Part shown: positions 1 through 64,000 of the stretch, piece by piece
How positions within the stretch are numbered: the stretch's first letter is position 1
How the letters are laid out: each line of letters begins with the position of its first letter
Assembly: GCA_900539855.1 (NCBI GenBank)
Contig: UQDO01000002.1
Location: forward strand, 7,033 to 71,032
DNA: 64,000 nucleotides
DNA from: an uncultured Oscillospiraceae bacterium
Lineage (GTDB): Bacteria > Bacillota > Clostridia > Oscillospirales > Acutalibacteraceae
Reading direction: 5' to 3'
The notes under the pieces: generated by a model
Databases searched by the model: none
What the model saw: only the letters and a program-made list of their open reading frames with translations
What the model was told of the DNA's origin: nothing
Translations under genes and position numbers: made by a program

Positions 1-757
1 TATTGCACCTGCCGCATTTGCCGATACCGCACTTCATTCGAAGCTCCATTGTGGTATAAACCTGAGTCTTATCAAAGCCAAGCTCAATAAGACCGGCAAG
101 CGTAAATTTTATCATTATAGGCGGACCGCAGAGCACCGCGATCTTATCGGTCGAAAATCCAAGCTCCTTGACATAGTTCGGAACGAAGCCGACATGACCG
201 TTCCATTCGGGCTGCTCACGGTCGATAGTGAGATACACGGTGACACCGGCATCATTCGCCCATTCGTCGATGATCTCTTTATAGTCCACAAGGTCCTGCA
301 TGCTGCGCGAGCCGTACACTATATCTATCTTACCGTAACGGTCACGGTAATGACGGCAGTAGTTTATTACCGAACGCAGAGGCGCCAGACCTATACCGCC
401 GGCAATAAACAGCATGTCATGACCGGCAAACTCGGTATCCACCGGGAATGGTCTGCCGTACGGACCTCTTATGGTTATCTGCTGACCGACCTCCATTGAA
501 TGGAGCCATTCGGTCACGCAGCCGCACTTCTTTATGGAAAACTCCATAAATTCCTCATTGGTCGGCGACGAGGTTATTGAAAACATAGCTTCACCAACAC
601 CTGGAACGGACAGCATGGCGCACTGACCCGGCTTATGCTCGAATGCCTTTTTGCCGTCCGGCGTCACGACACGGAAAGTTTTGACATCGGGAGTGTCGAT
701 CCTTATATCGGTAACAACGCCGATATGAGGTATCAGCGGTTCCTTTAACTCAGCCAT
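1..757 (-). CDS. FAD/NAD(P)H oxidoreductase, AsrB / sulfhydrogenase-gamma / FlxA-like; partial, C-terminus lies beyond the window start
   Basis: The reverse translation from the ATG at 757 reads MAELKEPLIPHIGVVTDI..., with a ferredoxin-reductase-type FAD/NAD fold. A CGIGKCGRC 2Fe-2S motif sits near the window edge. An AGGAGG RBS lies upstream. It is the last gene of the hdr/flx-like operon. Confidence 0.7.
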   Translation of the reverse strand, partial: MAELKEPLIPHIGVVTDIRIDTPDVKTFRVVTPDGKKAFEHKPGQCAMLSVPGVGEAMFSITSSPTNEEFMEFSIKKCGCVTEWLHSMEVGQQITIRGPYGRPFPVDTEFAGHDMLFIAGGIGLAPLRSVINYCRHYRDRYGKIDIVYGSRSMQDLVDYKEIIDEWANDAGVTVYLTIDREQPEWNGHVGFVPNYVKELGFSTDKIAVLCGPPIMIKFTLAGLIELGFDKTQVYTTMELRMKCGIGKCGRCN

Positions 758-1784
758 TTTTCTTACCTCCTAACCTTTTCATGACCTTGACTATGTTCAT
801 CTGTATCGGGCATTTTGAGACGCAGCGTCCGCAGCCGACGCAGGAGAACATTCCGTCATTGTTGGTCGGGAAATAAACAAGCTTATGCATAAAGCGCTGA
901 CGGAAGCGCTCAAGCTGGGTAAGTCTCGGCTGTCCGGCAGACATTTTTGTAAACTCGGAATACATGCACGAATCCCAGCAGCGGAAACGCTTTATACCGT
1001 GACCGGTATTGAAATCCTTTATATCATAGCACTGGCAGGTCGGGCACACAAAGGTACATGTGCCGCAGCCGAGGCATGACTCCGACAGCTCCTTCCATTC
1101 CGGAGCGTCGAAAAATTCCTTTGTCTTGCCGTCTCCGAAGCTATCGGCTGAAAGATCTGCAAGCGGCAGCGCTGCAAGTCTTTTCCTTGTCATTTCCTGC
1201 TGTTCAGAAACTGCCTTTTCGTCAGCCTGCTCGGTAATGTCCTCGATAGACTCCAGCAGCTTTTCACCTTTCGGTGTTTTGGGCTGCATATAAAGCGCAT
1301 CGTCGGTCTTAAAGCAGACAACGTCCCCGGCAGGGTCGGCTGCATCTATGCCGAAGGTGCCGCAGAAGCAGGTCTCATGCGGCTTTGTACAGGCAAGCGA
1401 CATTATAATGCCGTGGTCGCGGCGGTTTTTGTAGTAGGTATCAACAGGATCGGCAAGGAACACCCTGTCAAGCACGTCAAAGCTCTTGACATCGCAGGCG
1501 CGGACGCCGAAAACGACGAAATCCTCACACTCGGTCCTTGTATCGATTATCTCGATATTCTTACCTTCGACCTTGAAGTCCATAAGATTCTCGGTCTGCG
1601 GAAAGAAGAAATCCTTGGGGCTGCGGACGGTATTGAGCGCGTCGGACAGCTCCTTGCCGTCCTCCCACTTTTCATACTTTGCCCCTGCCTTGGTGTCAAC
1701 CGGGATGTACAGCGTATTTGCGGCGGCGATGGCGCCAAAAAGCGCATTTATCTTCTGAAGTGATATTTTACGCATTCTCGCCAC
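750..1784 (-). CDS. Fe-S subunit, AsrA / HydB / FlxB/C-like (two CxxCxxCxxxCP ferredoxin motifs)
   Basis: The 344-aa ORF carries CLGCGTCTFVCP and CVGCGRCVSKCP motifs and has an AsrA-like N-terminus. It overlaps the upstream gene by 17 nt, consistent with translational coupling. Confidence 0.65.
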   Translation of the reverse strand: MARMRKISLQKINALFGAIAAANTLYIPVDTKAGAKYEKWEDGKELSDALNTVRSPKDFFFPQTENLMDFKVEGKNIEIIDTRTECEDFVVFGVRACDVKSFDVLDRVFLADPVDTYYKNRRDHGIIMSLACTKPHETCFCGTFGIDAADPAGDVVCFKTDDALYMQPKTPKGEKLLESIEDITEQADEKAVSEQQEMTRKRLAALPLADLSADSFGDGKTKEFFDAPEWKELSESCLGCGTCTFVCPTCQCYDIKDFNTGHGIKRFRCWDSCMYSEFTKMSAGQPRLTQLERFRQRFMHKLVYFPTNNDGMFSCVGCGRCVSKCPIQMNIVKVMKRLGGKKNG

Positions 1785-2760
1785 CCCTTTCGACCGCCTC
1801 TTTAGGCTCTATATCATCGGTTTTATAATCAACTATAGGCGCGCGGCTGCCGATCTTTTCACCGGCGGTGTATTCGCCGTAGAATTCATCTATATCCTTG
1901 ATGAACTTACGGTTCAACAAATGAAGCGGTATATGCTGCGGACATACCCTTGAGCACTCACCGCAGTCGGTGCAGCGTCCGACAACATGGAACGCGCGGA
2001 TTATATGGAACATCTTCTCCTCAAACGAGTTTGCCGCCGCCTTGTTTTCAACACCGGAATTGGGATTGTCGAAAACGCATTTTTCACAGGTACATGCCGG
2101 ACATACATCACGGCAGGCATTGCAGCGGATGCAGCGCGAAAGCTCTCCCTGCCAGAAGGCAAAACGCTCATCGGGGGTCATTTTTTCAAGGCGCTCCACC
2201 TCGTCAAAGCGGTGAGACTCCAGCACCTCGCCGTCGCTGCCGAGCAGCTCATCAAAGGCGACATGCTTTTTGGATTTGCAGTTTTTGCATCTGTCGGGCA
2301 AAATATCATCGCCCTTTACGGTCACATCACCGTCGTAAAGTGTTGTTATAACAACATCATTGCCGTTTTCCGACACGGACGCAATACCGTCGGCTGAGCA
2401 TTTCAGCTTGCCGACATCATACATTCCGCTGCACGGAACGCCGACTACATAGACCTTTTCACGGTCAAATCTGTGTTCGGTAAGGAGCTGGTTGAAGCTG
2501 TATGTATCACATGGCTTTAAAAACACAAGCACCTTGCCGTCGCTCTTTGCGGTCTCCTTTATAAGATATTTTGAAAAGTTTGCACCGCAGAAGCTGTTCC
2601 AGACAAGCTCCTTTTCGATCTCCTCCGTGCTGTAGAAAACGCCGGGGGTGACATCATAGTCATATTCTCCGCGTTTCCAGCCGAGGACCCTGTCAACAGT
2701 ACCGGAGCTTAACAGCTCGTTCGCCTTTGAAACAAGTATATCGCGTGTTATTTCTTGCAT
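1768..2760 (-). CDS. Fe-S subunit, AsrA / HydB / FlxB/C-like (tandem paralog of 750-1784)
   Basis: The 330-aa ORF carries CIRCNACRDVCP and CTDCGECSRVCP motifs. Its architecture matches the neighbouring ORF. A GGAGGA RBS is present. Confidence 0.65.
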   Translation of the reverse strand: MQEITRDILVSKANELLSSGTVDRVLGWKRGEYDYDVTPGVFYSTEEIEKELVWNSFCGANFSKYLIKETAKSDGKVLVFLKPCDTYSFNQLLTEHRFDREKVYVVGVPCSGMYDVGKLKCSADGIASVSENGNDVVITTLYDGDVTVKGDDILPDRCKNCKSKKHVAFDELLGSDGEVLESHRFDEVERLEKMTPDERFAFWQGELSRCIRCNACRDVCPACTCEKCVFDNPNSGVENKAAANSFEEKMFHIIRAFHVVGRCTDCGECSRVCPQHIPLHLLNRKFIKDIDEFYGEYTAGEKIGSRAPIVDYKTDDIEPKEAVERGGENA

Positions 2761-3182
2761 CTCAGATCCTCCAATCTCTTGTTTTCACCGAGAGCCGCGA
2801 CCTTTTCGGCAAAATCGTTCATAGTTGCGGCAAACTTTGCACCCTCGGCAGCCGACACCCACTCAACACGGGTACGCTCACGCTCAATGCCGAGGTAATC
2901 GAGCATTGAAAACAGCAGAGCCATACGGCGGCGTGCATAATAGTTGCCTGAGGTATAATGGCAGTCGCCCGGATGACATCCGCAGATGATAACACCGTCG
3001 GCACCGCGCTGGAACGCGCGCAGAATAAACATCGGGTTCACCCTGCATGAGCAGGGAACGCGGATTATTTTAACATTATCAGGATAGTTAAGGCGGTTGT
3101 TTCCGGCAAGATCGGCGCCGGCATACGAGCACCAGTTACAGCAAAACGCCACGATCAGCGGCTTATATTCATTTACTTGCAT
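2748..3182 (-). CDS. mvhD: MvhD / FlxD-like [2Fe-2S] hydrogenase delta-subunit family protein
   Basis: The 144-aa protein has the Cys-rich pattern FCCNWCSYAGADLAG...CSCRV...CGCHPGDCHY typical of MvhD. It overlaps the hdrA stop. A GGAGGT RBS is present. Confidence 0.8.
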   Translation of the reverse strand: MQVNEYKPLIVAFCCNWCSYAGADLAGNNRLNYPDNVKIIRVPCSCRVNPMFILRAFQRGADGVIICGCHPGDCHYTSGNYYARRRMALLFSMLDYLGIERERTRVEWVSAAEGAKFAATMNDFAEKVAALGENKRLEDLRCKK

Positions 3183-5167
3183 ATCGCGTCAACCTCCGCC
3201 ATGATCTGTTTGTTCATGAAGCCCTTAAGGTCCATGGCACCCGACATACAGGCGACCGTACAGGCTCCGCAGCCCTGACACACAGCCTCGTTGACGCTGG
3301 CGACACGGCGGACCTTGGTAGTCCTGTCAGGCATCCTGAATTCCTTTTCAACATAAGAGATTGCGCCGTACGGGCAGACCTTTTCGCAGGTCGAGCAGCC
3401 GTTGCACATCATCTCGTCCGAATGGGCAACACACGGGTTGCCGGTCAGCTTATCCTTGCAGAGCAGACCTATGACCTTTGACGCGGCAGCGCCTGCCTGG
3501 GATACCGTTTCGGGTATATCCTTCGGTCCCTGACACGTTCCCGAAAGGAACACGCCTGCAGTCGGACTTTCGACCGGACGCAGCTTGGGATGCGCCTCGG
3601 TAAAGAAATCGTTAGTGTCCATACTTGCAGTCAGCATGGTTGCAAGCGGACGTGCCGATTTGTCAGGCTCGATAGCGGCGGCAAGCACCACAAGGTCTGC
3701 ATCTATATGAAGCTGACGGTTATCTATAAGATCGGACGCACGCACCTTGAGCTTTCCGCCCTCGGGCGACACCTTTCCTACCATACCCTTTATGTAATGC
3801 ACGCCGTATTCCTCGACTGCACGGCGGTAGAACTCATCAAAGTTCTTGCCCGGTGTTCTTACATCTATATAGAATACATAGACCTCGGTATCGGGATACT
3901 TATCGCGTATCAGCATGGCGTGCTTCGCAGTGTACATACAGCATATCTTTGAGCAATATTCCTTGCCCTTTTCGGCGCACGCCTCGCAGCGTGATCCGAC
4001 GCACTGCACGAACACTATCGTGTGCGGATGCTCGCCGTCCGACGGGCGCAGCAGAGTGCCGCCGGTAGGTCCGGCAGCGTTCATAAGACGCTCGAGCTCC
4101 AGAGAGGTTATAACATCCTTTGACTGCGAATATGCATATTCGTCGAACTTATCCATTGAAATAGGATTGAAGCCGGTCGCGACGACTATCGCACCGTACT
4201 TTTCCTCGACGTATTCGTCCTGTGCCTTATAGTCTATGGCTCCTGCGGTACATACCTTGGAGCAGACGCCGCATTTGCCGGTCTTTAACATCATACAGTA
4301 GTTGGGGTCAATAGTAGCGACCTTGGGGACTGCCTGAGCAAAGGGAATATAAATGGCGCGGCGGTTATCCATGCCGAGGTTGAACTCGTTGGGGATCCTG
4401 CGCTGCGGACATTTCTCGGTGCAGGCTCCGCATCCGGTACAGACATCCTCTTTTACATAACGCGCGCGGCGCTTTATGGTGACATCAAAGTTACCTACAA
4501 AGCCCTTTACGTCGGTGACCTCAGAATACGAGAATATGCGGATCTTGTCGTTCTGCGCGACATCGACCATTTTAGGTGTCAGAATACAGGCGGCGCAGTC
4601 GAGGGTCGGGAACGTTTTGTCTAACTGAGCCATTTTTCCGCCTATGGTAGGCTTGGTCTCAACTATATCGACAGGGAAACCTGCGTCGGCAATATCAAGT
4701 GCGGTCTGGATGCCGGCGATACCGCCGCCTATGACCAGAGCGCGCTTGGTGACCGGGCTTTCACCCGGTGTCAGCGGCGCGTTGAGGGCGACCTTGGCGA
4801 CTGCCGCCTTGGCAAGGATTATAGCCTTTTCGGTGCCTGTGGGCATGTCCTTATGCACCCATGAGCACTGCTCACGGATGTTGGCTATCTCGACCATATA
4901 CGGATTCAGTCCTGCTGCCGCGGCGGTCTTGCGGAAGGTAGCTTCATGCATACGGGGCGAACATGAGCAGACAACTATTCCGGTCAGCTTATGCTCGGCG
5001 ACCGACTGCTTTATCATATCCTGTCCAGCCTGAGAGCACATGTACTGATAATCGGTGGAGAAAACTACTCCGGGTTCATTTTTAATAGCCTCGGCTACGG
5101 CCTTTACATCGACCGTTCCGGCAATATTTGTGCCGCAATGGCACACGAATACTCCTATTCTCTGCAC
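3173..5167 (-). CDS. hdrA: Heterodisulfide reductase subunit A-like flavoprotein (FAD plus multiple 4Fe-4S)
   Basis: The protein has the HdrA N-terminal signature IGVFVCHCGTNIAG, a GGGIAG FAD motif and several CxxCxxCxxxCP motifs. The start is placed at the GTG at 5167, which has a strong AAAGGAG RBS. The ATG at 5209 has no RBS and would overlap hdrC. Confidence 0.8.
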   Translation of the reverse strand: MQRIGVFVCHCGTNIAGTVDVKAVAEAIKNEPGVVFSTDYQYMCSQAGQDMIKQSVAEHKLTGIVVCSCSPRMHEATFRKTAAAAGLNPYMVEIANIREQCSWVHKDMPTGTEKAIILAKAAVAKVALNAPLTPGESPVTKRALVIGGGIAGIQTALDIADAGFPVDIVETKPTIGGKMAQLDKTFPTLDCAACILTPKMVDVAQNDKIRIFSYSEVTDVKGFVGNFDVTIKRRARYVKEDVCTGCGACTEKCPQRRIPNEFNLGMDNRRAIYIPFAQAVPKVATIDPNYCMMLKTGKCGVCSKVCTAGAIDYKAQDEYVEEKYGAIVVATGFNPISMDKFDEYAYSQSKDVITSLELERLMNAAGPTGGTLLRPSDGEHPHTIVFVQCVGSRCEACAEKGKEYCSKICCMYTAKHAMLIRDKYPDTEVYVFYIDVRTPGKNFDEFYRRAVEEYGVHYIKGMVGKVSPEGGKLKVRASDLIDNRQLHIDADLVVLAAAIEPDKSARPLATMLTASMDTNDFFTEAHPKLRPVESPTAGVFLSGTCQGPKDIPETVSQAGAAASKVIGLLCKDKLTGNPCVAHSDEMMCNGCSTCEKVCPYGAISYVEKEFRMPDRTTKVRRVASVNEAVCQGCGACTVACMSGAMDLKGFMNKQIMAEVDAICK

Positions 5168-5183
5168 GGTGTTTTCTCCTTTC

Positions 5184-5576
5184 TCACTTGGAATATTTAC
5201 GCATAGCACTGACTATCGCCTGCTGCGGCAGATCGTCGTCAACCAGCTGCGGAATGTCGTCGGGGGTCATATGATTTTTTCCCTTTTCCCTTATGACCGT
5301 AAGGCGCACTGCCTCTATAAGCTTTGCCGGCTCCACGCCTCTCGGGCAGCGGTCAACACATGCAAAGCAGGAAAGACATTTATATATCGACTTTGAATTC
5401 ATAAGCGCGTCCAGCTCGCCGGTCTCGACCATATAAACAAACTGGTGCGGATGATATTCCATCTCGTCATACGACGGACATGTGCCGGAGCACTTTCCGC
5501 AGCGCATGCACTTTAAGGGATTCACTCCGCTCATGCGGAGTATCTGTTCTTTTTTAAGATCATTCTTATTCGGCAT
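5184..5576 (-). CDS. hdrC: Heterodisulfide reductase subunit C-like (two 4Fe-4S)
   Basis: The 130-aa protein carries CMRCGKCSGTCP and CLSCFACVDRCP motifs. An AAGGAGG RBS is present. It overlaps the hdrB stop. Confidence 0.75.
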   Translation of the reverse strand: MPNKNDLKKEQILRMSGVNPLKCMRCGKCSGTCPSYDEMEYHPHQFVYMVETGELDALMNSKSIYKCLSCFACVDRCPRGVEPAKLIEAVRLTVIREKGKNHMTPDDIPQLVDDDLPQQAIVSAMRKYSK

Positions 5577-6372
5577 GAGGCGCCTCCTTTACTCCGAGAG
5601 CCTCGGCAAGCAGCTCGGTGAAATATACCACCGGCACATCACTGCCGTTTTTAAGCAGGTTGTATTTGCAGAGAGGACATGCGGTAACTATCATATCGGC
5701 ACCGTGCGATCTTGCGCTTTCAGTCACGGCACGGCTCTTTCTGGCAGCCGACTCGTTATCCTCAAGCACGACATAACCGCCGCAGCACTCATTGCGTTCG
5801 GCATATATTACCGGCTCGGCACCGAGTGCCTTTATAAGGTTTTCCATTATCTGCGGATTTTCCGGATCGTCCGTTTTGAGCACCTTTCCGGGGCGCAGCA
5901 GCATACATCCGTAATACGCCGCTATTTTTTTGCCTGAGAGCGGATTTGTGACCGCTGCCTTTACATTATCAAAGCCCACCTTATCGCGGAGCAGCTCCAG
6001 ATAATGCAGCACCTCGGTCTCGCCGCCGTACGGCTCGCTGCCGTCGTTGTCCTGCGCCATATAGCGCGCGGCCTTGGCGGCAAACTCCTCATCGGACTTT
6101 ATCGTCTCATTGGTCTGCTTTATAACATTGTGACATGCCGAGCACACCGTGACAAGCGGCATGCCGGCATCTCTCGCAGCCTTTAAGGCACGAACACTTG
6201 ACAGCTTTGTGGCGATCTCGTCCTTAGAAGAAACGAACACGCCGCCGCAGCACTGCCAGTTTTCTATCTCACACAGCTCAACACCGAGCTTTTCTGCACT
6301 TTTTCTTGCCCAAAGGTCGAGATCCTTCGCCTTTGTACGCAGGGTGCAGCCCGGAAAATAACTGACTTTCAT
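5566..6372 (-). CDS. hdrB: Heterodisulfide reductase subunit B-like (CCG domains)
   Basis: The 268-aa protein has two CCG-type motifs, WQCCGG and NECCGG. A GGAGGA RBS is present. Confidence 0.8.
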   Translation of the reverse strand: MKVSYFPGCTLRTKAKDLDLWARKSAEKLGVELCEIENWQCCGGVFVSSKDEIATKLSSVRALKAARDAGMPLVTVCSACHNVIKQTNETIKSDEEFAAKAARYMAQDNDGSEPYGGETEVLHYLELLRDKVGFDNVKAAVTNPLSGKKIAAYYGCMLLRPGKVLKTDDPENPQIMENLIKALGAEPVIYAERNECCGGYVVLEDNESAARKSRAVTESARSHGADMIVTACPLCKYNLLKNGSDVPVVYFTELLAEALGVKEAPHAE

Positions 6373-6396
6373 TGTTTTCCTCCAACTATTTAAAGA

Positions 6397-7773
6397 TCAG
6401 ACCATCTGCTCGGGGTGGAACACCTCGTCGAACCTCTCAGCGGTAAGGAAGCCGAGCTCTACGCACGCCTCTTTGAGCGAGATGTTGTCCTTGAACGCCT
6501 TTTTGGCGGTCTTTGCGGCGTTTTCATATCCTATATAAGGATTGAGCGCCGTGACCAGCATAAGCGAATTGTGAAGATTATGATACATCTTGTCCTTGTT
6601 TGCGGTAATGCCCACTGCACAGTTATTGTTGAACGAAACGATAGCCTCTGCAAGCAGACGTGCCGACTGAAGGAAGTTGTAAGCCGCGACCGGCATAAAG
6701 ACGTTGAGTTCAAAGTTGCCCTGCGATGCGGCAATGCCGACTGCAACATCGTTGCCCATTACCTGAACGGCGACCATGGTGACCGCTTCGCACTGGGTAG
6801 GATTGACCTTGCCCGGCATTATGGATGAGCCCGGCTCGTTCTCCGGGATATGTATCTCACCGAGACCGTCACGCGGACCGGAAGCCAGCCAGCGGACATC
6901 GTTTGCTATTTTCATCATATCGCAGGCGGTGGCTTTTATGGCACCGTGCGCAAATACGAATTCGTCCTTTGAAGTAAGAGCGTGGAACTTATTTTCGGCA
7001 GTTACAAACGGCTTGCCGGTAAGCTCTGCAACCTTTGCGGCAACAAGCTCGGAAAAGCCCTTGGGCGCATTAAGACCGGTGCCGACGGCGGTACCGCCGA
7101 GAGCCAGCTCATGCAGAGGCTTTACAGCCATGCGAAGCAGCTCAGCATCACGCTCAAGGCTCGCTCTCCAGCCGGATATTTCCTGACTGAACTTTATAGG
7201 AGTCGCATCCTGAAGATGTGTACGTCCCGATTTTACAATACCCTCGTTCTCGGCTTCAAGCTTTTTGAAGGTAGCTATCAGCAGCTCAACCGCCGGAAGG
7301 AGCTTATCCTCTATTGCTATGACCGCCGAAATATGCATTGCGGTCGGGAAGGTGTCGTTTGAGGACTGGCTCATGTTGATGTCGTCGTTCGGATGGCAGA
7401 GCTTTGTGCCTGCTATCTCATTTGCCCTGTTGGCTATGACCTCGTTGGCATTCATGTTGGACTGTGTGCCGGAGCCGGTCTGCCATACGACGAGCGGAAA
7501 ATGACCGTTGAGCTTTCCGGCTATTACCTCGTCGCATGCGGCTGATATTGCCGACAGCTTCTCCGCAGTCATTTTATTGGGGCAAAGCTCGGCGTTTGCA
7601 AGAGCCGCAGCCTTTTTCAGTATTCCGAAGGCGTGGGTTATCTCTCTGGGCATCGTTTCGATATCTACGCCGATTTTGAAGTTCTCATGGCTTCTCTGGG
7701 TCTGGGCAGCCCAAAGACGGTCTGCCGGGACCTTCATTTCTCCCATTGAATCATGTTCGATACGGTATTCCAT
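6397..7773 (-). CDS. fumC: Class II fumarate hydratase
   Basis: The N-terminus DSMGEMKVPADRLWAAQTQRS matches the FumC signature LWGAQTQRS. The GSSIMPGKVNPTQ lyase signature is also present. The protein is 458 aa. Confidence 0.8.
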   Translation of the reverse strand: MEYRIEHDSMGEMKVPADRLWAAQTQRSHENFKIGVDIETMPREITHAFGILKKAAALANAELCPNKMTAEKLSAISAACDEVIAGKLNGHFPLVVWQTGSGTQSNMNANEVIANRANEIAGTKLCHPNDDINMSQSSNDTFPTAMHISAVIAIEDKLLPAVELLIATFKKLEAENEGIVKSGRTHLQDATPIKFSQEISGWRASLERDAELLRMAVKPLHELALGGTAVGTGLNAPKGFSELVAAKVAELTGKPFVTAENKFHALTSKDEFVFAHGAIKATACDMMKIANDVRWLASGPRDGLGEIHIPENEPGSSIMPGKVNPTQCEAVTMVAVQVMGNDVAVGIAASQGNFELNVFMPVAAYNFLQSARLLAEAIVSFNNNCAVGITANKDKMYHNLHNSLMLVTALNPYIGYENAAKTAKKAFKDNISLKEACVELGFLTAERFDEVFHPEQMV

Positions 7774-7805
7774 TATAAATTACCACCTTTAAGCATTTCA
7801 GATGA

Positions 7806-8750
7806 TCAGATCTTAAGACTCTTTATTACTTCCTTGAGCTTTTCGGCGCTGTTGCGAAGCAGTGCGACCTCACCGTCGGTAAGGGAAACATTGACCTTGC
7901 CGCGGACACCGTCGTTGCCGACCATGTTGAGGGTGCTCAGGCACACGTCGTCAACACCGTACTCGCCGTGCATCATGGTGGAAACGGTCATGGTAGTATC
8001 TATACCGGCAAGCAGGCACTTGCATATATGACATACCGAAACCGAAACCGCATAGAAGGTTGCGCCCTTGCGTGCGATAACACGTCCGCCCGATTTTCTT
8101 ACATACTGCTCGATTTCCTCGAAGTCAAGCTCCGGTGTGCATATACCCGGTGTTGAAATGAGCTTCTGGCAGTCCCTTATCGGAACGTTTGAAATGTTGG
8201 CGACCGACCACGGTATAAACGAAGAATCGCCGTGCTCACCGAAAACATAGGCATGAACGTTGCTCTGATTTATATTGTAGTACTCCGAAAGTCTTGAACG
8301 CAGACGCGCGGTATCAAGTATGGTGCCCGAACCGATGATGCGGTTTTCAGGCAGTCCGGACAGCTTTACAAAGGTATAGGTCAGTATGTCAACCGGGTTG
8401 CTGACTATAATATATGTGGCATTCGGGGCATACTTTGTAATCTCCGGAATTATCATCTTGGTTATATCGACGTTTGTCTGAGCAAGCTCAAGTCTCGACT
8501 GACCGGGCTTTCTTGCAATGCCCGACGTGATTATTACGATGTCGGAATTGACGGCATCGCGGTAATCTCCGGCATAAATAGAACATGCTCCGCAGAACGG
8601 AGTGCCCTGTCTGATGTCAAGCGCCTCACCTAAAGCCTTTTCACTGTTAATATCGATCATGACGATCTCAGATACAAGACCCATGACGGTGAGTGTGTAG
8701 GCAATGGTCGAACCGACGCTTCCGGTTCCGATAATAGATACTTTGTTCAT
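7806..8750 (-). CDS. mdh: Malate dehydrogenase of the LDH-like family (Arg at the substrate-specificity position)
   Basis: The protein has the GTGSVGS Rossmann motif and the GEHGDS catalytic motif. The IARKPGQSR loop carries Arg rather than Gln, which indicates malate specificity. It sits adjacent to fumC. Confidence 0.75.
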   Translation of the reverse strand: MNKVSIIGTGSVGSTIAYTLTVMGLVSEIVMIDINSEKALGEALDIRQGTPFCGACSIYAGDYRDAVNSDIVIITSGIARKPGQSRLELAQTNVDITKMIIPEITKYAPNATYIIVSNPVDILTYTFVKLSGLPENRIIGSGTILDTARLRSRLSEYYNINQSNVHAYVFGEHGDSSFIPWSVANISNVPIRDCQKLISTPGICTPELDFEEIEQYVRKSGGRVIARKGATFYAVSVSVCHICKCLLAGIDTTMTVSTMMHGEYGVDDVCLSTLNMVGNDGVRGKVNVSLTDGEVALLRNSAEKLKEVIKSLKI

Positions 8751-8997
8751 AGTGCACCTTCCAAATAAAATTATTTGATTGTTTATATTTTAACATTTTC
8801 CTTCAAAATAGGCAAATACCTATTTTATATATCGGTAATACCTTTATCGATATAGCAAGTTATAATTGACGGGGCTGCTTTTTCTCATAACTTTTATATA
8901 AAATATATAAAAAGCCGTCCGATAATGCGAGGGGCTCCGGAAATTTCCGAAGTCCCCCGTAAAATAAGGGTTACGTCAGGTGGATTTTTCCAAGCTT

Positions 8998-10125
8998 TCA
9001 GCCCTTATTATATTTCTCGACAACTTTCTTTATGCGATCGATAGGATTAAGCAATGTGCTTATTGAATTGTCGTAGTTTATGGTATCGATTATATAAGCG
9101 ACATACTTCGACATATCAACGCGTGAGTACCACTCCTTTGTCATGAGCTCCTCATTGCCGTAGACAAGGTTGGTAGTGAATATTTTATCAATAAGACCGT
9201 CCTTATAGAACTGGTCAAACTTCTCATAGCCCTCAACGAACAGACCGAATGTAGTGAACGCAAAGACGCGGTTGCAGTTCTTTGCCTTTAACTTGGCTGC
9301 GATATCGAGCAGAGAGTCGCCGGACGAGATCATATCGTCGACAATTATAAGATCCTTTCCGGTAACGTCATTGCCGAGGAATTCGTGTGCTTCGATCGGG
9401 TTGCGGCCGTCAACTACGACCGAGTAATTTCTGCGTTTGTAGAACATTCCGAGCTCAACGCCCAGAACCGATGAATAGTAGATGCAGCGCGACATGGCGC
9501 CTTCATCAGGCGACACGATCATGAGGTGGTCGCGGTCTATCCTTATATCGGGAACGGTACGGAGCAGCGCCTTTATCATCTGATATGTGGGCTGCACATT
9601 GTCAAAACCGCCGAGCGGTATAGCGTTGCATATACGCGGATCATGCGCATCAAATGTGATTATGTTCTTGACACCCATCGCGACCAGCTCCTGCAGGGCC
9701 ATGGCGCAGTCAAGCGACTCTCTCGCCGAACGGCGGTGCTGCCTGCCTTCATACAGCATCGGCATTATAACATTTATTCTCTTTGCCTTACCTCCGAGCG
9801 CCGCTATCACACGCTTAAGATCCTGAAAATGGTCGTCCGGGCTCATGGGCACGGTCTGTCCGTACATCTTATATGTGACGCCGTAGTTGAAGCAGTCACA
9901 GATAATAAATACGTCAAGACCTCTGGCTGTATGATCGATAAGACCCTTTGCCTCGCCCGTGCCGAATCTCGGGCACTGCGCGTTTATAACATAGGTGTGC
10001 TCATCGGGCATTCCGCGCCACTGGAGCAAATAATAATCCACCTTAGAGGCGAACTCCTCGCATCCGCGCATGGCAATTATAGCCATATCGCCGTACGGCA
10101 TGTGTTTAATGGTTAATGTCGACAT
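8998..10125 (-). CDS. Ribose-phosphate pyrophosphokinase family protein (divergent, extended)
   Basis: The PRPP-binding motif IIVDDMISSGDSL is present. The start is chosen at MSTLTIKH (ATG at 10125), preceded by a GGAGGAACGG RBS. The longer ORF beginning at 10194 lacks an RBS. Confidence 0.6.
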   Translation of the reverse strand: MSTLTIKHMPYGDMAIIAMRGCEEFASKVDYYLLQWRGMPDEHTYVINAQCPRFGTGEAKGLIDHTARGLDVFIICDCFNYGVTYKMYGQTVPMSPDDHFQDLKRVIAALGGKAKRINVIMPMLYEGRQHRRSARESLDCAMALQELVAMGVKNIITFDAHDPRICNAIPLGGFDNVQPTYQMIKALLRTVPDIRIDRDHLMIVSPDEGAMSRCIYYSSVLGVELGMFYKRRNYSVVVDGRNPIEAHEFLGNDVTGKDLIIVDDMISSGDSLLDIAAKLKAKNCNRVFAFTTFGLFVEGYEKFDQFYKDGLIDKIFTTNLVYGNEELMTKEWYSRVDMSKYVAYIIDTINYDNSISTLLNPIDRIKKVVEKYNKG

Positions 10126-10305
10126 TTTACCGTTCCTCCGCAAAACTATTTGATTTTTAAGAATGTACATCATTCCACCCGTTAATAATATCACATTATG
10201 TCGGTTTATAAAAGAGGGAAAACAATATTTTTTGAATTTTTTTGCGATATATATTATTGAAGATACCGCCCGTTTGCTTTATAATGGTCAAAAAGGGTGA
10301 TATGT

Positions 10306-10893
10306 ATGAAAAATGATGTAATATTAAGAATTGCTATCCCTGATGACGCAGAAGCACTGCTTGAAATTTATGCTCCTTATATAAAGGAAACTGCAATAAC
10401 CTTTGAGTATTCGGTGCCGGGCGTAGCGGAATTCAGAAAACGCATTGAAAACACGCTCAAAAAATACCCATATATAGTAGCCGAGGCAAACGGACAACCG
10501 GTAGGCTACGCCTACACCGGAGCCTTCAAGGCGCGTGCGGCATACAGCCACTCGGTCGAGACTTCGATATATATAGACAAAAGCTGCCGTCACGGCGGTA
10601 TAGGAAAGCTGCTTTACGAAAGAATCGAGGCAATAAGCAAAGCTCAGAATATAACAAACATGTACGCCTGCATAGCCGGCACAAAAACGCCGGACGAGCA
10701 TCTTGACAACAACAGCATTGGCTTTCATACACATATAGGCTATAAAGAGGTCGGAAAATTTCACAAATGCGGCCTTAAATTCGGCACATGGTACGACATG
10801 GTGTTCATGGAGAAGATAATAACCGAACATGAGGGCGTCGGTGATTTCATCCCGTTCCCGGAAACGGATTTTGACGAAATATTAAAAGTGTAA
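10306..10893 (+). CDS. GNAT family N-acetyltransferase (phosphinothricin/amino-acid acetyltransferase-like)
   Basis: The protein reads MKNDVILRIAIPDDAEALLEIY... and has a CoA-binding motif at RHGGIGKLL. The ATG at 10306 follows a purine-rich RBS. Confidence 0.7.
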   Translation: MKNDVILRIAIPDDAEALLEIYAPYIKETAITFEYSVPGVAEFRKRIENTLKKYPYIVAEANGQPVGYAYTGAFKARAAYSHSVETSIYIDKSCRHGGIGKLLYERIEAISKAQNITNMYACIAGTKTPDEHLDNNSIGFHTHIGYKEVGKFHKCGLKFGTWYDMVFMEKIITEHEGVGDFIPFPETDFDEILKV

Positions 10894-10915
10894 GAGAAAA
10901 TTAACGAAAACAGAT

Positions 10916-11664
10916 TTGACAAAAAAGGGTGCGGCGTATTCGGCGGCAAGACCGTCGTATCCGGATGAGCTGTTAAATGCCCTGTCAGAGGAAAACATAA
11001 TAGCTCCGGAAAGCACCGTTGCCGATATCGGTGCCGGGACAGGTGCTTTTTCATTGCAGCTTGCACGGCTTGCAGGCTCTGTTTTTTCCGTTGAGCCGAA
11101 CGGCGACATGAGAAACTACGCCGAAAGATACTTAAAGTCCGCAAAAACGTAAAGGTGATAAACGGCAGTGCAGAAAACACCGGGCTTGACGCAGTAAGCA
11201 TTGACTGCGTCACCGCAGCCAAGGCATTCCACTGGTTTAATAAAGCCGCTTTTTCCGAAGAATGTAAAAGGATCTTAAAGCCTGCCGGAGCAGTAGTGCT
11301 GGTCTGGAACATAAGGGATGAGGATGATCCGCTTATAAAGGAAAACTACGGGCTTAATAAAGTATACTGCAGCGGCTTTGGAACCCTTGGTGAAAAAACC
11401 GGATTTTCGAGAAAGAATCCCGGCGTTGTCGGTAATTTCTTCGGGTCACTTGGCGCAGACTTTAAACGTCTGACCCTTAAAAACAATCTTGCATATGACC
11501 TTGACACGTTTATTATGAGAAATTTTTCATCGTCATATGCGCCGACCGGCGGTGCCGAAAAAGCCGGTTATGAGAAGGCACTTAAAGAACTGTTCGAAAG
11601 CCATGCCGAAAGCGGCATGGTGCAATATCCTTATATAACCGAATGTTTTTACGGGAAAATTTAA
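10916..11664 (+). pseudogene. Class I SAM-dependent methyltransferase disrupted by a -1 frameshift in an A5 run (11143-11147)
   Basis: ORF 10916-11152 carries SAM motif I (VADIGAGTGAF). ORF 11155-11664 carries the rest of the fold. Inserting one A into gcAAAAAcg restores ...YLKSAKNVKVINGSAEN... as one continuous reading frame. Confidence 0.55.
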
Positions 11665-12542
11665 GTATATCTGAGCTTTTTTCTGAAGCTCCCCGGCGAT
11701 ATGCCCTTGAGGCTTTTAAACACGCTGATGTAATAGCTTGTCGAAGAAAAGCCGACCGCCATTGCGATTTCGGTAACGGTAATGTCGGTGGTGGCGAGGA
11801 GCCTTACCGACTCATTCACCCTGACGCGGTTAAGGTAATCTGAATATCCCATATGCATATATGACGAAAACAGCCGTGAAAAATAGCTGTAGCTCAACCC
11901 ACACCATTCGGCTGCGCTCTCGAGCGTCGCCTCGCCGTAAAAGCTGTCGGTATATTCCCTCGCCTTTCTGATGATCGCGGCAGCTGGCGACCCCGATGAC
12001 GGCACCGATATCTCACCTGCTATGTCATGCCAATACCTTATTATCCATGAGAAAATATGCATAACGTAGGCGCGTATGGCAAGCTCGTAACCAAACCTTT
12101 TCTCGCTGTGCTCGTCATATATTTCCGAAAAGACCTTATGCAGTCCGGCACATTCCAGAAGCTCCTTTTCAAAGAAACGCTTATGGCCGAAATTTTCAAA
12201 TATATAAGGTATAAGATATTCAAGCCCGGTGACAGTCTGTTCCGAGGAAAACAGCACCTGTGGCAAAAATTTGATACAAAGCAGCGTTCTGTCTCCATCC
12301 CCTGCCGTGCAGTGCGGTTCGCCGGAATTTATAATAACCGCCGTGTTTTCGGTCATGAGATATTCCTTGCCGCAGACATTGACCGAAACGTTGCCCTTTA
12401 CGGTGTAAAGCAGCTCTATATAATCGTGATAATGGAGCCTTCCCCACTTTGGAAGCATAGTGGTAAGGGGCATTATAAGGCACTGCACCGGCAGCGGCAG
12501 ATCGTTTTGCTTTTTTATTCCCTCATCAAACGGAGCGTCCAT
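11661..12542 (-). CDS. AraC family transcriptional regulator (cupin N-terminus plus HTH)
   Basis: The C-terminal HTH_AraC motifs are present at ...AEWCGLSYSYFSRLF...TEIAMAVGFSSTSYYISVFK. Confidence 0.75.
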   Translation of the reverse strand: MDAPFDEGIKKQNDLPLPVQCLIMPLTTMLPKWGRLHYHDYIELLYTVKGNVSVNVCGKEYLMTENTAVIINSGEPHCTAGDGDRTLLCIKFLPQVLFSSEQTVTGLEYLIPYIFENFGHKRFFEKELLECAGLHKVFSEIYDEHSEKRFGYELAIRAYVMHIFSWIIRYWHDIAGEISVPSSGSPAAAIIRKAREYTDSFYGEATLESAAEWCGLSYSYFSRLFSSYMHMGYSDYLNRVRVNESVRLLATTDITVTEIAMAVGFSSTSYYISVFKSLKGISPGSFRKKLRYT

Positions 12543-12677
12543 TTTATCGCCTCATGTAAAAATATTGATATTTTAAGACAAGGGTATTATAGCATAATGT
12601 ATTCCTTTGTGGTAGACTTTTCTTGGAATTTAAGCCGGAAATTCAAAAAACACAACGGCTTAGAGGAAGGGATACTT

Positions 12678-13751
12678 ATGGACAAAAAGCTTAAAATCGG
12701 ACTTATAGGCGCCGGAAATATCGCCTCGAGCTGCCACATGCCCGGCTATGCCCGTATGGACAATGCCGAGGTAGTCGCCGTCTGCGATGTAAAGCCGGAA
12801 AAAGCAAAAGCTCTTGCAGTAAAATACGGCATAGACAAGGTTTTTGAAAACTACCTTGACCTTATAAACATGCCGGGACTTGACGCAGTTGATATCTGCA
12901 CGCCAAACTACCTTCATTCTACCATTGCCGTTGAGGCACTCGATCACGGACTTCATGTTTTCTGTGAAAAGCCGGACGCCATAAGCGTCGCCGAAGCCGA
13001 AAAGATGAAGGCTGCCGCCGAAAAGAACGGCAAGGTACTTATGGTCATGAGAAACAACCGTTATATGCAGGTCAGCACATTCATGAAAAAGTACATAAAC
13101 GACGGCAAAATGGGTGAAATATATGCCGCGCGCTGCGGCTGGCAAAGACGCCGCGGTATCCCCGGCAAGGGCGGCTGGTTCACCACAAAGGCTCAGTCGG
13201 GCGGCGGTCCGCTTATCGATCTCGGAGTACATATGATAGACCTGACGATGTGGCTTATGGGCAGCCCGAAGCCGGTGTCGGTCACAGGCTGCACATATAC
13301 GAAATTTGCCGACAACGACGTTTCGGACTCGGTCAATTCAACCTTCGGCGAAAAAATGGCTGACGGTACATTTGACGTTGAGGATCTTGCGACCGGCTTC
13401 ATACGTTTTGACAACGGTGCTTCGCTGTCCATTGAGTTTTCATGGGCGTCCAACATTGAAAAAGAGGAACGCTATTTTGAACTGAGAGGCACAAAGTCCG
13501 GTGCCAAATGGACATCAGCCACTCAGAACCTCGCCATTTACAGTGAGGAATACGGCAAAACGGTAGACCTGCTGCCGAACATAGACAATCGCAGCGGCAC
13601 ACAGATACACGAAGCCAACCTGCGTCATTTTGCGGACGTCATACTGAACGGCGCAGAGCCTATGTTCGTGCCGGATCAGGGGATCAACATGATCCGCATA
13701 CTTGAGGCTATATACGAATCGGCAAGAACAGGCAAAGAGGTTAGGCTCTAA
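12678..13751 (+). CDS. Gfo/Idh/MocA family NAD(P)-dependent oxidoreductase
   Basis: The protein reads [20 protein letters not shown]... with the Rossmann motif GxGxxA and a GAGGAAGGG RBS. The 5' extension in the ORF track overlaps the AraC gene on the opposite strand and is rejected. Confidence 0.8.
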
Positions 13752-13771
13752 AACTTAAAGGAGTGTTACAT

Positions 13772-14488
13772 ATGATAAGAGTTACTGTATGGAATGAATT
13801 CCGCCACGAAAAGTCAAGCGACAAGGTAAAGGCTATCTACCCCGACGGCATGCACAAGGTCATAGCCGACTTTTTGCAGTCCGATGACATTGAGGTGCGC
13901 ACCGCGACCCTCGACGAGCCGGAATGCGGTCTGACCAAAGAGGTTGTGGACAGCACCGATGTCATGATATGGTGGGGTCATATGCATCATGATCTTGTGC
14001 CGGACGAGATAGCCCTGAGAGTAAAGGAAGCGGTGCTCAAGGGAATGGGCATCATATTCCTTCATTCAGGCCATCATTCAAAGCCGTTCCGCTATCTGCT
14101 CGGCACTACATGCAACCTTTCGTGGCGCGAGAACGGCGATCTCGAACGTATATGGACAATTAATCCGGCTCATCCGATAGCTAAAGGCATCGGCAGGTAT
14201 TTTGAGCTTCCGCATGAGGAGACGTACGCCGAACCCTTCGCCATACCTAATCCCGATGAAGTGGTCTTTATGGGCTGGTATGAAGGCGGCGAACTCTTCC
14301 GTTCGGGCTGCACATTCCACCGTGAAAACGGCAGGATCTTCTATTTCCAGCCGGGTCACGAGTCGTTCCCGACCTTCTACGACAAAAATGTTAGGACCAT
14401 CATCCGCAACGCGGTATATTGGGCAGCCCCGGTCATCCGCAGTGAGGCGCTCTTATGCCCTCATATCAAAAAAATAGGCGAGGAGTAA
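13772..14488 (+). CDS. ThuA-like (trehalose-utilization / GATase1-like) family protein
   Basis: The protein reads [13 protein letters not shown]... and follows an AAGGAG RBS. ThuA-family proteins classically pair with a Gfo/Idh/MocA oxidoreductase, as seen here. Confidence 0.7.
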
Positions 14489-14537
14489 TTTTAATAAAGG
14501 CATGTGCGCGGCTGACGGCAGCGCCTAAAAAGTACAG

Positions 14538-14570
14538 GGTGGCGGAAATGTAAATTTCCGCCACCTTTTT
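14538..14570 (+). terminator. Rho-independent terminator after the ThuA-like gene
   Basis: The hairpin ggtggcggaaat-gtaa-atttccgccacc is followed by TTTTT. Confidence 0.5.
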
Positions 14571-14591
14571 AATAAATCCCGGACCGTTAAA

Positions 14592-14759
14592 TTTTAGTTT
14601 ATAGGCATAAGAAACCGAAAATCAAATTGTGCATTTGTAGGGAACGAGCCTCGAGTGTCGTTCCGCGCGGTTTCATTAGGTTTTAAGGAACGACACTCGA
14701 GGCTCGTTCCCTACGTCTATCAATTAATTATACGAATACCATTCACCTATAAACTAAAA
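14592..14759. repeat. Nested inverted-repeat (MITE/REP-like) element with the family termini TTTTAGTTTATAGG / CCTATAAACTAAAA
   Basis: The outer arms are a perfect 14-bp IR at 14592-14605 and 14746-14759. The inner arms are a perfect 28-bp IR at 14637-14664 and 14687-14714 around a 22-nt loop. Confidence 0.6.
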
Positions 14760-14944
14760 TTTAAACCAATCAGATCAAAAACCGGATGTGTTGTTGCATA
14801 ATGCATTGATCTGCCGGAATACGACATTTTCCATTTCCACCCATCTGACTCTACTCACAGTAGAGTCAGCGTGTAATGTCTATTCATTTTTCTATTGATA
14901 AAAGCGTGGGCTGCGCTATAATAAAGATGTAAGGGGCGGAGGGC

Positions 14945-16075
14945 ATGAAAAGGCAGATAAATTTCAGCGCTAATTTAAAGCATTACCGTACGCACGGCGG
15001 CATGACGCAGCGGCAGCTTGCCGAAAAAATCGGCTACACCGAAAAATCGGTCAGCAAATGGGAAAGCGGCAGCGGACTGCCCACTGTGGATATTTTACTG
15101 CAATTATGCGAACTGTTCGGTGTGTCTTTGGATGACATGGTATATGAAAAGATTTCCACCGGATTTATTTTGGGCATAGACGGCGGCGGCACAAAAACCG
15201 CCTTTTTGCTGACCGACGAAAACGGCGCGGTAATAAACAAGCTATACAAAGGCCCCTGCAACCCGAATGACATCGGGATGGAACGCGCCAAGGCGCTGCT
15301 TAAAGGCGGAATAGCCGAAATATGCGACGGCATCCCATATTCAAAAATAACAATATTTGCCGGACTTTCGGGCGGCGGACTTACCGGAGACAACGCGCAG
15401 GTACTGAACTCATTTTTCGGAAAATTCGGATTTTACGCATACGGCAACGGCAGTGATATAGAAAACCTTCTGGCTTTGGTGCAGAGCAAAAAATGCATAC
15501 TTGTCATAATGGGCACCGGATTTATAGTCTACGCGGTCGACGGAGAAAAAAGAAAGCGTATTTCGGGCTGGGGTCAGTTTTTTGACGAGGGCGGCAGCGG
15601 ATATACAATAGGAAGGGACGCCGTTACGGCGGCGCTTTGCTCAATAGACGGCAGCGGTGAAAAGACCGTTCTTGAGAGTATGCTTGAGGCGAGGCTCGGC
15701 GAGCCGGTCGACAGGCATGTGGCAGCGTTTTATAAAGGCGGTAAAAAATACATAGCCGAATTTGCCGACATTGTATTTACGGCAGCTAATGACGGCGACA
15801 AGACAGCATTTAAGATACTCCAAAAAAACATGGAGTTTGCGGCAGAAAAAATAAGGACCGCTGCGGCAGTGCTCGGTACAGAGGACGATCCGTCGCCGGT
15901 GCCCGTCCTGTTTTCAGGCGGGATCGCCAACAAAAGCGACATTTTATTTCCGCTTCTGAAGGGCTGTCTCAACGGCGTTTCGTGCACTCTTTCAAAAATA
16001 GAAGGTGAACCGGTCGAGGGCGCTCTTAAAATGGCTCGCAGAATACTGTGTGAGAAAAAAGAAAGGAAATGCTGA
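14945..16075 (+). CDS. Fusion protein: XRE-family HTH domain plus a BadF/BadG/BcsA/BcsR-type ATPase (GlcNAc/MurNAc-kinase-like)
   Basis: The N-terminus LKHYRTHGGMTQRQLAEKIGYTEKSVSKWESG is an XRE-type HTH. From ILGIDGGGTKTAF onward the protein has an ASKHA sugar-kinase fold of the BadF type. A GGAGGG RBS is present. Confidence 0.7.
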   Translation: MKRQINFSANLKHYRTHGGMTQRQLAEKIGYTEKSVSKWESGSGLPTVDILLQLCELFGVSLDDMVYEKISTGFILGIDGGGTKTAFLLTDENGAVINKLYKGPCNPNDIGMERAKALLKGGIAEICDGIPYSKITIFAGLSGGGLTGDNAQVLNSFFGKFGFYAYGNGSDIENLLALVQSKKCILVIMGTGFIVYAVDGEKRKRISGWGQFFDEGGSGYTIGRDAVTAALCSIDGSGEKTVLESMLEARLGEPVDRHVAAFYKGGKKYIAEFADIVFTAANDGDKTAFKILQKNMEFAAEKIRTAAAVLGTEDDPSPVPVLFSGGIANKSDILFPLLKGCLNGVSCTLSKIEGEPVEGALKMARRILCEKKERKC

Positions 16076-16076
16076 C

Positions 16077-17822
16077 ATGGAACGGGTAATTATCGACGGC
16101 GGAAAAAGCCGGTATCACATTGTGACAAGCCGTGTGCCGCATGACGCCGAAATATACGCGGCGTCGGTGCTTTATGAATATCTTTATAAAGCCACCGGTG
16201 TTTTGGTGCCTATGTTTTCAGATGTCATTCGCTGCCCAAAGCGTTCGCCCGAAATACTTATCGGCAGCGGTGTTCGCGGCATTACGGCCGACACAGGGGA
16301 CATTAAGGACGACGGATTTGTAATAAAGACCGCCGGTGAGGATATCATAATAGCCGGAAAAACACCGAGAGGCACAGTCTACGGCGTGTACTCATTTCTC
16401 GAAAGATACATAGGCTTCAAGTGCTTTACCAAGGATGTTGAAACCTTTGACTGCCTTGACCGGATCGCCGTGGAGGATATATCGATATCGTCCGAGCCGG
16501 CGTTTGAATATAGGGAAGTCTATTTCAGGCAGGCGTTCGATCCCGATTTCTGCATCAAAAACGGGCTTAATTCCAACTTAGCACCCATTCCTGCGGAAAA
16601 GGGCGGAAAGCTCAAGTTCTTCAATTTTCATCATTCCTTTAATGAGCTTGTGCCGCCTGAAGAGTACTATGACGAGCATCCGGAGTATTTTTCGCTGGCA
16701 GACGGCAAACGGCTCAAGGAGGACACGCAGCTATGCCTCAGCAACGGTGACGTTTTTAAAATCGCACGCAGGACCTTGAGAAAATGGATCACGGAAAATC
16801 CGACCTGCAAAGTCTTTTCGGTCGCACAGAACGATTGGCTGAACTACTGCACATGCGAAAACTGCAGGCGGCTTGACGACCGCTACGGCACGCCGGCTGC
16901 AAGCGTCATTGATTTTGTCAACCGCCTGGCTTACGACATAAAAGATGAATTTCCCGATGTGCTGCTGCACACCTTTGCCTATCAATATACGAAAAAGGCA
17001 CCTATCGGCATGAAGGTGGCGGATAATGTAATAGTAAGGCTCTGCAATATCGAATGCAGCTGGGGTATGCCTATGGATAAGCAGGCAGCCCTTGACCCTG
17101 CTTCGGACGCAGCAGGCTTTGTAAAAAACATTTCGGACTGGGGAGCCATGAGCCGTCACCTTTATATATGGGACTATGCCTGCAATTTCAGCAACTACCT
17201 CCTCCCCTTCCCGAATTACCGCACCATGCCGCGCAATCTGCGTCTTTACAAGACTTACAATGTTGCCGGCGTTTTGCAGCAGGGCAACTTTTCATACGGC
17301 GAAGCGGCAGGTCTTGCCGATCTCGAAAGCTATCTTGCGGCAAGGCTTCTTTGGGATCCCAACCGCGACGAAAACCGGTTGATCGACGAATTTTTAATCG
17401 GTGTGTACGGCAGGGAATGTTACCCGTTTATGAAGGAATATGTGGATATGCTTTGTGAAGCCGTAGACGGCAGGCGTTTGAGACTGTATCAGAACACGGA
17501 TGCGGACTATATCACCGATGAGCTTGTAAAAAGAGCCGAGGAATTGTTTTCTGAGGCGCTTTCTGTGGTAAAGAGCGAAAAAAGCCGGTGGTATTTAAGA
17601 AAGGAATACCTTACGGTGCTGTTTATGAAGGCAGCAAGAATGCCGCTTTGCGACCTGGAGCGCAGCCGTCTTATCGACCTTTTGTACAGCGGCGTAAAGG
17701 AATTCGGCATTACCGAGATAAGGGAAAGACGACCGCTCGATATATCCTTTGATAACTTAAGAAATTCGCAGTACGGTACGGCAAGAGACAACGAATATGT
17801 ACTGTACTATATCATGAAATAG
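16077..17822 (+). CDS. DUF4838-like putative glycoside hydrolase; function unknown
   Basis: The 581-aa ORF starts at MERVIIDGG and follows a GAAAGGAAA RBS. It has no signal peptide. The family assignment is from memory and weak. Confidence 0.5.
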   Translation: MERVIIDGGKSRYHIVTSRVPHDAEIYAASVLYEYLYKATGVLVPMFSDVIRCPKRSPEILIGSGVRGITADTGDIKDDGFVIKTAGEDIIIAGKTPRGTVYGVYSFLERYIGFKCFTKDVETFDCLDRIAVEDISISSEPAFEYREVYFRQAFDPDFCIKNGLNSNLAPIPAEKGGKLKFFNFHHSFNELVPPEEYYDEHPEYFSLADGKRLKEDTQLCLSNGDVFKIARRTLRKWITENPTCKVFSVAQNDWLNYCTCENCRRLDDRYGTPAASVIDFVNRLAYDIKDEFPDVLLHTFAYQYTKKAPIGMKVADNVIVRLCNIECSWGMPMDKQAALDPASDAAGFVKNISDWGAMSRHLYIWDYACNFSNYLLPFPNYRTMPRNLRLYKTYNVAGVLQQGNFSYGEAAGLADLESYLAARLLWDPNRDENRLIDEFLIGVYGRECYPFMKEYVDMLCEAVDGRRLRLYQNTDADYITDELVKRAEELFSEALSVVKSEKSRWYLRKEYLTVLFMKAARMPLCDLERSRLIDLLYSGVKEFGITEIRERRPLDISFDNLRNSQYGTARDNEYVLYYIMK

Positions 17823-17832
17823 AGGTTAAAAT

Positions 17833-18645
17833 ATGCTTAAGACCGAAATGAGAAACGAAAACTCAATGCACATAGACAAAATGGATACCCTATCGATGGT
17901 AAAACTCATAAACGAGGAAAATAAAAAATCGGTAAACGCCGTCGATGAGGCGCTCCCGGCAATAGCCGCGGTATGTGATGCGGCAGCCGCCAGCCTTGAA
18001 AAGGGCGGAAGGATATTTTATGTCGGTGCCGGAACGTCGGGACGCATAGGAGTAATGGACGCTGCCGAGTGTCCGCCCACCTTCGGTGTGGAAAAGGACA
18101 GGGTTATAGGCATTATCGCCGGCGGCGCAAAATGCATGACTATGGCTGCCGAAGCCGAGGAGGACAATGCAGAAGCCGGCAGAGAGGATATAGCCCGTTA
18201 CGGTCTCAATGAAAAGGATATAGTTATAGGCATTTCGGCGTCGGGCGGTGCGGATTATGTTGTGGGCGCGCTTTTGTACGCCAACAGCGTCGGAGCGTGC
18301 AGCGTCAGTATTTCAAGCAACAGCGACACCCCGATAGAGCATGCCGCAAAGCTCCACATAGTGGTCGACACCGGAGCCGAGGTCATAACCGGTTCAACAA
18401 GAATGAAGAGCGGTACGGCTCAGAAGCTTGTGCTCAATATGATCTCGACCGCAGCCATGGTGAAAACAGGCAAGGTGTATGAAAATCTTATGATAAATCT
18501 AAGACCCGGCAACCGCAAGCTAAAGCTGAGGATGATAGGCATTGTCAGTGAAATAGCCGGAAGTGATGCCGAAAACTCGGAAAAACTGCTTGATGCCAAT
18601 GGCTGGAACATCCGCAAGGCAGTAGAAGAAGAGACGAAAAAATGA
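17833..18645 (+). CDS. murQ: N-acetylmuramic acid 6-phosphate etherase (SIS domain)
   Basis: The protein matches MurQ/SIS at ...LINEENKKSVNAVDEALPAIAAV...GRIFYVGAGTSGRIGVMDAAECPPTFG... and is 270 aa. Confidence 0.75.
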   Translation: MLKTEMRNENSMHIDKMDTLSMVKLINEENKKSVNAVDEALPAIAAVCDAAAASLEKGGRIFYVGAGTSGRIGVMDAAECPPTFGVEKDRVIGIIAGGAKCMTMAAEAEEDNAEAGREDIARYGLNEKDIVIGISASGGADYVVGALLYANSVGACSVSISSNSDTPIEHAAKLHIVVDTGAEVITGSTRMKSGTAQKLVLNMISTAAMVKTGKVYENLMINLRPGNRKLKLRMIGIVSEIAGSDAENSEKLLDANGWNIRKAVEEETKK

Positions 18646-18670
18646 CCTTCGGTCTGACCGGAGGTCATTA
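18639..18670. repeat. 32-bp GC hairpin, left copy of a perfect direct repeat flanking the 234-bp element; probably also the murQ terminator
   Basis: The sequence aaatgaccttcggtctgaccggaggtcattac recurs identically at 18905-18936. On the minus strand the hairpin is followed by TTTTTT. Confidence 0.6.
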
Positions 18671-18904
18671 CAGTCTGTCGATAAACCTCAAAGTCTACTC
18701 TTTCGTCGGTTATACTGCATTTTCTGTTTTTCCGCTGACATGCGCGGCGAAAAAACACCTTGTAAGCGAAAAACCGCAGAATATAGCGGTTTTTCAAGGA
18801 CACTGGGGTGGTATTGGCGGGGATAGAGCGCAGTCCGAAAATCTTTGATTTTCGAGCGAGCGGCATTCCCGTCCAAAAGCGTGTCGAATTTTTCGACACG
18901 CTCA
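18671..18904. repeat. 234-bp structured element, copy 1 (candidate sRNA or miniature mobile element)
   Basis: It differs from 38246-38479 by 3 substitutions in 234 bp. It contains internal hairpins (aaaaccgc-agaatata-gcggtttt, cgaaaatc-ttt-gattttcg, gcgtgtcgaa-ttt-ttcgacacgc). No protein-like ORF is present. Confidence 0.6.
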
Positions 18905-18936
18905 AATGACCTTCGGTCTGACCGGAGGTCATTACT
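18905..18936. repeat. 32-bp GC hairpin, right copy of the direct repeat flanking the 234-bp element
   Basis: It is identical to 18639-18670. Confidence 0.6.
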
Positions 18937-18958
18937 GCATATATGCATAAGCTATATA

Positions 18959-19318
18959 CTAATCTTCCACCGGAAGAACAAACCTTGAACAGTAACGTTT
19001 GGTTTCGATTTCACGACCGGTATACGGAGCAACGATGCCAAGTGCCCTCGGCGCGGCGGCAGGCTTTAAACCGTGCGCCTTTGCTTCCCTGCCAAGGGTC
19101 AGGCATGCCTCATCTGCACCGCTGTAATCGCCGCAGTACAGCACCGACAGTACTCCGGCTGTAAGTCCAAAAATCTGCACCGGCTTTAATTTTCCCGCAA
19201 ACAGCATGCGCCCGGCAAAAGCAGTCAAAATATTATTGCCGCGCACAGCGCGATTTAAAAATGTACGGCAAATAAAAATCGATCGGTATAATTCTTCTGA
19301 AATAACAGATAATAGCAT
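18959..19318 (-). CDS. Hypothetical protein; doubtful ORF
   Basis: The 119-aa ORF has no RBS and no recognisable motif. It leaves only 30 nt before the spoVT start. It may be non-coding. Confidence 0.25.
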   Translation of the reverse strand: MLLSVISEELYRSIFICRTFLNRAVRGNNILTAFAGRMLFAGKLKPVQIFGLTAGVLSVLYCGDYSGADEACLTLGREAKAHGLKPAAAPRALGIVAPYTGREIETKRYCSRFVLPVED

Positions 19319-19348
19319 TACAATTTAACGTAAAAGGAGCTTAAATAT

Positions 19349-19891
19349 ATGAAAGCAACAGGAATAGTCAGAAGAATAGACGACCTCGGCAGAGTGGTAA
19401 TTCCAAAGGAAATACGCCGCGTGCTGCGTATCCGCGACGGCGACCCGTTGGAGATATATACTGCCGGTGACGGCGAGGTCATTTTTAAAAAGTATTCGCC
19501 AATAGGAGAACTGTCCTCAACCGCCGCACAATATGCCGAAGCCATGATAAAGCATACCAACAGCCCGGTCATAATCTGCGACCGCGACCACTGCGTGGCA
19601 GCGGCAGGCGTAACAAGGCGCGAGGTGCTTGAAAGGCGTGTTTCACCGGCACTTGAAGAACTGATAGAATCGCGCTCGTCCTTTGTATACGACGATCCTA
19701 AGAAAAAGCCCATCGCAGCGCTTGAAGGATTTGACCGCAAAGCGGCAGTCGCAGTGCCTATCATAAGCTCCGGAGATTTAAGCGGTGCCGTGGTGCTGCT
19801 GCTCTCCGACACCGGCGCACTGCCTGACGAAACCGATATAAAGCTGACCCGTGTCGCAGCTGCCTTTTTGGGCAAACAGATGGAGGAATAA
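19349..19891 (+). CDS. spoVT: Stage V sporulation protein T (AbrB-N domain plus GAF-like domain)
   Basis: The N-terminus MKATGIVRRIDDLGRVVIPKEIRRVLRIRDGDPLEIY is characteristic of SpoVT/AbrB. The protein is 180 aa. An AAAAGGAG RBS is present. Confidence 0.85.
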   Translation: MKATGIVRRIDDLGRVVIPKEIRRVLRIRDGDPLEIYTAGDGEVIFKKYSPIGELSSTAAQYAEAMIKHTNSPVIICDRDHCVAAAGVTRREVLERRVSPALEELIESRSSFVYDDPKKKPIAALEGFDRKAAVAVPIISSGDLSGAVVLLLSDTGALPDETDIKLTRVAAAFLGKQMEE

Positions 19892-19998
19892 CCCATGCCA
19901 ACCCGACGGAAACAGATATACGTCGGGTTATCTGTGTCTTACCGGAAAGTAAAAAATAAAATTTCATCGCCTTTTTGGACACTTTTTTCAAAAATCAC

Positions 19999-20028
19999 TT
20001 GACAAAACCTTACAATAGGTATTATAAT
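19999..20028 (+). promoter_or_regulatory. Sigma-A-type promoter driving the tRNA pair
   Basis: TTGACA at 19999-20004 and TATAAT at 20023-20028 are separated by an 18-bp spacer. This places the element 26 nt upstream of tRNA-Met. Confidence 0.5.
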
Positions 20029-20053
20029 AGCAAAGTCGCGTGAGCGATGTTTA

Positions 20054-20130
20054 TGGCGGTATAGCTCAGTTGGCTAGAGCACTCGGTTCATACCCGATTT
20101 GTCGTTGGTTCAAGTCCAATTACCGCTACC
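20054..20130 (+). tRNA. tRNA-Met (anticodon CAT)
   Basis: The cloverleaf GGCGGTATAGCTCAGTTGGCTAGAGCACTCGGTTCATACCCGA...GGTTCAAGTCCAATTACCGCTACCA is close to Bacillus elongator tRNA-Met. CCA is encoded. Confidence 0.8.
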
Positions 20131-20170
20131 ATAATTATCCGCGTTCCGGTGTACCGGGACGCGGATTACC

Positions 20171-20245
20171 CGGCCCGGTGGTCAAGCGGCTAAGACACCG
20201 CCCTTTCACGGCGGTAACACGAGTTCGATTCTCGTCCGGGTCACC
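20171..20245 (+). tRNA. tRNA-Glu (anticodon TTC)
   Basis: The sequence GGCCCGGTGGTCAAGCGGCTAAGACACCGCCCTTTCACGGCGGTAACACGAGTTCGATTCTCGTCCGGGTCACCA is near-identical to the canonical Firmicute tRNA-Glu. Confidence 0.85.
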
Positions 20246-20276
20246 AAAAGCACTTGCAGCGCAGGTGCTTTTTTTC
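20246..20276 (+). terminator. Terminator after tRNA-Glu
   Basis: The hairpin gcacttgc-agc-gcaggtgc is followed by TTTTTTT. Confidence 0.5.
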
Positions 20277-20359
20277 ATAGCCGGACTATTGACAGTCATA
20301 AAATTGACGTTTAAAATTATATTATGATCAGTATACTTTTTGATAGCGGAGGTAAATAT

Positions 20360-21187
20360 ATGAACCTTGAAGCTTTTCTTTCATCGCTCCAGAGCTGGGT
20401 TACGAATGTCGGTATAAAAATTGTCATTGCCGTGATAATTCTTATTATCTCCTTTTTGGTGATCAATAAAATAAGCAAATCTATAGAGAAAAAATCACTC
20501 GATTTCCAAAAGAAAAACGGCAAAAAAATTGACCACACGGTCTATCGTACGCTGTCGTATGTGGCAAAAACAGGTCTGAAGATACTTGTCGTACTGGCGC
20601 TTATCGGTTATCTCGGCATAGATACCTCAGCGGTTTCCGCACTTATCGCCTCTCTCGGCGTCGGCGTCGGCCTTGCCGTAAACGGCACGCTGTCGAACCT
20701 TGCCGGCGGCATACTTCTGCTGCTTACGCGCCCGTTTTGCGACGGCGATTTTATATCGGCAAACGGCTATGAGGGCACTGTCGAGGATATTTTTATATGC
20801 AACACGAAAATACGCACCTATGACAACAAGGTTGTATATCTTCCGAACGGCAAGCTCTCGTCAAGCGAGATCGTTAACTACTCGGAAAAGCCCACGCGCC
20901 GTGTCGATCTGACCTTTTCGATATCGTATTCCGATGACTTTGAAAAGGCAGCAGGTCTGATCCGTGAGGTTGCCGCCTCCAATCCGCTTATTCTTAAAGA
21001 TCCTGCCCCAAGCGCGCGCATAACAAAGCACGGGGACAGCAGCATAGACATATTTTCCACCGTGTGGTGCAAAACAGAGGATTACTGGACCGTTTACTTT
21101 GACATGAACGAACAGGTCAAGAAAACGTTTGATGAAAACGGTATTTCCATACCGTTCCCACAGCTCGACGTTCATCTTGACAAATGA
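20360..21187 (+). CDS. mscS: Small-conductance mechanosensitive channel (MscS family)
   Basis: The protein has N-terminal TM helices and the conserved MscS pore and beta-domain pattern GVGLAVNGTLSNLAGGILLLLTRPF. A GGAGGT RBS precedes the start MNLEAFL. Confidence 0.8.
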   Translation: MNLEAFLSSLQSWVTNVGIKIVIAVIILIISFLVINKISKSIEKKSLDFQKKNGKKIDHTVYRTLSYVAKTGLKILVVLALIGYLGIDTSAVSALIASLGVGVGLAVNGTLSNLAGGILLLLTRPFCDGDFISANGYEGTVEDIFICNTKIRTYDNKVVYLPNGKLSSSEIVNYSEKPTRRVDLTFSISYSDDFEKAAGLIREVAASNPLILKDPAPSARITKHGDSSIDIFSTVWCKTEDYWTVYFDMNEQVKKTFDENGISIPFPQLDVHLDK

Positions 21188-21208
21188 TCGGTATGATTTC
21201 CGGCATAA

Positions 21209-21238
21209 AACAGACCGGCAGGAATATCCCCTGCCGGC
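21209..21238. repeat. GC hairpin of the gaccggcagg...cctgccgg family; terminator-like after mscS
   Basis: gaccggcaggaatatcccctgccggcc is near-identical to 38218-38246. Confidence 0.4.
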
Positions 21239-21264
21239 CGTTTAGTATTATGTATATATGTATT

Positions 21265-21284
21265 GGTGAATTTTAGTTTAGAGG
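21265..21284. repeat. Solo copy of the GGTGAATTTTAGTTTA repeat-family terminus
   Basis: It shares 16 bp with 38170-38185. No partner arm was found nearby. Confidence 0.4.
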
Positions 21285-21480
21285 TATTAAATGCGAAAAT
21301 TCCAATTCAGCGCTTGTATGGCAGGTGCCCCACGATGTGCAAATCAGTTTTTATGTTTATTATCGAACAGCCTTAAATTTAAAATGTCGTTCATATAGTC
21401 CGGTACATGTTTTTATCATATTTGCGTTTTGGTAAATTATATTGTATAATTAATATATACTTTTAAAAATGTGGTGCTGT

Positions 21481-22056
21481 ATGAACAAGGAAATTCTGAC
21501 GGAACAAAGGATCTCTGCCGACTGCAACAAGACGATGCGTTTGCGCCTTTTTAACGCTCTTTTTTTCGTCGCCGTAGCCGCCGTGCCGGTATTGCTCGTT
21601 ATTATCACACCCTCACCGTTTTCACCGGAATTGCAGGTGTGGTTCCTCCGCGCTTTGTCGGCGCTGGCATGGGCAGTTTGTATTGCGGCAGTCGCCGTCG
21701 CGGTGTATAAGACTACTGTCGCGACTGTTGTTATCGTGCGCCTGCTGCGTAAAGGATTTACCGTTGTGACCGACAATGTGAAATCGGCAGATATCTACAG
21801 CAAGTACCGCTGCGGCTTTTTCGACGGTGATAAAATACACTGTACAAATTGTACATGCCGGATCATGCGCTTCAGAAAATACGGCAGATACTATCCGTGC
21901 CGGGGCGCGGGTCTGCCAGAACGGGCATGGATCCTGGAGGAAGATCCTCCTTTTAAAATAGAGGCTGGGGATCCGTATTATCTTGTGCTTGCAAAGAAAA
22001 GAATAGTCGGGGTCTACAACCGAAAGTATTATGAGTTTGAAGGCGGGGAGCAATGA
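21481..22056 (+). CDS. Hypothetical membrane protein with a Cys-rich C-terminal domain
   Basis: Two hydrophobic helices are followed by KIHCTNCTCRIM...YYPCRGAG. No homology was recognised. Confidence 0.5.
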   Translation: MNKEILTEQRISADCNKTMRLRLFNALFFVAVAAVPVLLVIITPSPFSPELQVWFLRALSALAWAVCIAAVAVAVYKTTVATVVIVRLLRKGFTVVTDNVKSADIYSKYRCGFFDGDKIHCTNCTCRIMRFRKYGRYYPCRGAGLPERAWILEEDPPFKIEAGDPYYLVLAKKRIVGVYNRKYYEFEGGEQ

Positions 22057-22059
22057 TAA

Positions 22060-22100
22060 AACCTCCCGAAGCGTTACAGAGCTTCGGGAGGTTTTTATTT
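22060..22100. terminator. Bidirectional terminator between convergent genes
   Basis: The hairpin aacctcccgaagc-gttacaga-gcttcgggaggtt is flanked by A and T runs. Confidence 0.55.
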
Positions 22101-22712
22101 TATAAGCTTTTCAAATTCACTGTCGCGGTCGATTTTGCCGCTTACAAAGCCGGGTATATCTTTTATCGACCTGCATATACTGAGACTGAATCCCGTCAGC
22201 ACCTCACCGATCTTTGCTTTTGAATAAGGGTATCTGCCGGTCACGGTAAGGGTGGCTATGCTGTGAACCACAAGCCACATATCACTGAAATACCGGTCTG
22301 CCTCCGCTTCGGTCATGCCGTATATTTTCATGATCGACGGGCGCACCTCAGCCATCGACCTGTGCACCGTTAACAAAGGATCGGCACTCCTTTCATCCGG
22401 TGACAAAAACAGCAGCCTGTAAAGCTCAGGCTCGTCCGCCGCAAAGGCAATATACTGCATACCGTACCCTAAAAACGGGATCCTTTCGGACAGTCCCTTT
22501 CTTACATACCGCTCAAATATTTCCTCAGCCGCCGAAATAACCTCACCCTTAAGGCTGTCCATCGTGCCGAAGCATGTGAATATCGGCTGCGTAGACGTGC
22601 CGAGCTCCTTTGCCATCGACTTTGCAGTCAGCGCCACGGCGCCGCCTTTCTGCACAACCCTTAAAGCCGCTTCGGTCATCTGCTTTCTTGTGAATTTGAT
22701 CTTTGGTGCCAT
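22095..22712 (-). CDS. TetR/AcrR family transcriptional regulator
   Basis: An N-terminal HTH spans FTRKQMTEAALRVVQKGGAVALTAKSMAKELGTSTQPIF. The start at M4 follows an AGGGGAA RBS. Confidence 0.75.
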   Translation of the reverse strand: MAPKIKFTRKQMTEAALRVVQKGGAVALTAKSMAKELGTSTQPIFTCFGTMDSLKGEVISAAEEIFERYVRKGLSERIPFLGYGMQYIAFAADEPELYRLLFLSPDERSADPLLTVHRSMAEVRPSIMKIYGMTEAEADRYFSDMWLVVHSIATLTVTGRYPYSKAKIGEVLTGFSLSICRSIKDIPGFVSGKIDRDSEFEKLIK

Positions 22713-22814
22713 TATTATCATTCCCCTGACGCGGACTTTTATACACCTTGCAATATATATCTATAATTATACATAAACCAGCCGGTTTGTCAACAGAAAT
22801 GCCGGCAAAAGATC

Positions 22815-24554
22815 TCACATTTTTATCTTATCGGTCGTACCCGTGCCCTTGAACTGCAGCGAATACAGCTCGGCGTATATACCGTTTCTGGCTATAAGCT
22901 CGTCATGCGTACCCTCCTCGGCAACGCTGCCCGACGAAATCACAGCAATATGATCGGCGTTCTTGACGGTTGAGAGCCTGTGCGCCACAACTACAGTCGT
23001 TCTGCCGTGGCAAAGCTCCTCCAAAGACCGTTGTATAAGTATTTCGGTCGTGTTATCGAGCGCGCTGGTCGCTTCGTCGAGTATAAGTATAGGCGGATCC
23101 TTTAAAAACACCCTTGCTATTGCAAGGCGCTGCTTCTGACCGCCCGAAAGCCTAACGCCGCGCTCACCCACCACCGTATCGTAACCGTTTGGCAGCGACA
23201 TTATATAATCATGTATGTTGGCGCGTTTCGCTGCGGCAATTATTTCTTCCTCCGTGGCATCGGGACGACCGTAGAGGATATTATCCCTCATGCTGGAATT
23301 GAACAGGTAAACGTCCTGCTGGACTATACCTATGTTGCGCCTTAATGACTCCAATGTCACGGTGTCTATATTTCTGCCGCCTATATCTATCTCGCCGTTT
23401 TTAAGCGTGTAAAACCTCGGTATCAGGTGGCATATGGTGGTCTTGCCGCCGCCTGACGGTCCGACCAGCGCGAAGGTCTCGCCGTCCTTAATATTCAGAT
23501 CGATATGCTTCAAGACCTCGCTTGTCTCATCGTACCCATAGGAAACATCCTTAAATGTGATGCCGCCCGACAGTCTGTCCACGCTTTCGGCACCGTCGGT
23601 GTCATGCTCAGGCGGTGTGTCCATGATCTCCAAAAATCTTGAAAAGCCGGTAACGCCGTCCTGATACTGCTCGACAAAGTTAATAAGTGTATTAAGCGGA
23701 TTTAAAAACAGGCTGATAGAGACAAAAAAGGCGGAATAATCGGCAAAATCTATGGTACCCTTATAAAGGAACAGACCGCCTGCTATCAGCACGACGACAT
23801 TAAGCACATCGGTCACGAATTTGGTCGATGAGAAAAAGCGCCCCATGGCGTCGTACGCCCTGCTTCTTGCTGAAACAAACTCCTTGTTGCTCTCCTCGAA
23901 CTTTTCCTCCTCGGCGGCGGAATTAGTGAACGCCTTGGTGGTGCGGATACCCGAAATGCTGTTTTCAAGCGAGGCGTTTATTCTTGCGGTAGCTTTGCGG
24001 CTGTCTAAAAAAGCGTCATGCATCTTTTTCCTTAAGGTCGACGAAATGACAGCCAGAAACGGTATGCATGTGAAGATTATAAGAGTCAGCCAGATATTTA
24101 TGGTTGCAAGATATATAAACGACGTCACGAGCGATATCGACGATACTATTATGTTTTCCGGTCCGTGATGCGCCAGCTCGCTGACGTCCATAAGGTCGCT
24201 GGTCATGCGCGACATTATTTTGCCGGTCTCATGATTATCAAAAAAGCTGTATGGCAGTGTTTCAAGATGCCTGAACATTTCGCTTCGCATCTGTGCCTGC
24301 ATTTTGACGCCCATGACGTGCCCTTTATACTGAATAAAATAATTGAGCAGCATACGGATGACGTATATCACAAGAAGTCCTGTGCCGAAGGCTATTATCA
24401 TGGAATAATTGCGCTCGGGGATAAGCTCGCCCAGCATTTTGCGCGTAACTATGGGGTAAAGTATACCTATTGCCGCGACCGCGAATGACGCAAGCATATC
24501 AAGTGTGAATATAAGTTTATGAGGCTTATAGTAAGCTAAGAAGCGTTTGAGCAT
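22815..24554 (-). CDS. ABC transporter ATP-binding/permease protein (MsbA-like exporter)
   Basis: Six TM helices precede an NBD with Walker A GPSGGGKTT, signature LSGGQKQR and Walker B ILILDEATS. The protein is 579 aa. Confidence 0.85.
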   Translation of the reverse strand: MLKRFLAYYKPHKLIFTLDMLASFAVAAIGILYPIVTRKMLGELIPERNYSMIIAFGTGLLVIYVIRMLLNYFIQYKGHVMGVKMQAQMRSEMFRHLETLPYSFFDNHETGKIMSRMTSDLMDVSELAHHGPENIIVSSISLVTSFIYLATINIWLTLIIFTCIPFLAVISSTLRKKMHDAFLDSRKATARINASLENSISGIRTTKAFTNSAAEEEKFEESNKEFVSARSRAYDAMGRFFSSTKFVTDVLNVVVLIAGGLFLYKGTIDFADYSAFFVSISLFLNPLNTLINFVEQYQDGVTGFSRFLEIMDTPPEHDTDGAESVDRLSGGITFKDVSYGYDETSEVLKHIDLNIKDGETFALVGPSGGGKTTICHLIPRFYTLKNGEIDIGGRNIDTVTLESLRRNIGIVQQDVYLFNSSMRDNILYGRPDATEEEIIAAAKRANIHDYIMSLPNGYDTVVGERGVRLSGGQKQRLAIARVFLKDPPILILDEATSALDNTTEILIQRSLEELCHGRTTVVVAHRLSTVKNADHIAVISSGSVAEEGTHDELIARNGIYAELYSLQFKGTGTTDKIKM

Positions 24555-24774
24555 GTATATTTACCTCCCATATGTAAATCATGCCAATTAATTATAACAC
24601 TATAGGACACATAAAAGCAAGTTGATTATTAGAGCCCGGCAGACAAAAGCAGAGCGGCTTTGAGGGTCATTACAAGCGGCGTTTTGCATAGGCTTGAAAG
24701 TCTTTATAAAAAATGTTATATTGTTTATGATAAATGCCTGTTAAAACGGAATCAAAGCAAAGGACGTGACCTTA

Positions 24775-25703
24775 TGACACTTCAGCAGCTTCATTACTGC
24801 ATAGTTATTTCCGAGACCGGCTCCATGAACAAGGCGGCGGAGCAGCTTTACGTCACCCAGCCGTCGCTGACCGGTGCCGTAAAGGAGCTTGAAAAGGAGC
24901 TTGGAATAACTATATTTCACCGCAGCGGCAGGGGCGTTTCGCTGACAGTCGACGGTGAGGAATTTATGACCCTTGCGCGTCAGCTATATCACCAGTACGA
25001 GACCCTTGCCGAAAAATACGGACCGGGCGGCAATTTAAAGCGCAAGTTCGGCGTCTCGACCCAGCATTATTCCTTCGCGGTCAGGGCGTTTGTCGAAACG
25101 GTAAAGGACTTCGACCCCGAAAAATACGAATTTGCCGTGCGCGAGACCAAAACGCGCGAGGTCATAGACGACGTAAGAACCCAGCGCAGTGAGATAGGAC
25201 TGCTGTATTTAAGCGACTTTAACCGCAGCGTCATAACGAGAATCCTTGCCTCAAATGATCTTGAATTTCACAGGCTGATAGACTGCCGGGTGTATGTCTA
25301 CCTCTGGAAAGGGCATCCGTTGGCTGATAACGCCAGCATTTCGCCCGAGGAACTGAACGACTACCCCTGCCTTTCGTTTGAACAGGGCGACGGCAGCTCC
25401 TTCTATTTCGCGGAGGAAATATTCGCAAGAAACGAATTTCCGCAGACCATAAAAGCCAACGACCGCGCAACCATGCTCAACCTCATGGTTGGACTGAACG
25501 GCTTTACGCTGTGCTCCGGCATCATATGCGAGGAATTAAACGGCGACGACTACCGCGCTGTGCCATACAGCGGCGACGACCCCGGCGGAATTATGGAGAT
25601 AGGCTATATAACGCGCAAAAATCAGGTCATGAGCAGCATAGGCAGCCTCTACATCGAAAAAATCAAGGACTATCTCGGCAGGTGCAAAGCCACCGAGTTA
25701 TAA
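24775..25703 (+). CDS. LysR family transcriptional regulator (possibly MtaR/MetR-like, given the metQNI neighbour)
   Basis: The protein reads MTLQQLHYCIVISETGSMNKAAEQLYVTQPSLTGAVKELEKELG. The start is taken at 24775, because the longer ORF lacks an RBS. Confidence 0.75.
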
Positions 25704-25922
25704 GTTTTTCTTATAACCTACTATTCTAATCAAGTATTGGACAAATGAATGCAGATGTAGTATACTTCACTCAACGAAACGAAAGGAGATGAGCCGCTGT
25801 GAAAACGGGACAGCAATATAAATACATTAAAGGCGGCTGTCGCCTGCCATGTTTTTGTTTCCGAATGTGTCGCATGTGAAAGATGATCCGGTAAACAATA
25901 AACAGATAAATTTCGAAAGGTA

Positions 25923-26774
25923 ATGATAAAAATGAAAAAGATACTTGCACTTGTACTTTCAGCAGCACTCGCAGTTCTGGCACTTGCCGGATGCGGAAGC
26001 AGCAACAGACTGACCATAGCCGTTCCGAGCGACGCCACCAACGAGGCACGCGCACTGCTCCTGCTTGAGTCAAAGGGATACATCACCCTTAAAGAGGGTG
26101 CCGGCATCACTGCCACCGTCAAGGATATCAAGGACAACCCCAAGAACATCAAGTTCCAGGAGGTTGAAGCCGCACAGGTTCCCAACGCGCTCAAGGATTG
26201 CGACTACGCTATAATCAATTCAAACTACGCAATTTCGGCAGGACTCAATCCCGTTAAGGACTCGCTTGCCATCGAAGGCTCATCCTCGGCATACAGCAAC
26301 ATTTTAGCCGTCAAGGAAGGCAATGAGAACACCGACAAGATCAAGGCGCTCAAAGCAGCACTTGAAAGCAAGAAGGTCGCGGATTTCATCACCGAGAAAT
26401 ACGACGGCGCTGTGGTCAGCACCGTTTCAAATCCCGGCGACGGATTTGACTCATCGGTAGATTACGATAAGCTCAAGGGTACTACAGTCAGTGTTGCCGC
26501 TTCGCCGACACCGCACGCCGAGATTCTGGCTGTTGCAAGAGAGATACTTGCCGAGAAGGACATCACCCTTGACATTAAGGAGTTCACCGATTACGTCCAG
26601 CCCAACAAGGTCGTTGACAGTGGTGAGGTCGATGCAAACTACTTCCAGCACCTTCCCTACCTTGAGGACTTCAACAAGCAGAACGGCACAAAGGTCGTGT
26701 CGGTCGCCGCTATACACGTTGAGCCGATGGGTCTCTACGGCGGAAAGCAGTCATCGCTTGACGCACTCAAATAA
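25923..26774 (+). CDS. metQ: Methionine ABC transporter substrate-binding lipoprotein (MetQ/NlpA family)
   Basis: A lipoprotein signal MKKILALVLSAALAVLALAGCGSS is followed by an NlpA-family body. Confidence 0.8.
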   Translation: MIKMKKILALVLSAALAVLALAGCGSSNRLTIAVPSDATNEARALLLLESKGYITLKEGAGITATVKDIKDNPKNIKFQEVEAAQVPNALKDCDYAIINSNYAISAGLNPVKDSLAIEGSSSAYSNILAVKEGNENTDKIKALKAALESKKVADFITEKYDGAVVSTVSNPGDGFDSSVDYDKLKGTTVSVAASPTPHAEILAVAREILAEKDITLDIKEFTDYVQPNKVVDSGEVDANYFQHLPYLEDFNKQNGTKVVSVAAIHVEPMGLYGGKQSSLDALK

Positions 26775-26852
26775 AGACAACAAATAAATTGAATGAACTT
26801 AACGCTGTCCGCTGAAAACAGGCGGACAGCGTTAATTCGGTTGGAGAAGCAT

Positions 26853-27863
26853 ATGATCGAAATAAAAAATCTTACCAAGACCTTCGGCACGGCGGACGGC
26901 AGCGTTGAGGCTTTAAAGGACATCAGCATCACGATACCCGACGGCGAAATCTACGGCATAATCGGCATGAGCGGCGCCGGAAAAAGCACACTGGTGCGCT
27001 GCATAAACATGTTGGAAAGACCCACGTCCGGCAGCGTTGTGATAGACGGGCGCGATATGGCGTCGCTTTCCGAAAAGGAGCTGCGCTACGAGCGCCGCAA
27101 TATTACCATGATATTTCAGGGCTTCAACCTGCTCATGCAGCGCAGCTGCCTCAAAAACGTCTGCTTTCCCATGGAGCTTGCAGGCGCCCCGAAGTCCGAG
27201 GCAAAGAAAAGGGCGGCAGAGCTGCTTGAAACGGTCGGACTGGGTGATAAGCTCAACAGCTATCCGGCTCAGCTTTCGGGCGGTCAGCAGCAGCGTGTAG
27301 CCATTGCCCGTGCGCTTGCTACCCATCCGAAAATACTGCTTTGCGACGAGGCGACAAGCGCTCTCGATCCGCAGACCACGCAGTCGATACTGTCGCTTAT
27401 ACGCGACATTCATGAAAAGCTTGGCATAACCGTCATAATAATCACCCATCAGATGAGTGTTGTCGAGCAGATATGCACCCGTGTCGCGATACTTGATAAG
27501 GGCACTGTGGTAGAGGAGGGCGCCGTTGCCGATGTATTTGCAGCGCCGCAGTCACTTGCCGCCAAGCGGCTGGTCTACCCGGACGGCTTTGACAGCCCTG
27601 CGGTGACAAAGGATAATGGGACGGTCATACGCGTCGTTTTCAACGGGGCTATTGCCACCAAAACTCCTTTGATCGCCCAGATGGCGATAGACGAGGGCAT
27701 TGCCGCCAGCATACTTTCGGCATCGACCAAAAGCATAGGCGACAAGGCGTACGGCAACATGCTACTCGGCATACCGGGCGGCGGCGAAGAAGCGGCAAGG
27801 GCTATCAGCTATCTTGGCAGGATCAAGGATATAATCGTTGAGGAGGTAAAAGACGGTGAATAA
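26853..27863 (+). CDS. metN: Methionine ABC transporter ATP-binding protein
   Basis: The protein starts MIEIKNLTKTFG and carries Walker A GMSGAGKST and signature LSGGQQQR. A C-terminal NIL domain is present. Confidence 0.85.
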   Translation: MIEIKNLTKTFGTADGSVEALKDISITIPDGEIYGIIGMSGAGKSTLVRCINMLERPTSGSVVIDGRDMASLSEKELRYERRNITMIFQGFNLLMQRSCLKNVCFPMELAGAPKSEAKKRAAELLETVGLGDKLNSYPAQLSGGQQQRVAIARALATHPKILLCDEATSALDPQTTQSILSLIRDIHEKLGITVIIITHQMSVVEQICTRVAILDKGTVVEEGAVADVFAAPQSLAAKRLVYPDGFDSPAVTKDNGTVIRVVFNGAIATKTPLIAQMAIDEGIAASILSASTKSIGDKAYGNMLLGIPGGGEEAARAISYLGRIKDIIVEEVKDGE

Positions 27864-28563
27864 TGCATTTTCAGCGGAGGCAGTGACCGAAGCTCTCGAA
27901 ATGCTGCGCGATGAATTTCCCTTGGCTATCTGGGAGACCCTTTATGTAACTGTGCTCTCAACTTTTTTTGCGACACTCATCGGTCTGCCGCTCGGCGTAC
28001 TTTTAGTAGCCGGTGAAAACAAGAAGATACTGCGCGTGCCCTCAGGCGTGCTGCATGTGCTCAATGTGATAATCAATCTTTTAAGGTCGGTACCGTTTCT
28101 GATACTCATGATAATGGTGTTTCCGCTTACAAGACTGATAATAGGCACCGTTGTCGGCACTCCGGCATCGGTCGTGCCGCTCGTTATAGCGGCGTTCCCC
28201 TTTATCGCACGTCTTGTCGAAAGCAGCATCAGAGAGGTAAATCCCAACATAATCGAGGCTGCCGCCAGCATGGGCGCCTCGCCGTTTCAGATAATTGTCA
28301 AGGTCATGATACCGGAAAGCGTTCCGTCGCTCATATCAAACGCCACAATAGCCATAACCACCGTGCTTGGCTACTCCGCGATGAGCGGTATTATAGGCGG
28401 CGGCGGACTGGGCAAAATAGCCATTAACTACGGCTACTACAGATATAAATACCTTGTTATGATATTTGCGGTAATTTTCCTGATACTGATGGTGCAGCTT
28501 TTCCAGAGCATAGGCACACACCTTGCCACAAGCTGCGACAAGCGTCTTAAAAACAGAAAGTGA
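27856..28563 (+). CDS. metI: Methionine ABC transporter permease
   Basis: A GTG start overlaps the metN stop and follows an AGGAGGTA RBS. The protein has five TM helices. Confidence 0.8.
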   Translation: MNNAFSAEAVTEALEMLRDEFPLAIWETLYVTVLSTFFATLIGLPLGVLLVAGENKKILRVPSGVLHVLNVIINLLRSVPFLILMIMVFPLTRLIIGTVVGTPASVVPLVIAAFPFIARLVESSIREVNPNIIEAAASMGASPFQIIVKVMIPESVPSLISNATIAITTVLGYSAMSGIIGGGGLGKIAINYGYYRYKYLVMIFAVIFLILMVQLFQSIGTHLATSCDKRLKNRK

Positions 28564-28579
28564 CAGCCGGAGGTAATTT

Positions 28580-29335
28580 ATGCCCGATCAGTTTTCAAGA
28601 ACAGAGCTTATTATCGGCAGCGAAGGCCTTAATAAGCTCAAAGACGCCCGTGTGGCAGTGTTCGGTATAGGCGGCGTCGGCGGCTACGCCGTCGAGGCGC
28701 TGGCACGTTCCGGTGTCGGCGCGCTTGACCTTATAGACGATGACAAGGTCTGCCTTACAAACATAAACCGTCAGATAATAGCGCTCAGAAGCACGGTGGG
28801 AAAATACAAAGTTGACGTTGCAAAGGACCGGGTGCTGGATATAAATCCGGGCTGCACGGTAAGAACCTACAGAACCTTTTACATGCCCGACACGCGCGAT
28901 CAATTTGATTTTTCAGAGTACGACTATGTGATAGACGCGATAGATACCGTCACGGCGAAAATAGACCTTGTTGTGACCGCCACGGCTAACGGTACGCCCG
29001 TTATCAGTTCAATGGGTGCCGGAAACAAGCTGGATCCAACGGCATTCACCGTAGCGGATATTTACAACACATCGGTCTGTCCGCTTGCGAAGGTCATGCG
29101 GTACGAGCTGCGGCGCAGAGGAATAAAGTCGCTGAAGGTTGTCTATTCAAAGGAGCCGCCGATATCTCCTGCCGTCGATCCGGCAGCCGGCTGCAGAGAA
29201 AATTGCATCTGTCCGCCCGGAACGGCGAGAACATGCACCGCAAGGCGCAATATTCCGGGGTCGGTTTCCTTCGTCCCCTCGGTCGTCGGACTCATAATCG
29301 CCGGAGAAGTAATAAAGGATATACTGAAAAAGTAA
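28580..29335 (+). CDS. tcdA: tRNA threonylcarbamoyladenosine dehydratase (ThiF/E1-like)
   Basis: The protein reads GLNKLKDARVAVFGIGGVGGYAVEALARSGVGALDLIDDD and continues with the TcdA/CsdL body. It is 251 aa. Confidence 0.75.
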   Translation: MPDQFSRTELIIGSEGLNKLKDARVAVFGIGGVGGYAVEALARSGVGALDLIDDDKVCLTNINRQIIALRSTVGKYKVDVAKDRVLDINPGCTVRTYRTFYMPDTRDQFDFSEYDYVIDAIDTVTAKIDLVVTATANGTPVISSMGAGNKLDPTAFTVADIYNTSVCPLAKVMRYELRRRGIKSLKVVYSKEPPISPAVDPAAGCRENCICPPGTARTCTARRNIPGSVSFVPSVVGLIIAGEVIKDILKK

Positions 29336-29340
29336 GAAAA

Positions 29341-29376
29341 ACCTCGTGCAGCTCTCTGTGCGAGGTTTTTTATGCA
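29341..29376. terminator. Terminator between convergent tcdA and the MocR gene
   Basis: The hairpin cctcgtgcag-ctct-ctgtgcgagg is followed by TTTTTT. Confidence 0.5.
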
Positions 29377-29384
29377 GTTATCGG

Positions 29385-30479
29385 TTATTTTTCAAGTTCT
29401 TTGCGCATTTTTCTGCGCACTCTGTTTATGTGCCGCTCAAAGTTGCCGCTGTTTATAAGCTCAGCCAAAACATACTGCTCAAAGGTCGGAACGGTGCAGG
29501 AATAAAAGCCGAGCTTTTTTGAAAACAGCTCCGAAAGTCTTTGCGGCAGCACCATATATCCGAAGCGCATCGAAGATGAAATGGTCTTTGAAAAGGTATT
29601 CATATATATAACGTTGTCCCGGTCGGACAGCGCGAAAAGCGTTTCCATGGGCTGCGACGCAACGGCAAACTCAGAGCCGTAGTCCGACTCTATGATAAAC
29701 CGATCATTTTTTCCTGCCCAGCTTATGTATTCATGCCGCTTTGACGCCGAAGCCGTGACTCCGCTCGGAAAGCTGCGGTAGGGCGTTGTATGCAGGACAT
29801 CGGCGTTTGACGAGCAAAGGGCAGCCGTTTCTATGCCGTCGGCGGCGAGCGGCAGCAGCTCGTATCTCACACCTGCCGCCGCATATATCTTTTCTATGAC
29901 CTCATATGACGGCGACTCCACGGCATAGACCCTGTCCTTGCCGAGCAGCATAACGATGAGTCCGTAAAGATATTCCGCGCCTGAGCCTACAATTATCTGT
30001 CCGGTCTCAACATAAACGCCGCGGTTTCTCGCAAGATAATTTTTTATGGCGCCGCGCAGCTGCGGCAGTCCGCAGTTCGGCGACTTTTCAAGTATCACAT
30101 CATAATGATCCGACAGCACCTTGCGCATGGTTCGGCTCAAGGTCGACACAGGGAAAGCCGGGTACTCCGTGTGGCTTTCCGAAGTCTTATGACCGACAGG
30201 CGGCTGCGGTATCTGCCCCGGAGCCGGTGCAAATCCGTTTGACTGCCTGAATATCACCTTATAGCCGCTTCTTTGGTGTGGCTGTGCATAGCCCTCGTCG
30301 CACAGAAGCTCATATGCATGCTCGACCGTCACGGTGCTGACACCGGTGTCGGCAGCAAGCACACGCTGTGACGGCAGTTTGGAATTATAAGGGTACGCGC
30401 CCTTTACGATATCGTCCCTTATCTGCTTATAAAGCTGCAAATAAACAGGGCGATCTTTTTTGTTTATAAAATATCTCAT
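29385..30479 (-). CDS. MocR/GabR/PdxR-type regulator (GntR HTH fused to an aminotransferase-like domain)
   Basis: The N-terminal HTH is LPSQRVLAADTGVSTVTVEHAYELL. The C-terminal domain is a fold type I aminotransferase-like domain. At 364 aa it is shorter than typical MocR regulators. Confidence 0.7.
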   Translation of the reverse strand: MRYFINKKDRPVYLQLYKQIRDDIVKGAYPYNSKLPSQRVLAADTGVSTVTVEHAYELLCDEGYAQPHQRSGYKVIFRQSNGFAPAPGQIPQPPVGHKTSESHTEYPAFPVSTLSRTMRKVLSDHYDVILEKSPNCGLPQLRGAIKNYLARNRGVYVETGQIIVGSGAEYLYGLIVMLLGKDRVYAVESPSYEVIEKIYAAAGVRYELLPLAADGIETAALCSSNADVLHTTPYRSFPSGVTASASKRHEYISWAGKNDRFIIESDYGSEFAVASQPMETLFALSDRDNVIYMNTFSKTISSSMRFGYMVLPQRLSELFSKKLGFYSCTVPTFEQYVLAELINSGNFERHINRVRRKMRKELEK

Positions 30480-30583
30480 CTGCCTATATAATTTTCTCCG
30501 TTTCTGCCTATTTAATATCGGCAGAAAATATTATATAACCTTTTTATATCAAACGCAAGTGTGAGTTTGGGGAGGAAAAACAT

Positions 30584-31111
30584 ATGAAAGCAGAAAAAAG
30601 AACTAAAAACGCAGCCATCTGGCTTTGCACGACTGCCATGTTCATGGCGCTCAATATAGCCATGAGTTCATTCGGCGTGCCGGTCCCCGGCGGACATTTA
30701 TACCTGAACGACATTGTGATATGCCTTGCCGCGATAATACTCGATCCGGTGGCAGCCTTTGCAGTCGGTGGCATAGGAGCGTTTCTGGGGGATTTCTTTT
30801 TCTATCCTGCTCCGATGTTCGTTTCACTTGTAACGCATGGCTTGCAGGCTGTGGTGATCTCTCTTATTTCGCACCACGCCCTTAAAAAGCACCCCAAATC
30901 AGCGTCGGGACTCGGCGTATCGGTCGGTGCCGTCATAATGGTCGTGGGATATTCACTCGGCCGCGCATTTATTTACAGCACACCGGAATACGCAATAATA
31001 AAGCTGCCGTATCAGATATTGCAGGCAGCGGTTGGCGCCGTGTTCGGAATGTTACTTTACTGGAGCTGCGGTGTCGGCAAGCTGTATAAAAAAATCATAT
31101 CCGGCAGATGA
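30584..31111 (+). CDS. ECF transporter S component (substrate-capture membrane protein)
   Basis: The 175-aa protein has about five TM helices and a GGAGG RBS. It is transcribed divergently from the MocR regulator. Confidence 0.7.
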   Translation: MKAEKRTKNAAIWLCTTAMFMALNIAMSSFGVPVPGGHLYLNDIVICLAAIILDPVAAFAVGGIGAFLGDFFFYPAPMFVSLVTHGLQAVVISLISHHALKKHPKSASGLGVSVGAVIMVVGYSLGRAFIYSTPEYAIIKLPYQILQAAVGAVFGMLLYWSCGVGKLYKKIISGR

Positions 31112-31204
31112 CGCCAAAACACATCACCGCAGAGGGCATACGGATTTCGTTTGTCTGCATGATCTTATTTTTCGGCAGACTAAGCCGAACGAGCTTTTAA
31201 GTGT

Positions 31205-31394
31205 CGTTCCTTAATAAACAGCCTAAAAACCAATTGACACTTTGTAGGGCAAGGGTCCCACTTCTGCCGCCACTTTTACAACAAATCAAGCAATTAATTT
31301 TAGTTTATAGGTGCACAAAAAACAAATGGCTAATTGAATTTTTGTAGGGAACGACCTATGTCTGTCAATATTTCATTACGCAGATAAACTAAAA
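31205..31394. repeat. Degenerate composite copy of the TTTTAGTTTATAGG / TGTAGGGAACGAC inverted-repeat element
   Basis: Family motifs occur in a fixed order. These are gtgtcgttcc at 31211, ttgtagggcaa at 31243, ttttagtttatagg at 31298, tgtagggaacgac at 31333 and ataaactaaaa at 31384. Confidence 0.45.
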
Positions 31395-31473
31395 TTTACC
31401 GACCTGTTATACTGCTGCATTTTAATTGCTCGGGGGATATAAACATCCCCCGGGCAAATTTTGTACGCATTTT

Positions 31474-33297
31474 CTACCTTTCAAACACCACATCATACCT
31501 GCTCATCCACTCGTCAAACTGGATGAGCCATGCTATAAGCTGGGGCGTTGACATCAGCTGTCCGAACCAGGTCTTGTCATCGCCGCTCAGCACCGCGTCG
31601 AGCGCCGACCTGTCGATTATCTCACCTATCCTGCCGCTTTTGAGCCTTTCCTTCAGCATTTCCGTAACCCGCGCCCTGTATTTTGGCGAATGTGTTTTTG
31701 GGTACGGGCTTTTTTTGCGCCAAAGTATTTTATCAGGCAAAAGCCCGTTTACCGAGTTCCTCAGCAGCGCTTTTTCCACACCGTCATGATATTTTATCTC
31801 CCACGGCACATTATAGACATACTCAAGTATCCTGTGATCGGAAAACGGCACGCGAACCTCAAGTCCGCTGTACATGCTCATCCTGTCCTTGCGTTCAAGC
31901 AGTGAGGTCATGAAATACCCCACCGAAAGGCATGTGGCTATTCTTGACGTCCGCATTGAGTCGCTGTCGGTCGGCAGCGTGGGACAATTTTGCAAAATTT
32001 TCTTGTATTCGCCGGATAAATATGAATACCCTTCGTCCGGCAGCGCAAAATCCTTTCTGAACAGCGAAATGCGCTCCATAGGCTCGTGTATCCACGGGAA
32101 GAAATCGCGATAAAGCATTTCAGGACGGTAGAACCACGGATATCCGCCGAATATTTCGTCCGAACATTCACCAGACAACGCAACGGTGTGACGTTCCTTT
32201 ACCCTTTTGCAAAAATAAAGCAGCGAGGAATCTATGTCAGCCTGACCGGGTATATCGCGGCTAAGCGTCGCATCAATGAGGCAGTCTGCAACAGCTTCGT
32301 TTGGAGCGGTGAGCACGGTATGGTCGGTTCCGAGCCACCCGGCAAGATATACCGCAAATTCGTCGTCGCCCTGCGGCTGGAAAAGTGATTTTTTAAAATT
32401 TTCCTTGTTGCCCTCGTACTCAAATGAATATGTCGACAGCTTCTCCCCTGATGCCTTGTATTTCTTTGCGGCAAATGCCGTCAGCACCGATGAATCAAGT
32501 CCGCCCGAAAGGAATGTACAAAGCGGCACATCGCTGACCGTCTGGCGGTCGACCGCGTCGCTTATAAGCTCCGAGACCTCCTCAGCCGCCGTCCCTGCGG
32601 TGCCTGACCACGGCTTTGCCTCAAGCCGCCAGTACTCCCGGAGCGTCAGTCCTCCGTCAAGCTTATACTCTCCGCAATATGCAGGTTTTAACTCCTCTAT
32701 ATCGCTGAATATTCCGCTGCCGGACAGGGTGACCGGCGTCAGAAACAAAAGCTGCCACAACCCCTCCATAGGCACCTTGCGGCTTATGTTTGGATCGGCA
32801 AGCAGCGCCTTCATTTCCGAGGCGAAAATAAACCTTTCACCCTTTACGCTGTAAAAGAACGGCTTTACGCCGAGTCTGTCACGCGCAAAAAACACCGTTT
32901 TACCGTACACATCGTAGACAGCAAAGGCAAAAATTCCGTTTAAAAGCTTTGGACACTCAGCACCGAAAATAATATAGCTCCAGAGCACAACTTCGGTATC
33001 ACAGGCGGTTCTGAAAGCCGCGCCGCGAAGTTCCAACCGCCTTTTTAGCTCCGGCGCGTTATATATCTCGCCGTTATAAACAATGATATATTCCCTGCCG
33101 CCGTATGTCGCAGACATCGGCTGCGCGCCGTTTTGCGGATCCATGACCGCAAGCCGGTTATGGTGCAGCGCCACAAAGCTGTCGGAAAAGCCTTCGCTTG
33201 CATCCGGTCCCCGGTTTTTCATTGTAAGCCCCATTTTCGCCACAAGCTCTTTGTCAGCGTGACCACATCTATCTATCATTCCGCATATCGAGCACAT
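31474..33297 (-). CDS. asnB: Asparagine synthase (glutamine-hydrolysing)
   Basis: The protein begins MCSICGMID, matching E. coli AsnB MCSIFGV with the Cys2 nucleophile. The synthetase domain has the SGGLDSS PP-loop. Confidence 0.85.
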   Translation of the reverse strand: MCSICGMIDRCGHADKELVAKMGLTMKNRGPDASEGFSDSFVALHHNRLAVMDPQNGAQPMSATYGGREYIIVYNGEIYNAPELKRRLELRGAAFRTACDTEVVLWSYIIFGAECPKLLNGIFAFAVYDVYGKTVFFARDRLGVKPFFYSVKGERFIFASEMKALLADPNISRKVPMEGLWQLLFLTPVTLSGSGIFSDIEELKPAYCGEYKLDGGLTLREYWRLEAKPWSGTAGTAAEEVSELISDAVDRQTVSDVPLCTFLSGGLDSSVLTAFAAKKYKASGEKLSTYSFEYEGNKENFKKSLFQPQGDDEFAVYLAGWLGTDHTVLTAPNEAVADCLIDATLSRDIPGQADIDSSLLYFCKRVKERHTVALSGECSDEIFGGYPWFYRPEMLYRDFFPWIHEPMERISLFRKDFALPDEGYSYLSGEYKKILQNCPTLPTDSDSMRTSRIATCLSVGYFMTSLLERKDRMSMYSGLEVRVPFSDHRILEYVYNVPWEIKYHDGVEKALLRNSVNGLLPDKILWRKKSPYPKTHSPKYRARVTEMLKERLKSGRIGEIIDRSALDAVLSGDDKTWFGQLMSTPQLIAWLIQFDEWMSRYDVVFER

Positions 33298-33448
33298 GTC
33301 CATCACTCCGTATGTTAGTTCTTAGTTATTTTATGCCGCAAACACATAAATGTTCCTCATTTTACTTCTTTATTAACATACTTTTTACTTTATTTTATGC
33401 CGATTATATGATACTATTGTGTTACGGATGTAAAGGTGGGCTTGATAT

Positions 33449-34099
33449 ATGTATAAATTTGCGGTTTTTGATCTTGACGGTACGCTGATCGACAGCATGG
33501 GATGCTGGAGGAATGTCATTCCTATATATGCTGAACTCAAAGGCATAAAATGCAGCGGACTTTCCGATGAGGAGCTTCGCAAAACCGACACTATGTCATG
33601 CAACGACGCGGTCGAATATATGCGTTCGGTGTCCGACGACCCTGCTTTAAAGAATTTTACATATTCGGACATGCTTTATGTAATGGATGAGTGTTACCGT
33701 CACCGCACTCCGGTCCGTGCCGGCGTACCGGACATGCTCAAAGGTTTGAAGGAAAAGGGCGTTCGCATGTGCGTGATATCGGCTACTCCTACGCGTCTTG
33801 TAAAAACAGCGCTCAGCACGGCAGAGCTTATCGATTATTTTGAATTTATCCTCACTCCTGACGACTATCCGGCAGGCAAAAACACACCGGATATATTCAT
33901 GGCAGCGGCAAAAAAATTCGGCTGCGAAACGGGGGATATGGCGATATTTGAGGACACATATTACAGCATGAAAACCGCAAAAGGGCTCGGTATGCATGTA
34001 ATAGCCGTTGAGGATCGCTTTGAAGCCTATGAGCGGGATAAGATAAAAGACATAGCCGACGAATACTATAAGGAATTTACCGAATTTCGGTATAAATAA
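33449..34099 (+). CDS. HAD-IA family hydrolase (beta-phosphoglucomutase-like)
   Basis: Motif I FDLDGTLIDS is present and the protein is 216 aa. An AAAGGTGGG RBS is present. Confidence 0.75.
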   Translation: MYKFAVFDLDGTLIDSMGCWRNVIPIYAELKGIKCSGLSDEELRKTDTMSCNDAVEYMRSVSDDPALKNFTYSDMLYVMDECYRHRTPVRAGVPDMLKGLKEKGVRMCVISATPTRLVKTALSTAELIDYFEFILTPDDYPAGKNTPDIFMAAAKKFGCETGDMAIFEDTYYSMKTAKGLGMHVIAVEDRFEAYERDKIKDIADEYYKEFTEFRYK

Positions 34100-34102
34100 A
34101 AG

Positions 34103-34141
34103 AGTGCATAGAGGCTTTGCCCTCTATGCACTTTTCGTTTT
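34103..34141. terminator. Bidirectional terminator between the HAD gene and the lysis cassette
   Basis: The hairpin agtgcatagagg-ctttgc-cctctatgcact is followed by TTTCGTTTT. Confidence 0.5.
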
Positions 34142-34143
34142 CC

Positions 34144-34341
34144 TTACGCTACTTCCGGCAGTCCTGCTATACTTGTAAGCAGTGACAAAACGCCTGCGAG
34201 CAGTGCTGTACTGCCAACGACAAGCCAGTTGATATCACCGAAAGCCGCACTTGTTCCGATGGTTGCTATCGCCGATTGGGCAATAGTTTTCACGGCTCTT
34301 ATTCCTGCAGCCTTGAACCACTTTTTAGTGTTATCCTTCAC
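34144..34341 (-). CDS. Phage holin (small, LL-H / phi-LC3-like family)
   Basis: The 65-aa protein has two predicted TM helices. It sits at the 3' end of the lysis cassette and overlaps the preceding gene by 4 nt. Confidence 0.6.
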   Translation of the reverse strand: MKDNTKKWFKAAGIRAVKTIAQSAIATIGTSAAFGDINWLVVGSTALLAGVLSLLTSIAGLPEVA

Positions 34342-34616
34342 TGTGTGATATACCTCCCTTCATTTCTTTCAACCTCACGCACGCGTCGGTCGAGCGACCT
34401 TATGCGTTCCTCGATCACCGGCAGGTTCTTTGCAGATGCATTAAGTTCCCGTACCTCACGCGTCAGCTCCTCTAATTTTGTGTCCGTTACAGCCTGTGCA
34501 ACGTCGATCCTTCTTTTCATTTCACGGCCGGACCTTCTCCCGGCTATCAATGCGCCGAAAAAGGACAGCAAGCCCACTATGATCGCCGCTGCCGCTGAAA
34601 TCAGTGTCTCAGCCAA
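34338..34616 (-). CDS. Lysis-cassette membrane/coiled-coil protein (XhlA-like by position only)
   Basis: The 92-aa protein has an N-terminal TM helix and a C-terminal coiled coil. It lies between the endolysin and the holin. Confidence 0.45.
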   Translation of the reverse strand: MAETLISAAAAIIVGLLSFFGALIAGRRSGREMKRRIDVAQAVTDTKLEELTREVRELNASAKNLPVIEERIRSLDRRVREVERNEGRYITQ

Positions 34617-34642
34617 TTTAAACGCCTCCGCCTGAAACTAAC

Positions 34643-35395
34643 TCAGCTTATTCCCAGTATTCTTTTCCATGAGTTGAGTCCCACGGCGCCGTCAGCCACA
34701 AGACCGTTTGCAGCCTGCCATTTGATGACCGCTGCACGGGTATCATTGCCGAACTTGCCGTCCGCGGTCACGCCGACTACTTGCTGAACGATAGCAGTAA
34801 GATTTTTGTACCTGTAGCCGACGGCATATTTTTTGCATATCGCCTGCTTCGCGACCGCAGCGCACTCTGCACCCCACGCGCCGTCAGCGCCGTACCTCGG
34901 GAATTTGAAGCCGTCAGCCATCGCCGCTTTCTGCCACTGCTTTACCGATACCGACGACACGGCTGCTACGCCAAAGGTCGAGCGGTATTTCTGATCCTGC
35001 CCGTACCAGAACGACTTTGTCACACGGGTGTCAATGTGAACAAAATAGCCGTCCTTCGCTGTCTCGTAAAGTCCGATACCCTTTGCACCTATGCTTTCTG
35101 CGTACTTCGCAACCTCGGAGGGGCTGACACCTGCGATCATGATGTCAGCCGCCATGCCTGCCTTGTGCTTTGACGCGGTCGCGCCGCCGACCGACCGGTT
35201 GTGCCTTTCGCAGCGGTATCCGCTCGAAATTATGATCGGCTTGCCGAAATGGTCACGGATCTTCTGCAGATATTCCACAAGCTGCATGTCCACAAGCGTT
35301 TCATTGCAGCAGCCCACACCGTGGCAGTCAAACTCAGTTGAACGGAAATTTGCACTGAGTTGTGTCGATACGCCCTTTTTAAACCTCTTTATCAA
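34643..35395 (-). CDS. Phage endolysin: M15-type zinc peptidase plus a C-terminal peptidoglycan-binding domain
   Basis: The zinc motifs SGYRCERHNRSVGG...SKH...D of the Peptidase_M15 family are present. The C-terminal repeat ADGKFGNDTRAAVIKWQAANGLVADGAVG is a PG_binding_1 domain. Confidence 0.8.
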   Translation of the reverse strand: MIKRFKKGVSTQLSANFRSTEFDCHGVGCCNETLVDMQLVEYLQKIRDHFGKPIIISSGYRCERHNRSVGGATASKHKAGMAADIMIAGVSPSEVAKYAESIGAKGIGLYETAKDGYFVHIDTRVTKSFWYGQDQKYRSTFGVAAVSSVSVKQWQKAAMADGFKFPRYGADGAWGAECAAVAKQAICKKYAVGYRYKNLTAIVQQVVGVTADGKFGNDTRAAVIKWQAANGLVADGAVGLNSWKRILGIS

Positions 35396-35567
35396 TGTTA
35401 TCCTCCTCTCCTTTTTCCTTTATTGCCGCCTCAATCTCGGCGAGATCACCCTCGGTGAGGACGCCCTTTTCGAGCCACCCGGCGGCGTTTAAAATTATCT
35501 GGTAGTCAGCCATGCTGCCTGCCGCTTTTATAAGACCTGATTTTATGAAATTTCTTAAATTGAACAT
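35379..35567 (-). CDS. XkdX-family small phage protein
   Basis: The 62-aa protein follows the XkdX-like pattern ...GWLEKGVLTEGDLAEIEAAIKEK. It lies between the tail-fibre and endolysin genes, as in PBSX-like phages. Confidence 0.55.
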   Translation of the reverse strand: MFNLRNFIKSGLIKAAGSMADYQIILNAAGWLEKGVLTEGDLAEIEAAIKEKGEEDNIDKEV

Positions 35568-37708
35568 TATACATTCCCTCCGAGCGATATTATCGCCTGT
35601 TTTAATTCGTCAAACGCTTTGTTTATATCCCTGTTGTATCTGGTGCTGAGCGTACCGGGCGACTTCACGGCAAATGTGCAGACATTCTCCCTTGCGGCGG
35701 TTACATTGCCGTCAGTATCGGGCGTAAGCTCCGCCGGCGCTGCGTATTTTTCATAACCTGCGGCGGCGTCGCTGCACCTGACCTGTATTCTGACCTTGTA
35801 ATTGTCGAAAGCCACGCCGGCATATACATAGATCCATGTTCTCTCAAGAAAATAGCTCCTGTCGCAGGTTTTGGTCTGTGACGTGCTTTCGTTTTTAAGC
35901 GGTGCGGCGTGCAGCTTGTCACCCCAAAGAGCAGCATCGTTTGTGTATCCGGTGTGGAACACGGCATCCCGACCATACTGATTTTGTGTAGTAGTGCCGC
36001 TTACATATTCAACGTCGACTGTAAAATCTTTATTCAGCCCATAATAAAAATTGGGTATTGCGACAGTAAACTGCTGGTTTTCCGACGGAGAAGAACCGTT
36101 AAATAAGAAGCAATCTTCATCCGGCAGATACTGTATTGTAATACCGCCAAAGGTCTGAGCAGTCATCCAAGGAGTCGGGTCAAAAATGTTGCGGCCGAGC
36201 TTATAGACCTTGGAAGGCGCATTATCGCCCACGGCAGCAACATTTACGGTGACCGTGTCCTCGCATGGCGAAACATCGTCTATCCCCAGCATGCTTCCCG
36301 ATTTTTGTGACACCAGCGCGTTTGCTCTTTCACCGAGACAGGAGCTAATGTCCCTGTTGTAGGTCACGCTGACGGTGCCGGCAGACACCGAGACGGTCAT
36401 GGGCGACGCGGTGGAATTAAGCCCCGTGACCGTGCCGTCGGCAGAAGCAGAGCCTGTAGATACCGTGCCGTCCGGCGCCGTGACCGTAACGGCGGTGGGT
36501 ATAGCCTGTACGGTACTGACGGTCAGAGTGCAGGTCTCGGTCACAAGATCGCTTTGCAGTATACCATTTACCGCAAATCCTGTGATCTTTGAACCGGCAG
36601 CTACGGTCGTACTTACCGTAACATCGTCATTTATGGCACCATAGCAGCCCTTTTTGCCGGTAACCGTAAGTGTCGTCCCGTCTATTACATAATCCAGGAC
36701 GCTGAAGCATGACGTTTCGGCATTTGCTGATGTTGTCACTGCCGCATCAGTGACCTGTTCGCCGTCCACTACAGGCACAAGTACGGACGGACTGCTTGAA
36801 GGTATAGTGCCCTCTACACCGGATTTGCGCTCAATGTACCCCTGCAAAACAACATGAACGTTTTCATCCGGCTGTTCAAGTGTTATGCTGCCTGCACTTG
36901 TAAGAGCATTTTTAGATACCTCGACAAGTCCCGTGCCTGATGTCAGCACCGAGCACTTTACCTTTAACTCATGCTTTAAGGGCGATACATCATTTACCGT
37001 AAATGATGTTCCACCAACCGTGTTTTTAACCGGGTTGCAAAGCTCGTTCGGCAAACTTACCAGAGTTTCAAGCTTCTGCACCGCGCTCTTGGCAATTTCA
37101 GCCTGCGCTTTCGCCTCATCGGCTTTACTTTCTGCCGATCTGCTGCAGTTGAAAGCCATGTTGCTGCTGAGTTCGCAGGCGGTTTTTATTCCGGCTGCCG
37201 TCTCGCTGTCGGTCTTGGCATTATCAGCACTCAGTTTGGCATCGGCTGCGAGGGCGGCGGCTGACTCTGCGCTTGCCTTTGCCTCATCAATGCGCTTGTC
37301 GCAAAGCAGCATCATACTTTCGAAATTGTCCGAAGATCTCTCGATTTCTGCAAACGGTGTTTCTGAAACGCCGACATTCAGCGGCAGCACCGAGCTCTTG
37401 CATATCTGCACTGCTTCGCCGTCCGACTCCTTATATCCGGCAAGCTGGAAATGTATCACCGGCGCGTTCATTGCCTCAAAGGGCACCGTATATTCGATAA
37501 TTCCATCGCTAATATAAAGCTTTTCACTGTAATGACCGTCAATTATCACTCTATAATATTCGGAATTGCCGAAATGTGTCCCGGATATATCGTCAATGCT
37601 TATGCGGAGCAGAACGGCATTGTGTTCTCCTCCGTAACCTATTGTTCTGTCGGGCTCACTCAACCACGCTTTTCCGTCATCATAGAATTTGATTGTGGTA
37701 TAACGCAT
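35567..37708 (-). CDS. Phage tail fibre / host-specificity protein (BppU-like N-terminus, coiled coil, Ser/Thr/Val-rich beta region)
   Basis: The 713-aa protein has an Ala/Lys-rich coiled coil over about residues 140-210. A long T/S/V-rich region follows. It is the first gene of the phage remnant on this strand. Confidence 0.6.
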   Translation of the reverse strand: MRYTTIKFYDDGKAWLSEPDRTIGYGGEHNAVLLRISIDDISGTHFGNSEYYRVIIDGHYSEKLYISDGIIEYTVPFEAMNAPVIHFQLAGYKESDGEAVQICKSSVLPLNVGVSETPFAEIERSSDNFESMMLLCDKRIDEAKASAESAAALAADAKLSADNAKTDSETAAGIKTACELSSNMAFNCSRSAESKADEAKAQAEIAKSAVQKLETLVSLPNELCNPVKNTVGGTSFTVNDVSPLKHELKVKCSVLTSGTGLVEVSKNALTSAGSITLEQPDENVHVVLQGYIERKSGVEGTIPSSSPSVLVPVVDGEQVTDAAVTTSANAETSCFSVLDYVIDGTTLTVTGKKGCYGAINDDVTVSTTVAAGSKITGFAVNGILQSDLVTETCTLTVSTVQAIPTAVTVTAPDGTVSTGSASADGTVTGLNSTASPMTVSVSAGTVSVTYNRDISSCLGERANALVSQKSGSMLGIDDVSPCEDTVTVNVAAVGDNAPSKVYKLGRNIFDPTPWMTAQTFGGITIQYLPDEDCFLFNGSSPSENQQFTVAIPNFYYGLNKDFTVDVEYVSGTTTQNQYGRDAVFHTGYTNDAALWGDKLHAAPLKNESTSQTKTCDRSYFLERTWIYVYAGVAFDNYKVRIQVRCSDAAAGYEKYAAPAELTPDTDGNVTAARENVCTFAVKSPGTLSTRYNRDINKAFDELKQAIISLGGNV

Positions 37709-38167
37709 TTTATTCCTCCTTTGTTGCAGACTAAAGCTGCCGCCGTCTCGCGGTCAAGCGGAAAAACGGCATCAAATATACGCACGCAAAAAGAGAACGT
37801 TGGTGCAACTTTTCAGGGAACTTTGTCAATTTACAAATTGTATTGTCAATCTGTTTTAAGCACTTGACAAGCATTTATGTAAACAAGATAACCCATGATA
37901 TTTATCAACGTTATCCCCAACCTTCTCAACACATATTAACCTCGGGAGGCTGTTCTTAACCGATTTTGCGCGGTGTTTGATACAAAACCTGTGGAAAACC
38001 GTGTTGATAACGTGGATTACTAAACGTATATAAATAATGCTGCTTTGAAATTATGTTAATAATCAAAGCAGCCACTTTCTGTCATAATTAAAATTTTAAA
38101 CAAAGAAAAATCCAATAATACCCCTTTGCAGGATAAATCTTACACCGGTTCTGTTTTATATTTTATA

Positions 38168-38209
38168 TGGTGAATTTTAGTTTATCTGCATAAAGGTAAA
38201 CTAAAATTT
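38168..38209. repeat. Minimal hairpin copy of the TTTTAGTTTA inverted-repeat family
   Basis: ggtgaattttagtttat-ctgcataaagg-taaactaaaattt has 13-bp arms. Confidence 0.5.
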
Positions 38210-38217
38210 ATAATTAA

Positions 38218-38246
38218 AGACCGGCAGGAATGTCCCTGCCGGTCCC
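38218..38246. repeat. GC hairpin of the gaccggcagg family, left flank of 234-bp element copy 2
   Basis: gaccggcaggaatgtccctgccggtc is near-identical to 21209-21238. Confidence 0.45.
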
Positions 38247-38479
38247 AGTCTGTCGATAAACCTCAAAGTCTACTCTTTCGTCGGTTATGCTGCATTTTCT
38301 GTTTTTCCGCTGACATGCGCGGCGGAAAAACACCTTGTAAGCGAAAAACCGCAGAATATAGCGGTTTTTCAAGGACACTGGGGTGGTATTGGCGGGGATA
38401 GAGCGCAGTCCGAAAATCTTTGATTTTCGAGCGAGCGGCATTCCCGTCCAAAAGCGTGTCGACTTTTTCGACACGCTCA
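38246..38479. repeat. 234-bp structured element, copy 2
   Basis: It matches 18671-18904 with 3 mismatches in 234 bp. Confidence 0.6.
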
Positions 38480-38505
38480 GACCGCAGTTCCCTGCGGTCT
38501 TTTTC
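38480..38505 (+). terminator. Rho-independent terminator abutting the 3' end (plus sense) of element copy 2
   Basis: The hairpin gaccgcag-ttcc-ctgcggtc is followed by TTTTTC. Confidence 0.5.
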
Positions 38506-38515
38506 TGTAAAAAAA

Positions 38516-39253
38516 TTATTGCACACTCTTTCCGCCGTCTACGAAAATGCACTGGCCGGTCATATACCTGCCCTCGTCAGAGCAGAGGAGCGACACTATC
38601 CCTGCACAGTCGTCAGGCTTTCCGTAAAAGCCTACCGGTATAGAGGCTATTACCTTCGCGGCATACTGGGGATCAGACAAAGCCTCAACGTTCCGGTCAG
38701 TATAAATAACGCCCGGCGCTACATTGTTTACCGTTATTCCGAACGGCGCCAGCTGAAGTGACAGCGATCTCACCATATTGGTCTGTGCCGCCTTTGCGGC
38801 AGAGTAAATGAGCATGTCGGGATGCGGTTTTGCCTCCTGAACACTGCCTATTGTGACTATCCTGCCCCACTTTTGCTCCTTCATATGGGGGACTACTGCT
38901 TTTATCAGCATCAGCGACGATACAAAATCACAGTTGAGCTGATCGTACACCTCACCCAGCTCTATTTCATCCCAATGCTTTCTTATCTGCAGTGACGCAT
39001 TGAGCACCAATGCGTCTATATCCCCTGCATTTGACGCTAAAAGCGCCGTTTCCGACGTTTTGCAGAGGTCAGCTCTGATAACGCTTGCCCTGCCGCCGTT
39101 TTCTTCTATCAGACGTCTTGTCTCATCAGCTTTATCGGTATTTCCGGCGCAGTGAACTATCACCTCATAGCCGTCCTTTGCAAGGCGTATTGCTATTGCT
39201 CTGCCTATACCGCGGGACGAACCCGTTACAAGCACGCGTTTTCCGTTCGACAA
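38516..39253 (-). CDS. SDR family oxidoreductase (3-oxoacyl-ACP reductase-like)
   Basis: The TGSSRGIGRA Rossmann motif and a YxxxK catalytic motif are present. The protein is 245 aa. Confidence 0.8.
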   Translation of the reverse strand: MSNGKRVLVTGSSRGIGRAIAIRLAKDGYEVIVHCAGNTDKADETRRLIEENGGRASVIRADLCKTSETALLASNAGDIDALVLNASLQIRKHWDEIELGEVYDQLNCDFVSSLMLIKAVVPHMKEQKWGRIVTIGSVQEAKPHPDMLIYSAAKAAQTNMVRSLSLQLAPFGITVNNVAPGVIYTDRNVEALSDPQYAAKVIASIPVGFYGKPDDCAGIVSLLCSDEGRYMTGQCIFVDGGKSVQ

Positions 39254-39259
39254 AATGTT

Positions 39260-40273
39260 TCACCTCTGATTAAATAAATCGTTTTTAATTGCGTTATGCA
39301 GCTTTTCCCGCATTTGCATAACCTCGTCATAATTTTCATTACCGTATTTTTTTGCGATAGAAACGGTTGCGTCCGATAGAATTATTACATACAGACCGCT
39401 TTCCCTGTTTAAAAACAGTGATGTACCCGTATGCCCGCAATGACCTATTGAGCCTACAGGAAAAAGTGTGCCTGTCTGCTTGTAATTTTCATCAACATAC
39501 AAAAAGCCCAAGCCCCTTGCCTGACCCATATCGGCGGTGTAATTTTTGGCAGCCATGTCAAGAACAGACCTTGAAAAAAGCTTTCCGCCGCCGTTTAAAA
39601 GCATATCTGCATAAACGGTTATATCGTCAATATTTGAAAACAATCCGGCATTGCCCGCAACCCCGCCCAAAAACTGACAGTTATAATCGTTCACTATACC
39701 GAGCTTATTATCCGCAATATTACTGTTTATAATAGAATGTCCTGTTTTATCAGGCTTAAAGCCGCTGCTTTTCAAGCCCAACGGCGCCGCAACCATATTT
39801 TCAAACAGTACGTCCAACCTTTCGCCGTAAATTTTTTCCAGAATTTTACCCAACAGTATAAACGCGGGACAGGAATATTCAACCCATTTGCCCACGGCAT
39901 TGCCCTTTAACGATAGAATGTATTCGGCAATATTATCGTATGTAATGTTATTGCCGGTAAGATCTCTTGAAGCAAGTCCCATAGTATGGGTGAGCAGGTT
40001 GAAAACCGTCAATTCGTTATACCACTCGGGTACGGCGAAGAATTTGCTTACCTTATCGGTTATATTCAGCCTTTTCTGTTCAACGGCAATCAGGGCAAGG
40101 GTTGTTGTTACCGTTATTTTGGTAACGGACGCCATATCAAACAAGGTTTGGCTGTTCACACCGTCCGAATATACCTCGCCGATTATATCGCCGAATTTTC
40201 CGACTCTTACGGCTATATTCGATACTGTACCGTCCCTTTTAAATTGATCTGCCAATAATTCGGTTTCTCTCAT
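39260..40273 (-). CDS. Serine hydrolase, beta-lactamase family (class C / PBP4-like)
   Basis: The SxxK motif SVTK is present in a beta-lactamase/transpeptidase fold. The protein is 337 aa. Confidence 0.75.
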   Translation of the reverse strand: MRETELLADQFKRDGTVSNIAVRVGKFGDIIGEVYSDGVNSQTLFDMASVTKITVTTTLALIAVEQKRLNITDKVSKFFAVPEWYNELTVFNLLTHTMGLASRDLTGNNITYDNIAEYILSLKGNAVGKWVEYSCPAFILLGKILEKIYGERLDVLFENMVAAPLGLKSSGFKPDKTGHSIINSNIADNKLGIVNDYNCQFLGGVAGNAGLFSNIDDITVYADMLLNGGGKLFSRSVLDMAAKNYTADMGQARGLGFLYVDENYKQTGTLFPVGSIGHCGHTGTSLFLNRESGLYVIILSDATVSIAKKYGNENYDEVMQMREKLHNAIKNDLFNQR

Positions 40274-40291
40274 ACTGATTTATCCTTTCGG

Positions 40292-40363
40292 TTAAAGCGC
40301 TGTCTTTGCTCTGCCGATGCCGCGCGACGAACCGGTCACAAGTACACACTTTCCGCTAAACAT
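40292..40363 (-). pseudogene. Orphan 23-codon fragment of an SDR N-terminus (MFSGKCVLVTGSSRGIGRAKTAL*)
   Basis: It translates to the Rossmann motif of an SDR. Its nucleotide sequence is about 70% identical to the start of gene 38516-39253. A stop follows 23 codons in. Confidence 0.4.
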
Positions 40364-40379
40364 TATAAATAAAAACTTC

Positions 40380-41729
40380 TTAAAGTATTATTTCATGTAC
40401 CGCCGTTTCACCCTTGTGTACGCCGAATTCGGCTGTAAAATTCTTGCCCGAAACGGTATAATTTCCATAAAAACCGCGGAACTCCGCATATCCGTTTTCA
40501 TCTGTGGTAAGCTCCAAATCGGTATGCCATACCTCATGGGTCAGCTTATAAAGTCTGTCTGCCGATTTTTTGGGAGTATAATCGTGATGCAGCAGACCGC
40601 CGCGCACGCGGTTTTCATTCCAACCGCCACCAAGTACAAAAGCAAAGCCGTCGGGCACGTTCCAGTAAACGATATCCTGCACCGCCTCATGGCTGAAGCA
40701 AATGCTGTAAAACAGCTCCAGAAGGTCTGCCTGAAGTTCCTCGTCCTCAGGTGTGTCACCAAATGTCGGTATAGTAACTTCGGTAAGCTCAAGCGGCAGT
40801 CCAAAGGTCGCCATTATATCAAGCCCTTTGAATATTAAAGCCGGATCGATCATACTAATATGACCTGTATTGGAAATCTCTTTGTCGTATTCCTCATCAT
40901 TTTTTGCACGCGCACCTACAAAGATATGATGCTGAAGACCTATTTTATCAATAGAAACCCCGCTTTTGAGCGCATTTTCAACAAGCATAAAGTAAGCGTT
41001 CCTATAGTCCTGCTTTGCAAGACCGACAATAGAATTACCTTCATTTATAACGAGTGTCTCGTCGGCAAAATACTGCCTTGCAAGAGAAAACGCCCATTCG
41101 GTTATGTCGTGCTTGTCGCTGATAACGCTTTTATGCTTCCAGCCTGCCTCCTCGAGCAGCTCGTTCACCACTTCCACCTCGAAAAGTCTGCCGCTGTATC
41201 TTTCAGCGATCTGACGGAAGCGCTCTTTATAAAGCTTTTCCATTTTCTCCATGTCGCCAAAGGGAAGCCAATCTGGCGTGAATTTGTCGTAAACAAGGCA
41301 GTGGAGCTTAGGGGTAATGCCGTTCTCCTCACAGTATTCAATGCAGCGATCAGGTGTCGGACGCCGCCATACCTTAGGGCTGTTTTTATCATATCTTGGT
41401 TTTCCCTCTTCCGGCTCCAGACCGTCCCAGTAAAAAGGAACGGTAGCAAGGTTGAAATATTTTTTGAAAGACTCGCGGTATTTTAAGTTGTCATCATCAT
41501 TTTCAAGTTCGTCAAGCATAAATATGTTCGCGCCGAAGCCGAAATCATGGGTTTGCTGATCTATGGTAACCTGTTGATTTGCAAGCGGTTTGCCGTTTTT
41601 GTCAACGATCTTCAGTTTGCAGTAGCCCTTACGGTATTTTTCAATACCGTCCTTTATCCTTGCATCGAAAGCCTCCTTATTCTGGTTGTAGCCTTCGGTC
41701 CATATTTTTCTTTTTTCAGCGGTGGTCAT
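40380..41729 (-). CDS. Glycoside hydrolase family 10 (endo-1,4-beta-xylanase-like), apparently cytoplasmic
   Basis: The GH10 motifs are VEVVNE (acid/base), ELTEV (nucleophile) and GLQHH. No signal peptide is present. Confidence 0.65.
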   Translation of the reverse strand: MTTAEKRKIWTEGYNQNKEAFDARIKDGIEKYRKGYCKLKIVDKNGKPLANQQVTIDQQTHDFGFGANIFMLDELENDDDNLKYRESFKKYFNLATVPFYWDGLEPEEGKPRYDKNSPKVWRRPTPDRCIEYCEENGITPKLHCLVYDKFTPDWLPFGDMEKMEKLYKERFRQIAERYSGRLFEVEVVNELLEEAGWKHKSVISDKHDITEWAFSLARQYFADETLVINEGNSIVGLAKQDYRNAYFMLVENALKSGVSIDKIGLQHHIFVGARAKNDEEYDKEISNTGHISMIDPALIFKGLDIMATFGLPLELTEVTIPTFGDTPEDEELQADLLELFYSICFSHEAVQDIVYWNVPDGFAFVLGGGWNENRVRGGLLHHDYTPKKSADRLYKLTHEVWHTDLELTTDENGYAEFRGFYGNYTVSGKNFTAEFGVHKGETAVHEIIL

Positions 41730-41758
41730 ATCGTTTGCCCCCTTATTTTAAGCACCCG

Positions 41759-42673
41759 TTAAAGTGCGGTCTGCGTATCGTTAGGATCGCCGTTTCGTGC
41801 CAGATCATACTCCTTTGACCAGTCAAGATCGCGGTATTCCTCACCCCTCGGATCGGTCTTTATCCAGTCGAGCAGCATGTCGAGCATGCCTTCCGTCCAT
41901 GTATTTTTATCGATCTGTGCGGTGGTGAATTTGCCCTTGCAGATCATTTCAAATCCGAAATCATCCTTGACATGGGTCTTTGCAGCTCCCTCTACAACGT
42001 CAGCTACCAGGTGTGACGGTATAAAGAGTACTCCTCCGCCGGCACCAAATACAACATCGCCCGGCAGACATACAGCGCCGCCGAAGTTTGTTATATCATT
42101 CCAGTCCTTCATCACAAATTCGCGTATCGGTGTCGGATCAATACCGCGGTAATATACTTGAACATCGGGCACCTTTTTCATTTGTTCAATGTCCCGTATA
42201 CCGCCCCATATAACCGCTCCGCCGTTTTTGGTGCGCTTTTGCAGTGCGGTCGTGAGGTTTCCGCCCAAAAATGTGCCTTTATATATTTTATCATACATAT
42301 CGCAGACCACAACATCGCGCTCGTAAAGGTGATCAATGACCCACTGGTTATAGTTGCCCTGCAGTCCGTCTTCAGCGCCTCTTTTAAACTGGACTTCGTG
42401 CAGGTCCGGTCTTGTCGGACAATATGTACATGTGACCGCTCTGCCGACCAGTTTACGGTCATCGTTATGCAGGGTGTTCAGCGGATTTTCTCCGCCGCCT
42501 ACGAACTGATGCTCGTAGCCTAACACAAAAATAGGCTTCCAGACCTCCTCTAAGGTCATACCGTAAAGCGCGTCAAGGTATTTATCCGGCACATAAGGTC
42601 TGCCGTCCGGCAGGCGCTCACCGTGCCACAGAGGTGTCAATTCTATGATTTTTTCTCTGTCATTGAAGTTCAT
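41759..42673 (-). CDS. RraA-family (aldolase/decarboxylase-like) protein
   Basis: An RraA-like GAVIWGGIRD motif is present. The start is chosen at MNFNDREKI, which follows an AAAGGAG RBS. It overlaps the upstream stop by 4 nt (ATGA). Confidence 0.55.
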   Translation of the reverse strand: MNFNDREKIIELTPLWHGERLPDGRPYVPDKYLDALYGMTLEEVWKPIFVLGYEHQFVGGGENPLNTLHNDDRKLVGRAVTCTYCPTRPDLHEVQFKRGAEDGLQGNYNQWVIDHLYERDVVVCDMYDKIYKGTFLGGNLTTALQKRTKNGGAVIWGGIRDIEQMKKVPDVQVYYRGIDPTPIREFVMKDWNDITNFGGAVCLPGDVVFGAGGGVLFIPSHLVADVVEGAAKTHVKDDFGFEMICKGKFTTAQIDKNTWTEGMLDMLLDWIKTDPRGEEYRDLDWSKEYDLARNGDPNDTQTAL

Positions 42674-43317
42674 TTTTCGGGCTCCTTTTTCTGCTTCATG
42701 AGCCATTCCCACAGTTCATCCATGGCAAATGCCTGATCCCATGAGTTGTGATCGGCGTTTTCAAATATCGTTATTTTGGCATGTCCGCCGTTTTTGTTGA
42801 TCTGCCTTATCATTTTTATGCTTTCCTCCGGCAGCACGGTGCTGTCAAGCGCACCATGGAACGCCCAGACCGGCATATTTTTAAGCCTTGCGGCATTCCA
42901 GTACATTCCGCCGCCGCAGACAGCCACCAACGCCGCAAAAAGCAAAGGTCTTGTCATCGCCAGCTGCCACGCGGCATACGCGCCCATGCTGAGACCCGTA
43001 AGATACACACGGCTTTTATCAACGCCGTCAGCATTCACGGCAGTTTCAGTAAAATCAATAAGCGTTTCAAAAAGCTCAAACCAAGTATTGCCCCAACACT
43101 GCGGTGAAACGATCCGCGCAGGTATATTCCTGCCCTTTTCAAGCTCGCCGATCGGTCCCGTATGCGCCATTTGGGACAGTTCAGTGCCCCTTGACCCCGC
43201 ACCATGCAAATGAATTATAAGCGGAACGTTTTCCTCACACTCCGGTGAATAGTAAAGATATTTAAGACTTTTGCCTGTCTTTTCGGACAGAAATACTTTT
43301 TCCTTGAACAGATCCAT
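42670..43317 (-). CDS. Alpha/beta hydrolase (phospholipase/carboxylesterase family)
   Basis: The GLSMG nucleophile elbow and an HGxxD His motif are present. The protein is 215 aa. Confidence 0.7.
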   Translation of the reverse strand: MDLFKEKVFLSEKTGKSLKYLYYSPECEENVPLIIHLHGAGSRGTELSQMAHTGPIGELEKGRNIPARIVSPQCWGNTWFELFETLIDFTETAVNADGVDKSRVYLTGLSMGAYAAWQLAMTRPLLFAALVAVCGGGMYWNAARLKNMPVWAFHGALDSTVLPEESIKMIRQINKNGGHAKITIFENADHNSWDQAFAMDELWEWLMKQKKEPEK

Positions 43318-43327
43318 TTATATCACC

Positions 43328-44647
43328 CTATTTTATTATAGCGACATAACCGTGAGGTTCAAGTGCTAATTCGTTTGCATTGCAAAGCTCCGCTTTATTT
43401 GAAAGTATGACCTTGCCGTCCAAAGCTTCGACCTTTACAGGCTCTGAGCCTACATTCCCCATAAACAATATCAGTTCGTTTTTATAATTCCTCTCAAATG
43501 ACAGAATATTTTCCGGCATATCGTCACGCCACAAAACATCGCCATAGCAGAGAATATCACTTTCATCTTTAAGACGATTTAAAGCCTTGAACACATTCTG
43601 ACGTCTGAGGCTTGCAGCCTTTGCGCCGTCGCTTCTGTCGGTGACCTGGAATCTGCCCATGTGGAACCTGTTTGCAAACATACTGATCCTTTTATCATCG
43701 GCAAGCTCGTTTCCGCAATAGACCATCGGTATGCCCCTCATCAGATAGTTCATTACCTGTATCATTTCCATGCCGTCGTTTCCGGCGAACAGCTCTATGC
43801 GCTCGTCCCAGTCGGTAGCCGTATCATGATTTTCCATGTCGATCAGCAGCCTTGCTCCGTCAGGCAGCGCGGCCCAGCACTCCTTTATATTTTCCCTGAA
43901 CGCTGCGGCTGTGATCTCCCCTCCGAACAGCTTGTGCATGTTATCATGCCAGGCGAAGCAGTACGATGAGTCAAACGCCGTAAGAAGATAATCCCACTTG
44001 TGACCCTCGTTTATAAGAACCGAATCAGGCTTTACGGAATGCATGCGGCGGCGTGCCTCGTTCCAAAAATCGACAGGTATATAGTCCCCAACATCGCAGC
44101 GGAAGCCGTCAACATCGAACTCTCCGATATAATAGAGCATGTTGGACCACATGTATTCTCTAAGACCCTCGCATGTGTAATCGAGAAAAGGAAAATGCCA
44201 TGTGCTGTATATTATATTTCCGTCCTTGTCCTGCTTTGCAAATTCAGGGTGCTTTTTAAGTATAGGCGCATTGGGACCTATATGTGCATAGACAAGATCA
44301 AGCAGCACGCGCATGCCAAGCTTATGCGCCGTATCTATAAACTGCCTCAGATCATCTTCTGTACCGTATTCGGGATCGATCTTAAAATAATCATTCATTC
44401 TGTACGGATTTTTAGGATTATCGGTTTCTGATTTCAGCTGACGGTTGCTCCAAAAGCTTTTGTCATCCGAGTCGTCCTCCTCAAAAACCGGGCAAAGGTA
44501 CATTATTCTAAAACCGAGCTCTTTTAAAAACGGAAGCTCTTCGGTGACATCGGCTATCGTTCCACCGGCACAAAAAGTTCGCGGATTTATCTGATACACC
44601 GCAGAGCGGCTAAGCCACAAGGGCGGCTCAATAGCTTTGAATTTCAT
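43328..44647 (-). CDS. Glycoside hydrolase family 13 (alpha-amylase family), cytoplasmic
   Basis: GH13 region II DGFRCDV, region III INEGH and region IV ENHD are present. Confidence 0.7.
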   Translation of the reverse strand: MKFKAIEPPLWLSRSAVYQINPRTFCAGGTIADVTEELPFLKELGFRIMYLCPVFEEDDSDDKSFWSNRQLKSETDNPKNPYRMNDYFKIDPEYGTEDDLRQFIDTAHKLGMRVLLDLVYAHIGPNAPILKKHPEFAKQDKDGNIIYSTWHFPFLDYTCEGLREYMWSNMLYYIGEFDVDGFRCDVGDYIPVDFWNEARRRMHSVKPDSVLINEGHKWDYLLTAFDSSYCFAWHDNMHKLFGGEITAAAFRENIKECWAALPDGARLLIDMENHDTATDWDERIELFAGNDGMEMIQVMNYLMRGIPMVYCGNELADDKRISMFANRFHMGRFQVTDRSDGAKAASLRRQNVFKALNRLKDESDILCYGDVLWRDDMPENILSFERNYKNELILFMGNVGSEPVKVEALDGKVILSNKAELCNANELALEPHGYVAIIK

Positions 44648-44653
44648 TATAGA

Positions 44654-45994
44654 TCAGCTCCATATTCTGTCGTTTGAAAATTCCCTGTTCCATTCATCTG
44701 TCGGTTCAAAGTAACCGGGGATATCAGGATTTATATGTTCTTTGAGCAGTTCCTCATTCAGGTCGTCAAAGCCGAGTCCCGGTTTTTCCGGCACCTTTAT
44801 AAATCCGTTTTTAAATATCGGATCGTCTATTCCGGTCACCATCTGAGACCACCACGGTACGTCAACCGAGTGGAATTCAAGCGCCAGCACATTATGCATG
44901 GCAGCAGCAGTATGCACTGCCGCAAGGCAGGCAACCGGGCTTTCAGCCATGTGGACCGCCACAGCCACGCCGTTTTCATCGGCAATGTCTGATATTTTTT
45001 TAAGCTCCAAAGCGCCGCCGCAGGTCAGAATGTCGGGATGTATCACCGACACACCGCCAGCCTTTATAAGTTTTTCAAAGCCTTCCTTCAAATAAATATC
45101 CTCACCTGTACATATCGGTATCGTTGTGCTGTTTTTAAGCCGCACATACTGATCGGTATATATCCATGGAACCATATCCTCAAGCCATGCAAGATTGTAG
45201 GGCTCCATGCGTCGGGCAAACCTTATGCAATCCTCAACGCAGACATGACCAAAGTGATCTATTGCCAGCGGCACCTCATAGCCTATAACCTTCCTTACCT
45301 CTTTAACATAGTTCTCAAGATAATCAAGGCCCTTTTCGGTAAGGTGAATACCTGTAAACGGATGTGCCGTAGTTACTATAGAGTAGCTTTTTTGCGCCTT
45401 TACCATGTCGGCAGTGACCGAACCGCCCTGAACATTCAATATATGGGGCGCATATTTTTTCATGTCGTCTATGAAACCCAAAGGAGCGTTTATGGTGCCG
45501 GGCTCATCAAGCAAAAGACCTATGCCAAGATCCATTTTCAGAAAAGTAAAGCCCATTTCCATACGCTTTTTAAGAGCAAGACCCATATCGTGACCGGTGT
45601 GCTTGCCGTCAACATCGGTATCGCAGTACACGCGCACCTCATCGCGGAACTTGCCGCCCAAAAGCTGATATAAAGGTACGCCGTAAGCCTTGCCGGCCAG
45701 ATCCCACAAAGCAATTTCAATTCCGGAAACGCCGCCGCCCTGACGGGAAGGACCGCCAAACTGCTTTATCTTGTGAAATATCCTGTCAACATTGCAGGGA
45801 TTTTCACCGAGTATCCTGCTTTTGAGCATGAGCGCGTAGGTCTTGCTCGATGCATCTCTGACCTCACCGTAGCCGCATAGCCCCTGATTGGTCATGATTT
45901 TAAGTATCGTACACCTTTTCGGCGCCCCGTCTATGTCCACAAAACGCATATCGGTTATTCTGAGATCTGACGGGTAAGAGCATGTGTTCACCAT
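44654..45994 (-). CDS. Enolase-superfamily sugar-acid dehydratase (mandelate racemase / D-mannonate dehydratase-like)
   Basis: The MR/MLE N-terminal and TIM-barrel domains are present. The protein is 446 aa. A GGAGG RBS is present. Confidence 0.7.
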   Translation of the reverse strand: MVNTCSYPSDLRITDMRFVDIDGAPKRCTILKIMTNQGLCGYGEVRDASSKTYALMLKSRILGENPCNVDRIFHKIKQFGGPSRQGGGVSGIEIALWDLAGKAYGVPLYQLLGGKFRDEVRVYCDTDVDGKHTGHDMGLALKKRMEMGFTFLKMDLGIGLLLDEPGTINAPLGFIDDMKKYAPHILNVQGGSVTADMVKAQKSYSIVTTAHPFTGIHLTEKGLDYLENYVKEVRKVIGYEVPLAIDHFGHVCVEDCIRFARRMEPYNLAWLEDMVPWIYTDQYVRLKNSTTIPICTGEDIYLKEGFEKLIKAGGVSVIHPDILTCGGALELKKISDIADENGVAVAVHMAESPVACLAAVHTAAAMHNVLALEFHSVDVPWWSQMVTGIDDPIFKNGFIKVPEKPGLGFDDLNEELLKEHINPDIPGYFEPTDEWNREFSNDRIWS

Positions 45995-46136
45995 TTTGAG
46001 CCTCCAAATTAAATTATTATTGACTTAATATGTATTAAAGTTTATCATTTAATTAAATTATAGATTTATTGCAATCAGGTTTCATCAACTATATTAATGA
46101 ATTTGCAAACTATATTACGGTAAGGCGGTCCTGCAT

Positions 46137-47003
46137 ATGATTACGGACATAGGGAGTATTAAAGCTGCAGACGGAAGTATTCTTCTCAAAATGTGGGAGG
46201 TCATGATTGAACCCGGCGACCGACCCTTCAGAAATCACAGTCATCTGAGATTTGAAATTTCCAAGGTGCTTTCCGGCAGCGGCATATACATGTCGGGCAA
46301 TAAAATATACCGCATTGAAAATGGCAGTATGCTTGTTTTTGCCGGCAACGAGCAGCACTGTGCAAGGCACATTGACGGCGGCGGACTCAACATGCTGAAT
46401 ATCCAGTTCGAGCCGCGTTACCTCTGGGGAAAGGACAGCGACAGTCTTTCCGAGCAGAACATCGGTCTTTGCTTTTCGCACAGCGACAGCTTCCGCAATC
46501 ACATAGACGGACGTTCCGCTGCATACTTATCGGACATAATGGAAAAAATAAGGCTTGAGATTTCGCTCAAATCGCCCGAATATCCCCTTGCGGTAAAATC
46601 ATATCTCAATATGATGCTGATATCGCTGATACGCGACCACGGTTACAGCCCGGCGACCGAAAGCGTCAGCAAGGACAAGTCCAAGCCGGTGCGCGATGTT
46701 ATCAAATACATCGACGCCCACTATCCGGAGCAGCTTGAGCTGCAAAGTCTTGCCTCGGCAGCAGGATTAAGTCCTAATTATTTTTCAGCCCTCTTTTACT
46801 CGGTCAGTGGAATACATTTGTGGGATTATGTAAACTCAAGACGTATCGACGCTGCGATAAGGCTCCTTGCCGACAACGAATTGAACATACTTGATATAGC
46901 GGTAAAATGCGGATTTAACAATACCGCTAATTTCAACAAAACATTTAAAAAGATCACAGGACTTACACCGACCGAGTACCGTCATTCGGATGAATATATC
47001 TAA
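46137..47003 (+). CDS. AraC family transcriptional regulator (cupin plus HTH)
   Basis: The C-terminal HTH_AraC is ...LASAAGLSPNYFSALF...LDIAVKCGFNNTANFNKTFKK. Confidence 0.75.
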   Translation: MITDIGSIKAADGSILLKMWEVMIEPGDRPFRNHSHLRFEISKVLSGSGIYMSGNKIYRIENGSMLVFAGNEQHCARHIDGGGLNMLNIQFEPRYLWGKDSDSLSEQNIGLCFSHSDSFRNHIDGRSAAYLSDIMEKIRLEISLKSPEYPLAVKSYLNMMLISLIRDHGYSPATESVSKDKSKPVRDVIKYIDAHYPEQLELQSLASAAGLSPNYFSALFYSVSGIHLWDYVNSRRIDAAIRLLADNELNILDIAVKCGFNNTANFNKTFKKITGLTPTEYRHSDEYI

Positions 47004-47010
47004 TAAAAAA

Positions 47011-47044
47011 AGACCTAAGGAAATCTTTCCGTAGGTCTTTTATC
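47011..47044. terminator. Terminator hairpin between AraC and secG
   Basis: The hairpin agacctaaggaaa-tc-tttccgtaggtct is followed by TTT. Confidence 0.45.
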
Positions 47045-47067
47045 AGTTTAGATATATACTGTTTAAA

Positions 47068-47316
47068 TTACTTGACAGCGATTGCAATAGCGTTTGCTGC
47101 GATCGCGATCACAAAGAAAATGACTGCCATTACCTTTGTAAGACGGGCAAGCTTTGCGTCCTTACTTCTTGATTTAGATTTAGCAAGAAAAGTATCCGCA
47201 CCGCCGGAAATAGCACTGACACCGCTGCGACGGCCCTGCTGTAAAAGCACGATAGCAATAATTATCAGGCAAACAAGCATCATGACCGAACCGATTACGA
47301 TCTGCCAAACATTCAT
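47068..47316 (-). CDS. secG: Preprotein translocase subunit SecG
   Basis: The 82-aa protein has two TM helices and the conserved SecG motif LLQQGRRSG...ISGGADTFL. Confidence 0.75.
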   Translation of the reverse strand: MNVWQIVIGSVMMLVCLIIIAIVLLQQGRRSGVSAISGGADTFLAKSKSRSKDAKLARLTKVMAVIFFVIAIAANAIAIAVK

Positions 47317-47397
47317 TATAAAAAACCTCCGATAAAGTTAAACTCACAGTGACACGAGGTATTATATCACACCCAATGTCAAATATCAACACTTTTT

Positions 47398-48801
47398 TTA
47401 CATCGGATGGACTTTATTTTCCGCGTCGGCATTTTTTGAGTCGACCTGATACTTTTTGTTGGCTCTCTTTTCAAAGAAATCGACTGCAACCTTCGGGAAC
47501 TGTGCGTATGACAGCACATCCTCCTCCTGCTCGGACCACTTTGCACACTCGGCGCGCAGCTTTTCGAGTTCCGGCTCCAGAAGATCCGCAGGACGGCAGG
47601 TTATAGGCTGCTCGTCTCCGATGATCTTTTCCCTGAAATCGGGATCAATAGCGACCGGCGTATTGCCGTATTCGCCCTTTACAAGTCCCTTAAATTCCTT
47701 GGTGACCATCTTATAGCGTTCGCCCATTATAACGTTGTACACAGCCTGTGTACCGACTATCTGCGACGACGGAGTAACAAGCGGCGGATATCCGCAGTCC
47801 GCTCTTACTCTCGGCACTTCCTCAAGAACCTCTGACAGCTTGTCTTCCTTACCTGCCTGCTTAAGCTGAGAAAGCAGATTTGAAAGCATGCCGCCCGGCA
47901 CCTGATAGATCAGCGCCTTTGCGTTTACTTCGAGCATCTTGGGGCTGAGCAGTCCCTCGGCTATATACTTTTCACGCAGCGTTTCGACATATTTTGAAAT
48001 ATTATCAAGTGCTTCAAGGTCAAGACCGGTATCGTATTCGGTACCTTTGAGTGCCGCGACCATCGACTCGGTAGCCGGATGTGAAGTGCCGAGCGCAAGC
48101 GGCGACATAGCGGTGTCAATAACATCAGCTCCGGCTTCAATAGCCTTCAGCATGACCATGGAAGCAAGTCCCGAGGTATAGTGCGAATGTACCTGTACAG
48201 GTATCTTGACAGTTTCCTTGATAGCCTTTACAAGATCATATGCAGTGTAAGGAGTGAGCAGTGCCGCCATATCCTTTATGCATATCGAATCCGCACCGGT
48301 ATCCTCAAGCTGTTTTGCGTATTTTGTGTAGTACTCAAGATCAAAGACCGGTCCGGTCGTGTACGACACGGTCGCCTGTACATGAGCGCCCTTTTCCTTT
48401 TTGGTGGCGTTTATTGCGGTCTCGAGATTACGGATATCGTTAAGCGCATCGAATATACGGATGATATCTATACCGTTTGCTACAGAGCGCTGCACGAGGT
48501 ATTCAACAACATCGTCGGCATAATGTCTGTAGCCGAGCATGTTCTGTCCTCTGAAAAGCATCTGGAGCTTAGTGTTCGGGCACTTTTCGCGTATAAGGCG
48601 AAGTCTTGCCCACGGGTCCTCGTCAAGGAAGCGAAGGCAGGCGTCATATGTTGCGCCGCCCCAGCACTCAAGCGAGTGAAAACCGATTTTATCAAGCTGT
48701 TCAAGCATTGGAAGCATTTCTTGTGTAGTCATGCGCGTGGCGATAAGCGACTGATGCGCGTCACGCAGCACGGTCTCTGTAATGCCGATCTTTTTCTGCA
48801 T
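47398..48801 (-). CDS. Pyruvate/oxaloacetate carboxyltransferase subunit (5S-transcarboxylase / OadA N-terminal type), without a biotinyl domain
   Basis: An HMGL-like TIM barrel begins KIGITETVLRDAHQSL. A conserved carboxylase C-terminal region follows. No C-terminal biotin domain is present, as the 467-aa protein ends ...ENKVHPM. Confidence 0.75.
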   Translation of the reverse strand: MQKKIGITETVLRDAHQSLIATRMTTQEMLPMLEQLDKIGFHSLECWGGATYDACLRFLDEDPWARLRLIREKCPNTKLQMLFRGQNMLGYRHYADDVVEYLVQRSVANGIDIIRIFDALNDIRNLETAINATKKEKGAHVQATVSYTTGPVFDLEYYTKYAKQLEDTGADSICIKDMAALLTPYTAYDLVKAIKETVKIPVQVHSHYTSGLASMVMLKAIEAGADVIDTAMSPLALGTSHPATESMVAALKGTEYDTGLDLEALDNISKYVETLREKYIAEGLLSPKMLEVNAKALIYQVPGGMLSNLLSQLKQAGKEDKLSEVLEEVPRVRADCGYPPLVTPSSQIVGTQAVYNVIMGERYKMVTKEFKGLVKGEYGNTPVAIDPDFREKIIGDEQPITCRPADLLEPELEKLRAECAKWSEQEEDVLSYAQFPKVAVDFFEKRANKKYQVDSKNADAENKVHPM

Positions 48802-48835
48802 TGTGATCTCCTCCCTTTAAAAAGGACAGTGTAAA

Positions 48836-49237
48836 TTACTTTATAGTAACAAGAGTCTTACCGACCTCAACGGCATCTCCTGCCGCGACGCACACCGCAG
48901 AAACGGTTCCGTCCGACGGAGCAGTTATTTCGTTTTCCATCTTCATGGCTTCAAGTATAAGAAGGGTATCGCCCTTAGATACCGACTGTCCTGCCGAAAC
49001 CAGAACCTTAAGTATAGTACCGGGCATAGGAGCCTCGACCGCTGCGCCCTCTCCTGCCTCTGCGACTGCCGGAGCAGGTGCTGCGACAGGTGCAGGTGCA
49101 GGTGCCGCTGTCGGTGCAGCAACAGGTGCTGCCGGAGCCGGAGCCGGAGCTGCAGCCGCAGCCGCGGCAGAGCCAACCTTCTCCTCAACATTTACGTCAT
49201 ATGCTTTTCCGTTGACTGTGATCTTGAACTGTCTCAT
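48836..49237 (-). CDS. Biotin carboxyl carrier protein (1.3S-type) with an Ala/Pro-rich linker
   Basis: The biotinylation motif EAMKMENEI is present. An (A/P)n linker spans residues 23-68. Confidence 0.8.
49060..49175. repeat. GC-rich imperfect tandem repeat encoding the Ala/Pro linker of the biotin carrier
   Basis: gcaggtgc / gccggagc units are reiterated within the coding sequence. Confidence 0.5.
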
Positions 49238-49330
49238 AATATTATCTCCATTCCGCCGCTTTAATGATTTGAAAATTTATAGGACAAAATCTCCACAGGC
49301 GGCATCTTTGGAGATCTGCTTTTATCTTTA

Positions 49331-50722
49331 TTATCTGTAAATCGGAAGATTCGAATGTTTCTTATCAAGCGTTGAGACACGCTTTGAAGCCATCATATCA
49401 AGTGCGGCAATGACCGACTGGGTCAGATCCTCCGATGTTACGACCGCGTTTATATCGCCGTTTTCGGCAGCCTTCAAAGGTGAGCCCTCGCAAAGTGCAT
49501 ATTCTTTTTCGAGATCCTCACGTTTTTCATTGCCCAGTCTGTCCTTGTAAAGGAACTGGACCGCCGTCATCGGCTCGAGAGCGCATATGGCAGCATCAGC
49601 AAGTGCGATAGCGACATCTGTGCCGGACGCCTTGCCTGCAAGTGCGGTATAAGCCAGTCCGTAAGCCTTGCCTGTGATTATCGACACCTTGGCTGTTGTA
49701 GCCTCCGAGTATGCGGCGGTAAGTGCCGACACAGCCTTTAATGAACCGCCAAGCTCCTCATCGCCGTCGCCCATAAAGCCTGCACAGTCGATAAACGTAA
49801 CTACCGGCAGTGAGTATGCATCGCAAAGTCTTACGAAACGTGCGATCTTTGAGGCGCCCTCTCCGCATATTCTATCGTCATTTCCGTATCCGCCGGCTGC
49901 AACTACGCCGACCGATTCGCCTGCTATTCTCGCAAAGCCGACCTTCGCACATTTGCCGTATTCAGCCAAAAGCTCAAAGAAGCTGTTTTCATCTATGACC
50001 GAACTTACCGACGCATCCATGCCGTCGCCCGAAGAGACAGCCGGAACATAATCGGCAACAGACGGTACCGAAAGGTTGTTTGAAGGAAGTGCGGCAAGTA
50101 TAGCAGCGACAGACTCCATAGCCGAGCTGTCATCGGCGGCGATAACATCCGCAAGTCCCGATTTTGCCGCAGACTGAGCGGTACCGACCTTACCGTTTCC
50201 TGTAACGGCTGAAGATCTTAAGCAAAGCTCCGCATTTTCGGTCATGACCGTTGCATCAGCTATATTGGCGAGCACGGCAGCGGAACCGACACACGCTCCT
50301 GCAACAACCGATATCATGGGCACTACACCCGAAAGTCTGCCTGCCGCTGCGATAAGCTCACCGTAAGCGTTAAGAGCGTCCACTCCGTCGTCTGCGAAAG
50401 CGCCCTTTGAGTCAAAAATACCTACGACCGGGCAGCCGTTTTTGAGAGCAAGATCGTATACCTTTGCGATCTTTGCTGCCTGCGCCCTGTTCATAGCACC
50501 CGAAAATTCTGTCACATCCTGCGAGTAGGCATAGGTTCCTGCTCCGTTTACATTACCGTAAGCGGCAACGACTCCGCAGCCGGCATCGCCGTTTTTTGCA
50601 AACCTGTCGATCTCGGTATATACACCGCCGTCAAAAAGGAAAGAAAGGCGCTTGTAAGCGTCGGTCTCCGGTTTTGCGGAGTTTTCCTTCGCGAGGCGTG
50701 AAATTCCGTTTTCACAGTCCAT
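49331..50722 (-). CDS. Acyl-CoA carboxyltransferase (12S-transcarboxylase / methylmalonyl-CoA decarboxylase alpha type)
   Basis: Two crotonase-like carboxyltransferase domains are present. The start is taken at MDCENGIS, which follows an ACGGAGGA RBS. Confidence 0.8.
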   Translation of the reverse strand: MDCENGISRLAKENSAKPETDAYKRLSFLFDGGVYTEIDRFAKNGDAGCGVVAAYGNVNGAGTYAYSQDVTEFSGAMNRAQAAKIAKVYDLALKNGCPVVGIFDSKGAFADDGVDALNAYGELIAAAGRLSGVVPMISVVAGACVGSAAVLANIADATVMTENAELCLRSSAVTGNGKVGTAQSAAKSGLADVIAADDSSAMESVAAILAALPSNNLSVPSVADYVPAVSSGDGMDASVSSVIDENSFFELLAEYGKCAKVGFARIAGESVGVVAAGGYGNDDRICGEGASKIARFVRLCDAYSLPVVTFIDCAGFMGDGDEELGGSLKAVSALTAAYSEATTAKVSIITGKAYGLAYTALAGKASGTDVAIALADAAICALEPMTAVQFLYKDRLGNEKREDLEKEYALCEGSPLKAAENGDINAVVTSEDLTQSVIAALDMMASKRVSTLDKKHSNLPIYR

Positions 50723-50866
50723 TATTATTCCTCCGTTCGCACAAATGCGGTGCAAAGCAGTGCTTTGTACCGTTAACTTGTGTTTTAATTGCAAAAATAT
50801 TCTAAAATTCTGCCACTGTACATTATATACCGAGAATAAAAAAATAACAAGTATAATTTTACAAAA

Positions 50867-51238
50867 TCATCCGCAATTTTTGCATGATTTAAAGAGCAGA
50901 CTCACATCAAGCTCTTTTTCAGTTTCGCTTTTAACAAATTTAAGCTTTTTAAGCAAATGCACCGGCGCTTCGTCACTGTAAAATGCTGTCATTATCCCGT
51001 TTTCGGTGCCGATATGAAGTGCCGATCTCAACAATCCGTCGGCAAACATGATATCGCCTTCCGGCTCAATACATCTGACAGTCAGTCTGTCACTTTCCAT
51101 ATCAAAAAGGCAGAAGCCTATGACGGTCTCACCATCATAGGCTACGGCAGCCGTTGAATTTTCATTAATTTTTAAACCGCGCTGTTTATAAAGCGGCTCA
51201 AGAGCGTCTGCTCTTCTTTCGGGGCGTATTTCTATCAT
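50867..51238 (-). CDS. Hypothetical small protein (weakly GNAT/ACT-like)
   Basis: The 123-aa ORF overlaps the rluB 3' end by 41 nt. No RBS was checked and no motif was recognised. Confidence 0.3.
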   Translation of the reverse strand: MIEIRPERRADALEPLYKQRGLKINENSTAAVAYDGETVIGFCLFDMESDRLTVRCIEPEGDIMFADGLLRSALHIGTENGIMTAFYSDEAPVHLLKKLKFVKSETEKELDVSLLFKSCKNCG

Positions 51239-51980
51239 CCTTCTGAAACTCCTTTGAAACGCTGACGCTCATCAGCTTTTTGACCTCTTTTTCGTTAAGC
51301 TCGCGCAACTTACCCTGCTGAAGCATGCCAAGCTTTATTCCGGCTATTTCCGTGCGTTTCAGCCTTATAACGGTAAGTCCCACCGCCTCGCACAGTTTTC
51401 TTATTTCACGGTTTTTTCCTTCGTACAGCACAAATCTCAGCACCGTGCGGTCATCATACTTTTCTGCGACCGATATGTCGCACGGCAGGGTCGTCATATC
51501 CTCAAGCTGCATACCTGATGCCATCTTTATTATCTGTTCTTCGGTCGGCTTTTCTCTTACAGTGACCCTGTATACCTTTGACACGTGGCGCGACGGATGG
51601 GTCAGCAGATTTGCAAATTCACCGTCGTTGGTCATAAGCAGAAGCCCCTCTGAGTTGCGGTCGAGCCTGCCGACCGGAAACAGACGCACTCCGACGTCCG
51701 AGACGAGATCGGCAACGCATTTTCTGCCCTGCTCGTCGCTCAAGGTCGTAATGAATCCGCGCGGCTTATGAAGCATTATATACTTCTTTTCGTCGGACAT
51801 GGCAACAGGCTTTCCGCATACGAGCACCTTGTCGTGCACGGGGTCGACCTTATCGCCCAAGATAGCCTTGCGTCCGTTTATTTTTACCCTTCCCTGTTCA
51901 ATGAGCTCTTCTGCGGCGCGGCGCGACGCGACAGAGCACTGTGACAGATATTTTTGCAGTCTTATTTTTTCCACAGCCAT
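51198..51980 (-). CDS. rluB: 23S rRNA pseudouridine synthase (RluB/RsuA family, S4 domain)
   Basis: An S4 domain (RLQKYLSQCSVASRRAAEELIEQGRVKINGR) precedes the PseudoU_synth_2 catalytic domain, which carries the HRLD-like catalytic motif. An AGGGAGA RBS is present. Confidence 0.8.
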   Translation of the reverse strand: MAVEKIRLQKYLSQCSVASRRAAEELIEQGRVKINGRKAILGDKVDPVHDKVLVCGKPVAMSDEKKYIMLHKPRGFITTLSDEQGRKCVADLVSDVGVRLFPVGRLDRNSEGLLLMTNDGEFANLLTHPSRHVSKVYRVTVREKPTEEQIIKMASGMQLEDMTTLPCDISVAEKYDDRTVLRFVLYEGKNREIRKLCEAVGLTVIRLKRTEIAGIKLGMLQQGKLRELNEKEVKKLMSVSVSKEFQKDDRNTPRKKSRRS

Positions 51981-51998
51981 TGTTTTCTCCCTGAAATT

Positions 51999-53153
51999 TT
52001 ACTTTAAAAGCCCTGTAAGGTTCAGCAGATTATCCTTCACCTTATCCGAAAAGCTCTTGTTTACATTTTTATATTTCACATCTCCGAGCGCATATACCGG
52101 CTCGGTCCTTATGACCCTGTTATCATAGGTATAATCGACATATCCCACTATCCTGCCCGGTGAAACATCGGGATAAACAAAGGGCAGTATACGTAGAATT
52201 CCCGTCACCCTTTCCTTTGACGCGGCAGTGCATCCGCAGATATACTGTCCCGTCGCGATCCTGACACGATCTGCGTCGCCGCCTGCCACAGGTATGGTAT
52301 TGTCCTCAAATTTATATGTAACATCTACAGGCTCAAGGCATCCGAGCCCATAGTCAAGTAAAGCGCGGTGATCATCCCAGTCGTCAGGGTCACAAAGCGT
52401 GACCGCAACAACAGTACATCCGTTGCGCCTTGCAGCCGACACAAGGCATCTGCCCGATTTTTTGGTAAAGCCAGTTTTAAGACCTATGCACCCGTCATAG
52501 CTGCCAAGCAGCTTGTTATGGTTTGTAAGCGTGCGGTCATACGGCGGTGATCCGTAGCTTACCGTCATGGTCCTGCTTGCCGCAGCAAATGCAAGATATT
52601 TGTTTTTCAGCGCCTCGACAGCCAGCAGCGCCATATCGTAGGCGGTCGAATAATGCTCATCATCGTCAAGTCCGGAAGGGGTGACAAAATGCGTATTTGT
52701 CATGCCTATCTGCTCTGCGCGGTCGTTCATCATCTGCACAAATTTATCAACCGAGCCTGCCACCGCTATTGCAGTGGTGTTTGCTGCGTCATTACCGGAC
52801 GAAAGCAGCATACCGGCAAGCAGCGCATGATATGACACCTGGTCTCCCTCAAGCAGACCCATGGACGACCCTTCGACCGTCACCATCTGCTTTGTTGTTA
52901 CCACGACTTTTTCCGGAGTACCGGTCTCTGCAAGCAGCAGAGCGGTCATGAGCTTGGTCGTGCTTGCCATTGATAATCTTAAATGTGCGTTTTTTGAGGC
53001 AAGTATTTCGCCGGTATCGGCGTTCATAAGTACCATGCCTTTTGCCGACACGTCCAAAGCGGAGGCACTTACAGAAACAGAAAAAAGCAGCACGAACGCC
53101 GCCGCTGCCGCGGCGGCGAACCGTCTTATTACAGTTGACTTCAAACCTTTCAC
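51999..53153 (-). CDS. D-alanyl-D-alanine carboxypeptidase (S11, DacB/DacF-like)
   Basis: A signal peptide is followed by the SxxK motif SMASTTK, an SGN motif and a KTG motif. The protein is 384 aa. Confidence 0.75.
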   Translation of the reverse strand: MKGLKSTVIRRFAAAAAAAFVLLFSVSVSASALDVSAKGMVLMNADTGEILASKNAHLRLSMASTTKLMTALLLAETGTPEKVVVTTKQMVTVEGSSMGLLEGDQVSYHALLAGMLLSSGNDAANTTAIAVAGSVDKFVQMMNDRAEQIGMTNTHFVTPSGLDDDEHYSTAYDMALLAVEALKNKYLAFAAASRTMTVSYGSPPYDRTLTNHNKLLGSYDGCIGLKTGFTKKSGRCLVSAARRNGCTVVAVTLCDPDDWDDHRALLDYGLGCLEPVDVTYKFEDNTIPVAGGDADRVRIATGQYICGCTAASKERVTGILRILPFVYPDVSPGRIVGYVDYTYDNRVIRTEPVYALGDVKYKNVNKSFSDKVKDNLLNLTGLLK

Positions 53154-53217
53154 ACTCTCACAACTCCCTTTTTGAATAGATATGGTGAAAGTGCGGTTTT
53201 AATTCTATTCTGCTATA

Positions 53218-53586
53218 TTATTTGTCCTTCTTAAATATCGAGGTTATCCTTTCAACAACATCCGGAACAGCCGAGACGGCTCTTTCAACCGAGGACTCAT
53301 TGTAATTGACATTGACCATTCTGACGTCGCTTCCTTTTATAACAAGGAATCCTACCGGTGTCACGGTAGCACCGGCTCCGCCGCCGCCGCCGAAAAGGTT
53401 TTCGCCCGGCGTTTTGCGCGGAAAATCAGAGCCTCCGGATGCAAGTCCGAATGACACCTTTGAAATCGGTATCATCGTTATACCATTGACAACGATGGGA
53501 TCGCCCACCACCGTGCCGGAATCGACCAGAGCACGGATCTTTTCCATTGTGACGTTCATGATATTGCTGATATTGTTTTCTGCCAT
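53218..53586 (-). CDS. ytfJ: Sporulation protein YtfJ / GerW family
   Basis: The 122-aa protein has the Gly-rich core SFGLASGGSD...FGGGGGAGATVTPVGFLV typical of YtfJ. Confidence 0.7.
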   Translation of the reverse strand: MAENNISNIMNVTMEKIRALVDSGTVVGDPIVVNGITMIPISKVSFGLASGGSDFPRKTPGENLFGGGGGAGATVTPVGFLVIKGSDVRMVNVNYNESSVERAVSAVPDVVERITSIFKKDK

Positions 53587-54278
53587 TATCGATCATTCCT
53601 CTCTTGCTTTCCTATATCGTCAGGGTACCGCAATGCTTTACTGCCTTCGCTTTTGTACCCTTGTTTGCTGAGTATTTCTTTGAATTTCTGCTTTATTATC
53701 ATGGCAAGTATTTTTGCCGCTGCCAAAGCGGCAAACCAAAGCCTTAATTTAAACCTTCCCTCAAAGGCGATATTTGATTCTTTTGAATTAAAATCACTCG
53801 TAACCGAAACATTGGTCTTATTATTGCTGAACTTAAGATGTGTGTAAAGAAAGTCAAGCGTCGGGTAAACAGTCGCACAGACCGCACCGTATGTGACCGC
53901 CGTTTTTGCAGGGTCGTCGGACGCCACCTTTATAAAAAGGTCAAATTTATTTACGCGCAGATGCCTTGCTGCTGTTTTAAGACCGCCTACTATCGCCCTT
54001 AATGCCTCGGAAAGCTCAGATGCTGCTCCGGACAAACCTTTCTCATCTATAAGCTTTTTTACTGTGCCTGTCTTATGCGGCTTGTCTTCTTCTTTCTTTT
54101 GTTCATCGCTTATTTTTTGCTTCTTAAGTTTTCTCTTTTTTGGATAAGAAAACGACAGAAAGAGATATCCTATCTCAGCCGACGCCTCACCGTCATATTT
54201 TACATGGAGTGAGACACTGCACAAAAGCAAAAACGCAATTATCAGGACTACGATACCTATTATCAAAAGTGCGGTCAC
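53586..54278 (-). CDS. DUF2953 (YtfI-like) sporulation-associated membrane protein
   Basis: An N-terminal TM helix is followed by a Lys-rich segment. It sits immediately upstream of ytfJ, as in Bacillus ytfIJ. Confidence 0.55.
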   Translation of the reverse strand: MTALLIIGIVVLIIAFLLLCSVSLHVKYDGEASAEIGYLFLSFSYPKKRKLKKQKISDEQKKEEDKPHKTGTVKKLIDEKGLSGAASELSEALRAIVGGLKTAARHLRVNKFDLFIKVASDDPAKTAVTYGAVCATVYPTLDFLYTHLKFSNNKTNVSVTSDFNSKESNIAFEGRFKLRLWFAALAAAKILAMIIKQKFKEILSKQGYKSEGSKALRYPDDIGKQERNDR

Positions 54279-54281
54279 AAA

Positions 54282-54902
54282 TTATTCACCGCTTTCCTCA
54301 ATATCCTCAATTTCTTCATTCATACGGCGTGCAAGATCGGCAACATCGGCAGACAGCATTTTCAGCTGACCGTCCGGGTCCTCGACCGTTTCGTCGGCAG
54401 GAACATCGGGAAGATCGGCAAGCGATGACAGCCCGAAGCAGCGCAGGAAATTGGCTGTTGTACCGTAAAGCAGCGGTCTGCCCGGCAGCTCAAGCCTGCC
54501 TCTTTCCTCAAGAAGATCCTTCTCAACAAGTGTCGAAACGACGCCTGAGCAGTCAACGCCTCTCACCTGCTCAACATACGCCTTTGTAACAGGCTGATTA
54601 TAAGCTATAACGGCAAGCACCTCAAGTGCCGCCTGAGAAAGCGGAGCTTTACGCCTTAAATCAAGCGCAGCTCTTATATATTCCGCATATTCCTTAGCTG
54701 AGGCAAGCTGATATGAATTTTCAAGTTTCAGAAGTCTTATGGCGCTTTGCCTGTCAAGCATCCGGTCTGAAAGCATCTTCATAACACCGTCTACCGTTTC
54801 GGGGTCGGTATCGAATATCTGGCAAAACCTTTCGGTCTCGACCGGTTCACCGCTTGCAAAAAGCACGGCTTCAAATGCCGGTATCATTTCATTTACGGTC
54901 AC
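54282..54902 (-). CDS. scpB: Segregation and condensation protein B
   Basis: The ScpB winged-helix pattern EAVLFASGEPV...LSQAALEVLAVIAYNQPVTKAYVEQVRGV is present. Confidence 0.85.
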   Translation of the reverse strand: MTVNEMIPAFEAVLFASGEPVETERFCQIFDTDPETVDGVMKMLSDRMLDRQSAIRLLKLENSYQLASAKEYAEYIRAALDLRRKAPLSQAALEVLAVIAYNQPVTKAYVEQVRGVDCSGVVSTLVEKDLLEERGRLELPGRPLLYGTTANFLRCFGLSSLADLPDVPADETVEDPDGQLKMLSADVADLARRMNEEIEDIEESGE

Positions 54903-55618
54903 TTTTTTCTCTCCCTTACTACCGATATCTGCATGTCTGTGCCCTCTCCGTCAAGGTGGATGCGGTTAGCCTTGCAAAGCTCAAGCACCGCAAGGAAGGT
55001 CGCGACCAGCTCTGACCGGCTCTCCGCTCCTTTGAAAAGGGAGCTTACCTTTTCCCTGCCGCCTCTCATAAGGCTTTTTAATACGAACACTATTTTTGAT
55101 GACACCGAAACAATTTTTCTTGCCACAATTTTGCTGAAAACGGTAGTAGGCGGCGGCAGTCTGCGCTGACCGCGTCCCACGGCGGCAATGTACGACTTGA
55201 GCACAAGCTCTTTTTCATGCGTATTGCGGTATGTTTTATCAAATTCGATTTTTTCGGGTTGCTTTATGAATGTATCAAATCCGCCCGTCATGGTGGAAAA
55301 CAGCTTTGCTATCCTTCGGCAGCGCTCATATTCCATGAGTTCCTCGGTCAGCTCTTCTCTGAGCTGTTCGGCTTCCTCGTGCTTGGGCAGCAGACTTACT
55401 GTTTTCAGATATATAAGCCTTGACGCCATCTCAAGGAATTCGCTTGCTACATCCATGTCATTCAGCTGCATAAGCCGTATCTGCTCAATGTACTGGTCGA
55501 CCAGCACGGTCAGCTTGATATCGGTTATATCAAGCTTGTTTTTTGATATCAGATAAAGCAGCAGATCGAGAGGACCCTCAAAGCCGTCGATTTTATACTC
55601 AAGCTTGTCCATATTCAC
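54899..55618 (-). CDS. scpA: Segregation and condensation protein A
   Basis: The ScpA N-terminus FEGPLDLLLYLISKNKLDITDI is present. It overlaps scpB by 4 nt. Confidence 0.85.
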   Translation of the reverse strand: MNMDKLEYKIDGFEGPLDLLLYLISKNKLDITDIKLTVLVDQYIEQIRLMQLNDMDVASEFLEMASRLIYLKTVSLLPKHEEAEQLREELTEELMEYERCRRIAKLFSTMTGGFDTFIKQPEKIEFDKTYRNTHEKELVLKSYIAAVGRGQRRLPPPTTVFSKIVARKIVSVSSKIVFVLKSLMRGGREKVSSLFKGAESRSELVATFLAVLELCKANRIHLDGEGTDMQISVVRERKK

Positions 55619-56376
55619 GCTCCGAGTATCAGACTGAAAGGAAGCCAGGTTACATATTGGAAAATGCTGTATATTCCCGCATCGATCCTGTCAAGAAAAC
55701 TTGAAAAAGACGAACCGTAGAAGAGCAGAGCCATAAGTACTATCATGAAATATCTTTCATATCTCATAAGCTGATAATATATCCTGTCCGGCAGAAGCAC
55801 AGCAAGTATCTTGGAACCGTCAAGCGGCGGAATAGGCACGAGATTGAATACCGCAAGAGAGATATTTATTATTGTAATATAATAAAACACAAGTGCAAAA
55901 AAGTTTATGACCGAAAGCCAAAAGCCATACGGCAGCGTCAGCACATAAACGAATCTCAAAACACTGTACAAAAATGACGAGATAAACGCAACTATTATGT
56001 TTGAAAGCGGTCCGGCAAACGCGGTTATCGCCATGCCGCCCTTGGGATTTTTAAAGTACCTCGCATCGACCTGCACCGGTTTTGCCCAACCGAAGCCTAT
56101 TAAAAATATCAACAGTGAGCCTAAGTAATCTATGTGCCGCATCGGGTTGAGCGACATCCTGCCCTGATATCTCGGCGTGGGATCACCAAGCTTTGTGGCG
56201 GCAAGACCGTGTGCAAATTCATGCACGGGGAGCACAAGCAATACTACCACAGTGGACGAGATTATCCAACTGATTATCTGCCAAATTGAGCCCCTGTCCA
56301 TTATTATACCGATCAATCCGCCCATCAGCATTACCTCCCAAAATATTATCAAGGGTATTATACACTCAAAATACAA
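55615..56376 (-). CDS. Site-2 protease family (M50) membrane metalloprotease
   Basis: An HExxH motif VHEFAHGLAA lies within a TM helix. The protein is 253 aa. Confidence 0.65.
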   Translation of the reverse strand: MYFECIIPLIIFWEVMLMGGLIGIIMDRGSIWQIISWIISSTVVVLLVLPVHEFAHGLAATKLGDPTPRYQGRMSLNPMRHIDYLGSLLIFLIGFGWAKPVQVDARYFKNPKGGMAITAFAGPLSNIIVAFISSFLYSVLRFVYVLTLPYGFWLSVINFFALVFYYITIINISLAVFNLVPIPPLDGSKILAVLLPDRIYYQLMRYERYFMIVLMALLFYGSSFSSFLDRIDAGIYSIFQYVTWLPFSLILGA

Positions 56377-56390
56377 AAATTACAACAAAA

Positions 56391-57860
56391 TTATAGAAAT
56401 ATGATGACCGAAGCTGCACAGAACAGTGCCGCCAAAAATTTGAAAATATCTTTTAATGTGCTGTAAACCGCGGTACAGCGGTCTTTTATACTTCCCTGCG
56501 CGGCTGCTATAAATGAAAGTCCACAGATAACGGTCGGAACAATATATCTGAAATCCATGGAACAGCGGTACGGGTACTTTATGTTAAAAATTACAAATGA
56601 TATCATCTGCAAAAGCCAAACCGATATCACCGGTACCGAAGATATAAGCAGGCTGCGTTTTTTGATGATTACAACGAGCGCTGCCAGCGATATTATTATC
56701 AGCGCAAAATTTGCAATAATCAACACCGCAGCAGCCATATCATTTCCAAAGCCGTATTCACCGAACAGCGAATTTCTCAGCAGATACTGCCACAGGTTAA
56801 ATTCGTTCCAGACATCGGCATAAACGCCGTGAAGCTCACCCGAAAACGGCAGCAGCAAACGTTTTACAATGCTGATATCGCCTATATAAAGCCTGCTGCC
56901 CGTGCCGATAGGCGCAACATAGCCTATCGCCTGACCGAACAGATAATAATTCCTTATCTGATACCACAAGCCGAGCGGCAGCATAATTCCGCAAAAGGCG
57001 GATGCATGCAGCAGTACCTTTGGAAATTTAAGCTGTTTTTCGGTGAAAAATTTTATAAGCACCGCGGCAGCTGCCGAAACAGCAATCATAGCGGCGGAGA
57101 ATTTTGACATCATGCCAAGCCCTGTAAACAGTCCGCAAAGGGCTGCACTTTTAAAAGACGGCGACCGGTACCATCTCATAAGGTACAGCATGGCATAGGT
57201 CATCAGCATCACAGTAAGCATATCGTTGTTTATGCTGCCTGAAAGGATTATGAAAGCCGGATGGAACGCAAGCAGCGCCGTCAGCCAGACCTCAAGCGAA
57301 CTGCCGGCTTTTGACTCCCTTATTATCGCATTACCGGCAAAGACCGTAAGGGTCGAGTAAAGCACGGTCAGCAGCTGTATATTTTCAAATGCCGCATCGT
57401 ATGTTTTACCGAGTGCCAAAGACGCCCTCACGACAAGCGACGCCAAAAAATGATGCAGCGGCGGATGACAGTACTGCCAGTCGTTTGTGTCGGGCAGCAT
57501 ACCGTCGGTGGCAAGCCTATAAATATATGAAAGATGTCCCGATGTGTTAAGACCTTCAACATCGTGCTGATGCTCATAGTAGCCGTATCTTACCGCATAC
57601 GCAAGGCGCATTGCAAAGCCGCACGCGAAAATTATCAACAGCAGCGTCCGTCTTTGGGGCAAGCCGCCCTTTATCCCGAAAAAGGCGACACCAGCCGAAA
57701 TAATAAGCGTTGTCAAAATAATCGCGTCCGAAATTAACACCTTGGCGTCGTCGGAAAGCGCTGCCTGATCTACTCCCAAAAACAGCAGCAAAACGGCACT
57801 GACGGCGGCAAGCAGTATTTTAAAGCACAACGGCTGTTTTTCATTTACACGGTCTGTCAA
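56391..57860 (-). CDS. GT-C / GT39 (ArnT/PMT-like) polytopic membrane glycosyltransferase
   Basis: The protein has about 11-12 TM helices and a HPPL motif in the first periplasmic loop. Confidence 0.5.
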   Translation of the reverse strand: MTDRVNEKQPLCFKILLAAVSAVLLLFLGVDQAALSDDAKVLISDAIILTTLIISAGVAFFGIKGGLPQRRTLLLIIFACGFAMRLAYAVRYGYYEHQHDVEGLNTSGHLSYIYRLATDGMLPDTNDWQYCHPPLHHFLASLVVRASLALGKTYDAAFENIQLLTVLYSTLTVFAGNAIIRESKAGSSLEVWLTALLAFHPAFIILSGSINNDMLTVMLMTYAMLYLMRWYRSPSFKSAALCGLFTGLGMMSKFSAAMIAVSAAAAVLIKFFTEKQLKFPKVLLHASAFCGIMLPLGLWYQIRNYYLFGQAIGYVAPIGTGSRLYIGDISIVKRLLLPFSGELHGVYADVWNEFNLWQYLLRNSLFGEYGFGNDMAAAVLIIANFALIIISLAALVVIIKKRSLLISSVPVISVWLLQMISFVIFNIKYPYRCSMDFRYIVPTVICGLSFIAAAQGSIKDRCTAVYSTLKDIFKFLAALFCAASVIIFL

Positions 57861-59050
57861 TTCTTTATCCTTCTCGCCTCAATATAATAACGTTTGTCCT
57901 TAGCGTGTCCCATTGAGAATGTCTTTCTCGGCAGCGAACCGTCTGCACTGACGGCGGCAAACAGCTCATCCTTTTTCATTCCGTCAAAAATAAATCCGAT
58001 GGTATTCTCTGACTTACAAAGGTCGCGCACGGTGTCCTCACCGTGAATGTAATCAACCTTTAGTTTATTATCGGCTATATACCGGTCAAGCCAATTATCA
58101 AGAGTTGCGACCGGCAGCTTTGATGATGCCGGTACATTTACGACCTCTTCGCCGCCTTTATAAACGCATGTAAATCGGTGACCATTATCACATTTGCCCA
58201 AAGCGCTTTTGAAATCATTCAGCACTTTCTTTGGATCGGCACCGAATACAACGCGGTAAATAGGTTCAAACTCTATAGCGGGATCATGCAGGTTTACCAC
58301 CTCGACAAGCGCGTATTTTGCTGCTTCACAGTCTGATAAAAGGCTGCATTCCTTGGCAGCGGCAAGCGAATGATTGCCGTCGCCGACGGCAAAAACCATG
58401 CCGTCACTGCGTTCTTTTGCCAGAGCATCGAACCCGGACGATACGTCTTTTATGTCTTTGTCATTCAAAAACCAGCCCTTTATATGTCCGCCGCCCATAG
58501 AAAGGTCAAAATCATATGCCAATTTCATTGTATCGGTCTTTTTTGACAGCGGTTCAATAATCTCCATATTAGGATCATCGGCAAGCAGCAGCACATGCGG
58601 CAGCTCCAAAGGTGCGTCTTTTCTTATATTCACCCTCGGCGGTATGCGTTCTGCAACGGTACGCTCGGTCGCCCTTATAGGTGCGTCGGTGCCCTGCCTG
58701 TAGTCATAATCATTTAAGTTTATTTTTCCGACCACACCGCGCCTTATCCTGCCGTCAGACTGCGTGCGCTCAACATAAATCATAGCGTTCTTTGTTTCCT
58801 CCAAAACGCCGCTTTCAAGATATTCAGCCATATTGCGGTTGACCTTTTCTATAAGGCATGAGGGGTCGCCGTCAAGGTAGGCTTCGGGCAGTGTTATCTT
58901 AAGTGCGGACGGTGCATCGCCCACAAATGTCGTCAGCTCATCCCAATATTCTTTATCGGACGTGAACTGATCACACGCAATGACAGCCCACTTTTCAAAT
59001 CCTTTTTTCGGCAGCAGTATATCCGCCGGCATAAATTTATAATCGTTCAT
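57857..59050 (-). CDS. DUF1015 family protein
   Basis: The start is taken at MNDYKF (ATG at 59050), which follows an AAGGGG RBS. The longer ORF reaching 59377 would overlap the pyk start and its promoter. Confidence 0.6.
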   Translation of the reverse strand: MNDYKFMPADILLPKKGFEKWAVIACDQFTSDKEYWDELTTFVGDAPSALKITLPEAYLDGDPSCLIEKVNRNMAEYLESGVLEETKNAMIYVERTQSDGRIRRGVVGKINLNDYDYRQGTDAPIRATERTVAERIPPRVNIRKDAPLELPHVLLLADDPNMEIIEPLSKKTDTMKLAYDFDLSMGGGHIKGWFLNDKDIKDVSSGFDALAKERSDGMVFAVGDGNHSLAAAKECSLLSDCEAAKYALVEVVNLHDPAIEFEPIYRVVFGADPKKVLNDFKSALGKCDNGHRFTCVYKGGEEVVNVPASSKLPVATLDNWLDRYIADNKLKVDYIHGEDTVRDLCKSENTIGFIFDGMKKDELFAAVSADGSLPRKTFSMGHAKDKRYYIEARRIKN

Positions 59051-59248
59051 ATATAAAGCCCCTTGTGACATTGATAAATCAAATTGATTATACCCTTTCG
59101 AAATCGCTTTGTCAATCCGCCTGTCCTGTGCGCCGCGGATGCTTTCCATGTTAAATTCATGTAAATTCAAAAAATATGATGATTTTTCGGCAAAAGTATG
59201 ATATACTGGCTTTGATTTTTGATATTTTACCGAAAGGACGCTTAATAT

Positions 59249-60661
59249 ATGAGGAAAACAAAAATAGTCTGCACGATAGGTCCGGCATGCAGCGATGAAA
59301 ATACGATGACCGAAATGTGCAGGGCAGGTATGAATGTCGCGCGGCTCAACTTTTCGCACGGAACGCACGAGGAGCATCTTGAAAAGATCGCGCTTATAAA
59401 AAAGGTGAGAAAAAAGCTGAACTACCCTATCGCGATAATGCTTGACACCAAAGGTCCCGAATACAGAATAAAGACCTTCAAAAACGGCTGTGTCACTTTA
59501 AAAGACGGCGACACCTTCACCTTCACCACCCTTGACGTTGAGGGCAACAGCGACAGAGTGTCGGTCAGCTATGAAGGACTTGCAAAGGATCTGTCGGTCG
59601 GCGACAGGCTGCTGCTCAACAACGGTCTGCTGATATTTGAAGTAACGAGCCTTACCGACACCGATGTTGTCTGTAAGGTAATAGCCGGCGGCGAGCTTAC
59701 AAACCGCAAGAGCATGAGCTTCCCGAACAAGGTGTTGAAGCAGAAATATTTAAGCGATCAGGACAAGGACGATCTGCTTTTCGGCATTAAAAACGGCGTA
59801 GACTATGTTGCCTGCTCATTTGTTTCCTGCAAGCAGGATCTTATAGATGTCAAGGAATTCATGGCGGCAAACGGCGCTGAAAACATTGACCTCATAGCAA
59901 AGATCGAAAACCGCTCAGGCGTTGACAACATTGACGAAATATGTGCCGAGTGCGCCGGTATAATGATAGGACGCGGAGACATGGGTGTTGAAATTCCGTT
60001 TGAGGAGCTCCCGGCGATACAAAAGCACCTCATAACAAAGTGTCGCCTGCTCGGCAAACGCGTCATCACGGCGACCGAGATGCTGGAGTCCATGATCCAT
60101 AATCCGAGACCGACAAGAGCAGAAATTTCGGACGTTGCAAATGCTGTCTATGACGGCACGAGCGCCATAATGCTTTCGGGCGAAACGGCTGCCGGAAAAT
60201 ATCCGGTGCTGACCGTCAGCACAATGTCCCGTATTGCTGAACAGACCGAGCAGAACATTCATTACGAAAAAAGATTTTTAACGTCGGAATTCAAGATCAA
60301 GAACACAGTTGACGCAATTTCCCACGCCACATGCGGAATGGCTATAGATATCGACGCGAAGGCTATAGCCGTCTGTTCAATATCGGGTATGACGGTCAGA
60401 ATGGTATCCCGTTTCCGTTCACCGGTCGATATTTTAGGTCTTACAACCAATGAAAAAACGTGGTACAAATTAGCCCTTTCATGGGGTGTCACACCGGTAA
60501 TGTGTGAGCATTTCGAGTCGACCGACGTTCTGTTCTACACCGCAAAACAGCTTGCCGTTTCTACCTTCGGTCTTAAAAAGGGCGACCGCATAGTCGTTAC
60601 CGGCGGCATGACCAACGGCGTTTCCGGAAACACCAATATTATCAAGATAGAAACCGTTTGA
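59249..60661 (+). CDS. pyk: Pyruvate kinase
   Basis: The protein starts MRKTKIVCTIGPA. The K+/substrate motifs NFSHG and MVARGDLG (here MIGRGDMG) are present. The 470-aa protein has no PEP-utilizer extension. Confidence 0.9.
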   Translation: MRKTKIVCTIGPACSDENTMTEMCRAGMNVARLNFSHGTHEEHLEKIALIKKVRKKLNYPIAIMLDTKGPEYRIKTFKNGCVTLKDGDTFTFTTLDVEGNSDRVSVSYEGLAKDLSVGDRLLLNNGLLIFEVTSLTDTDVVCKVIAGGELTNRKSMSFPNKVLKQKYLSDQDKDDLLFGIKNGVDYVACSFVSCKQDLIDVKEFMAANGAENIDLIAKIENRSGVDNIDEICAECAGIMIGRGDMGVEIPFEELPAIQKHLITKCRLLGKRVITATEMLESMIHNPRPTRAEISDVANAVYDGTSAIMLSGETAAGKYPVLTVSTMSRIAEQTEQNIHYEKRFLTSEFKIKNTVDAISHATCGMAIDIDAKAIAVCSISGMTVRMVSRFRSPVDILGLTTNEKTWYKLALSWGVTPVMCEHFESTDVLFYTAKQLAVSTFGLKKGDRIVVTGGMTNGVSGNTNIIKIETV

Positions 60662-60690
60662 TTAAGAATAGCTTTATGCCGTAAAAAGTG

Positions 60691-60726
60691 AGCCCGTCTT
60701 TTAAAGACGGGCTCGCTTTGCTTTTC
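60691..60726. terminator. Bidirectional terminator between pyk and the GH78-like gene
   Basis: The hairpin gagcccgtcttt-t-aaagacgggctc is followed by GCTTTGCTTTT. Confidence 0.5.
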
Positions 60727-62737
60727 AACGTTCTTTATAAACGATATGGCCTAAATGCGGCATGTTGGGAAGTATGTCCTCGGCAAGTACCGATATCGGT
60801 GCACAAGCCCACGGATGGCACAGACTTGTGTTCCATTTCTGATCCTTGCCCCATGCTTCAAAGCATGTCGTGGCGCCTTCACTTACCATGTTCAGCCATG
60901 AGTGCTCGCTTTTATTTACTATCAGCCTGTACGCGTCCTCATATCTCCCGGCTTTACAAAGTGCCTTCAAAACAAAATATGACATATATACTCCGCAGCA
61001 AAATCCTTTTTCCAGCAAAAGGTCACATATCTTCCCTACGCTGTTCTTAGGACAAAAGCCGTAAAACAGCGGCAGCACATTGCTGTGCAGGGAGGAATGT
61101 AATGTACTCTCGCTGTCGGTGTACAGTCCTGTATCTGCGTTTAAAAAGGCTCTATTAAAAGCCTCTATCAGACCTTTCGATTTCTTTTCACAAGGTATAC
61201 CCAGTATATTGTTTATTTCCTCTGTCTTTAACACCGCGCCTATAAAAAACGCATTTATAACATTATGTGGCGGCGAATTTCTGTCCATGGGTCTTAAGAG
61301 CGGAAAATCATAGCCGTCACGCAGGTTTTCCGGCCAGTCAACAAGGTTCCACTTGTCGTCGACGCCTGCCAGCAGTCCGTCCTCTCTTTGGTATTTTTCA
61401 AAATGCGCTATCATTTCCTTAGATGTTTCAAGATTTTTCTTTAGAAAGCGCAGATCATTTGTATATTTATAGTGGGTCAAAGCAAGCAGCGGAAATTGAA
61501 GTGAATAGTCGGCTATTTCCTGCATGAGCGACCCCGGCGTAACGGCAAGCAAACCTTTGCAGACAGCGGCGGACTGCGCCTGATTTTCTATAGCCTTACT
61601 TGTCAGTGACGCATCCTTTGTAAGCACGAGATGAGCGGCAGTCGTAATGGTAAGATCACCGGCATACTGCCCTTTTTCACGCATAGGACAATCGACAAAG
61701 GTCTCCTGCGCGCCGTATTTAACGGTGCTTTTGCAGATATCCCATACTTTTTTAAGATCGGTGTCATTAGTTTCCAGCGTGCAGAACGCATCGTCAAACC
61801 GCCAGTGTCTGACAACCGCCGAAACATGCTTTATCTTCACACCGTCCTCCGGTATTACTGCGGCATATCTGAATGCCTTATAGTCATACTGAGTGCGCGT
61901 GTTCTCCCCGTGTCTCAGCGTCCATGTCTCGTCACATACACAGCTGCAGCGCATTTTATATCTTACCTTAAGCGGCGTATCTTCGGTCTCTTCGCCGTGC
62001 AGAATACGAACGGTCTGCCCTGCTTTTCCTTCCGCCGTTATCTTTATATGTCCTGTTATCTCCTCGCCAAAATCATAAAAATATCCACCTCCGGGCAGCT
62101 TTTCGGTATGTACCGGGGCTTTTTCAGTGATCGCAAGCGTGTCGGCTGCGGTATCATGGAATATATGGTCGCCGGTACGCAGGGATGCCGGTTCGTACTT
62201 TATGTTTTCAAGACGGCTGTCATAGTTTTCCGCGAATGAGGTATCATATCCTATCACCTTTTGGCCGGTATATGCGGCTATTCGTCCGCACTCCCAGCTC
62301 TCATCGGTATATTCAAGGATCTTGCCGCTGCCGTCGGTAATTTCGGCTATAAGCCCCATTCTCCCGTCACCGCTGCAGTATGACCGCGATATAAGTCCGT
62401 GATAGTAAACGTCAAAAAACAGTTCATTTTCTTTAGTGTTCAGAAAATCTGTCAGATCATATTCGTTCCAGTAATAGTCAAAAAAGTACCCCTGAGCCGG
62501 ACCCATGCCTACAAGCCTGCCGTTGCAGTAGAATTTGTAGTAATCATCGGCAGTGACTCTTATTCTTATATTTTTATTTTTCTCGAGCTTCAGGACCTTG
62601 CGGTAGCCTATATGGAGATTTTTCAAATTATCCGGCAGCAGAATTTCGGTCTGATCCTGTTCCTTGTGAAAAACATTAACTGTTTTTATATCTTTATATT
62701 CCTTTGGTACTATCCATTTTGCTTTTAAAAACGCCAT
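60725..62737 (-). CDS. Alpha-L-rhamnosidase-like (GH78-like) six-hairpin glycoside hydrolase; assignment tentative
   Basis: The large cytoplasmic protein has beta-sandwich domains and an (alpha/alpha)6-like domain. The start is taken at MAFLKAKW, which follows a GAGGTGG RBS. Confidence 0.5.
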   Translation of the reverse strand: MAFLKAKWIVPKEYKDIKTVNVFHKEQDQTEILLPDNLKNLHIGYRKVLKLEKNKNIRIRVTADDYYKFYCNGRLVGMGPAQGYFFDYYWNEYDLTDFLNTKENELFFDVYYHGLISRSYCSGDGRMGLIAEITDGSGKILEYTDESWECGRIAAYTGQKVIGYDTSFAENYDSRLENIKYEPASLRTGDHIFHDTAADTLAITEKAPVHTEKLPGGGYFYDFGEEITGHIKITAEGKAGQTVRILHGEETEDTPLKVRYKMRCSCVCDETWTLRHGENTRTQYDYKAFRYAAVIPEDGVKIKHVSAVVRHWRFDDAFCTLETNDTDLKKVWDICKSTVKYGAQETFVDCPMREKGQYAGDLTITTAAHLVLTKDASLTSKAIENQAQSAAVCKGLLAVTPGSLMQEIADYSLQFPLLALTHYKYTNDLRFLKKNLETSKEMIAHFEKYQREDGLLAGVDDKWNLVDWPENLRDGYDFPLLRPMDRNSPPHNVINAFFIGAVLKTEEINNILGIPCEKKSKGLIEAFNRAFLNADTGLYTDSESTLHSSLHSNVLPLFYGFCPKNSVGKICDLLLEKGFCCGVYMSYFVLKALCKAGRYEDAYRLIVNKSEHSWLNMVSEGATTCFEAWGKDQKWNTSLCHPWACAPISVLAEDILPNMPHLGHIVYKER

Positions 62738-62747
62738 AACTTCCACC

Positions 62748-63983
62748 TCAAAAATGATCTGATCTTCTGCTGTCCATCAAGCCTGACACGACCTTGACAA
62801 AAAGATTTACAGCGCAAAGACCTACTGCTATACCAAGCGTCCACTCAAGCGTTGATATAAGATATGTTCCGAGAACAGACCACTTGTGAAGGTTGAGCGA
62901 CTCCATTATTCCGAACAGGAGCTTTCCGGGTGCCAGCGGCATAACGGCAAGTGTGCGGAAGAATACAGCCGGCGCTTTATGGATGCGCGCCGCGACTTCG
63001 GACACCACGGCTACAGTCATGCTTGCAAGCATGGCGGCATAAAAGTCCTGCATACCTATATGGCTGCATATAAGAAACGTGATCCATCCGGACATTCCGG
63101 TAACTGACGTCACTATCAGGTGTCTCATGCTCAGCTGATATATAAGTGCAAACCCGAGCGACATGAAAAGCGATGCCGCGATACTGACGATAACGGTCTG
63201 ACCGCCGATATCAAGCGTAGAGTTTTCGGTGCCTAAAAGATGCATTGCGAGTGCGTATCCGACCGCAAGCACGGCTGCCGACAGAACGCTTTCCATGGCT
63301 CTCATGAGTCCTGACACCGTGTCGCCCAGCAGCACATCAAGTATTGAAACGGTTATAGCAAGTCCCGTTATAAGTATCATGAGATCACCGGTGAAAACGT
63401 GACCTATACTGAGTGCAGGTATCAAAAATGAGATAAGCGCTGTAAGAACGCCTATTATAAACGATATAAGAAAATTGAACACTATGTTGTTTTTCAATAT
63501 CTTCATCGTATGACGCTGTATAAGACACATACATAAGCCGATAACGGTCGCAGCTGCTGCGTCGATCACACCGCCGCCGAAAAACAAGGCGCCGCTGCCG
63601 CCCACAAGAGCACTGCCTATATATGACTTGAGCCTGTTCACCCCGGCACTTTTTATTTCGGCTATTTTATTTACCAGCTCCGAAGGCCCGGTCGGTTCCG
63701 CACAAAATGCACGGCTAAGCTCATTAAGCTCTTCAAGTGCCCGGTAATTCGTAGAATTGCCGCCGAGTATTCTCCTTGTCATGGTCTCGGTCTCGCCGTC
63801 CGGCATTGAGACGGTAAGGATTATATTGTTCGATATTGCGAATACGTTTACATTCGTACATCCGAACGCATGCGCCATACGGCATAACGTATCCTCAACA
63901 CGGTTGATCTCCGACCCGTTCTGCATTAGTGCCTGACCCATGTCAAGCAGTGCTGAAAGTATCAATCTGTTTTGTCCGGTCAT
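62748..63983 (-). CDS. thrE: Threonine/serine exporter family protein (ThrE; YjjP-YjjB fusion type)
   Basis: A DUF1212 N-terminal domain is followed by about 10 TM helices. The protein is 411 aa. Confidence 0.75.
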   Translation of the reverse strand: MTGQNRLILSALLDMGQALMQNGSEINRVEDTLCRMAHAFGCTNVNVFAISNNIILTVSMPDGETETMTRRILGGNSTNYRALEELNELSRAFCAEPTGPSELVNKIAEIKSAGVNRLKSYIGSALVGGSGALFFGGGVIDAAAATVIGLCMCLIQRHTMKILKNNIVFNFLISFIIGVLTALISFLIPALSIGHVFTGDLMILITGLAITVSILDVLLGDTVSGLMRAMESVLSAAVLAVGYALAMHLLGTENSTLDIGGQTVIVSIAASLFMSLGFALIYQLSMRHLIVTSVTGMSGWITFLICSHIGMQDFYAAMLASMTVAVVSEVAARIHKAPAVFFRTLAVMPLAPGKLLFGIMESLNLHKWSVLGTYLISTLEWTLGIAVGLCAVNLFVKVVSGLMDSRRSDHF

Positions 63984-64000
63984 AAAATCACCTACAGCTT

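What the first reader, a model, noticed from the sequence alone, without database searches (positions are those of the whole stretch)
14592..14759. Nested perfect inverted repeats (14-bp outer, 28-bp inner) form a 168-bp MITE/REP-like element whose termini recur elsewhere in the window
The outer arms ttttagtttatagg / cctataaactaaaa are perfect, and the inner arms gtagggaacgagcctcgagtgtcgttcc and their exact reverse complement are perfect. This would fold into a long, bulged hairpin. Related copies occur at three other sites. A degenerate composite at 31205-31394 keeps the motifs gtgtcgttcc, tgtagggaacgac and ttttagtttatagg...ataaactaaaa. A 37-bp minimal hairpin lies at 38168-38209. A solo terminus ggtgaattttagttta lies at 21265-21284. 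All copies are intergenic and AT-flanked. This is a small interspersed palindromic repeat family. It could be a MITE or a REP/BIME-like terminator-insulator, and it would be a substrate for RAYT/IS200-like transposases if those are encoded elsewhere in the genome.
Basis: seen in the sequence. Interest (0 to 1): 0.55.

Follow-up and report, generated by a model that had tools for sequence, protein, structure and literature searches.

The report
Dispersed palindromic repeat family, gut Clostridia
The nested palindrome is real and is one copy of a previously undescribed family of small non-coding repeats (probably around a hundred per genome) in an uncultured human-gut bacterium; it is an ordinary kind of selfish or commensal DNA, but here it sits next to transcription terminators and is flipped or swapped between strains.

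Summary
The outer inverted repeat is 19 bp, not 14 (14587-14605 / 14746-14764). The inner repeat is 28 bp, perfect, with a 22-nt spacer. The 12-mer AATTTTAGTTTA occurs 7 times in the window; 0.6 are expected by chance.

The host is an uncultured human-gut Acutalibacteraceae. The family is not confined to the window. Gut-metagenome contigs of the same species carry at least 26 further distinct loci, about one per 16-27 kb. Two other Clostridia MAGs carry related copies.

Members share three parts:
- a near-invariant AT-rich terminal repeat, (GRTA)AATTTTAGTTTAT;
- two arms drawn from a few sequence types;
- a central GC hairpin with GTAG at its foot (REP-like), present as a single, half or inverted-doublet hairpin.

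All copies are intergenic. 44% of termini lie 15-29 nt downstream of a terminator-like hairpin, against 1.7% of control positions.

Between strains the terminal repeats and flanks stay fixed, while the interior is inverted (site B and one other locus) or replaced (site A, site E). No strain has an empty site.

I found no transposase, RAYT or recombinase gene, no Rfam match and no literature match.

Verdict: a new member of the MITE/REP-BIME kind of repeat. The mobilising enzyme is unknown. Interest is moderate.

The parts
14587..14605 (+). Left terminal inverted repeat TTAAATTTTAGTTTATAGG. The family core is AATTTTAGTTTAT.
   Evidence: I2, 19 nt, 100%; family logo
14606..14636 (+). Left arm ('Z' type), ending in AATTG-N8 before GTAG
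   Evidence: (D5)
14637..14664 (+). Left REP-like unit: GTAG plus hairpin GGAACGAG / loop / GTCGTTCC
14665..14686 (.). 22-nt spacer of the hairpin doublet. It is inverted relative to the spacer of paralogous doublets.
   Evidence: 16-18 of 22-24 identical as reverse complement, 6-10 on the same strand; 0 of 2000 shuffles reach this
14687..14714 (-). Right REP-like unit, the exact reverse complement of the left one (ends in CTAC)
14715..14745 (-). Right arm (Y' type; contains TATCAATTAATTA)
14746..14764 (-). Right terminal inverted repeat
14487..14586 (+). Probable decayed upstream 'W' unit. It has a degenerate terminus AATTTTAATAAAGG overlapping the ThuA stop codon, GTACAGGG, the hairpin 14538-14565 with a T-run (the ThuA terminator), and the linker ...CCGTTA.
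   Evidence: (I3). The landmarks are collinear with W units, but arm similarity is modest.
31296..31396 (+). Complete 101-bp family member (X arm, GTAG, half hairpin, Y arm). Its interior is inverted relative to strains L007/L008.
31187..31293 (+). Decayed upstream unit: hairpin GAACGAGC..GTCGTTCC without GTAG (31187-31210), then GTAGGGCAAGGG..CTTCTGCC (31244-31268) and a linker
21269..21395 (+). Decayed W-type unit: exact terminus 21269-21280, GTAT-GGCAGGTGCC at 21316-21329, degenerate second terminus near 21377
   Evidence: (D7)
38173..38208 (.). Minimal 36-bp member: the two termini around the loop TCTGCATAAAGG. A second locus (L043 5349-5395) has the same loop type.

Best explanation
The 178-bp palindrome is an unusually symmetric copy of a dispersed family of non-coding modular repeats. 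Members are typically 100-125 bp, and up to about 180 bp. I estimate on the order of 100 copies per genome, in an uncultured human-gut Acutalibacteraceae.

Each member has three parts:
- a near-invariant AT-rich terminal inverted repeat, (G-R-T-A)AATTTTAGTTTAT;
- two arms of about 25-35 nt, drawn from a few sequence types;
- a central GC hairpin with GTAG at its foot. This is REP-like, and occurs as a half hairpin, a single 'double-foot' hairpin, or an inverted doublet as in this copy.

What the data show:
- Copies are dispersed to many unlinked intergenic sites.
- They lie next to terminators.
- Near-identical copies occur at several loci.
- The interior is flipped or replaced between strains, while the termini and flanks are conserved.

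What I infer:
- The family is non-autonomous mobile DNA of the MITE/REPIN kind, moved in trans by an enzyme encoded outside the window.
- That enzyme is either a transposase that reads the terminal repeat or a RAYT-type HUH enzyme that reads the GTAG hairpin.
- New copies land about 20 bp downstream of intrinsic terminators.
- Once in place, copies are inherited vertically and remodelled in three ways: recombination between their own inverted repeats (flips), loss or gain of the hairpin module, and conversion by other copies.
- Some upstream units supply the terminator hairpin of the preceding gene.
For: - Repeat structure and excess over chance in the window.
- Dispersal: 43 metagenome loci matched the pattern, of which about 31 belong to this family. 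That gives about 26 distinct loci. One sample alone has at least 15.
- Density: unselected extra copies in the flanks occur about once per 27 kb, and the window has 4 loci in 64 kb.
- Other taxa: related copies occur in a rabbit-gut Clostridia MAG and an Acutalibacteraceae MAG.
- Terminal repeat: the flank logo is A at -1 in 67 of 73 termini, T at -2 in 67 of 73, and G at -4 in 51 of 73.
- GTAG foot: GTAG is followed by a GC hairpin 4.1% of the time, against about 0.9% for control tetramers. 58 of the 69 such hairpins are family hairpins. The stems differ between subfamilies and species but still pair (GGAACGA, GGCAGGG, GGTTGCACC, GGACAGGCC).
- Genomic context: all copies are intergenic, with about 10 convergent, about 10 tandem and 2 divergent gene arrangements.
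- Terminators: 32 of 72 unique termini have a hairpin plus T-run ending 15-29 nt outside the repeat, against 1.7% of control intergenic positions.
- Recent spread or homogenisation: a 94-nt interior occurs with at most 2 differences at 4 or more unlinked loci.
- Minimal hairpins with the same loop occur at two loci.
- Strain remodelling.
- The host is named by NCBI on an identical protein.
Against: - No empty site was found at five loci compared across about 10 strains each. So no target-site duplication and no presence/absence polymorphism, the classical proof of mobility, could be shown.
- The flanking TA may be part of the terminal repeat rather than a duplication, because conservation continues outward to G at -4.
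- No transposase, Y1/RAYT or recombinase gene was found in the window or by motif in 580 kb of related contigs.
- About half of the neighbouring 'terminators' are family-internal hairpins (GGCAGG..CCTGCC). This inflates the terminator association.
- Whole-interior replacement between identical 13-19-bp repeats is not what simple cut-and-paste MITE biology predicts.
Confidence: 0.6

Rival explanations
1. Phase-variable invertons. The AT-rich repeats would be recognition sites of a site-specific invertase encoded elsewhere. The enclosed segment would flip within a population to switch expression of neighbouring genes.
For: - The interior of site B is an exact inversion between the 13-bp repeats in the window and L039 compared with L007/L008.
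- A second locus is flipped (L045 against L064/L073).
- The repeat 14-mer is conserved across loci and species while the arms diverge.
- The repeats are shorter than the assembly k-mers, so an assembly artefact is unlikely (inference).
Against: - There is no sigma-70-like promoter inside the elements. The only strong promoter near the main element is the downstream gene's own, at 14895-14922.
- Many copies lie between convergent genes, where there is nothing to switch.
- The inner 28-bp repeat, with an unrelated sequence, also shows a flipped spacer. This points to generic repeat-mediated flipping rather than one dedicated site.
- There is no recombinase gene in the window.
- The two orientations were seen in different strains, not within one sample.
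Confidence: 0.1
2. Fixed landing pads. The AT-rich palindrome ...AGTTTAT|ATAAACT..., placed about 20 bp after terminators, would be a resident target. The REP-bearing interior would be the mobile part. An HUH (IS200/IS605- or RAYT-like) enzyme would insert it 3' of TTTAT on either strand and excise it precisely.
For: - At sites A, B and E the repeats and flanks are 97.5-100% identical between strains, while the interior is replaced or inverted.
- The degenerate left repeat of site E is retained under both interiors.
- Allele A3 of site A is identical to the interior at an unlinked locus, L075.
- GTAG hairpins are the known substrates of RAYT enzymes (PMC6006769, PMC3337134).
Against: - No empty pad (the two termini abutting) was found in the loci or in viral contigs.
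- The minimal hairpins keep a shared 12-14-nt loop rather than a clean junction.
- The repeats travel with the interior to every locus, which is simpler if they belong to the element.
- No Y1 enzyme was found.
Confidence: 0.1
3. Host cis-elements that are no longer mobile. They would be terminator, insulator or protein-binding modules at gene 3' ends, as proposed for REP/BIME. Selection would maintain them, and gene conversion would homogenise them.
For: - Copies are fixed at orthologous sites in all strains examined.
- They are placed right after terminators and enriched between convergent and tandem genes.
- W units carry a hairpin plus T-run that serves as the first terminator after ThuA and after the 4HBT gene.
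- The 14-mer is strictly conserved.
Against: - Dispersal to about 100 sites still needs a mobility step.
- Many copies are decayed, truncated or deleted without visible consequence.
- The canonical central hairpin has no T-run on either strand (sequence).
- No binding protein is known.
Confidence: 0.15
4. Small RNA genes or RNA-level regulatory hairpins.
For: Stable hairpins are predicted. REPs and MITEs are often transcribed within 3' UTRs (PMC3733652).
Against: - No Rfam family matches above threshold. The only hits are generic miRNA-hairpin models far below their gathering scores.
- There is no promoter.
- Both orientations occur at the same site.
- The copies lie downstream of terminators.
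Confidence: 0.05

Closest known systems
REP / BIME / REPIN elements with their RAYT (TnpA-REP) enzymes (E. coli, Pseudomonas, Stenotrophomonas)
   Same: - GTAG tetranucleotide at the foot of a GC hairpin.
- Units in inverted pairs separated by a short spacer (REPIN).
- A single hairpin with GTAG...CTAC, the 'double foot'. PMC6006769 says this can arise by central deletion of an inverted dimer, which is exactly the relation between alleles A1 and A2 here.
- A mosaic of hairpins and conserved non-hairpin motifs, as in BIMEs.
- Location downstream of genes, between convergent or tandem ORFs (PMC3733652).
- Vertical persistence at orthologous sites.
   Different: - The best-conserved part here is an AT-rich terminal repeat about 35 nt away from the hairpin, not the hairpin itself.
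- Some members have no GTAG hairpin at all: the minimal hairpins and the L018 allele of site E.
- Hairpin loops are 6-10 nt.
- The host is a Firmicute. The 2013 survey lists GTAG repeats only in Proteobacteria, Cyanobacteria, Chloroflexi and the PVC group (PMC3733652).
- No cognate RAYT was found.
Bacterial MITEs with TA-flanked terminal repeats (Correia/NEMIS of Neisseria, RUP of pneumococcus)
   Same: - Size of 100-180 bp, non-coding, with terminal inverted repeats of about 14-26 bp.
- TA at both outer edges in about 90% of copies.
- Subtypes defined by alternative arms and by an internal indel of about 50 bp.
- Intergenic, in about 100 copies.
- The Correia and RUP details come from my own knowledge and from PMC10969869.
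   Different: - No empty site, so a TA duplication is unproven.
- No IS630-like or other parent IS was found.
- The interior carries a REP-like GTAG hairpin.
- Copies sit at a preferred distance from terminators.
Pneumococcal BOX and SPRITE modular repeats
   Same: - Modular build from a few sub-elements.
- SPRITE is a repeat that carries a rho-independent terminator-like hairpin (PMC10969869), like the W units here.
- Different repeat families cluster together. Here the 234-bp element lies next to family copies.
   Different: No sequence relationship. BOX and SPRITE lack the GTAG foot and the AT-rich terminal repeat.
Invertons (invertible promoters of gut bacteria)
   Same: Short inverted repeats flank a segment of about 80-150 bp that is found in both orientations.
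   Different: - No promoter inside and no adjacent invertase.
- About 100 copies, mostly at gene 3' ends.
- Orientation differs between strains, and was not shown to differ within a population.
IS1272 / IS1182-family targeting of stem-loops downstream of genes
   Same: A mobile element that chooses terminator-like inverted repeats as its target (PMC5678879). This resembles both the terminator-proximal position of this family and the hairpin-targeting 234-bp element in the window.
   Different: IS1272 replaces the target hairpin and makes no duplication. Here the family lies 15-29 nt beyond the hairpin, and the 234-bp element duplicates the whole hairpin.

Membership tests
REP/REPIN (RAYT-associated) | 5' GT[AG]G at the foot of a hairpin | tested here: met
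   GTAG directly precedes GGAACGA..TCGTTCC, GGCAGGG..CCCTGCC and other stems. Enrichment is 4.1% against about 0.9% for control tetramers. Definition from PMC6006769.
REP/REPIN (RAYT-associated) | Many extragenic copies per genome | tested here: met
   All copies are intergenic. About 26 distinct loci were seen, at a density of about one per 16-27 kb. The total is extrapolated, because no complete genome was available.
REP/REPIN (RAYT-associated) | [quoted passage not shown] | tested here: met
   Window 14637-14714. Also L044:1546, site E in L017, and site B in L010. Most copies, however, have a single or half hairpin.
REP/REPIN (RAYT-associated) | A cognate single-copy RAYT gene flanked by the same REPs | tested here: inconclusive
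   None in the window (Pfam). No HUH...Y motif ORF in 580 kb of loci. Most of the genome was not available.
MITE | Terminal inverted repeats, small size, no coding capacity, multiple copies | tested here: met
MITE | Target-site duplication shown by comparison with an empty site | tested here: inconclusive
   TA flanks both ends in about 90% of copies. No empty site was found at 5 loci across about 10 strains, nor in an 88%-identical relative whose synteny differs.
MITE | A parent IS with the same terminal repeats | tested here: not met
   The only repeat pairs 2 kb apart enclose an ABC-transporter operon or are chance matches. Nothing in viral contigs. The whole genome was not searched.
Inverton | Both orientations of the segment between the repeats | tested here: met
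   Seen between strains at site B and at the L045/L064 locus. Not tested within one population.
Inverton | Promoter inside the invertible segment and an invertase gene nearby | tested here: not met
   No promoter-like site inside. No recombinase in 64 kb.
Any Rfam RNA family | Covariance-model score at or above the gathering threshold | tested here: not met
   The best hit was 33.6 bits against a threshold of 53, to a generic miRNA hairpin model.

The most novel reading that the evidence does not exclude
The AT-rich palindromes would be fixed recombination or landing sites, placed at a set distance after terminators. A dedicated enzyme (an HUH enzyme or a site-specific recombinase) would insert, excise, flip and exchange small REP-bearing cassettes between about 100 such sites. 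That would be a genome-wide cassette-shuffling system at gene 3' ends, not a decaying MITE family.
Probability: 0.12. Interest if true: 0.7.

Novelty: new member of a known kind. Interest (0 to 1): 0.4.

Why it matters
- It adds a GTAG-footed, REP-like repeat family in a Firmicute. The 2013 survey of GTAG repeats did not report this phylum (PMC3733652). The family comes from an abundant but uncultured human-gut lineage.
- These repeats break short-read assemblies. Contigs L002, L003, L004, L006 and L038 all end inside them.
- They can mimic invertons in phase-variation screens.
- They mark sites of strain-level rearrangement.
- If an enzyme is found, the fixed termini with swapped interiors would offer a natural example of cassette exchange at terminators.

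Tried and rejected
- Promoter readings (ECF-type GGAAC/CGTC, sigma-54, outward TAAAAT -10, inward TTGACA). Spacing does not fit and the scanner finds none.
- CodY, IHF, dif/Xer site and integron attC. I compared the consensus sequences by eye and found no convincing match. IHF is also not expected in Clostridia (my own knowledge).
- Rfam at gathering and E-value thresholds: nothing.
- Viral contigs, three patterns: nothing, or only chance AT-rich matches.
- Repeat pairs about 2 kb apart as a candidate parent IS. One encloses an ABC-transporter operon flanked by a minimal hairpin and a promoter-like near-match; the other is chance.
- Motif search for Y1/RAYT ORFs: none.
- An empty site in an 88%-identical relative (L082): the upstream gene differs, so it is not informative.
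- Literature string search for the motifs: only unrelated hits.
- The first ThuA look-up failed because of the GTG start.
- The genome-contig scan returned only two true hits and not this species.

Full report
**1. Observation**

The sequence at 14587-14764 is as described, and somewhat more regular than reported.
- The inner arms 14637-14664 / 14687-14714 are 28 nt, perfectly complementary and 22 nt apart. The outer arms are 19 nt, perfect, at 14587-14605 / 14746-14764.
- As single-stranded DNA the 186-nt region folds at -50.9 kcal/mol, against -16.1 +/- 3.1 for shuffles.
- The terminal 12-mer AATTTTAGTTTA occurs exactly 7 times in the window: 14590+, 14750-, 21269+, 31296+, 31385-, 38173+ and 38197-. 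Chance predicts 0.6.
- The four sites lie between ORFs.

**2. Setting**

- The window is ordinary chromosome of a spore-forming Clostridia bacterium. It carries metabolic genes, SpoVT, YtfJ, ScpA/B and two tRNAs.
- NCBI labels a protein identical to the window's ECF-S component as coming from an Acutalibacteraceae MAG. All matching contigs come from human-gut metagenomes.
- Pfam scans of about 48 ORFs found no transposase, Y1/RAYT or recombinase gene.
- The main element lies between the ThuA terminator (14538-14565 plus T-run) and the promoter of the next gene (TTGATA-N16-TATAAT, 14895-14922).

**3. Anatomy**

Each inner arm is GTAG followed by a hairpin, GGAACGAG / loop / GTCGTTCC. This is the layout that defines REP sequences (PMC6006769). 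The two arms form an inverted doublet, which is the REPIN layout (PMC3337134).

Comparison of all copies gives a modular plan:
- a terminal repeat (G-R-T-A)AATTTTAGTTTAT;
- an arm of about 25-35 nt of type X, Y, Y' or Z, most of them ending in AATTG-N6-8;
- GTAG plus a hairpin;
- a second arm;
- the inverted terminal repeat.

The canonical members are X-hairpin-Y elements of 100-118 bp. The window copy at 31296-31396 is one of these.

A second unit type, which I call W, has:
- a terminus;
- a Y-like arm;
- GTAG (or GTAC) followed by GGCAGGGG..CTCCTGCC;
- a T-run;
- a 15-20-nt linker.

A W unit abuts the left terminus of a canonical member. Three regions of the window look like decayed W units: 14487-14586, 31187-31293 and 21269-21395.

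The 36-bp hairpin at 38173-38208 is a minimal member. Its loop type (CTGCRTAAAGGT) recurs at an unlinked locus, L043 5349-5395.

GTAG is followed by a GC hairpin 4.1% of the time, against about 0.9% for seven control tetramers. 58 of the 69 such hairpins belong to the family. Their stems differ between subfamilies and species but remain paired.

**4. Spread**

- A scan of 185,579 species-representative genomes found the terminus-plus-GTAGGGAAC pattern only in a rabbit-gut Clostridia MAG and an Acutalibacteraceae MAG, in both cases at contig ends. The window's own species was not recovered.
- A metagenome scan for the two termini 75-105 nt apart returned 43 loci. About 31 are this family, and the rest are unrelated palindromes.
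- The family loci represent about 26 distinct genomic sites. One sample, ERZ780149, has at least 15. Its flanks at site B are 98-100% identical to the window.
- Copies not selected by the search appear in the flanks about once per 27 kb. The window has 4 sites in 64 kb. This suggests on the order of 100 copies per genome, which is an extrapolation.
- A 94-nt interior occurs with at most two differences at four or more unlinked loci. That indicates recent spread or homogenisation.
- Several contigs end inside the element (L002, L003, L038, L004, L006), as expected for a repeat.

**5. Position**

- All copies are intergenic. Gene arrangements are about 10 convergent, about 10 tandem and 2 divergent (crude ORF calling).
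- Of 72 unique termini, 40 have a terminator-like hairpin with a T-tail within 110 nt outside. In 32 of these the hairpin ends 15-29 nt from the terminus. Only 1.7% of random intergenic positions in the same contigs meet this criterion.
- About half of these hairpins are family-internal W hairpins. At least 13 are unique gene terminators with unrelated sequences, and they show the same spacing.

**6. Strain comparisons**

I compared five orthologous loci across roughly ten strains each. Flanks were 97.5-100% identical.

Site A, the main element, has three alleles between identical termini:
- A1: Z arm, hairpin doublet, Y' arm. Found in the window, L031, L036 and L038.
- A2: the same arms, but with a single GTAG..CTAC 'double-foot' hairpin. 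Quentin et al. predict this as the product of a central deletion of a dimer (PMC6006769).
- A3: a Y-hairpin-X interior, identical to the copy at the unlinked locus L075.

Site B has several alleles:
- The window and L039 carry the interior in the opposite orientation to L007/L008. The match is 70 of 77 identical as reverse complement, plus a 17-nt indel; on the same strand it is near random.
- Most other strains carry a truncated allele that lacks the left terminus.

Other loci:
- Site E is absent from the window. It has two unrelated interiors between the same termini, including the same degenerate left terminus.
- A further locus has the Y arm on opposite sides in L045 compared with L064/L073.
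- In the window's main element, the 22-nt spacer between the perfect 28-nt arms is the reverse complement of the spacer in three paralogous doublets that have the same arm order.

Flips therefore occur across two unrelated inverted repeats. This argues for generic repeat-mediated inversion rather than a recombinase dedicated to one site.

No strain has an empty site. A target-site duplication therefore cannot be demonstrated. The TA at both edges could equally be part of the repeat, because conservation continues to G at -4.

**7. Interpretation**

The best reading is a non-autonomous interspersed repeat family that combines two things: MITE-like terminal repeats, and a REP-like GTAG hairpin.
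- It is lodged next to terminators, inherited vertically, and remodelled by inversion, hairpin loss or gain, and conversion by other copies.
- The mobilising enzyme is unknown.
- A RAYT-type HUH enzyme is favoured by the GTAG foot, the doublets and the stable occupancy of sites.
- A transposase that reads the terminal repeat is favoured by the invariance of the 14-mer, the TA edges, and the spread of minimal members that have termini only.

Rival readings and my estimated confidence in each:
- Inverton: 0.1.
- Landing pad for REP cassettes: 0.1.
- Purely host cis-element: 0.15.
- Small RNA: 0.05.

These are set out with their tests in the structured fields.

**8. Comparison with the known**

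- The family meets the sequence-level definitions of REP/REPIN and of MITE. For both, the enzyme-level criterion remains untested.
- It fails the promoter and invertase criteria for invertons.
- It matches no Rfam family.
- No paper in the searchable library contains its motifs.
- The 2013 survey of GTAG repeats does not list Firmicutes (PMC3733652). The same paper does describe composite structures of degenerate GTAG units joined to unrelated stem-loops, and RAYT-like genes flanked by long terminal repeats. So the hybrid architecture has precedent.
- I therefore rate it a new member of a known kind, of moderate interest.

Noticed in passing
window 18671-18904 and 38246-38479; also L020 5795-6028, L040 6842-7075, L001, L027: An unrelated 234-bp repeat (98-100% identical copies, imperfect terminal repeats AGYSTGTCGAWAAA). 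Its clean insertions are flanked by direct duplications of an entire terminator hairpin: 30-32 bp at 18640-18671 / 18904-18935, 21 bp in L020 and 23 bp in L040. L017 shows the empty site with one hairpin. A duplication that spans a whole stem-loop is unusual. Rfam finds nothing.
   Followed up: partly
window 38209-38515: The second 234-bp copy has non-matching hairpins on its two sides (GACCGGCAGGAATGTCCCTGCCGGTC against GACCGCAGTTCCCTGCGGTCT). It therefore looks like a recombinant between two insertions. Consistent with this, the window lacks the 4HBT / site E / histidine-kinase block that follows the SDR gene in L017-L022. Instead it joins a phage-like block: M15 peptidase at 34643-35395 and a 713-aa ORF with no Pfam match at 35567-37708.
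   Followed up: partly
L001 1-600 against window 14400-14640: In one gut sample, the contig that carries the gene downstream of the main element has a different left flank (two tRNA genes) and an X-type left arm joined to the window's hairpin doublet. The ThuA contig from the same sample (L038) ends inside the element. This is either a real rearrangement through the repeat or an assembly chimera.
   Followed up: partly
window 14845-14869; L082 about 379-405: An 11-bp-stem hairpin lies just upstream of the promoter of the HTH-BadF-type gene. In an 88%-identical relative the hairpin is kept with changed sequence (CTGACTCTACT..AGTAGAGTCAG against CTTAACTCTCCT..AGGAGAGTTAAG). It could be an operator or attenuator for this XRE-family regulator.
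   Followed up: no
all loci of this species, about 0.58 Mb: The tetranucleotide CTAG is extremely rare: 36 occurrences on both strands, against 1,700-3,900 for other tetramers counted in the same scan.
   Followed up: no
Genome-contig scan: The scan of GTDB species representatives did not return this species, although its contigs are common in gut metagenomes and should contain dozens of matches. The species may be missing from that set, or represented by a MAG that lacks these intergenic repeats.
   Followed up: no
window 750-6372, minus strand: A gene cluster of Fe-S proteins, an MvhD/FlpD-like subunit, an HdrA-like flavoprotein and CCG-domain proteins (heterodisulfide-reductase-like). It lies next to fumarase and malate/lactate dehydrogenase genes.
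   Followed up: no

What the first reader, a model, noticed from the sequence alone, without database searches (positions are those of the whole stretch)
18639..18936. Element copy 1 is bracketed by a perfect 32-bp direct repeat of a hairpin, a possible insertion footprint
aaatgaccttcggtctgaccggaggtcattac occurs identically at 18639-18670 and 18905-18936, immediately flanking the 234-bp element. The left copy doubles as the murQ terminator. A perfect 32-bp duplication around an inserted segment resembles an att-core or target duplication made by site-specific insertion into a terminator hairpin. It could also arise from recombination between REP-like hairpins. Copy 2 lacks this duplication and sits between two different hairpins. 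The element therefore appears to target hairpins, or to be captured by them.
Basis: seen in the sequence. Interest (0 to 1): 0.55.

Follow-up and report, generated by a model that had tools for sequence, protein, structure and literature searches.

The report
Mobile element that duplicates terminator hairpins
The 32-bp repeat is the footprint left when a small non-coding mobile element inserted at a transcription-terminator hairpin and copied the whole hairpin, a habit shared by most of its copies in related gut bacteria and by an IS1182-family insertion sequence with the same left-end terminus, its likely mobiliser.

Summary
It brackets a 234-nt element whose second copy is at 38246-38479.

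- **Family:** the element is a dispersed, non-coding, MITE-like repeat in about 15 gut Ruminococcaceae/Oscillospiraceae MAG species.
- **Footprint:** of 53 copies with both ends, 35 are bracketed by a direct repeat of a locus-specific hairpin of 19-37 bp. Most of these hairpins look like terminators.
- **Copy 2:** it is a hybrid of two insertion loci. One locus is found empty, with a single hairpin, in other strains. The other locus carries a perfect hairpin duplication of about 26 bp in another assembly.
- **Likely partner:** a 1.51-kb IS1182-family insertion sequence has a nearly identical left terminus, and 28 of 29 of its left ends abut a hairpin.
- **Inferred mechanism:** the transposase cuts at both bases of an extruded hairpin, so the hairpin becomes the target-site duplication.
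- **Precedents:** IS1272/TnSha1 (IS1182 family) targets hairpins but deletes them. IS1630 (IS30 family) duplicates inverted repeats.
- **Unexplained:** the element's interior is a conserved, strand-specific fold supported by covariation.

Verdict: a new variant of a known kind, of moderate interest.

The parts
18640..18671 (.). Left copy of the duplicated target hairpin (target-site duplication, left). It contains the murQ stop codon at 18643-18645. It is preceded by an A-run, so on the minus strand it reads as hairpin plus TTTTTT.
18671..18904 (+). MITE-like non-coding element, copy 1 (about 232-234 nt). Its 5' end is CAGTCTGTCGATAAAC and its 3' end is GACTTTTTCGACACGCTC(A). The interior has four or five conserved hairpins.
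18904..18935 (.). Right copy of the duplicated target hairpin (target-site duplication, right). It lies next to the 3' end of a minus-strand ORF at 18959-19318.
38219..38245 (.). Hairpin 2, GACCGGCAGGAATGTCCCTGCCGGTC(C), flanking copy 2 on the left. In another assembly (L182) this same sequence is duplicated on both sides of the element.
38246..38479 (+). MITE-like element, copy 2, with 3 differences from copy 1.
38480..38504 (.). Hairpin 1, GACCGCAGTTCCCTGCGGTC plus a T-run. It is the terminator downstream of the minus-strand SDR gene at 38516-39253. Other strains carry it as a single copy with no element (L087-L091, L093-L096).

Best explanation
The 234-nt segment is a non-autonomous DNA transposon (MITE) mobilised in trans by an IS1182-family DDE transposase. 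That transposase is encoded by a 1.51-kb insertion sequence found in related genomes but not in this window.

The transposase appears to choose targets by DNA structure rather than sequence. It inserts at intrinsic-terminator-like stem-loops. The two strand transfers fall at the two bases of the stem-loop, within about 1-2 nt. Gap repair then copies the whole hairpin, producing a target-site duplication as long as the hairpin (19-37 bp). At murQ this gave hairpin-element-hairpin, so both neighbouring genes keep a hairpin copy.

Copy 2 sits between two different hairpins because it joins two separate insertion loci. The join arose either by homologous recombination between element copies or by an assembler crossing the repeat.

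What is shown:
- the repeat itself, the element family and its sharp ends;
- the locus-specific hairpin duplications;
- presence/absence polymorphism at one locus;
- the insertion sequence with a matching left terminus, the same target preference and the same host genomes.

What is inferred:
- trans-mobilisation by this particular transposase;
- cutting at the base of an extruded hairpin or cruciform;
- any effect on termination.
For: **The element is a mobile family with defined ends.**
- A genome scan with an internal 22-mer found 66 loci in about 15 MAG species.
- Nearly all copies are full length.
- About 14 near-identical copies in one MAG point to a recent burst.

**Hairpin duplication is the rule.**
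- 35 of 53 copies have a flanking direct repeat of 19-37 bp, median 26. Of these, 25 are perfect. Each has a different sequence and folds at -7 to -29 kcal/mol.
- 32 of the 35 have an A-rich run upstream and/or a T-rich run downstream.
- The last base of the apparent element end co-varies with the base upstream of the left repeat copy in L006 and L003.

**Polymorphism shows insertion.**
- Nine contigs carry SDR245 followed by a single hairpin 1 and no element, against the window and L092, which have the element abutting that hairpin.
- L182 has hairpin 2 - element - hairpin 2, a perfect repeat of 26-27 bp.

**A candidate partner exists.**
- The insertion sequence is 1510-1511 bp and its two ends share an inverted terminal motif, CAGTCTGTCGAA...TTCGACAGACTG. 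A 56-bp derivative carries a perfect 23-bp terminal inverted repeat, CAGTCTGTCGAATAACCCTAAAT.
- Its transposase scores 398 bits against NCBIfam NF033551 (IS1182 family), above the cut-off of 270.
- 28 of 29 left ends abut a hairpin.
- 20-bp hairpin duplications flank the copies in L156 and L178.
- The MITE's 5' end matches the insertion sequence's terminus at 15 of 17 positions, and its 3' end shares GACTTTTTCGACA.
- MITE and insertion sequence lie on the same contigs (L049; L051/L156; L178).

**Non-hairpin sites show short duplications.** AT-rich repeats of about 7-9 bp occur at such sites, consistent with a conventional staggered cut there.

**The literature gives precedent.** IS1182-family IS1272/TnSha1 target hairpins by structure (PMC4923244, PMC5678879).
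Against: - The insertion sequence is not in the window, and no transposition has been observed.
- The MITE's right terminus (CGACACGCTC) differs from the insertion sequence's (CGACAGACTG) in the last five bases.
- Only 2 of 7 complete insertion-sequence copies show matching hairpins. The closest relative in a finished plasmid also sits between two different hairpins. Duplication may therefore not be the only outcome, or rearrangement is very frequent.
- Published relatives (IS1272/TnSha1) delete or replace the hairpin rather than duplicate it.
- 18 of 53 MITE copies lack a hairpin duplication.
- Two variants share the core but have other ends (L028/L008 and L042/L002). A simple model based on terminal inverted repeats does not explain them.
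- Most of the comparison data are short-read MAG or metagenome assemblies, which can be chimeric across repeats.
Confidence: 0.8

Rival explanations
1. Site-specific integration. The 32-bp repeat is an attL/attR core left by a tyrosine or serine recombinase that inserted the segment, or a remnant of a larger island, into a specific site.
For: A perfect 32-bp direct repeat around an inserted segment is the classic att footprint. A large serine recombinase gene occurs near this locus in one strain (L072).
Against: The duplicated sequence is different at every one of 35 loci and shares only its hairpin shape. The element itself carries no copy of the repeat. No recombinase gene accompanies the element. 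The ends are defined by a terminal motif shared with a DDE insertion sequence.
Confidence: 0.03
2. Local duplication or recombination between pre-existing hairpins. Two copies of a REP-like hairpin were already present and captured the segment, or a tandem duplication created them, with no transposition.
For: Hybrid arrangements with two different hairpins exist: window copy 2, L069, L071 and L178. Recombination or assembly joins across element copies therefore do occur.
Against: The hairpins are not a repeat family. The 32-mer occurs only at this site in the window, and each locus has its own sequence. The same element with the same sharp ends lies between the repeats at 35 unrelated loci. 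An empty single-hairpin site exists for hairpin 1. A related species has one hairpin after murQ.
Confidence: 0.04
3. The segment is primarily a small structured RNA gene that sits between terminators. The upstream hairpin ends the neighbouring gene and the downstream one ends the RNA. Its spread would be secondary, for example by retrotransposition of the RNA, rather than DNA transposition by an insertion-sequence transposase.
For: The interior fold is conserved with compensatory changes: 9 pairs and 51 cells, against 13.8 cells in shuffles. Conserved G-U pairs occur on the + strand only. A variant at a position conserved in two MAG species has a sigma-70-like promoter and a terminator-like 3' hairpin. 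Variable-length target duplications are also typical of target-primed reverse transcription.
Against: The two window copies show no promoter-like site. No reverse transcriptase is linked to the element. Copies are full length with sharp 5' ends and no 5' truncation or A-tail. The terminal motif is shared with a DDE insertion sequence that has the same target habit. There is no Rfam match. An RNA function for the cargo is compatible with the best explanation. Only the RNA-mediated mobility is the rival claim.
Confidence: 0.1

Closest known systems
IS1272 / TnSha1 (IS1182 family, Staphylococcus)
   Same: The transposase of the partner insertion sequence belongs to the same family (NF033551). Targets are chosen as hairpin or inverted-repeat structures, often confirmed terminators, with no primary sequence consensus. 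Insertion is at the base or stem of the hairpin, in either orientation (PMC4923244, PMC5678879).
   Different: IS1272/TnSha1 insertions delete part of the hairpin or replace it, and leave no target duplication. Here the whole hairpin is kept and duplicated in 35 of 53 MITE copies and 2 of 7 insertion-sequence copies. The hosts are gut Oscillospiraceae/Ruminococcaceae, and the abundant form is a 234-nt non-coding derivative.
IS1630 and ISMhom-1 (IS30 family, Mycoplasma)
   Same: [quoted passage not shown] Reported direct repeats are 16-26 bp, at the 3' ends of genes or in intergenic regions. The cited sources are the title of Calcutt et al. 1999 (PMID 10601219), the Figure 1 legend of PMC2853133, PMC3317919 and PMC7648426. 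This is the same outcome as seen here.
   Different: The transposase family is different (IS30 rather than IS1182) and so is the host phylum. No MITE derivative with this behaviour is reported in the papers I could read. The original 1999 paper is not held, so its mechanistic details were not checked.
Bacterial MITEs (e.g. Correia, RUP, Chunjie, QMITE)
   Same: The element is small, non-coding, multi-copy and intergenic. It has terminal inverted repeats related to a resident insertion sequence, is flanked by target-site duplications, and has a structured transcript or DNA (review PMC10969869).
   Different: Described MITEs make short duplications of fixed length. The 2024 review does not mention a MITE whose duplication is a whole stem-loop of variable length. 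The interior here is unusually conserved, with covariation.
Cas1-Cas2 spacer integration and casposons (analogy only)
   Same: In these systems, two staggered strand transfers at the borders of a roughly 30-bp, often palindromic, repeat lead to duplication of the whole repeat. This statement rests on my own knowledge and was not checked here.
   Different: No Cas1 is involved. The inserted DNA is a defined element, and the duplicated sequence differs at every site.

Membership tests
MITE (non-autonomous DNA transposon) | Short, lacks a transposase gene, present in many dispersed copies. | tested here: met
   The element is 226-235 nt and its only ORFs are spurious. There are 2 copies in the window and 66 loci in about 15 MAG species.
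MITE (non-autonomous DNA transposon) | Terminal inverted repeats related to those of an autonomous insertion sequence. | tested here: met
   The element's own ends form an imperfect inverted repeat of 11/16, and the two ends co-vary between subfamilies. The 5' end matches the insertion sequence's terminus at 15/17. The 3' end shares GACTTTTTCGACA but differs in its last 5 nt.
MITE (non-autonomous DNA transposon) | Flanking target-site duplication and presence/absence polymorphism. | tested here: met
   35 of 53 copies have a 19-37 bp hairpin repeat. Filled and empty states are seen at hairpin 1.
Elements mobilised by an IS1182-family transposase | A partner insertion sequence encodes a transposase that passes the family model. 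| tested here: met
   NCBIfam NF033551 scores 398 bits against a cut-off of 270. Pfam finds DUF772 and DDE_Tnp_1_6. The insertion sequence is in related genomes, not in the window.
Elements mobilised by an IS1182-family transposase | Actual mobilisation of the MITE by that transposase. | not testable with these tools
   The evidence is indirect only: a shared terminus, a shared target habit and the same contigs.
IS1272/TnSha1-type hairpin targeting | Insertion into hairpin structures without sequence consensus. | tested here: met
   35 different hairpins flank MITE copies, and 28 of 29 insertion-sequence left ends abut a hairpin.
IS1272/TnSha1-type hairpin targeting | Partial deletion or replacement of the target hairpin, with no target-site duplication. 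| tested here: not met
   The whole hairpin is retained on both sides in most copies.
IS1630-like (IS30 family) | Duplication of target inverted repeats of variable length. | tested here: met
   Duplications of 19-37 bp each equal one stem-loop.
IS1630-like (IS30 family) | IS30-family transposase. | tested here: not met
   The partner transposase is IS1182 family, and no IS30 model appears among the hits.
Integrase att-site insertion | The same core sequence at every insertion, also carried by the element. | tested here: not met
   The flanking repeats differ at every locus.
REP/BIME-type hairpin repeats | The hairpin itself is a genome-wide repeat family. | tested here: not met
   The 32-mer occurs only at this site in the window, even with 3 mismatches allowed. 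The hairpins are locus-specific.
Known RNA families (Rfam 15), including terminator-targeting group IIC introns | A match to a covariance model. | tested here: not met
   No match reaches gathering score. The best E-values are 1.4-9.7 and all scores fall far below threshold.

The most novel reading that the evidence does not exclude
The MITE is not just an internally deleted insertion sequence. It may carry a functional, + strand-specific structured RNA of about 150-200 nt that belongs to no Rfam family. Transposition into terminators would then have copied this RNA around the genomes of a whole clade of gut Oscillospiraceae/Ruminococcaceae. Each new copy would automatically gain a terminator from the duplicated hairpin.

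Resident versions support this reading: one with its own promoter (L042/L002) and one with the same core but different ends (L028/L008). The transposase would, in parallel, be a structure-guided enzyme that measures its target duplication by the hairpin.
Probability: 0.3. Interest if true: 0.7.

Novelty: new variant of a known kind. Interest (0 to 1): 0.55.

Why it matters
- **Mechanism.** The pattern suggests an IS1182-family transposase, and a MITE it likely mobilises, whose target-site duplication is set by a DNA structure rather than a fixed stagger. That would link two separately reported behaviours: hairpin targeting by IS1272 and inverted-repeat duplication by IS1630. It offers a natural series of 19-37 bp footprints for testing how a DDE transposase engages an extruded hairpin or cruciform.

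- **Effect on the host.** Duplicating the terminator leaves both neighbouring genes with a hairpin. This may explain why the element is tolerated at many gene ends in abundant, uncultured gut bacteria.

- **Practical consequences.** These 234-bp and 1.5-kb repeats break or mis-join metagenome assemblies. Hybrid flanks were seen repeatedly here.

- **Open lead.** The conserved, covarying interior is a candidate new RNA.

Tried and rejected
- **Rfam.** Scans at gathering threshold and by E-value found only far sub-threshold chance hits.
- **Phage and plasmid collections.** blastn of the element found nothing.
- **Viral contig scans.** Four patterns were tried: an internal 29-mer, the 3' hairpin, the 5' terminus and the insertion sequence's left end. 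Two returned nothing. The loci returned by the other two contained no element by nhmmer, so they were chance matches.
- **Empty murQ site within the species.** All 14 contigs carrying murQ also carry the element. The nearest other MurQ proteins are at most 88% identical. The 88% one lies on an unrelated AT-rich contig.
- **Transposase next to MITE copies.** Clustering ORFs of at least 180 aa from all 66 loci and the window found no multi-copy transposase. A search for hairpin direct repeats 100-6000 bp apart found only this element.
- **IS30 as the partner.** My first hypothesis, by analogy with IS1630, was wrong. The partner is IS1182 family.
- **Isolated 3' end motif hits.** These proved to be chance matches or the palindrome's other arm.
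- **Calcutt 1999.** The paper is not held.
- **Reciprocal recombination products.** Neighbours of the alternative loci (the 4HBT gene, GidA-SDR254, and the downstream flanks of L069 and L071) are not in the window, so the reciprocal products could not be examined.
Full report
**1. The observation**

The 32-mer AAATGACCTTCGGTCTGACCGGAGGTCATTAC is present exactly twice in the window, at 18640-18671 and 18904-18935. No match appeared in 100 dinucleotide-preserving shuffles, even with three mismatches allowed. The identity stops sharply on both sides.

The 32-mer is an imperfect palindrome that forms an 11-13 bp stem. The left copy contains the murQ stop codon and is preceded by AAAAAA. On the minus strand it therefore reads as a hairpin followed by a T-run.

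The DNA between the two copies is a 234-nt repeat at 18671-18904. A second copy lies at 38246-38479 and differs at three positions.

**2. The 234-nt segment is a dispersed element with sharp ends**

- It matches no Rfam family, and nothing in the phage or plasmid collections.
- An exact 22-mer from its centre found 66 loci in about 15 species-representative MAGs. These are labelled Ruminococcaceae, Eubacteriales or Clostridia and are mostly from human gut. One MAG, UMGS1222, has about 20 loci.
- BLAST and an nhmmer profile show that nearly all hits are full length, with the same termini: CAGTCTGTCGATAAAC at one end and TTTCGACACGCTC(A) at the other. They are 82-92% identical to the window copies over most of their length.
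- About 14 UMGS1222 copies are almost identical to one another, which indicates a recent burst.
- The element has no credible ORF.

**3. The hairpin duplication is the rule for the family**

I printed the flanks of every copy and scored them.

- Of 53 copies with both ends located, 35 are bracketed by a direct repeat of 19-37 bp (median 26).
- 25 of these repeats are perfect.
- The repeat has a different sequence at every locus, and each folds as a stem-loop of -7 to -29 kcal/mol.
- 32 of the 35 have an A-rich run upstream of the left copy and/or a T-rich run downstream of the right copy. This is the anatomy of an intrinsic, often bidirectional, terminator.
- The duplication spans the stem-loop plus about one base on each side. 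The apparent last base of the element varies (A, or G in L006, or T in L003). In L006 and L003 it matches the base upstream of the left repeat copy, so it belongs to the duplication.
- Of the other 18 copies, about seven have a hairpin on the left side only, or two different hairpins.
- Several copies in AT-rich, non-hairpin DNA show short direct repeats of about 7-9 bp, for example L038 (tattatt), L009 (aattgta) and L022.

**4. Polymorphism, empty sites and the explanation of copy 2**

*The murQ locus.*
- All 14 metagenome contigs examined from the same species that carry murQ contain the element, and 12 of them contain both hairpin copies. No empty murQ site was found within the species.
- In the nearest species with the same gene order (MurQ 74% identical), murQ is followed by a single, different terminator hairpin and no element.

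*Copy 2.*
- Nine contigs encode the identical SDR protein of 38516-39253. In them the gene is followed by a single hairpin 1, aaaaaGACCGCAGGGAACTGCGGTCtttt, and then a thioesterase gene. Their homology to the window stops exactly at the element boundary. This is an empty site.
- Contig L092 has the element abutting hairpin 1, as the window does.
- Contig L182 comes from the sample that also yielded a contig (L067) whose 900 bp around copy 1 are identical to the window. In L182 the gene to the left of copy 2 (35567-37708) is preceded by hairpin 2 - element - hairpin 2. This is a perfect duplication of GACCGGCAGGAATGTCCCTGCCGGTC(C), and a different SDR gene and gidA lie beyond it.

The window's copy 2 is therefore a hybrid of two insertion loci: SDR245-hairpin 1-element-hairpin 2-713aa gene.

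The same kind of hybrid is seen at murQ in L069 and L071. There the sequence diverges exactly at the element's right end and a different hairpin follows. The data cannot tell whether these hybrids are real recombinants between element copies or assembler joins across a repeat. The reciprocal products are not in the window.

**5. The autonomous partner**

*How it was found.* No transposase lies near the MITE copies. However, the last 74 nt of one contig (L049) showed the same 5' terminal motif next to a hairpin, followed by a different interior. A metagenome scan with that interior returned 29 loci.

*What it is.*
- They define a 1510-1511 bp insertion sequence. Its left end is CAGTCTGTCGAATAACCCTAAAT and its right end is ...GGACTTTTTCGACAGACTG, so the two ends share an inverted terminal motif. 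The 56-bp derivative described below carries the first sequence as a perfect 23-bp terminal inverted repeat.
- It has one ORF of 481 aa.
- The protein scores 398 bits against NCBIfam NF033551, the IS1182-family transposase model, whose cut-off is 270. Pfam finds DUF772 and DDE_Tnp_1_6.

*Its target habit.*
- 28 of 29 left ends abut the 3' base of a locus-specific hairpin.
- All seven complete copies have a hairpin at both ends.
- Two of the seven, L156 and L178, have a perfect 20-bp hairpin duplication. The other five have different hairpins on the two sides.

*Its link to the MITE.*
- The MITE's 5' end matches the insertion sequence's terminus at 15 of 17 positions.
- The MITE's 3' end shares GACTTTTTCGACA and then differs: CGCTC in the MITE, GACTG in the insertion sequence.
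- The two occur on the same contigs (L049; L051/L156). In L178 they are nested: hairpin X - MITE - hairpin Y - insertion sequence - hairpin Y.
- A 56-bp derivative made only of the two terminal repeats also exists, in L164 and L174.

*What is missing or discordant.*
- The insertion sequence is not in the window.
- Its closest annotated relative is 67% identical at the protein level. This is an IS1182-family element on a finished Thermocaproicibacter melissae plasmid. It has similar termini and sits between two different hairpins.

**6. Mechanism (inferred)**

- A DDE transposase normally joins the two 3' ends of the element to target positions a few base pairs apart on opposite strands. Gap repair then gives a short duplication. 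The 7-9 bp repeats at non-hairpin sites fit this.
- At a stem-loop, the observed duplication equals the stem-loop plus about one base on each side. The two joints therefore lie at the two bases of the stem.
- In an extruded hairpin or cruciform, those two positions are next to each other in space. A structure-recognising transposase with an ordinary active-site geometry would then produce a duplication whose length is set by the hairpin.
- This accounts for the variable length, the lack of sequence consensus and both insertion orientations.
- It also accounts for the outcome A-run - hairpin - element - hairpin - T-run, which leaves a hairpin next to each neighbouring gene.
- None of this has been shown biochemically.

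**7. The interior of the element**

- An alignment of 35 copies, selected from a set filtered to under 95% pairwise identity, gives a consensus of 60 base pairs in 8 helices. 98.6% of cells are paired.
- Nine pairs show changes on both sides. These account for 51 cells, against 13.8 in shuffles and 0-6 in slid controls. The tool's caveat about related sequences applies.
- Several G-U pairs are conserved on the + strand only. The fold is therefore specific to one strand, either RNA or single-stranded DNA.
- One variant, L042/L002, occupies the same position in two MAG species. It lacks a target duplication, has fully compensated helices, and sits behind a sigma-70-like promoter (TTGCAA-17-TATATT), with a terminator-like 3' hairpin.
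- Another variant, L028/L008, has the same core but different ends and a 36-bp flanking repeat.
- The window copies have no promoter-like site.
- What the core does is unknown. It may be a cargo RNA.

**8. Comparison with what is known**

- **IS1182 family.** IS1272 and TnSha1 insert into hairpins, including confirmed terminators, without sequence specificity. They delete part of the hairpin or replace it, and leave no duplication (PMC4923244, PMC5678879). A 2025 paper summarises the family as acting with or without duplication or deletion, and on either sequence or structure targets (PMC12056078).
- **IS30 family.** Duplication of target inverted repeats of variable length (16-26 bp) is documented for IS1630 and ISMhom-1 (PMC2853133, PMC3317919, PMC7648426). 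The original paper, PMID 10601219, is not held.
- **MITE literature.** A 2024 review of prokaryotic MITEs mentions no MITE with a hairpin-length duplication.
- **Placement.** This is a new variant: behaviour like IS1630, carried out by an IS1182-family element and, mainly, by its MITE, in uncultured gut Clostridia.

**9. Caveats**

- Most of the comparison sequences are short-read MAG or metagenome contigs.
- The family was sampled with one exact 22-mer, which inflates the apparent conservation of that stretch and misses diverged members.
- Mobilisation by this particular transposase is inferred, not shown.
- The mismatch at the MITE's right terminus is unexplained.
- The frequent finding of different hairpins at the two ends of the insertion sequence is also unexplained.

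**10. Verdict**

The att-core and REP-recombination alternatives are rejected. Novelty is a new variant of a known kind, and interest is about 0.55.

Noticed in passing
window 14585-14714, 21253-21446, 31219-31401, 38157-38215; also L087 about 4027-4070: A second, unrelated short repeat family built around AATTTTAGTTTA...GGCATAA, often forming inverted pairs. One example is GGTGAATTTTAGTTTATCTGCATAAAGGTAAACTAAAATTT, just left of copy 2. A 44-bp match to window 31355-31398 also lies downstream of the empty SDR site in another strain.
   Followed up: no
L042 3555-3785 and L002 about 212-441: A resident variant of the element core at the same position in two MAG species. It has no flanking duplication and its helices are fully compensated. 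A sigma-70-like promoter (TTGCAA-17-TATATT) lies upstream and its 3' hairpin looks like a terminator. It may be an expressed RNA gene version.
   Followed up: partly
L028 3881-4138 and L008 (minus strand, about 7180-7333): Another variant with the same core (profile positions 49-204) but different, non-inverted ends. It is flanked by a 36-bp direct repeat, ttaacggtagtattaccgaaaaaggaggtttaaaac, that covers the ribosome-binding region of a small minus-strand gene.
   Followed up: partly
L164 1632-1687 and L174 152-207 (oriented coordinates): A 56-bp mini-element made only of the insertion sequence's two terminal repeats around a short loop, CAGTCTGTCGAATAACCCTAAATTCCAAGCGAGATTTAGGGTTATTCGACAGACTG. 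The two loci share the same right flank but have different left hairpins.
   Followed up: no
L178 (oriented) 1-1860: Nested insertions: hairpin X - MITE (reverse orientation) - hairpin Y - 1511-bp IS1182-family insertion sequence - hairpin Y. A hairpin copy made or used by one element was apparently reused by the other.
   Followed up: partly
L183/L185 (Thermocaproicibacter melissae plasmid pTVN, NZ_CP101828.1, across the record origin): The closest annotated relative of the transposase (67% aa) has termini CAGATTGTCGAAG... and ...TTTTTCGACAGGCTG. In a finished plasmid it lies between two different hairpins, next to a type III-A cas10 gene.
   Followed up: partly
L077, L078, L083 about 2292-2323: In some strains the left hairpin copy has one mismatch to the right copy, and MurQ is called 274 aa long instead of 270. 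The duplicated hairpin overlaps the end of the murQ reading frame.
   Followed up: no
window about 33067-37708 (via L182 gene calls): A phage-like lysis module lies next to copy 2. It comprises a 713-aa protein with no Pfam hit, a Peptidase_M15/PG_binding protein and an r1t-type holin. This suggests a prophage remnant.
   Followed up: no
L016 7100-7450: A 64-bp direct repeat containing two hairpins, with copies 287 bp apart, brackets an unrelated 223-bp segment. The similarity continues weakly past the repeat, so it may be a tandem duplication rather than another hairpin-duplicating element.
   Followed up: partly
window 20055-20246: tRNA-Met (CAT) and tRNA-Glu (TTC) genes lie downstream of spoVT. 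In one strain (L072) a large serine recombinase gene lies shortly beyond this region.
   Followed up: no

Follow-up and report, generated by a model that had tools for sequence, protein, structure and literature searches.

What kind of object is a sequence of some 230 nucleotides that occurs twice within a single piece of bacterial DNA, each time between hairpins? The pair lies in a window (the whole stretch of DNA analysed, 64,000 nucleotides from an uncultured Oscillospiraceae bacterium) at positions 18671–18904 and 38246–38479. An earlier note on this DNA had offered two identities, either an unnamed sRNA in its own small transcription unit or a miniature non-autonomous mobile element. The second is strongly supported by terminal inverted repeats (TIRs), target duplications, numerous unrelated loci across several genomes and four sites that are seen both filled and empty, and we conclude that the repeat is very probably a non-autonomous transposable element (MITE) that is spreading in a gut Oscillospiraceae/Clostridia lineage. 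The sections below deal with the boundaries of the element, the targets it chooses, the enzyme that might move it and the hairpins that it carries inside.

The element and its copies

The 234-nt stretches align without gaps at 98.7% identity, as the note had reported, with the three mismatches in 234 falling at element positions 44, 80 and 218, and a profile built from the family and run over the whole 64-kb window found no third copy. Nor does the element contain a protein-like ORF: the ORFs that overlap it begin in the flanks, and family members vary by indels of 1–2 nt. While the identity does extend over 234 nt, the true element is one base shorter. The base after ...CACGCTC follows the target in L005, L006 and L042, so that the final A lies outside the element and within the target duplication, leaving an element of 233 bp at 18671–18903 (copy 1) and 38246–38478 (copy 2), both on the plus strand.

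On the plus strand copy 1 runs from CAGTCTGTCGATAAA to TTTTTCGACACGCTC. The left TIR, CAGTCTGTCGATAAA (18671–18685, plus strand), and the right TIR, which reads GAGCGTGTCGAAAAA on the minus strand (18889–18903) and provides the 3′ arm of a terminal hairpin, lie at the exact termini but are imperfect, with 11 of 15 positions agreeing in register. Conservation within the family is highest over the first 21 bp; among clade representatives the invariant fraction of columns is 0.90 at this terminus (columns 1–21) and 0.83 at the other.

The genomes of 185,579 species were scanned with an exact left-end 20-mer, which gave 11 loci in five MAGs (uncultured Clostridia, Eubacteriales, Oscillospiraceae or Ruminococcaceae), one of which (BRZ_F bin41) carries at least six copies of the element. 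The same 20-mer identified 31 loci in metagenome contigs, mostly human-gut assemblies, and more copies were added through look-ups of neighbouring proteins. Beyond the window this amounts to ~40 copies, 77–100% identical, from Oscillospiraceae/Clostridia MAGs and human-gut contigs, in which full-length copies are 94–100% identical within the species of the window and 77–90% identical in other genomes. The count of copies and flanks in relatives that the note had proposed as a check thus gives many copies, with flanks that differ from locus to locus. Searches of PLSDB and INPHARED by blastn in a distant mode, made with a plasmid or phage origin in mind, returned no match to the element. Two loci, L016 and L039, were discarded as chance 20-mer matches in unrelated organisms; their contigs end in telomere-like repeats (GGGGTTTT and ACTTTAC arrays).

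Size variants of the element are also present. These include an internally deleted derivative of 67 bp (L014), left-end fragments (L008 and the group L015/L033/L035/L036) and an enlarged derivative of 340 bp with a 106-bp internal insert (L003, 4220–4559). The L003 variant suggests that the 233-bp forms may be deletion derivatives of a longer ancestor. In L003 the sequence right after the insert (CGGGTACCGCAAGAGTAGGGAG) stands where L005 has the usual GGTATTGGCGGGGATAGAG core.

Target choice and duplication

The duplications were tabulated for 16 sites at which both flanks are native. Direct repeats with zero or one mismatch border the element at all 16, measuring 22–32 bp at all but one, where the length is 8 bp. 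In 15 of the 16 cases the duplication coincides with a palindrome of 8–14 pairs, its edges lying 0–2 nt from the base of the stem, and the sequences of the target stems are unrelated between sites. The duplicated unit is the whole pre-existing stem-loop plus 0–2 nt per side, symmetric about the dyad of the hairpin, and its length follows the length of the hairpin over a 10-bp range. The exceptional site is L011, whose target has no hairpin and whose 8-bp repeat is AATTATAC. Insertions are found 14–180 bp past the 3′ ends of genes, frequently between convergent gene pairs, and many of the targets can be recognised as intrinsic terminators from the A-run before and the T-run after the hairpin. 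In the species of the window alone, at least nine sites have intact duplications.

Copy 1 provides an example. The 31-bp sequence AAATGACCTTCGGTCTGACCGGAGGTCATTA at 18640–18670 is repeated without change at 18904–18934. A SIS-domain MurQ-like gene (17833–18645) ends in the hairpin at 18640–18670, which overlaps its stop codon, has its T-run on the minus strand and lies downstream of a convergent minus-strand ORF (18959–19318). Insertion at this murQ site, with a perfect duplication, is also seen in 8 of 10 other contigs. The flanks of the two copies in the window had been described as unrelated, which is not simply so, as copy 1 lies between identical copies of one 31-bp hairpin and copy 2 between the hairpins of two different terminators.

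Four sites could be compared in their filled and empty states. The first is filled in L032, between two copies of AGCAGCCGCCGGAAATCCGGCGGCTGCTT (29–30 bp), and empty in L012, where there is a single copy; conversely, a second is filled in L012 between two copies of CGGCAGGAACAAAGTCCTGCCGT (23–24 bp) and is empty, again with a single copy, in L032. The third is filled in L036 and empty in L033 (about 25 bp). The fourth, the terminator of a dehydrogenase gene, is filled in L034, L029, L066 and the window and empty in nine contigs, all of which encode a 245-aa short-chain dehydrogenase identical to that of the window and have the single hairpin GACCGCAGGGAACTGCGGTC. In eight of these nine the start of a thioesterase gene follows the hairpin, while the sequence of the other, L071, ends before that point. 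The dehydrogenase terminator has been hit in opposite orientations in L034 (2081–2314) and L029 (1141–1374), each time with a perfect 22-bp duplication, either because a hot spot was hit independently more than once or because the element flipped between its palindromic duplications.

Because the hairpins occur as a single copy at empty sites, those that flank the element are host terminators duplicated by insertion and are not signals of its own. The proposal that GC hairpins box in each copy as a separate transcription unit is therefore not supported, the hairpins pre-dating the insertion and being present once in every empty site. The element is short, has no conserved ORF, bears TIRs, is bordered by target duplications and occupies many loci with presence/absence polymorphism, and in its structure it is a MITE in every respect apart from a demonstrated autonomous partner. 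Against this identity stand the failure to find such a partner, the imperfection of the TIRs and a conservation and covariation of internal hairpins that is unusual for a purely parasitic MITE.

Copy 2 and chimeric junctions

The two hairpins that flank copy 2 are similar but not identical. The left one, AGACCGGCAGGAATGTCCCTGCCGGTCC (38218–38245, 28 bp), belongs to what we call site X, the terminator upstream of a gene for a 713-aa protein, and represents the left half of an insertion at that site; in L078 the element lies at site X with the identical 28-bp sequence on both sides, and a different dehydrogenase gene and gidA are found beyond it. The right one, AGACCGCAGTTCCCTGCGGTCT (38479–38500), is the terminator of the gene for the 245-aa short-chain dehydrogenase (38516–39253, minus strand) and is the right half of the insertion that L034 carries with its perfect 22-bp duplication. 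The flanks of copy 2 come from two different insertion sites and, as far as they can be read, copy 2 is a junction that joins the left half of the site-X insertion to the right half of the insertion at the dehydrogenase terminator. The alternative that its hairpins are a decayed duplication was rejected, as both parental insertions were found with perfect duplications (L078 and L034). The junction itself (38218–38500) was not found in the other contigs retrieved, and its origin is either homologous recombination between copies or a join made in assembly across the 233-bp repeat. It is possible that the two sides of the window around copy 2 are not contiguous in the real genome, or that they come from a strain with a MITE-mediated rearrangement.

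Mixed flanks of the same kind occur in L009, L013, L017, L022, L030, L031, L056 and L058. The flank switches across the element in L056, L058 (from about 4072 onward), L013, L017, L022 and L031, which are MEGAHIT/metaSPAdes-type assemblies, and the murQ left flank, for instance, occurs with three different right flanks. A repeat of 233 bp exceeds the k-mer of the assembler and will probably have produced chimeric joins in these metagenomes.

The segment at 34276–37708 resembles a prophage remnant, its annotation being taken from the identical region of L078. It includes the 713-aa protein, which has no Pfam match (35567–37708, minus strand), with a small r1t-type holin gene nearby, and a Peptidase_M15/PG_binding endolysin-like gene (34643–35395).

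A second MITE-like family is also present in the window, with perfect 18-bp TIRs (TAAATTTTAGTTTATAGG / CCTATAAACTAAAATTTA). The family is represented by a form of about 174 bp (14589–14762), another of about 101 bp (31296–31396), a minimal 36-bp form directly to the left of copy 2 (38173–38208) and a solo end (21269–21280), and its ends also adjoin sites of the 233-bp element in the left flanks of L012, L025 and L042. The 174-bp copy contains a perfect 28-nt inverted repeat (GTAGGGAACGAGCCTCGAGTGTCGTTCC), with arms at 14637–14664 and 14687–14714 that are 22 nt apart.

The mobilising enzyme

The TIRs, the target duplications and the ordinary 8-bp duplication at the site without a hairpin all point to a transposase, and in all likelihood some enzyme of this kind, acting in trans, moves the element. 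As the duplication tracks the length of the stem-loop and is symmetric about its dyad, the cuts appear to fall where the structure dictates, at the foot of the stem on each strand, and not at a fixed spacing. In the route that we propose, a transposase supplied in trans would bind the conserved ends of the element and would recognise its target by shape, as an extruded cruciform or hairpin, instead of by sequence. At the 5′ feet of the stem, the 3′ ends of the element would then be joined to the two strands, and gap repair would copy the entire stem-loop to both sides. Such a route would correspond to ‘pathway b’ of the model for structure-dependent transposition of IS1272, in which it is a hypothetical branch.

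Members of the IS1182 family are listed in ISfinder with direct repeats of 0–60 bp. Within this family, IS1272 and TnSha1 of Staphylococcus target terminator hairpins of 21–85 bp that have no sequence consensus, and hit the same terminator repeatedly and in both orientations (PMC4923244, PMC5678879). IS1272 takes out some or all of the stem-loop and no duplication results, but its model includes an alternative branch where attack at the 5′ feet of the stem leads to the entire stem-loop being duplicated (PMC4923244, PMC5678879). Since whole-stem-loop duplication matches this ‘pathway b’, an IS1182-type DDE transposase is the leading candidate for the mobilising enzyme, although the assignment is drawn from behaviour and we hold it only tentatively. 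The element shares with the family its choice of hairpins without a sequence consensus, seen at 15 of the 16 sites. It differs in that IS1272 is autonomous, about 1.9 kb long and encodes a 548-aa transposase, whereas the element has 233 bp and no gene, and in that IS1272, the characterised relative that targets hairpins, deletes the stem-loop that the element duplicates at hairpin sites.

The ends of the element were compared with those of four members of the family, ISKpn6, ISClbu1, IS1182 and ISSau3. Among the members examined, none has inverted repeats recognisably like those of the element: the likeness is confined to a short tip, AGTCTG/AGCCTG in ISKpn6 and GGCTG in ISClbu1 and IS1182, and no wider or internal similarity was found. 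The terminal repeats of ISClbu1 are built into terminal hairpins, as is the right end of the element. The four transposases gave no tblastn match in the 64-kb window or in related loci totalling about 0.5 Mb, and there is no transposase among the 25 of 107 families listed from a Pfam scan of the window, which are mostly those of housekeeping genes. The one ISAs1-family end examined, probably from a truncated copy of ISKpn31, is unlike the element.

An autonomous partner was not found by left-end scans of the 185,579 species genomes, metagenomes and viral contigs, scans that recover exact matches only, in MAGs that often lack IS copies. The matches were short non-coding copies of the element or chance matches; in viral contigs, 6 chance matches to a 17-mer and 85 to a 15-mer were obtained, and none of the 85 has an inverted end within 3.5 kb. 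L007 was considered as a full-length element and rejected, since its extension to 17.6 kb shows a solo 21-bp end with ordinary genes after it, and neither a transposase nor a right end. Relatives of the regulator that neighbours L007 (P0001, P0002) were uninformative.

An enzyme that reads shape alone is an improbable alternative to an IS1182-type transposase. This integrase, either a hitherto unrecognised hairpin-targeting branch of the DDE enzymes or a Cas1-like protein, would cleave any extruded terminator stem at its foot, irrespective of stem length, and the covarying internal hairpins of the element would possibly be parts of the system; they could be two-way terminators that make insertions harmless, or an RNA or DNA cofactor of transposition. 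If true, this would be a natural, programmable-by-shape, terminator-seeking insertion system without a described counterpart.

Cas1-Cas2 integrates spacers by staggered attacks, one at either border of a palindromic repeat, with the result that the repeat is duplicated. The duplication of a whole 22–32-bp palindrome mirrors this process, and together with the failure to find an IS1182-type partner or a matching inverted repeat it favours a structure-specific integrase other than an IS1182-type DDE enzyme, whether Cas1-like (a casposase or Cas1-Cas2) or undescribed. Casposons, too, are reported to duplicate their target on insertion (PMC5137440). We nevertheless regard such an integrase as very unlikely. 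What CRISPR arrays and casposons have in common with the element is a segment of DNA between two copies of a palindrome of ~20–35 bp, and this is an analogy of outcome only, for integration by Cas1 needs a Cas1-family integrase plus a leader or specific target, while the element has transposon-like TIRs. Defined TIRs and an 8-bp duplication at a site without a hairpin are the ordinary behaviour of DDE enzymes, and the choice of hairpins is already documented for the IS1182 family. No Cas1 or other integrase was seen beside any copy, and neither cas genes nor a casposase were seen near the copies.

Internal hairpins and the case for an RNA

The three stem-loops listed in the earlier note are all found in the element, and there is a fourth (GTTTTTCCGCTGAC..GCGGCGAAAAAAC) together with one that is nested. 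The hairpin GTTTTTCCGCTGAC-ATGC-GCGGCGAAAAAAC (18726–18756, plus strand, columns 57–87) has 13 pairs, two of them with compensatory changes, and 99.3% of its alignment cells are paired. The hairpin GAAAAACCGC-AGAATATA-GCGGTTTTTC (18768–18795) has 10 pairs and a GC core between A5 and T5; three of its pairs are compensatory, with A-U changing to G-C or C-G, and CCGC/GCGG to TAGC/GCTA in L011. The nested module GGGGAT..GC..GTCCGAAAATC-TTT-GATTTTCGAGC..GC..ATTCCC (18819–18870, plus strand) is strongly conserved across clades. The right-terminal hairpin AGCGTGTCGA-ATTTT-TCGACACGCT (18878–18902) has 10 pairs, one of which has changed from C-G to A-U in six sequences; on the minus strand it is followed by TTTT in the clade of the window, and its loop is inverted in L003.

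These hairpins offer the best case for a multi-copy structured sRNA gene or cis-acting RNA that is kept by purifying selection and whose transcription unit is delimited by the flanking hairpins. Compared with shuffled sequences the element folds stably on both strands (minimum free energy of −83.9 kcal/mol and z = −4.8 on the plus strand, −77.8 kcal/mol and z = −4.6 on the minus strand). Across 21 distinct copies the five local hairpins (51 pairs) are 98.7% paired, with compensatory, two-sided changes at eight pairs; these values are matched by none of 500 shuffles, and sliding the partners abolishes the signal. A count from the pair tables gives G.U wobbles in 64 alignment cells on the plus strand and 6 on the minus strand. 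Two internal modules, with 0.77 and 0.74 of their columns invariant among clade representatives (the latter being columns 155–207), are conserved nearly as well as the ends.

An RNA of this description is nevertheless a most unlikely primary identity for the element. The hairpins that would delimit it differ at every locus and pre-exist at empty sites, and presence/absence polymorphism, truncated copies and TIRs are properties of mobile DNA. The covariation statistics overstate independence, because the compensatory changes go back to few independent events in three or four clades, and template-switch repair can also keep palindromes complementary. No sigma-70-like promoter was found within or beside either copy, and where transcription enters from one side only the element lies antisense in seven cases and sense in three, a difference that is not significant. 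The note had seen no likeness to the consensus motifs of several known RNAs, and in a search of Rfam 15 the element has no match at gathering thresholds; at E ≤ 10, copy 1 gives chance-level hits only (14–19 bits against thresholds of 40–80, with E > 1). At gathering thresholds the whole window yields nothing but two tRNA genes, which lie 1.1 kb to the right of copy 1, at 20055–20128 and 20172–20243.

What, then, might the internal hairpins of a MITE do? The hairpin GAAAAACCGC...GCGGTTTTTC retains its A-run and T-run arms across all clades, and with its A5-stem-T5 arrangement it looks like a two-way intrinsic terminator that could act on either strand. When the element inserts, the target hairpin is cut off from its T-run on one side; a terminator carried within the element would therefore lessen the damage done by read-through. 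The conserved internal hairpins might accordingly be the element's own terminators and keep its insertions nearly neutral, an idea suggested by sequence features which we consider possible but rather doubtful. Given the conserved hairpins and their compensatory changes, RNA or single-stranded DNA of the element may have a role, and a function as RNA could be an addition to its identity as a MITE and not a replacement for mobility.

Relation to known elements

A site-specific recombination cassette with the hairpins as its recombination sites, similar to integron attC or attL/attR, is suggested by the position of copy 1 between identical 31-bp imperfect palindromes, direct repeats of ~30 bp being typical of integrase core sites, but it can hardly be correct, as the flanking hairpins differ in sequence and length at each site and stand once in empty alleles, and so belong to the target, while the element ends and targets have no conserved core in common and no recombinase lies nearby.

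The target duplications of classical MITEs are short and fixed, at 2–9 bp, and their fold usually results from end-to-end pairing. The element differs from them in its duplications, which are 22–32 bp and depend on a hairpin, and in its fold, which is a string of covarying local hairpins. In other respects it is similar: classical bacterial MITEs such as Correia/NEMIS, RUP, MITEAba12 and Chunjie are small, non-coding, multi-copy and mostly intergenic, with TIRs and target duplications, and like the element they have a stable fold, size variants and truncated copies (PMC10969869). SPRITE is described, in the same review and in a second source, as a small interspersed intergenic repeat with a terminator-like hairpin (PMC10969869; PMC3049150). 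That hairpin is part of the repeat, whereas the terminators that flank the element are owned by the host and duplicated by insertion, and there is no sequence relationship between the two.

REP/REPIN and IS200/IS605-derived elements resemble the element as short, palindromic, hairpin-centred extragenic repeats at the 3′ ends of genes. They are themselves the palindromes, have neither TIRs nor a target duplication and insert beside a fixed tetra- or pentanucleotide. For the element, by contrast, palindromes of unrelated sequence are the targets, and TIRs and long duplications are present; an identity of the IS200/IS605 or REP type is ruled out by these inverted repeats, the long duplications and the absence of a common target sequence.

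A MITE that duplicates terminators was not found in the literature searched, which included a 2024 review of MITEs. The element is distinct from described bacterial MITEs in its long, variable, structure-defined duplication of terminators and its conserved string of internal hairpins.

Implications

Duplication of a whole stem-loop had previously been drawn only as a hypothetical branch of the IS1272 model, and the insertions described here form a natural data set of 16 independent sites, four with empty alleles, whose targets were apparently selected by structure. If the enzyme is identified, the system would provide a direct test of cruciform or hairpin extrusion at terminators in vivo, and of the measurement of a stem by a transposase. 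For annotation the family carries a caution, in that folding energy and flanking hairpins are insufficient grounds for calling such repeats sRNAs. The element accounts for rearrangements at the strain level in gut Oscillospiraceae, and for contigs that are broken or chimeric in their assemblies. Its insertions also double terminators at the ends of genes, and in this way may alter 3′-UTRs and transcriptional read-through.
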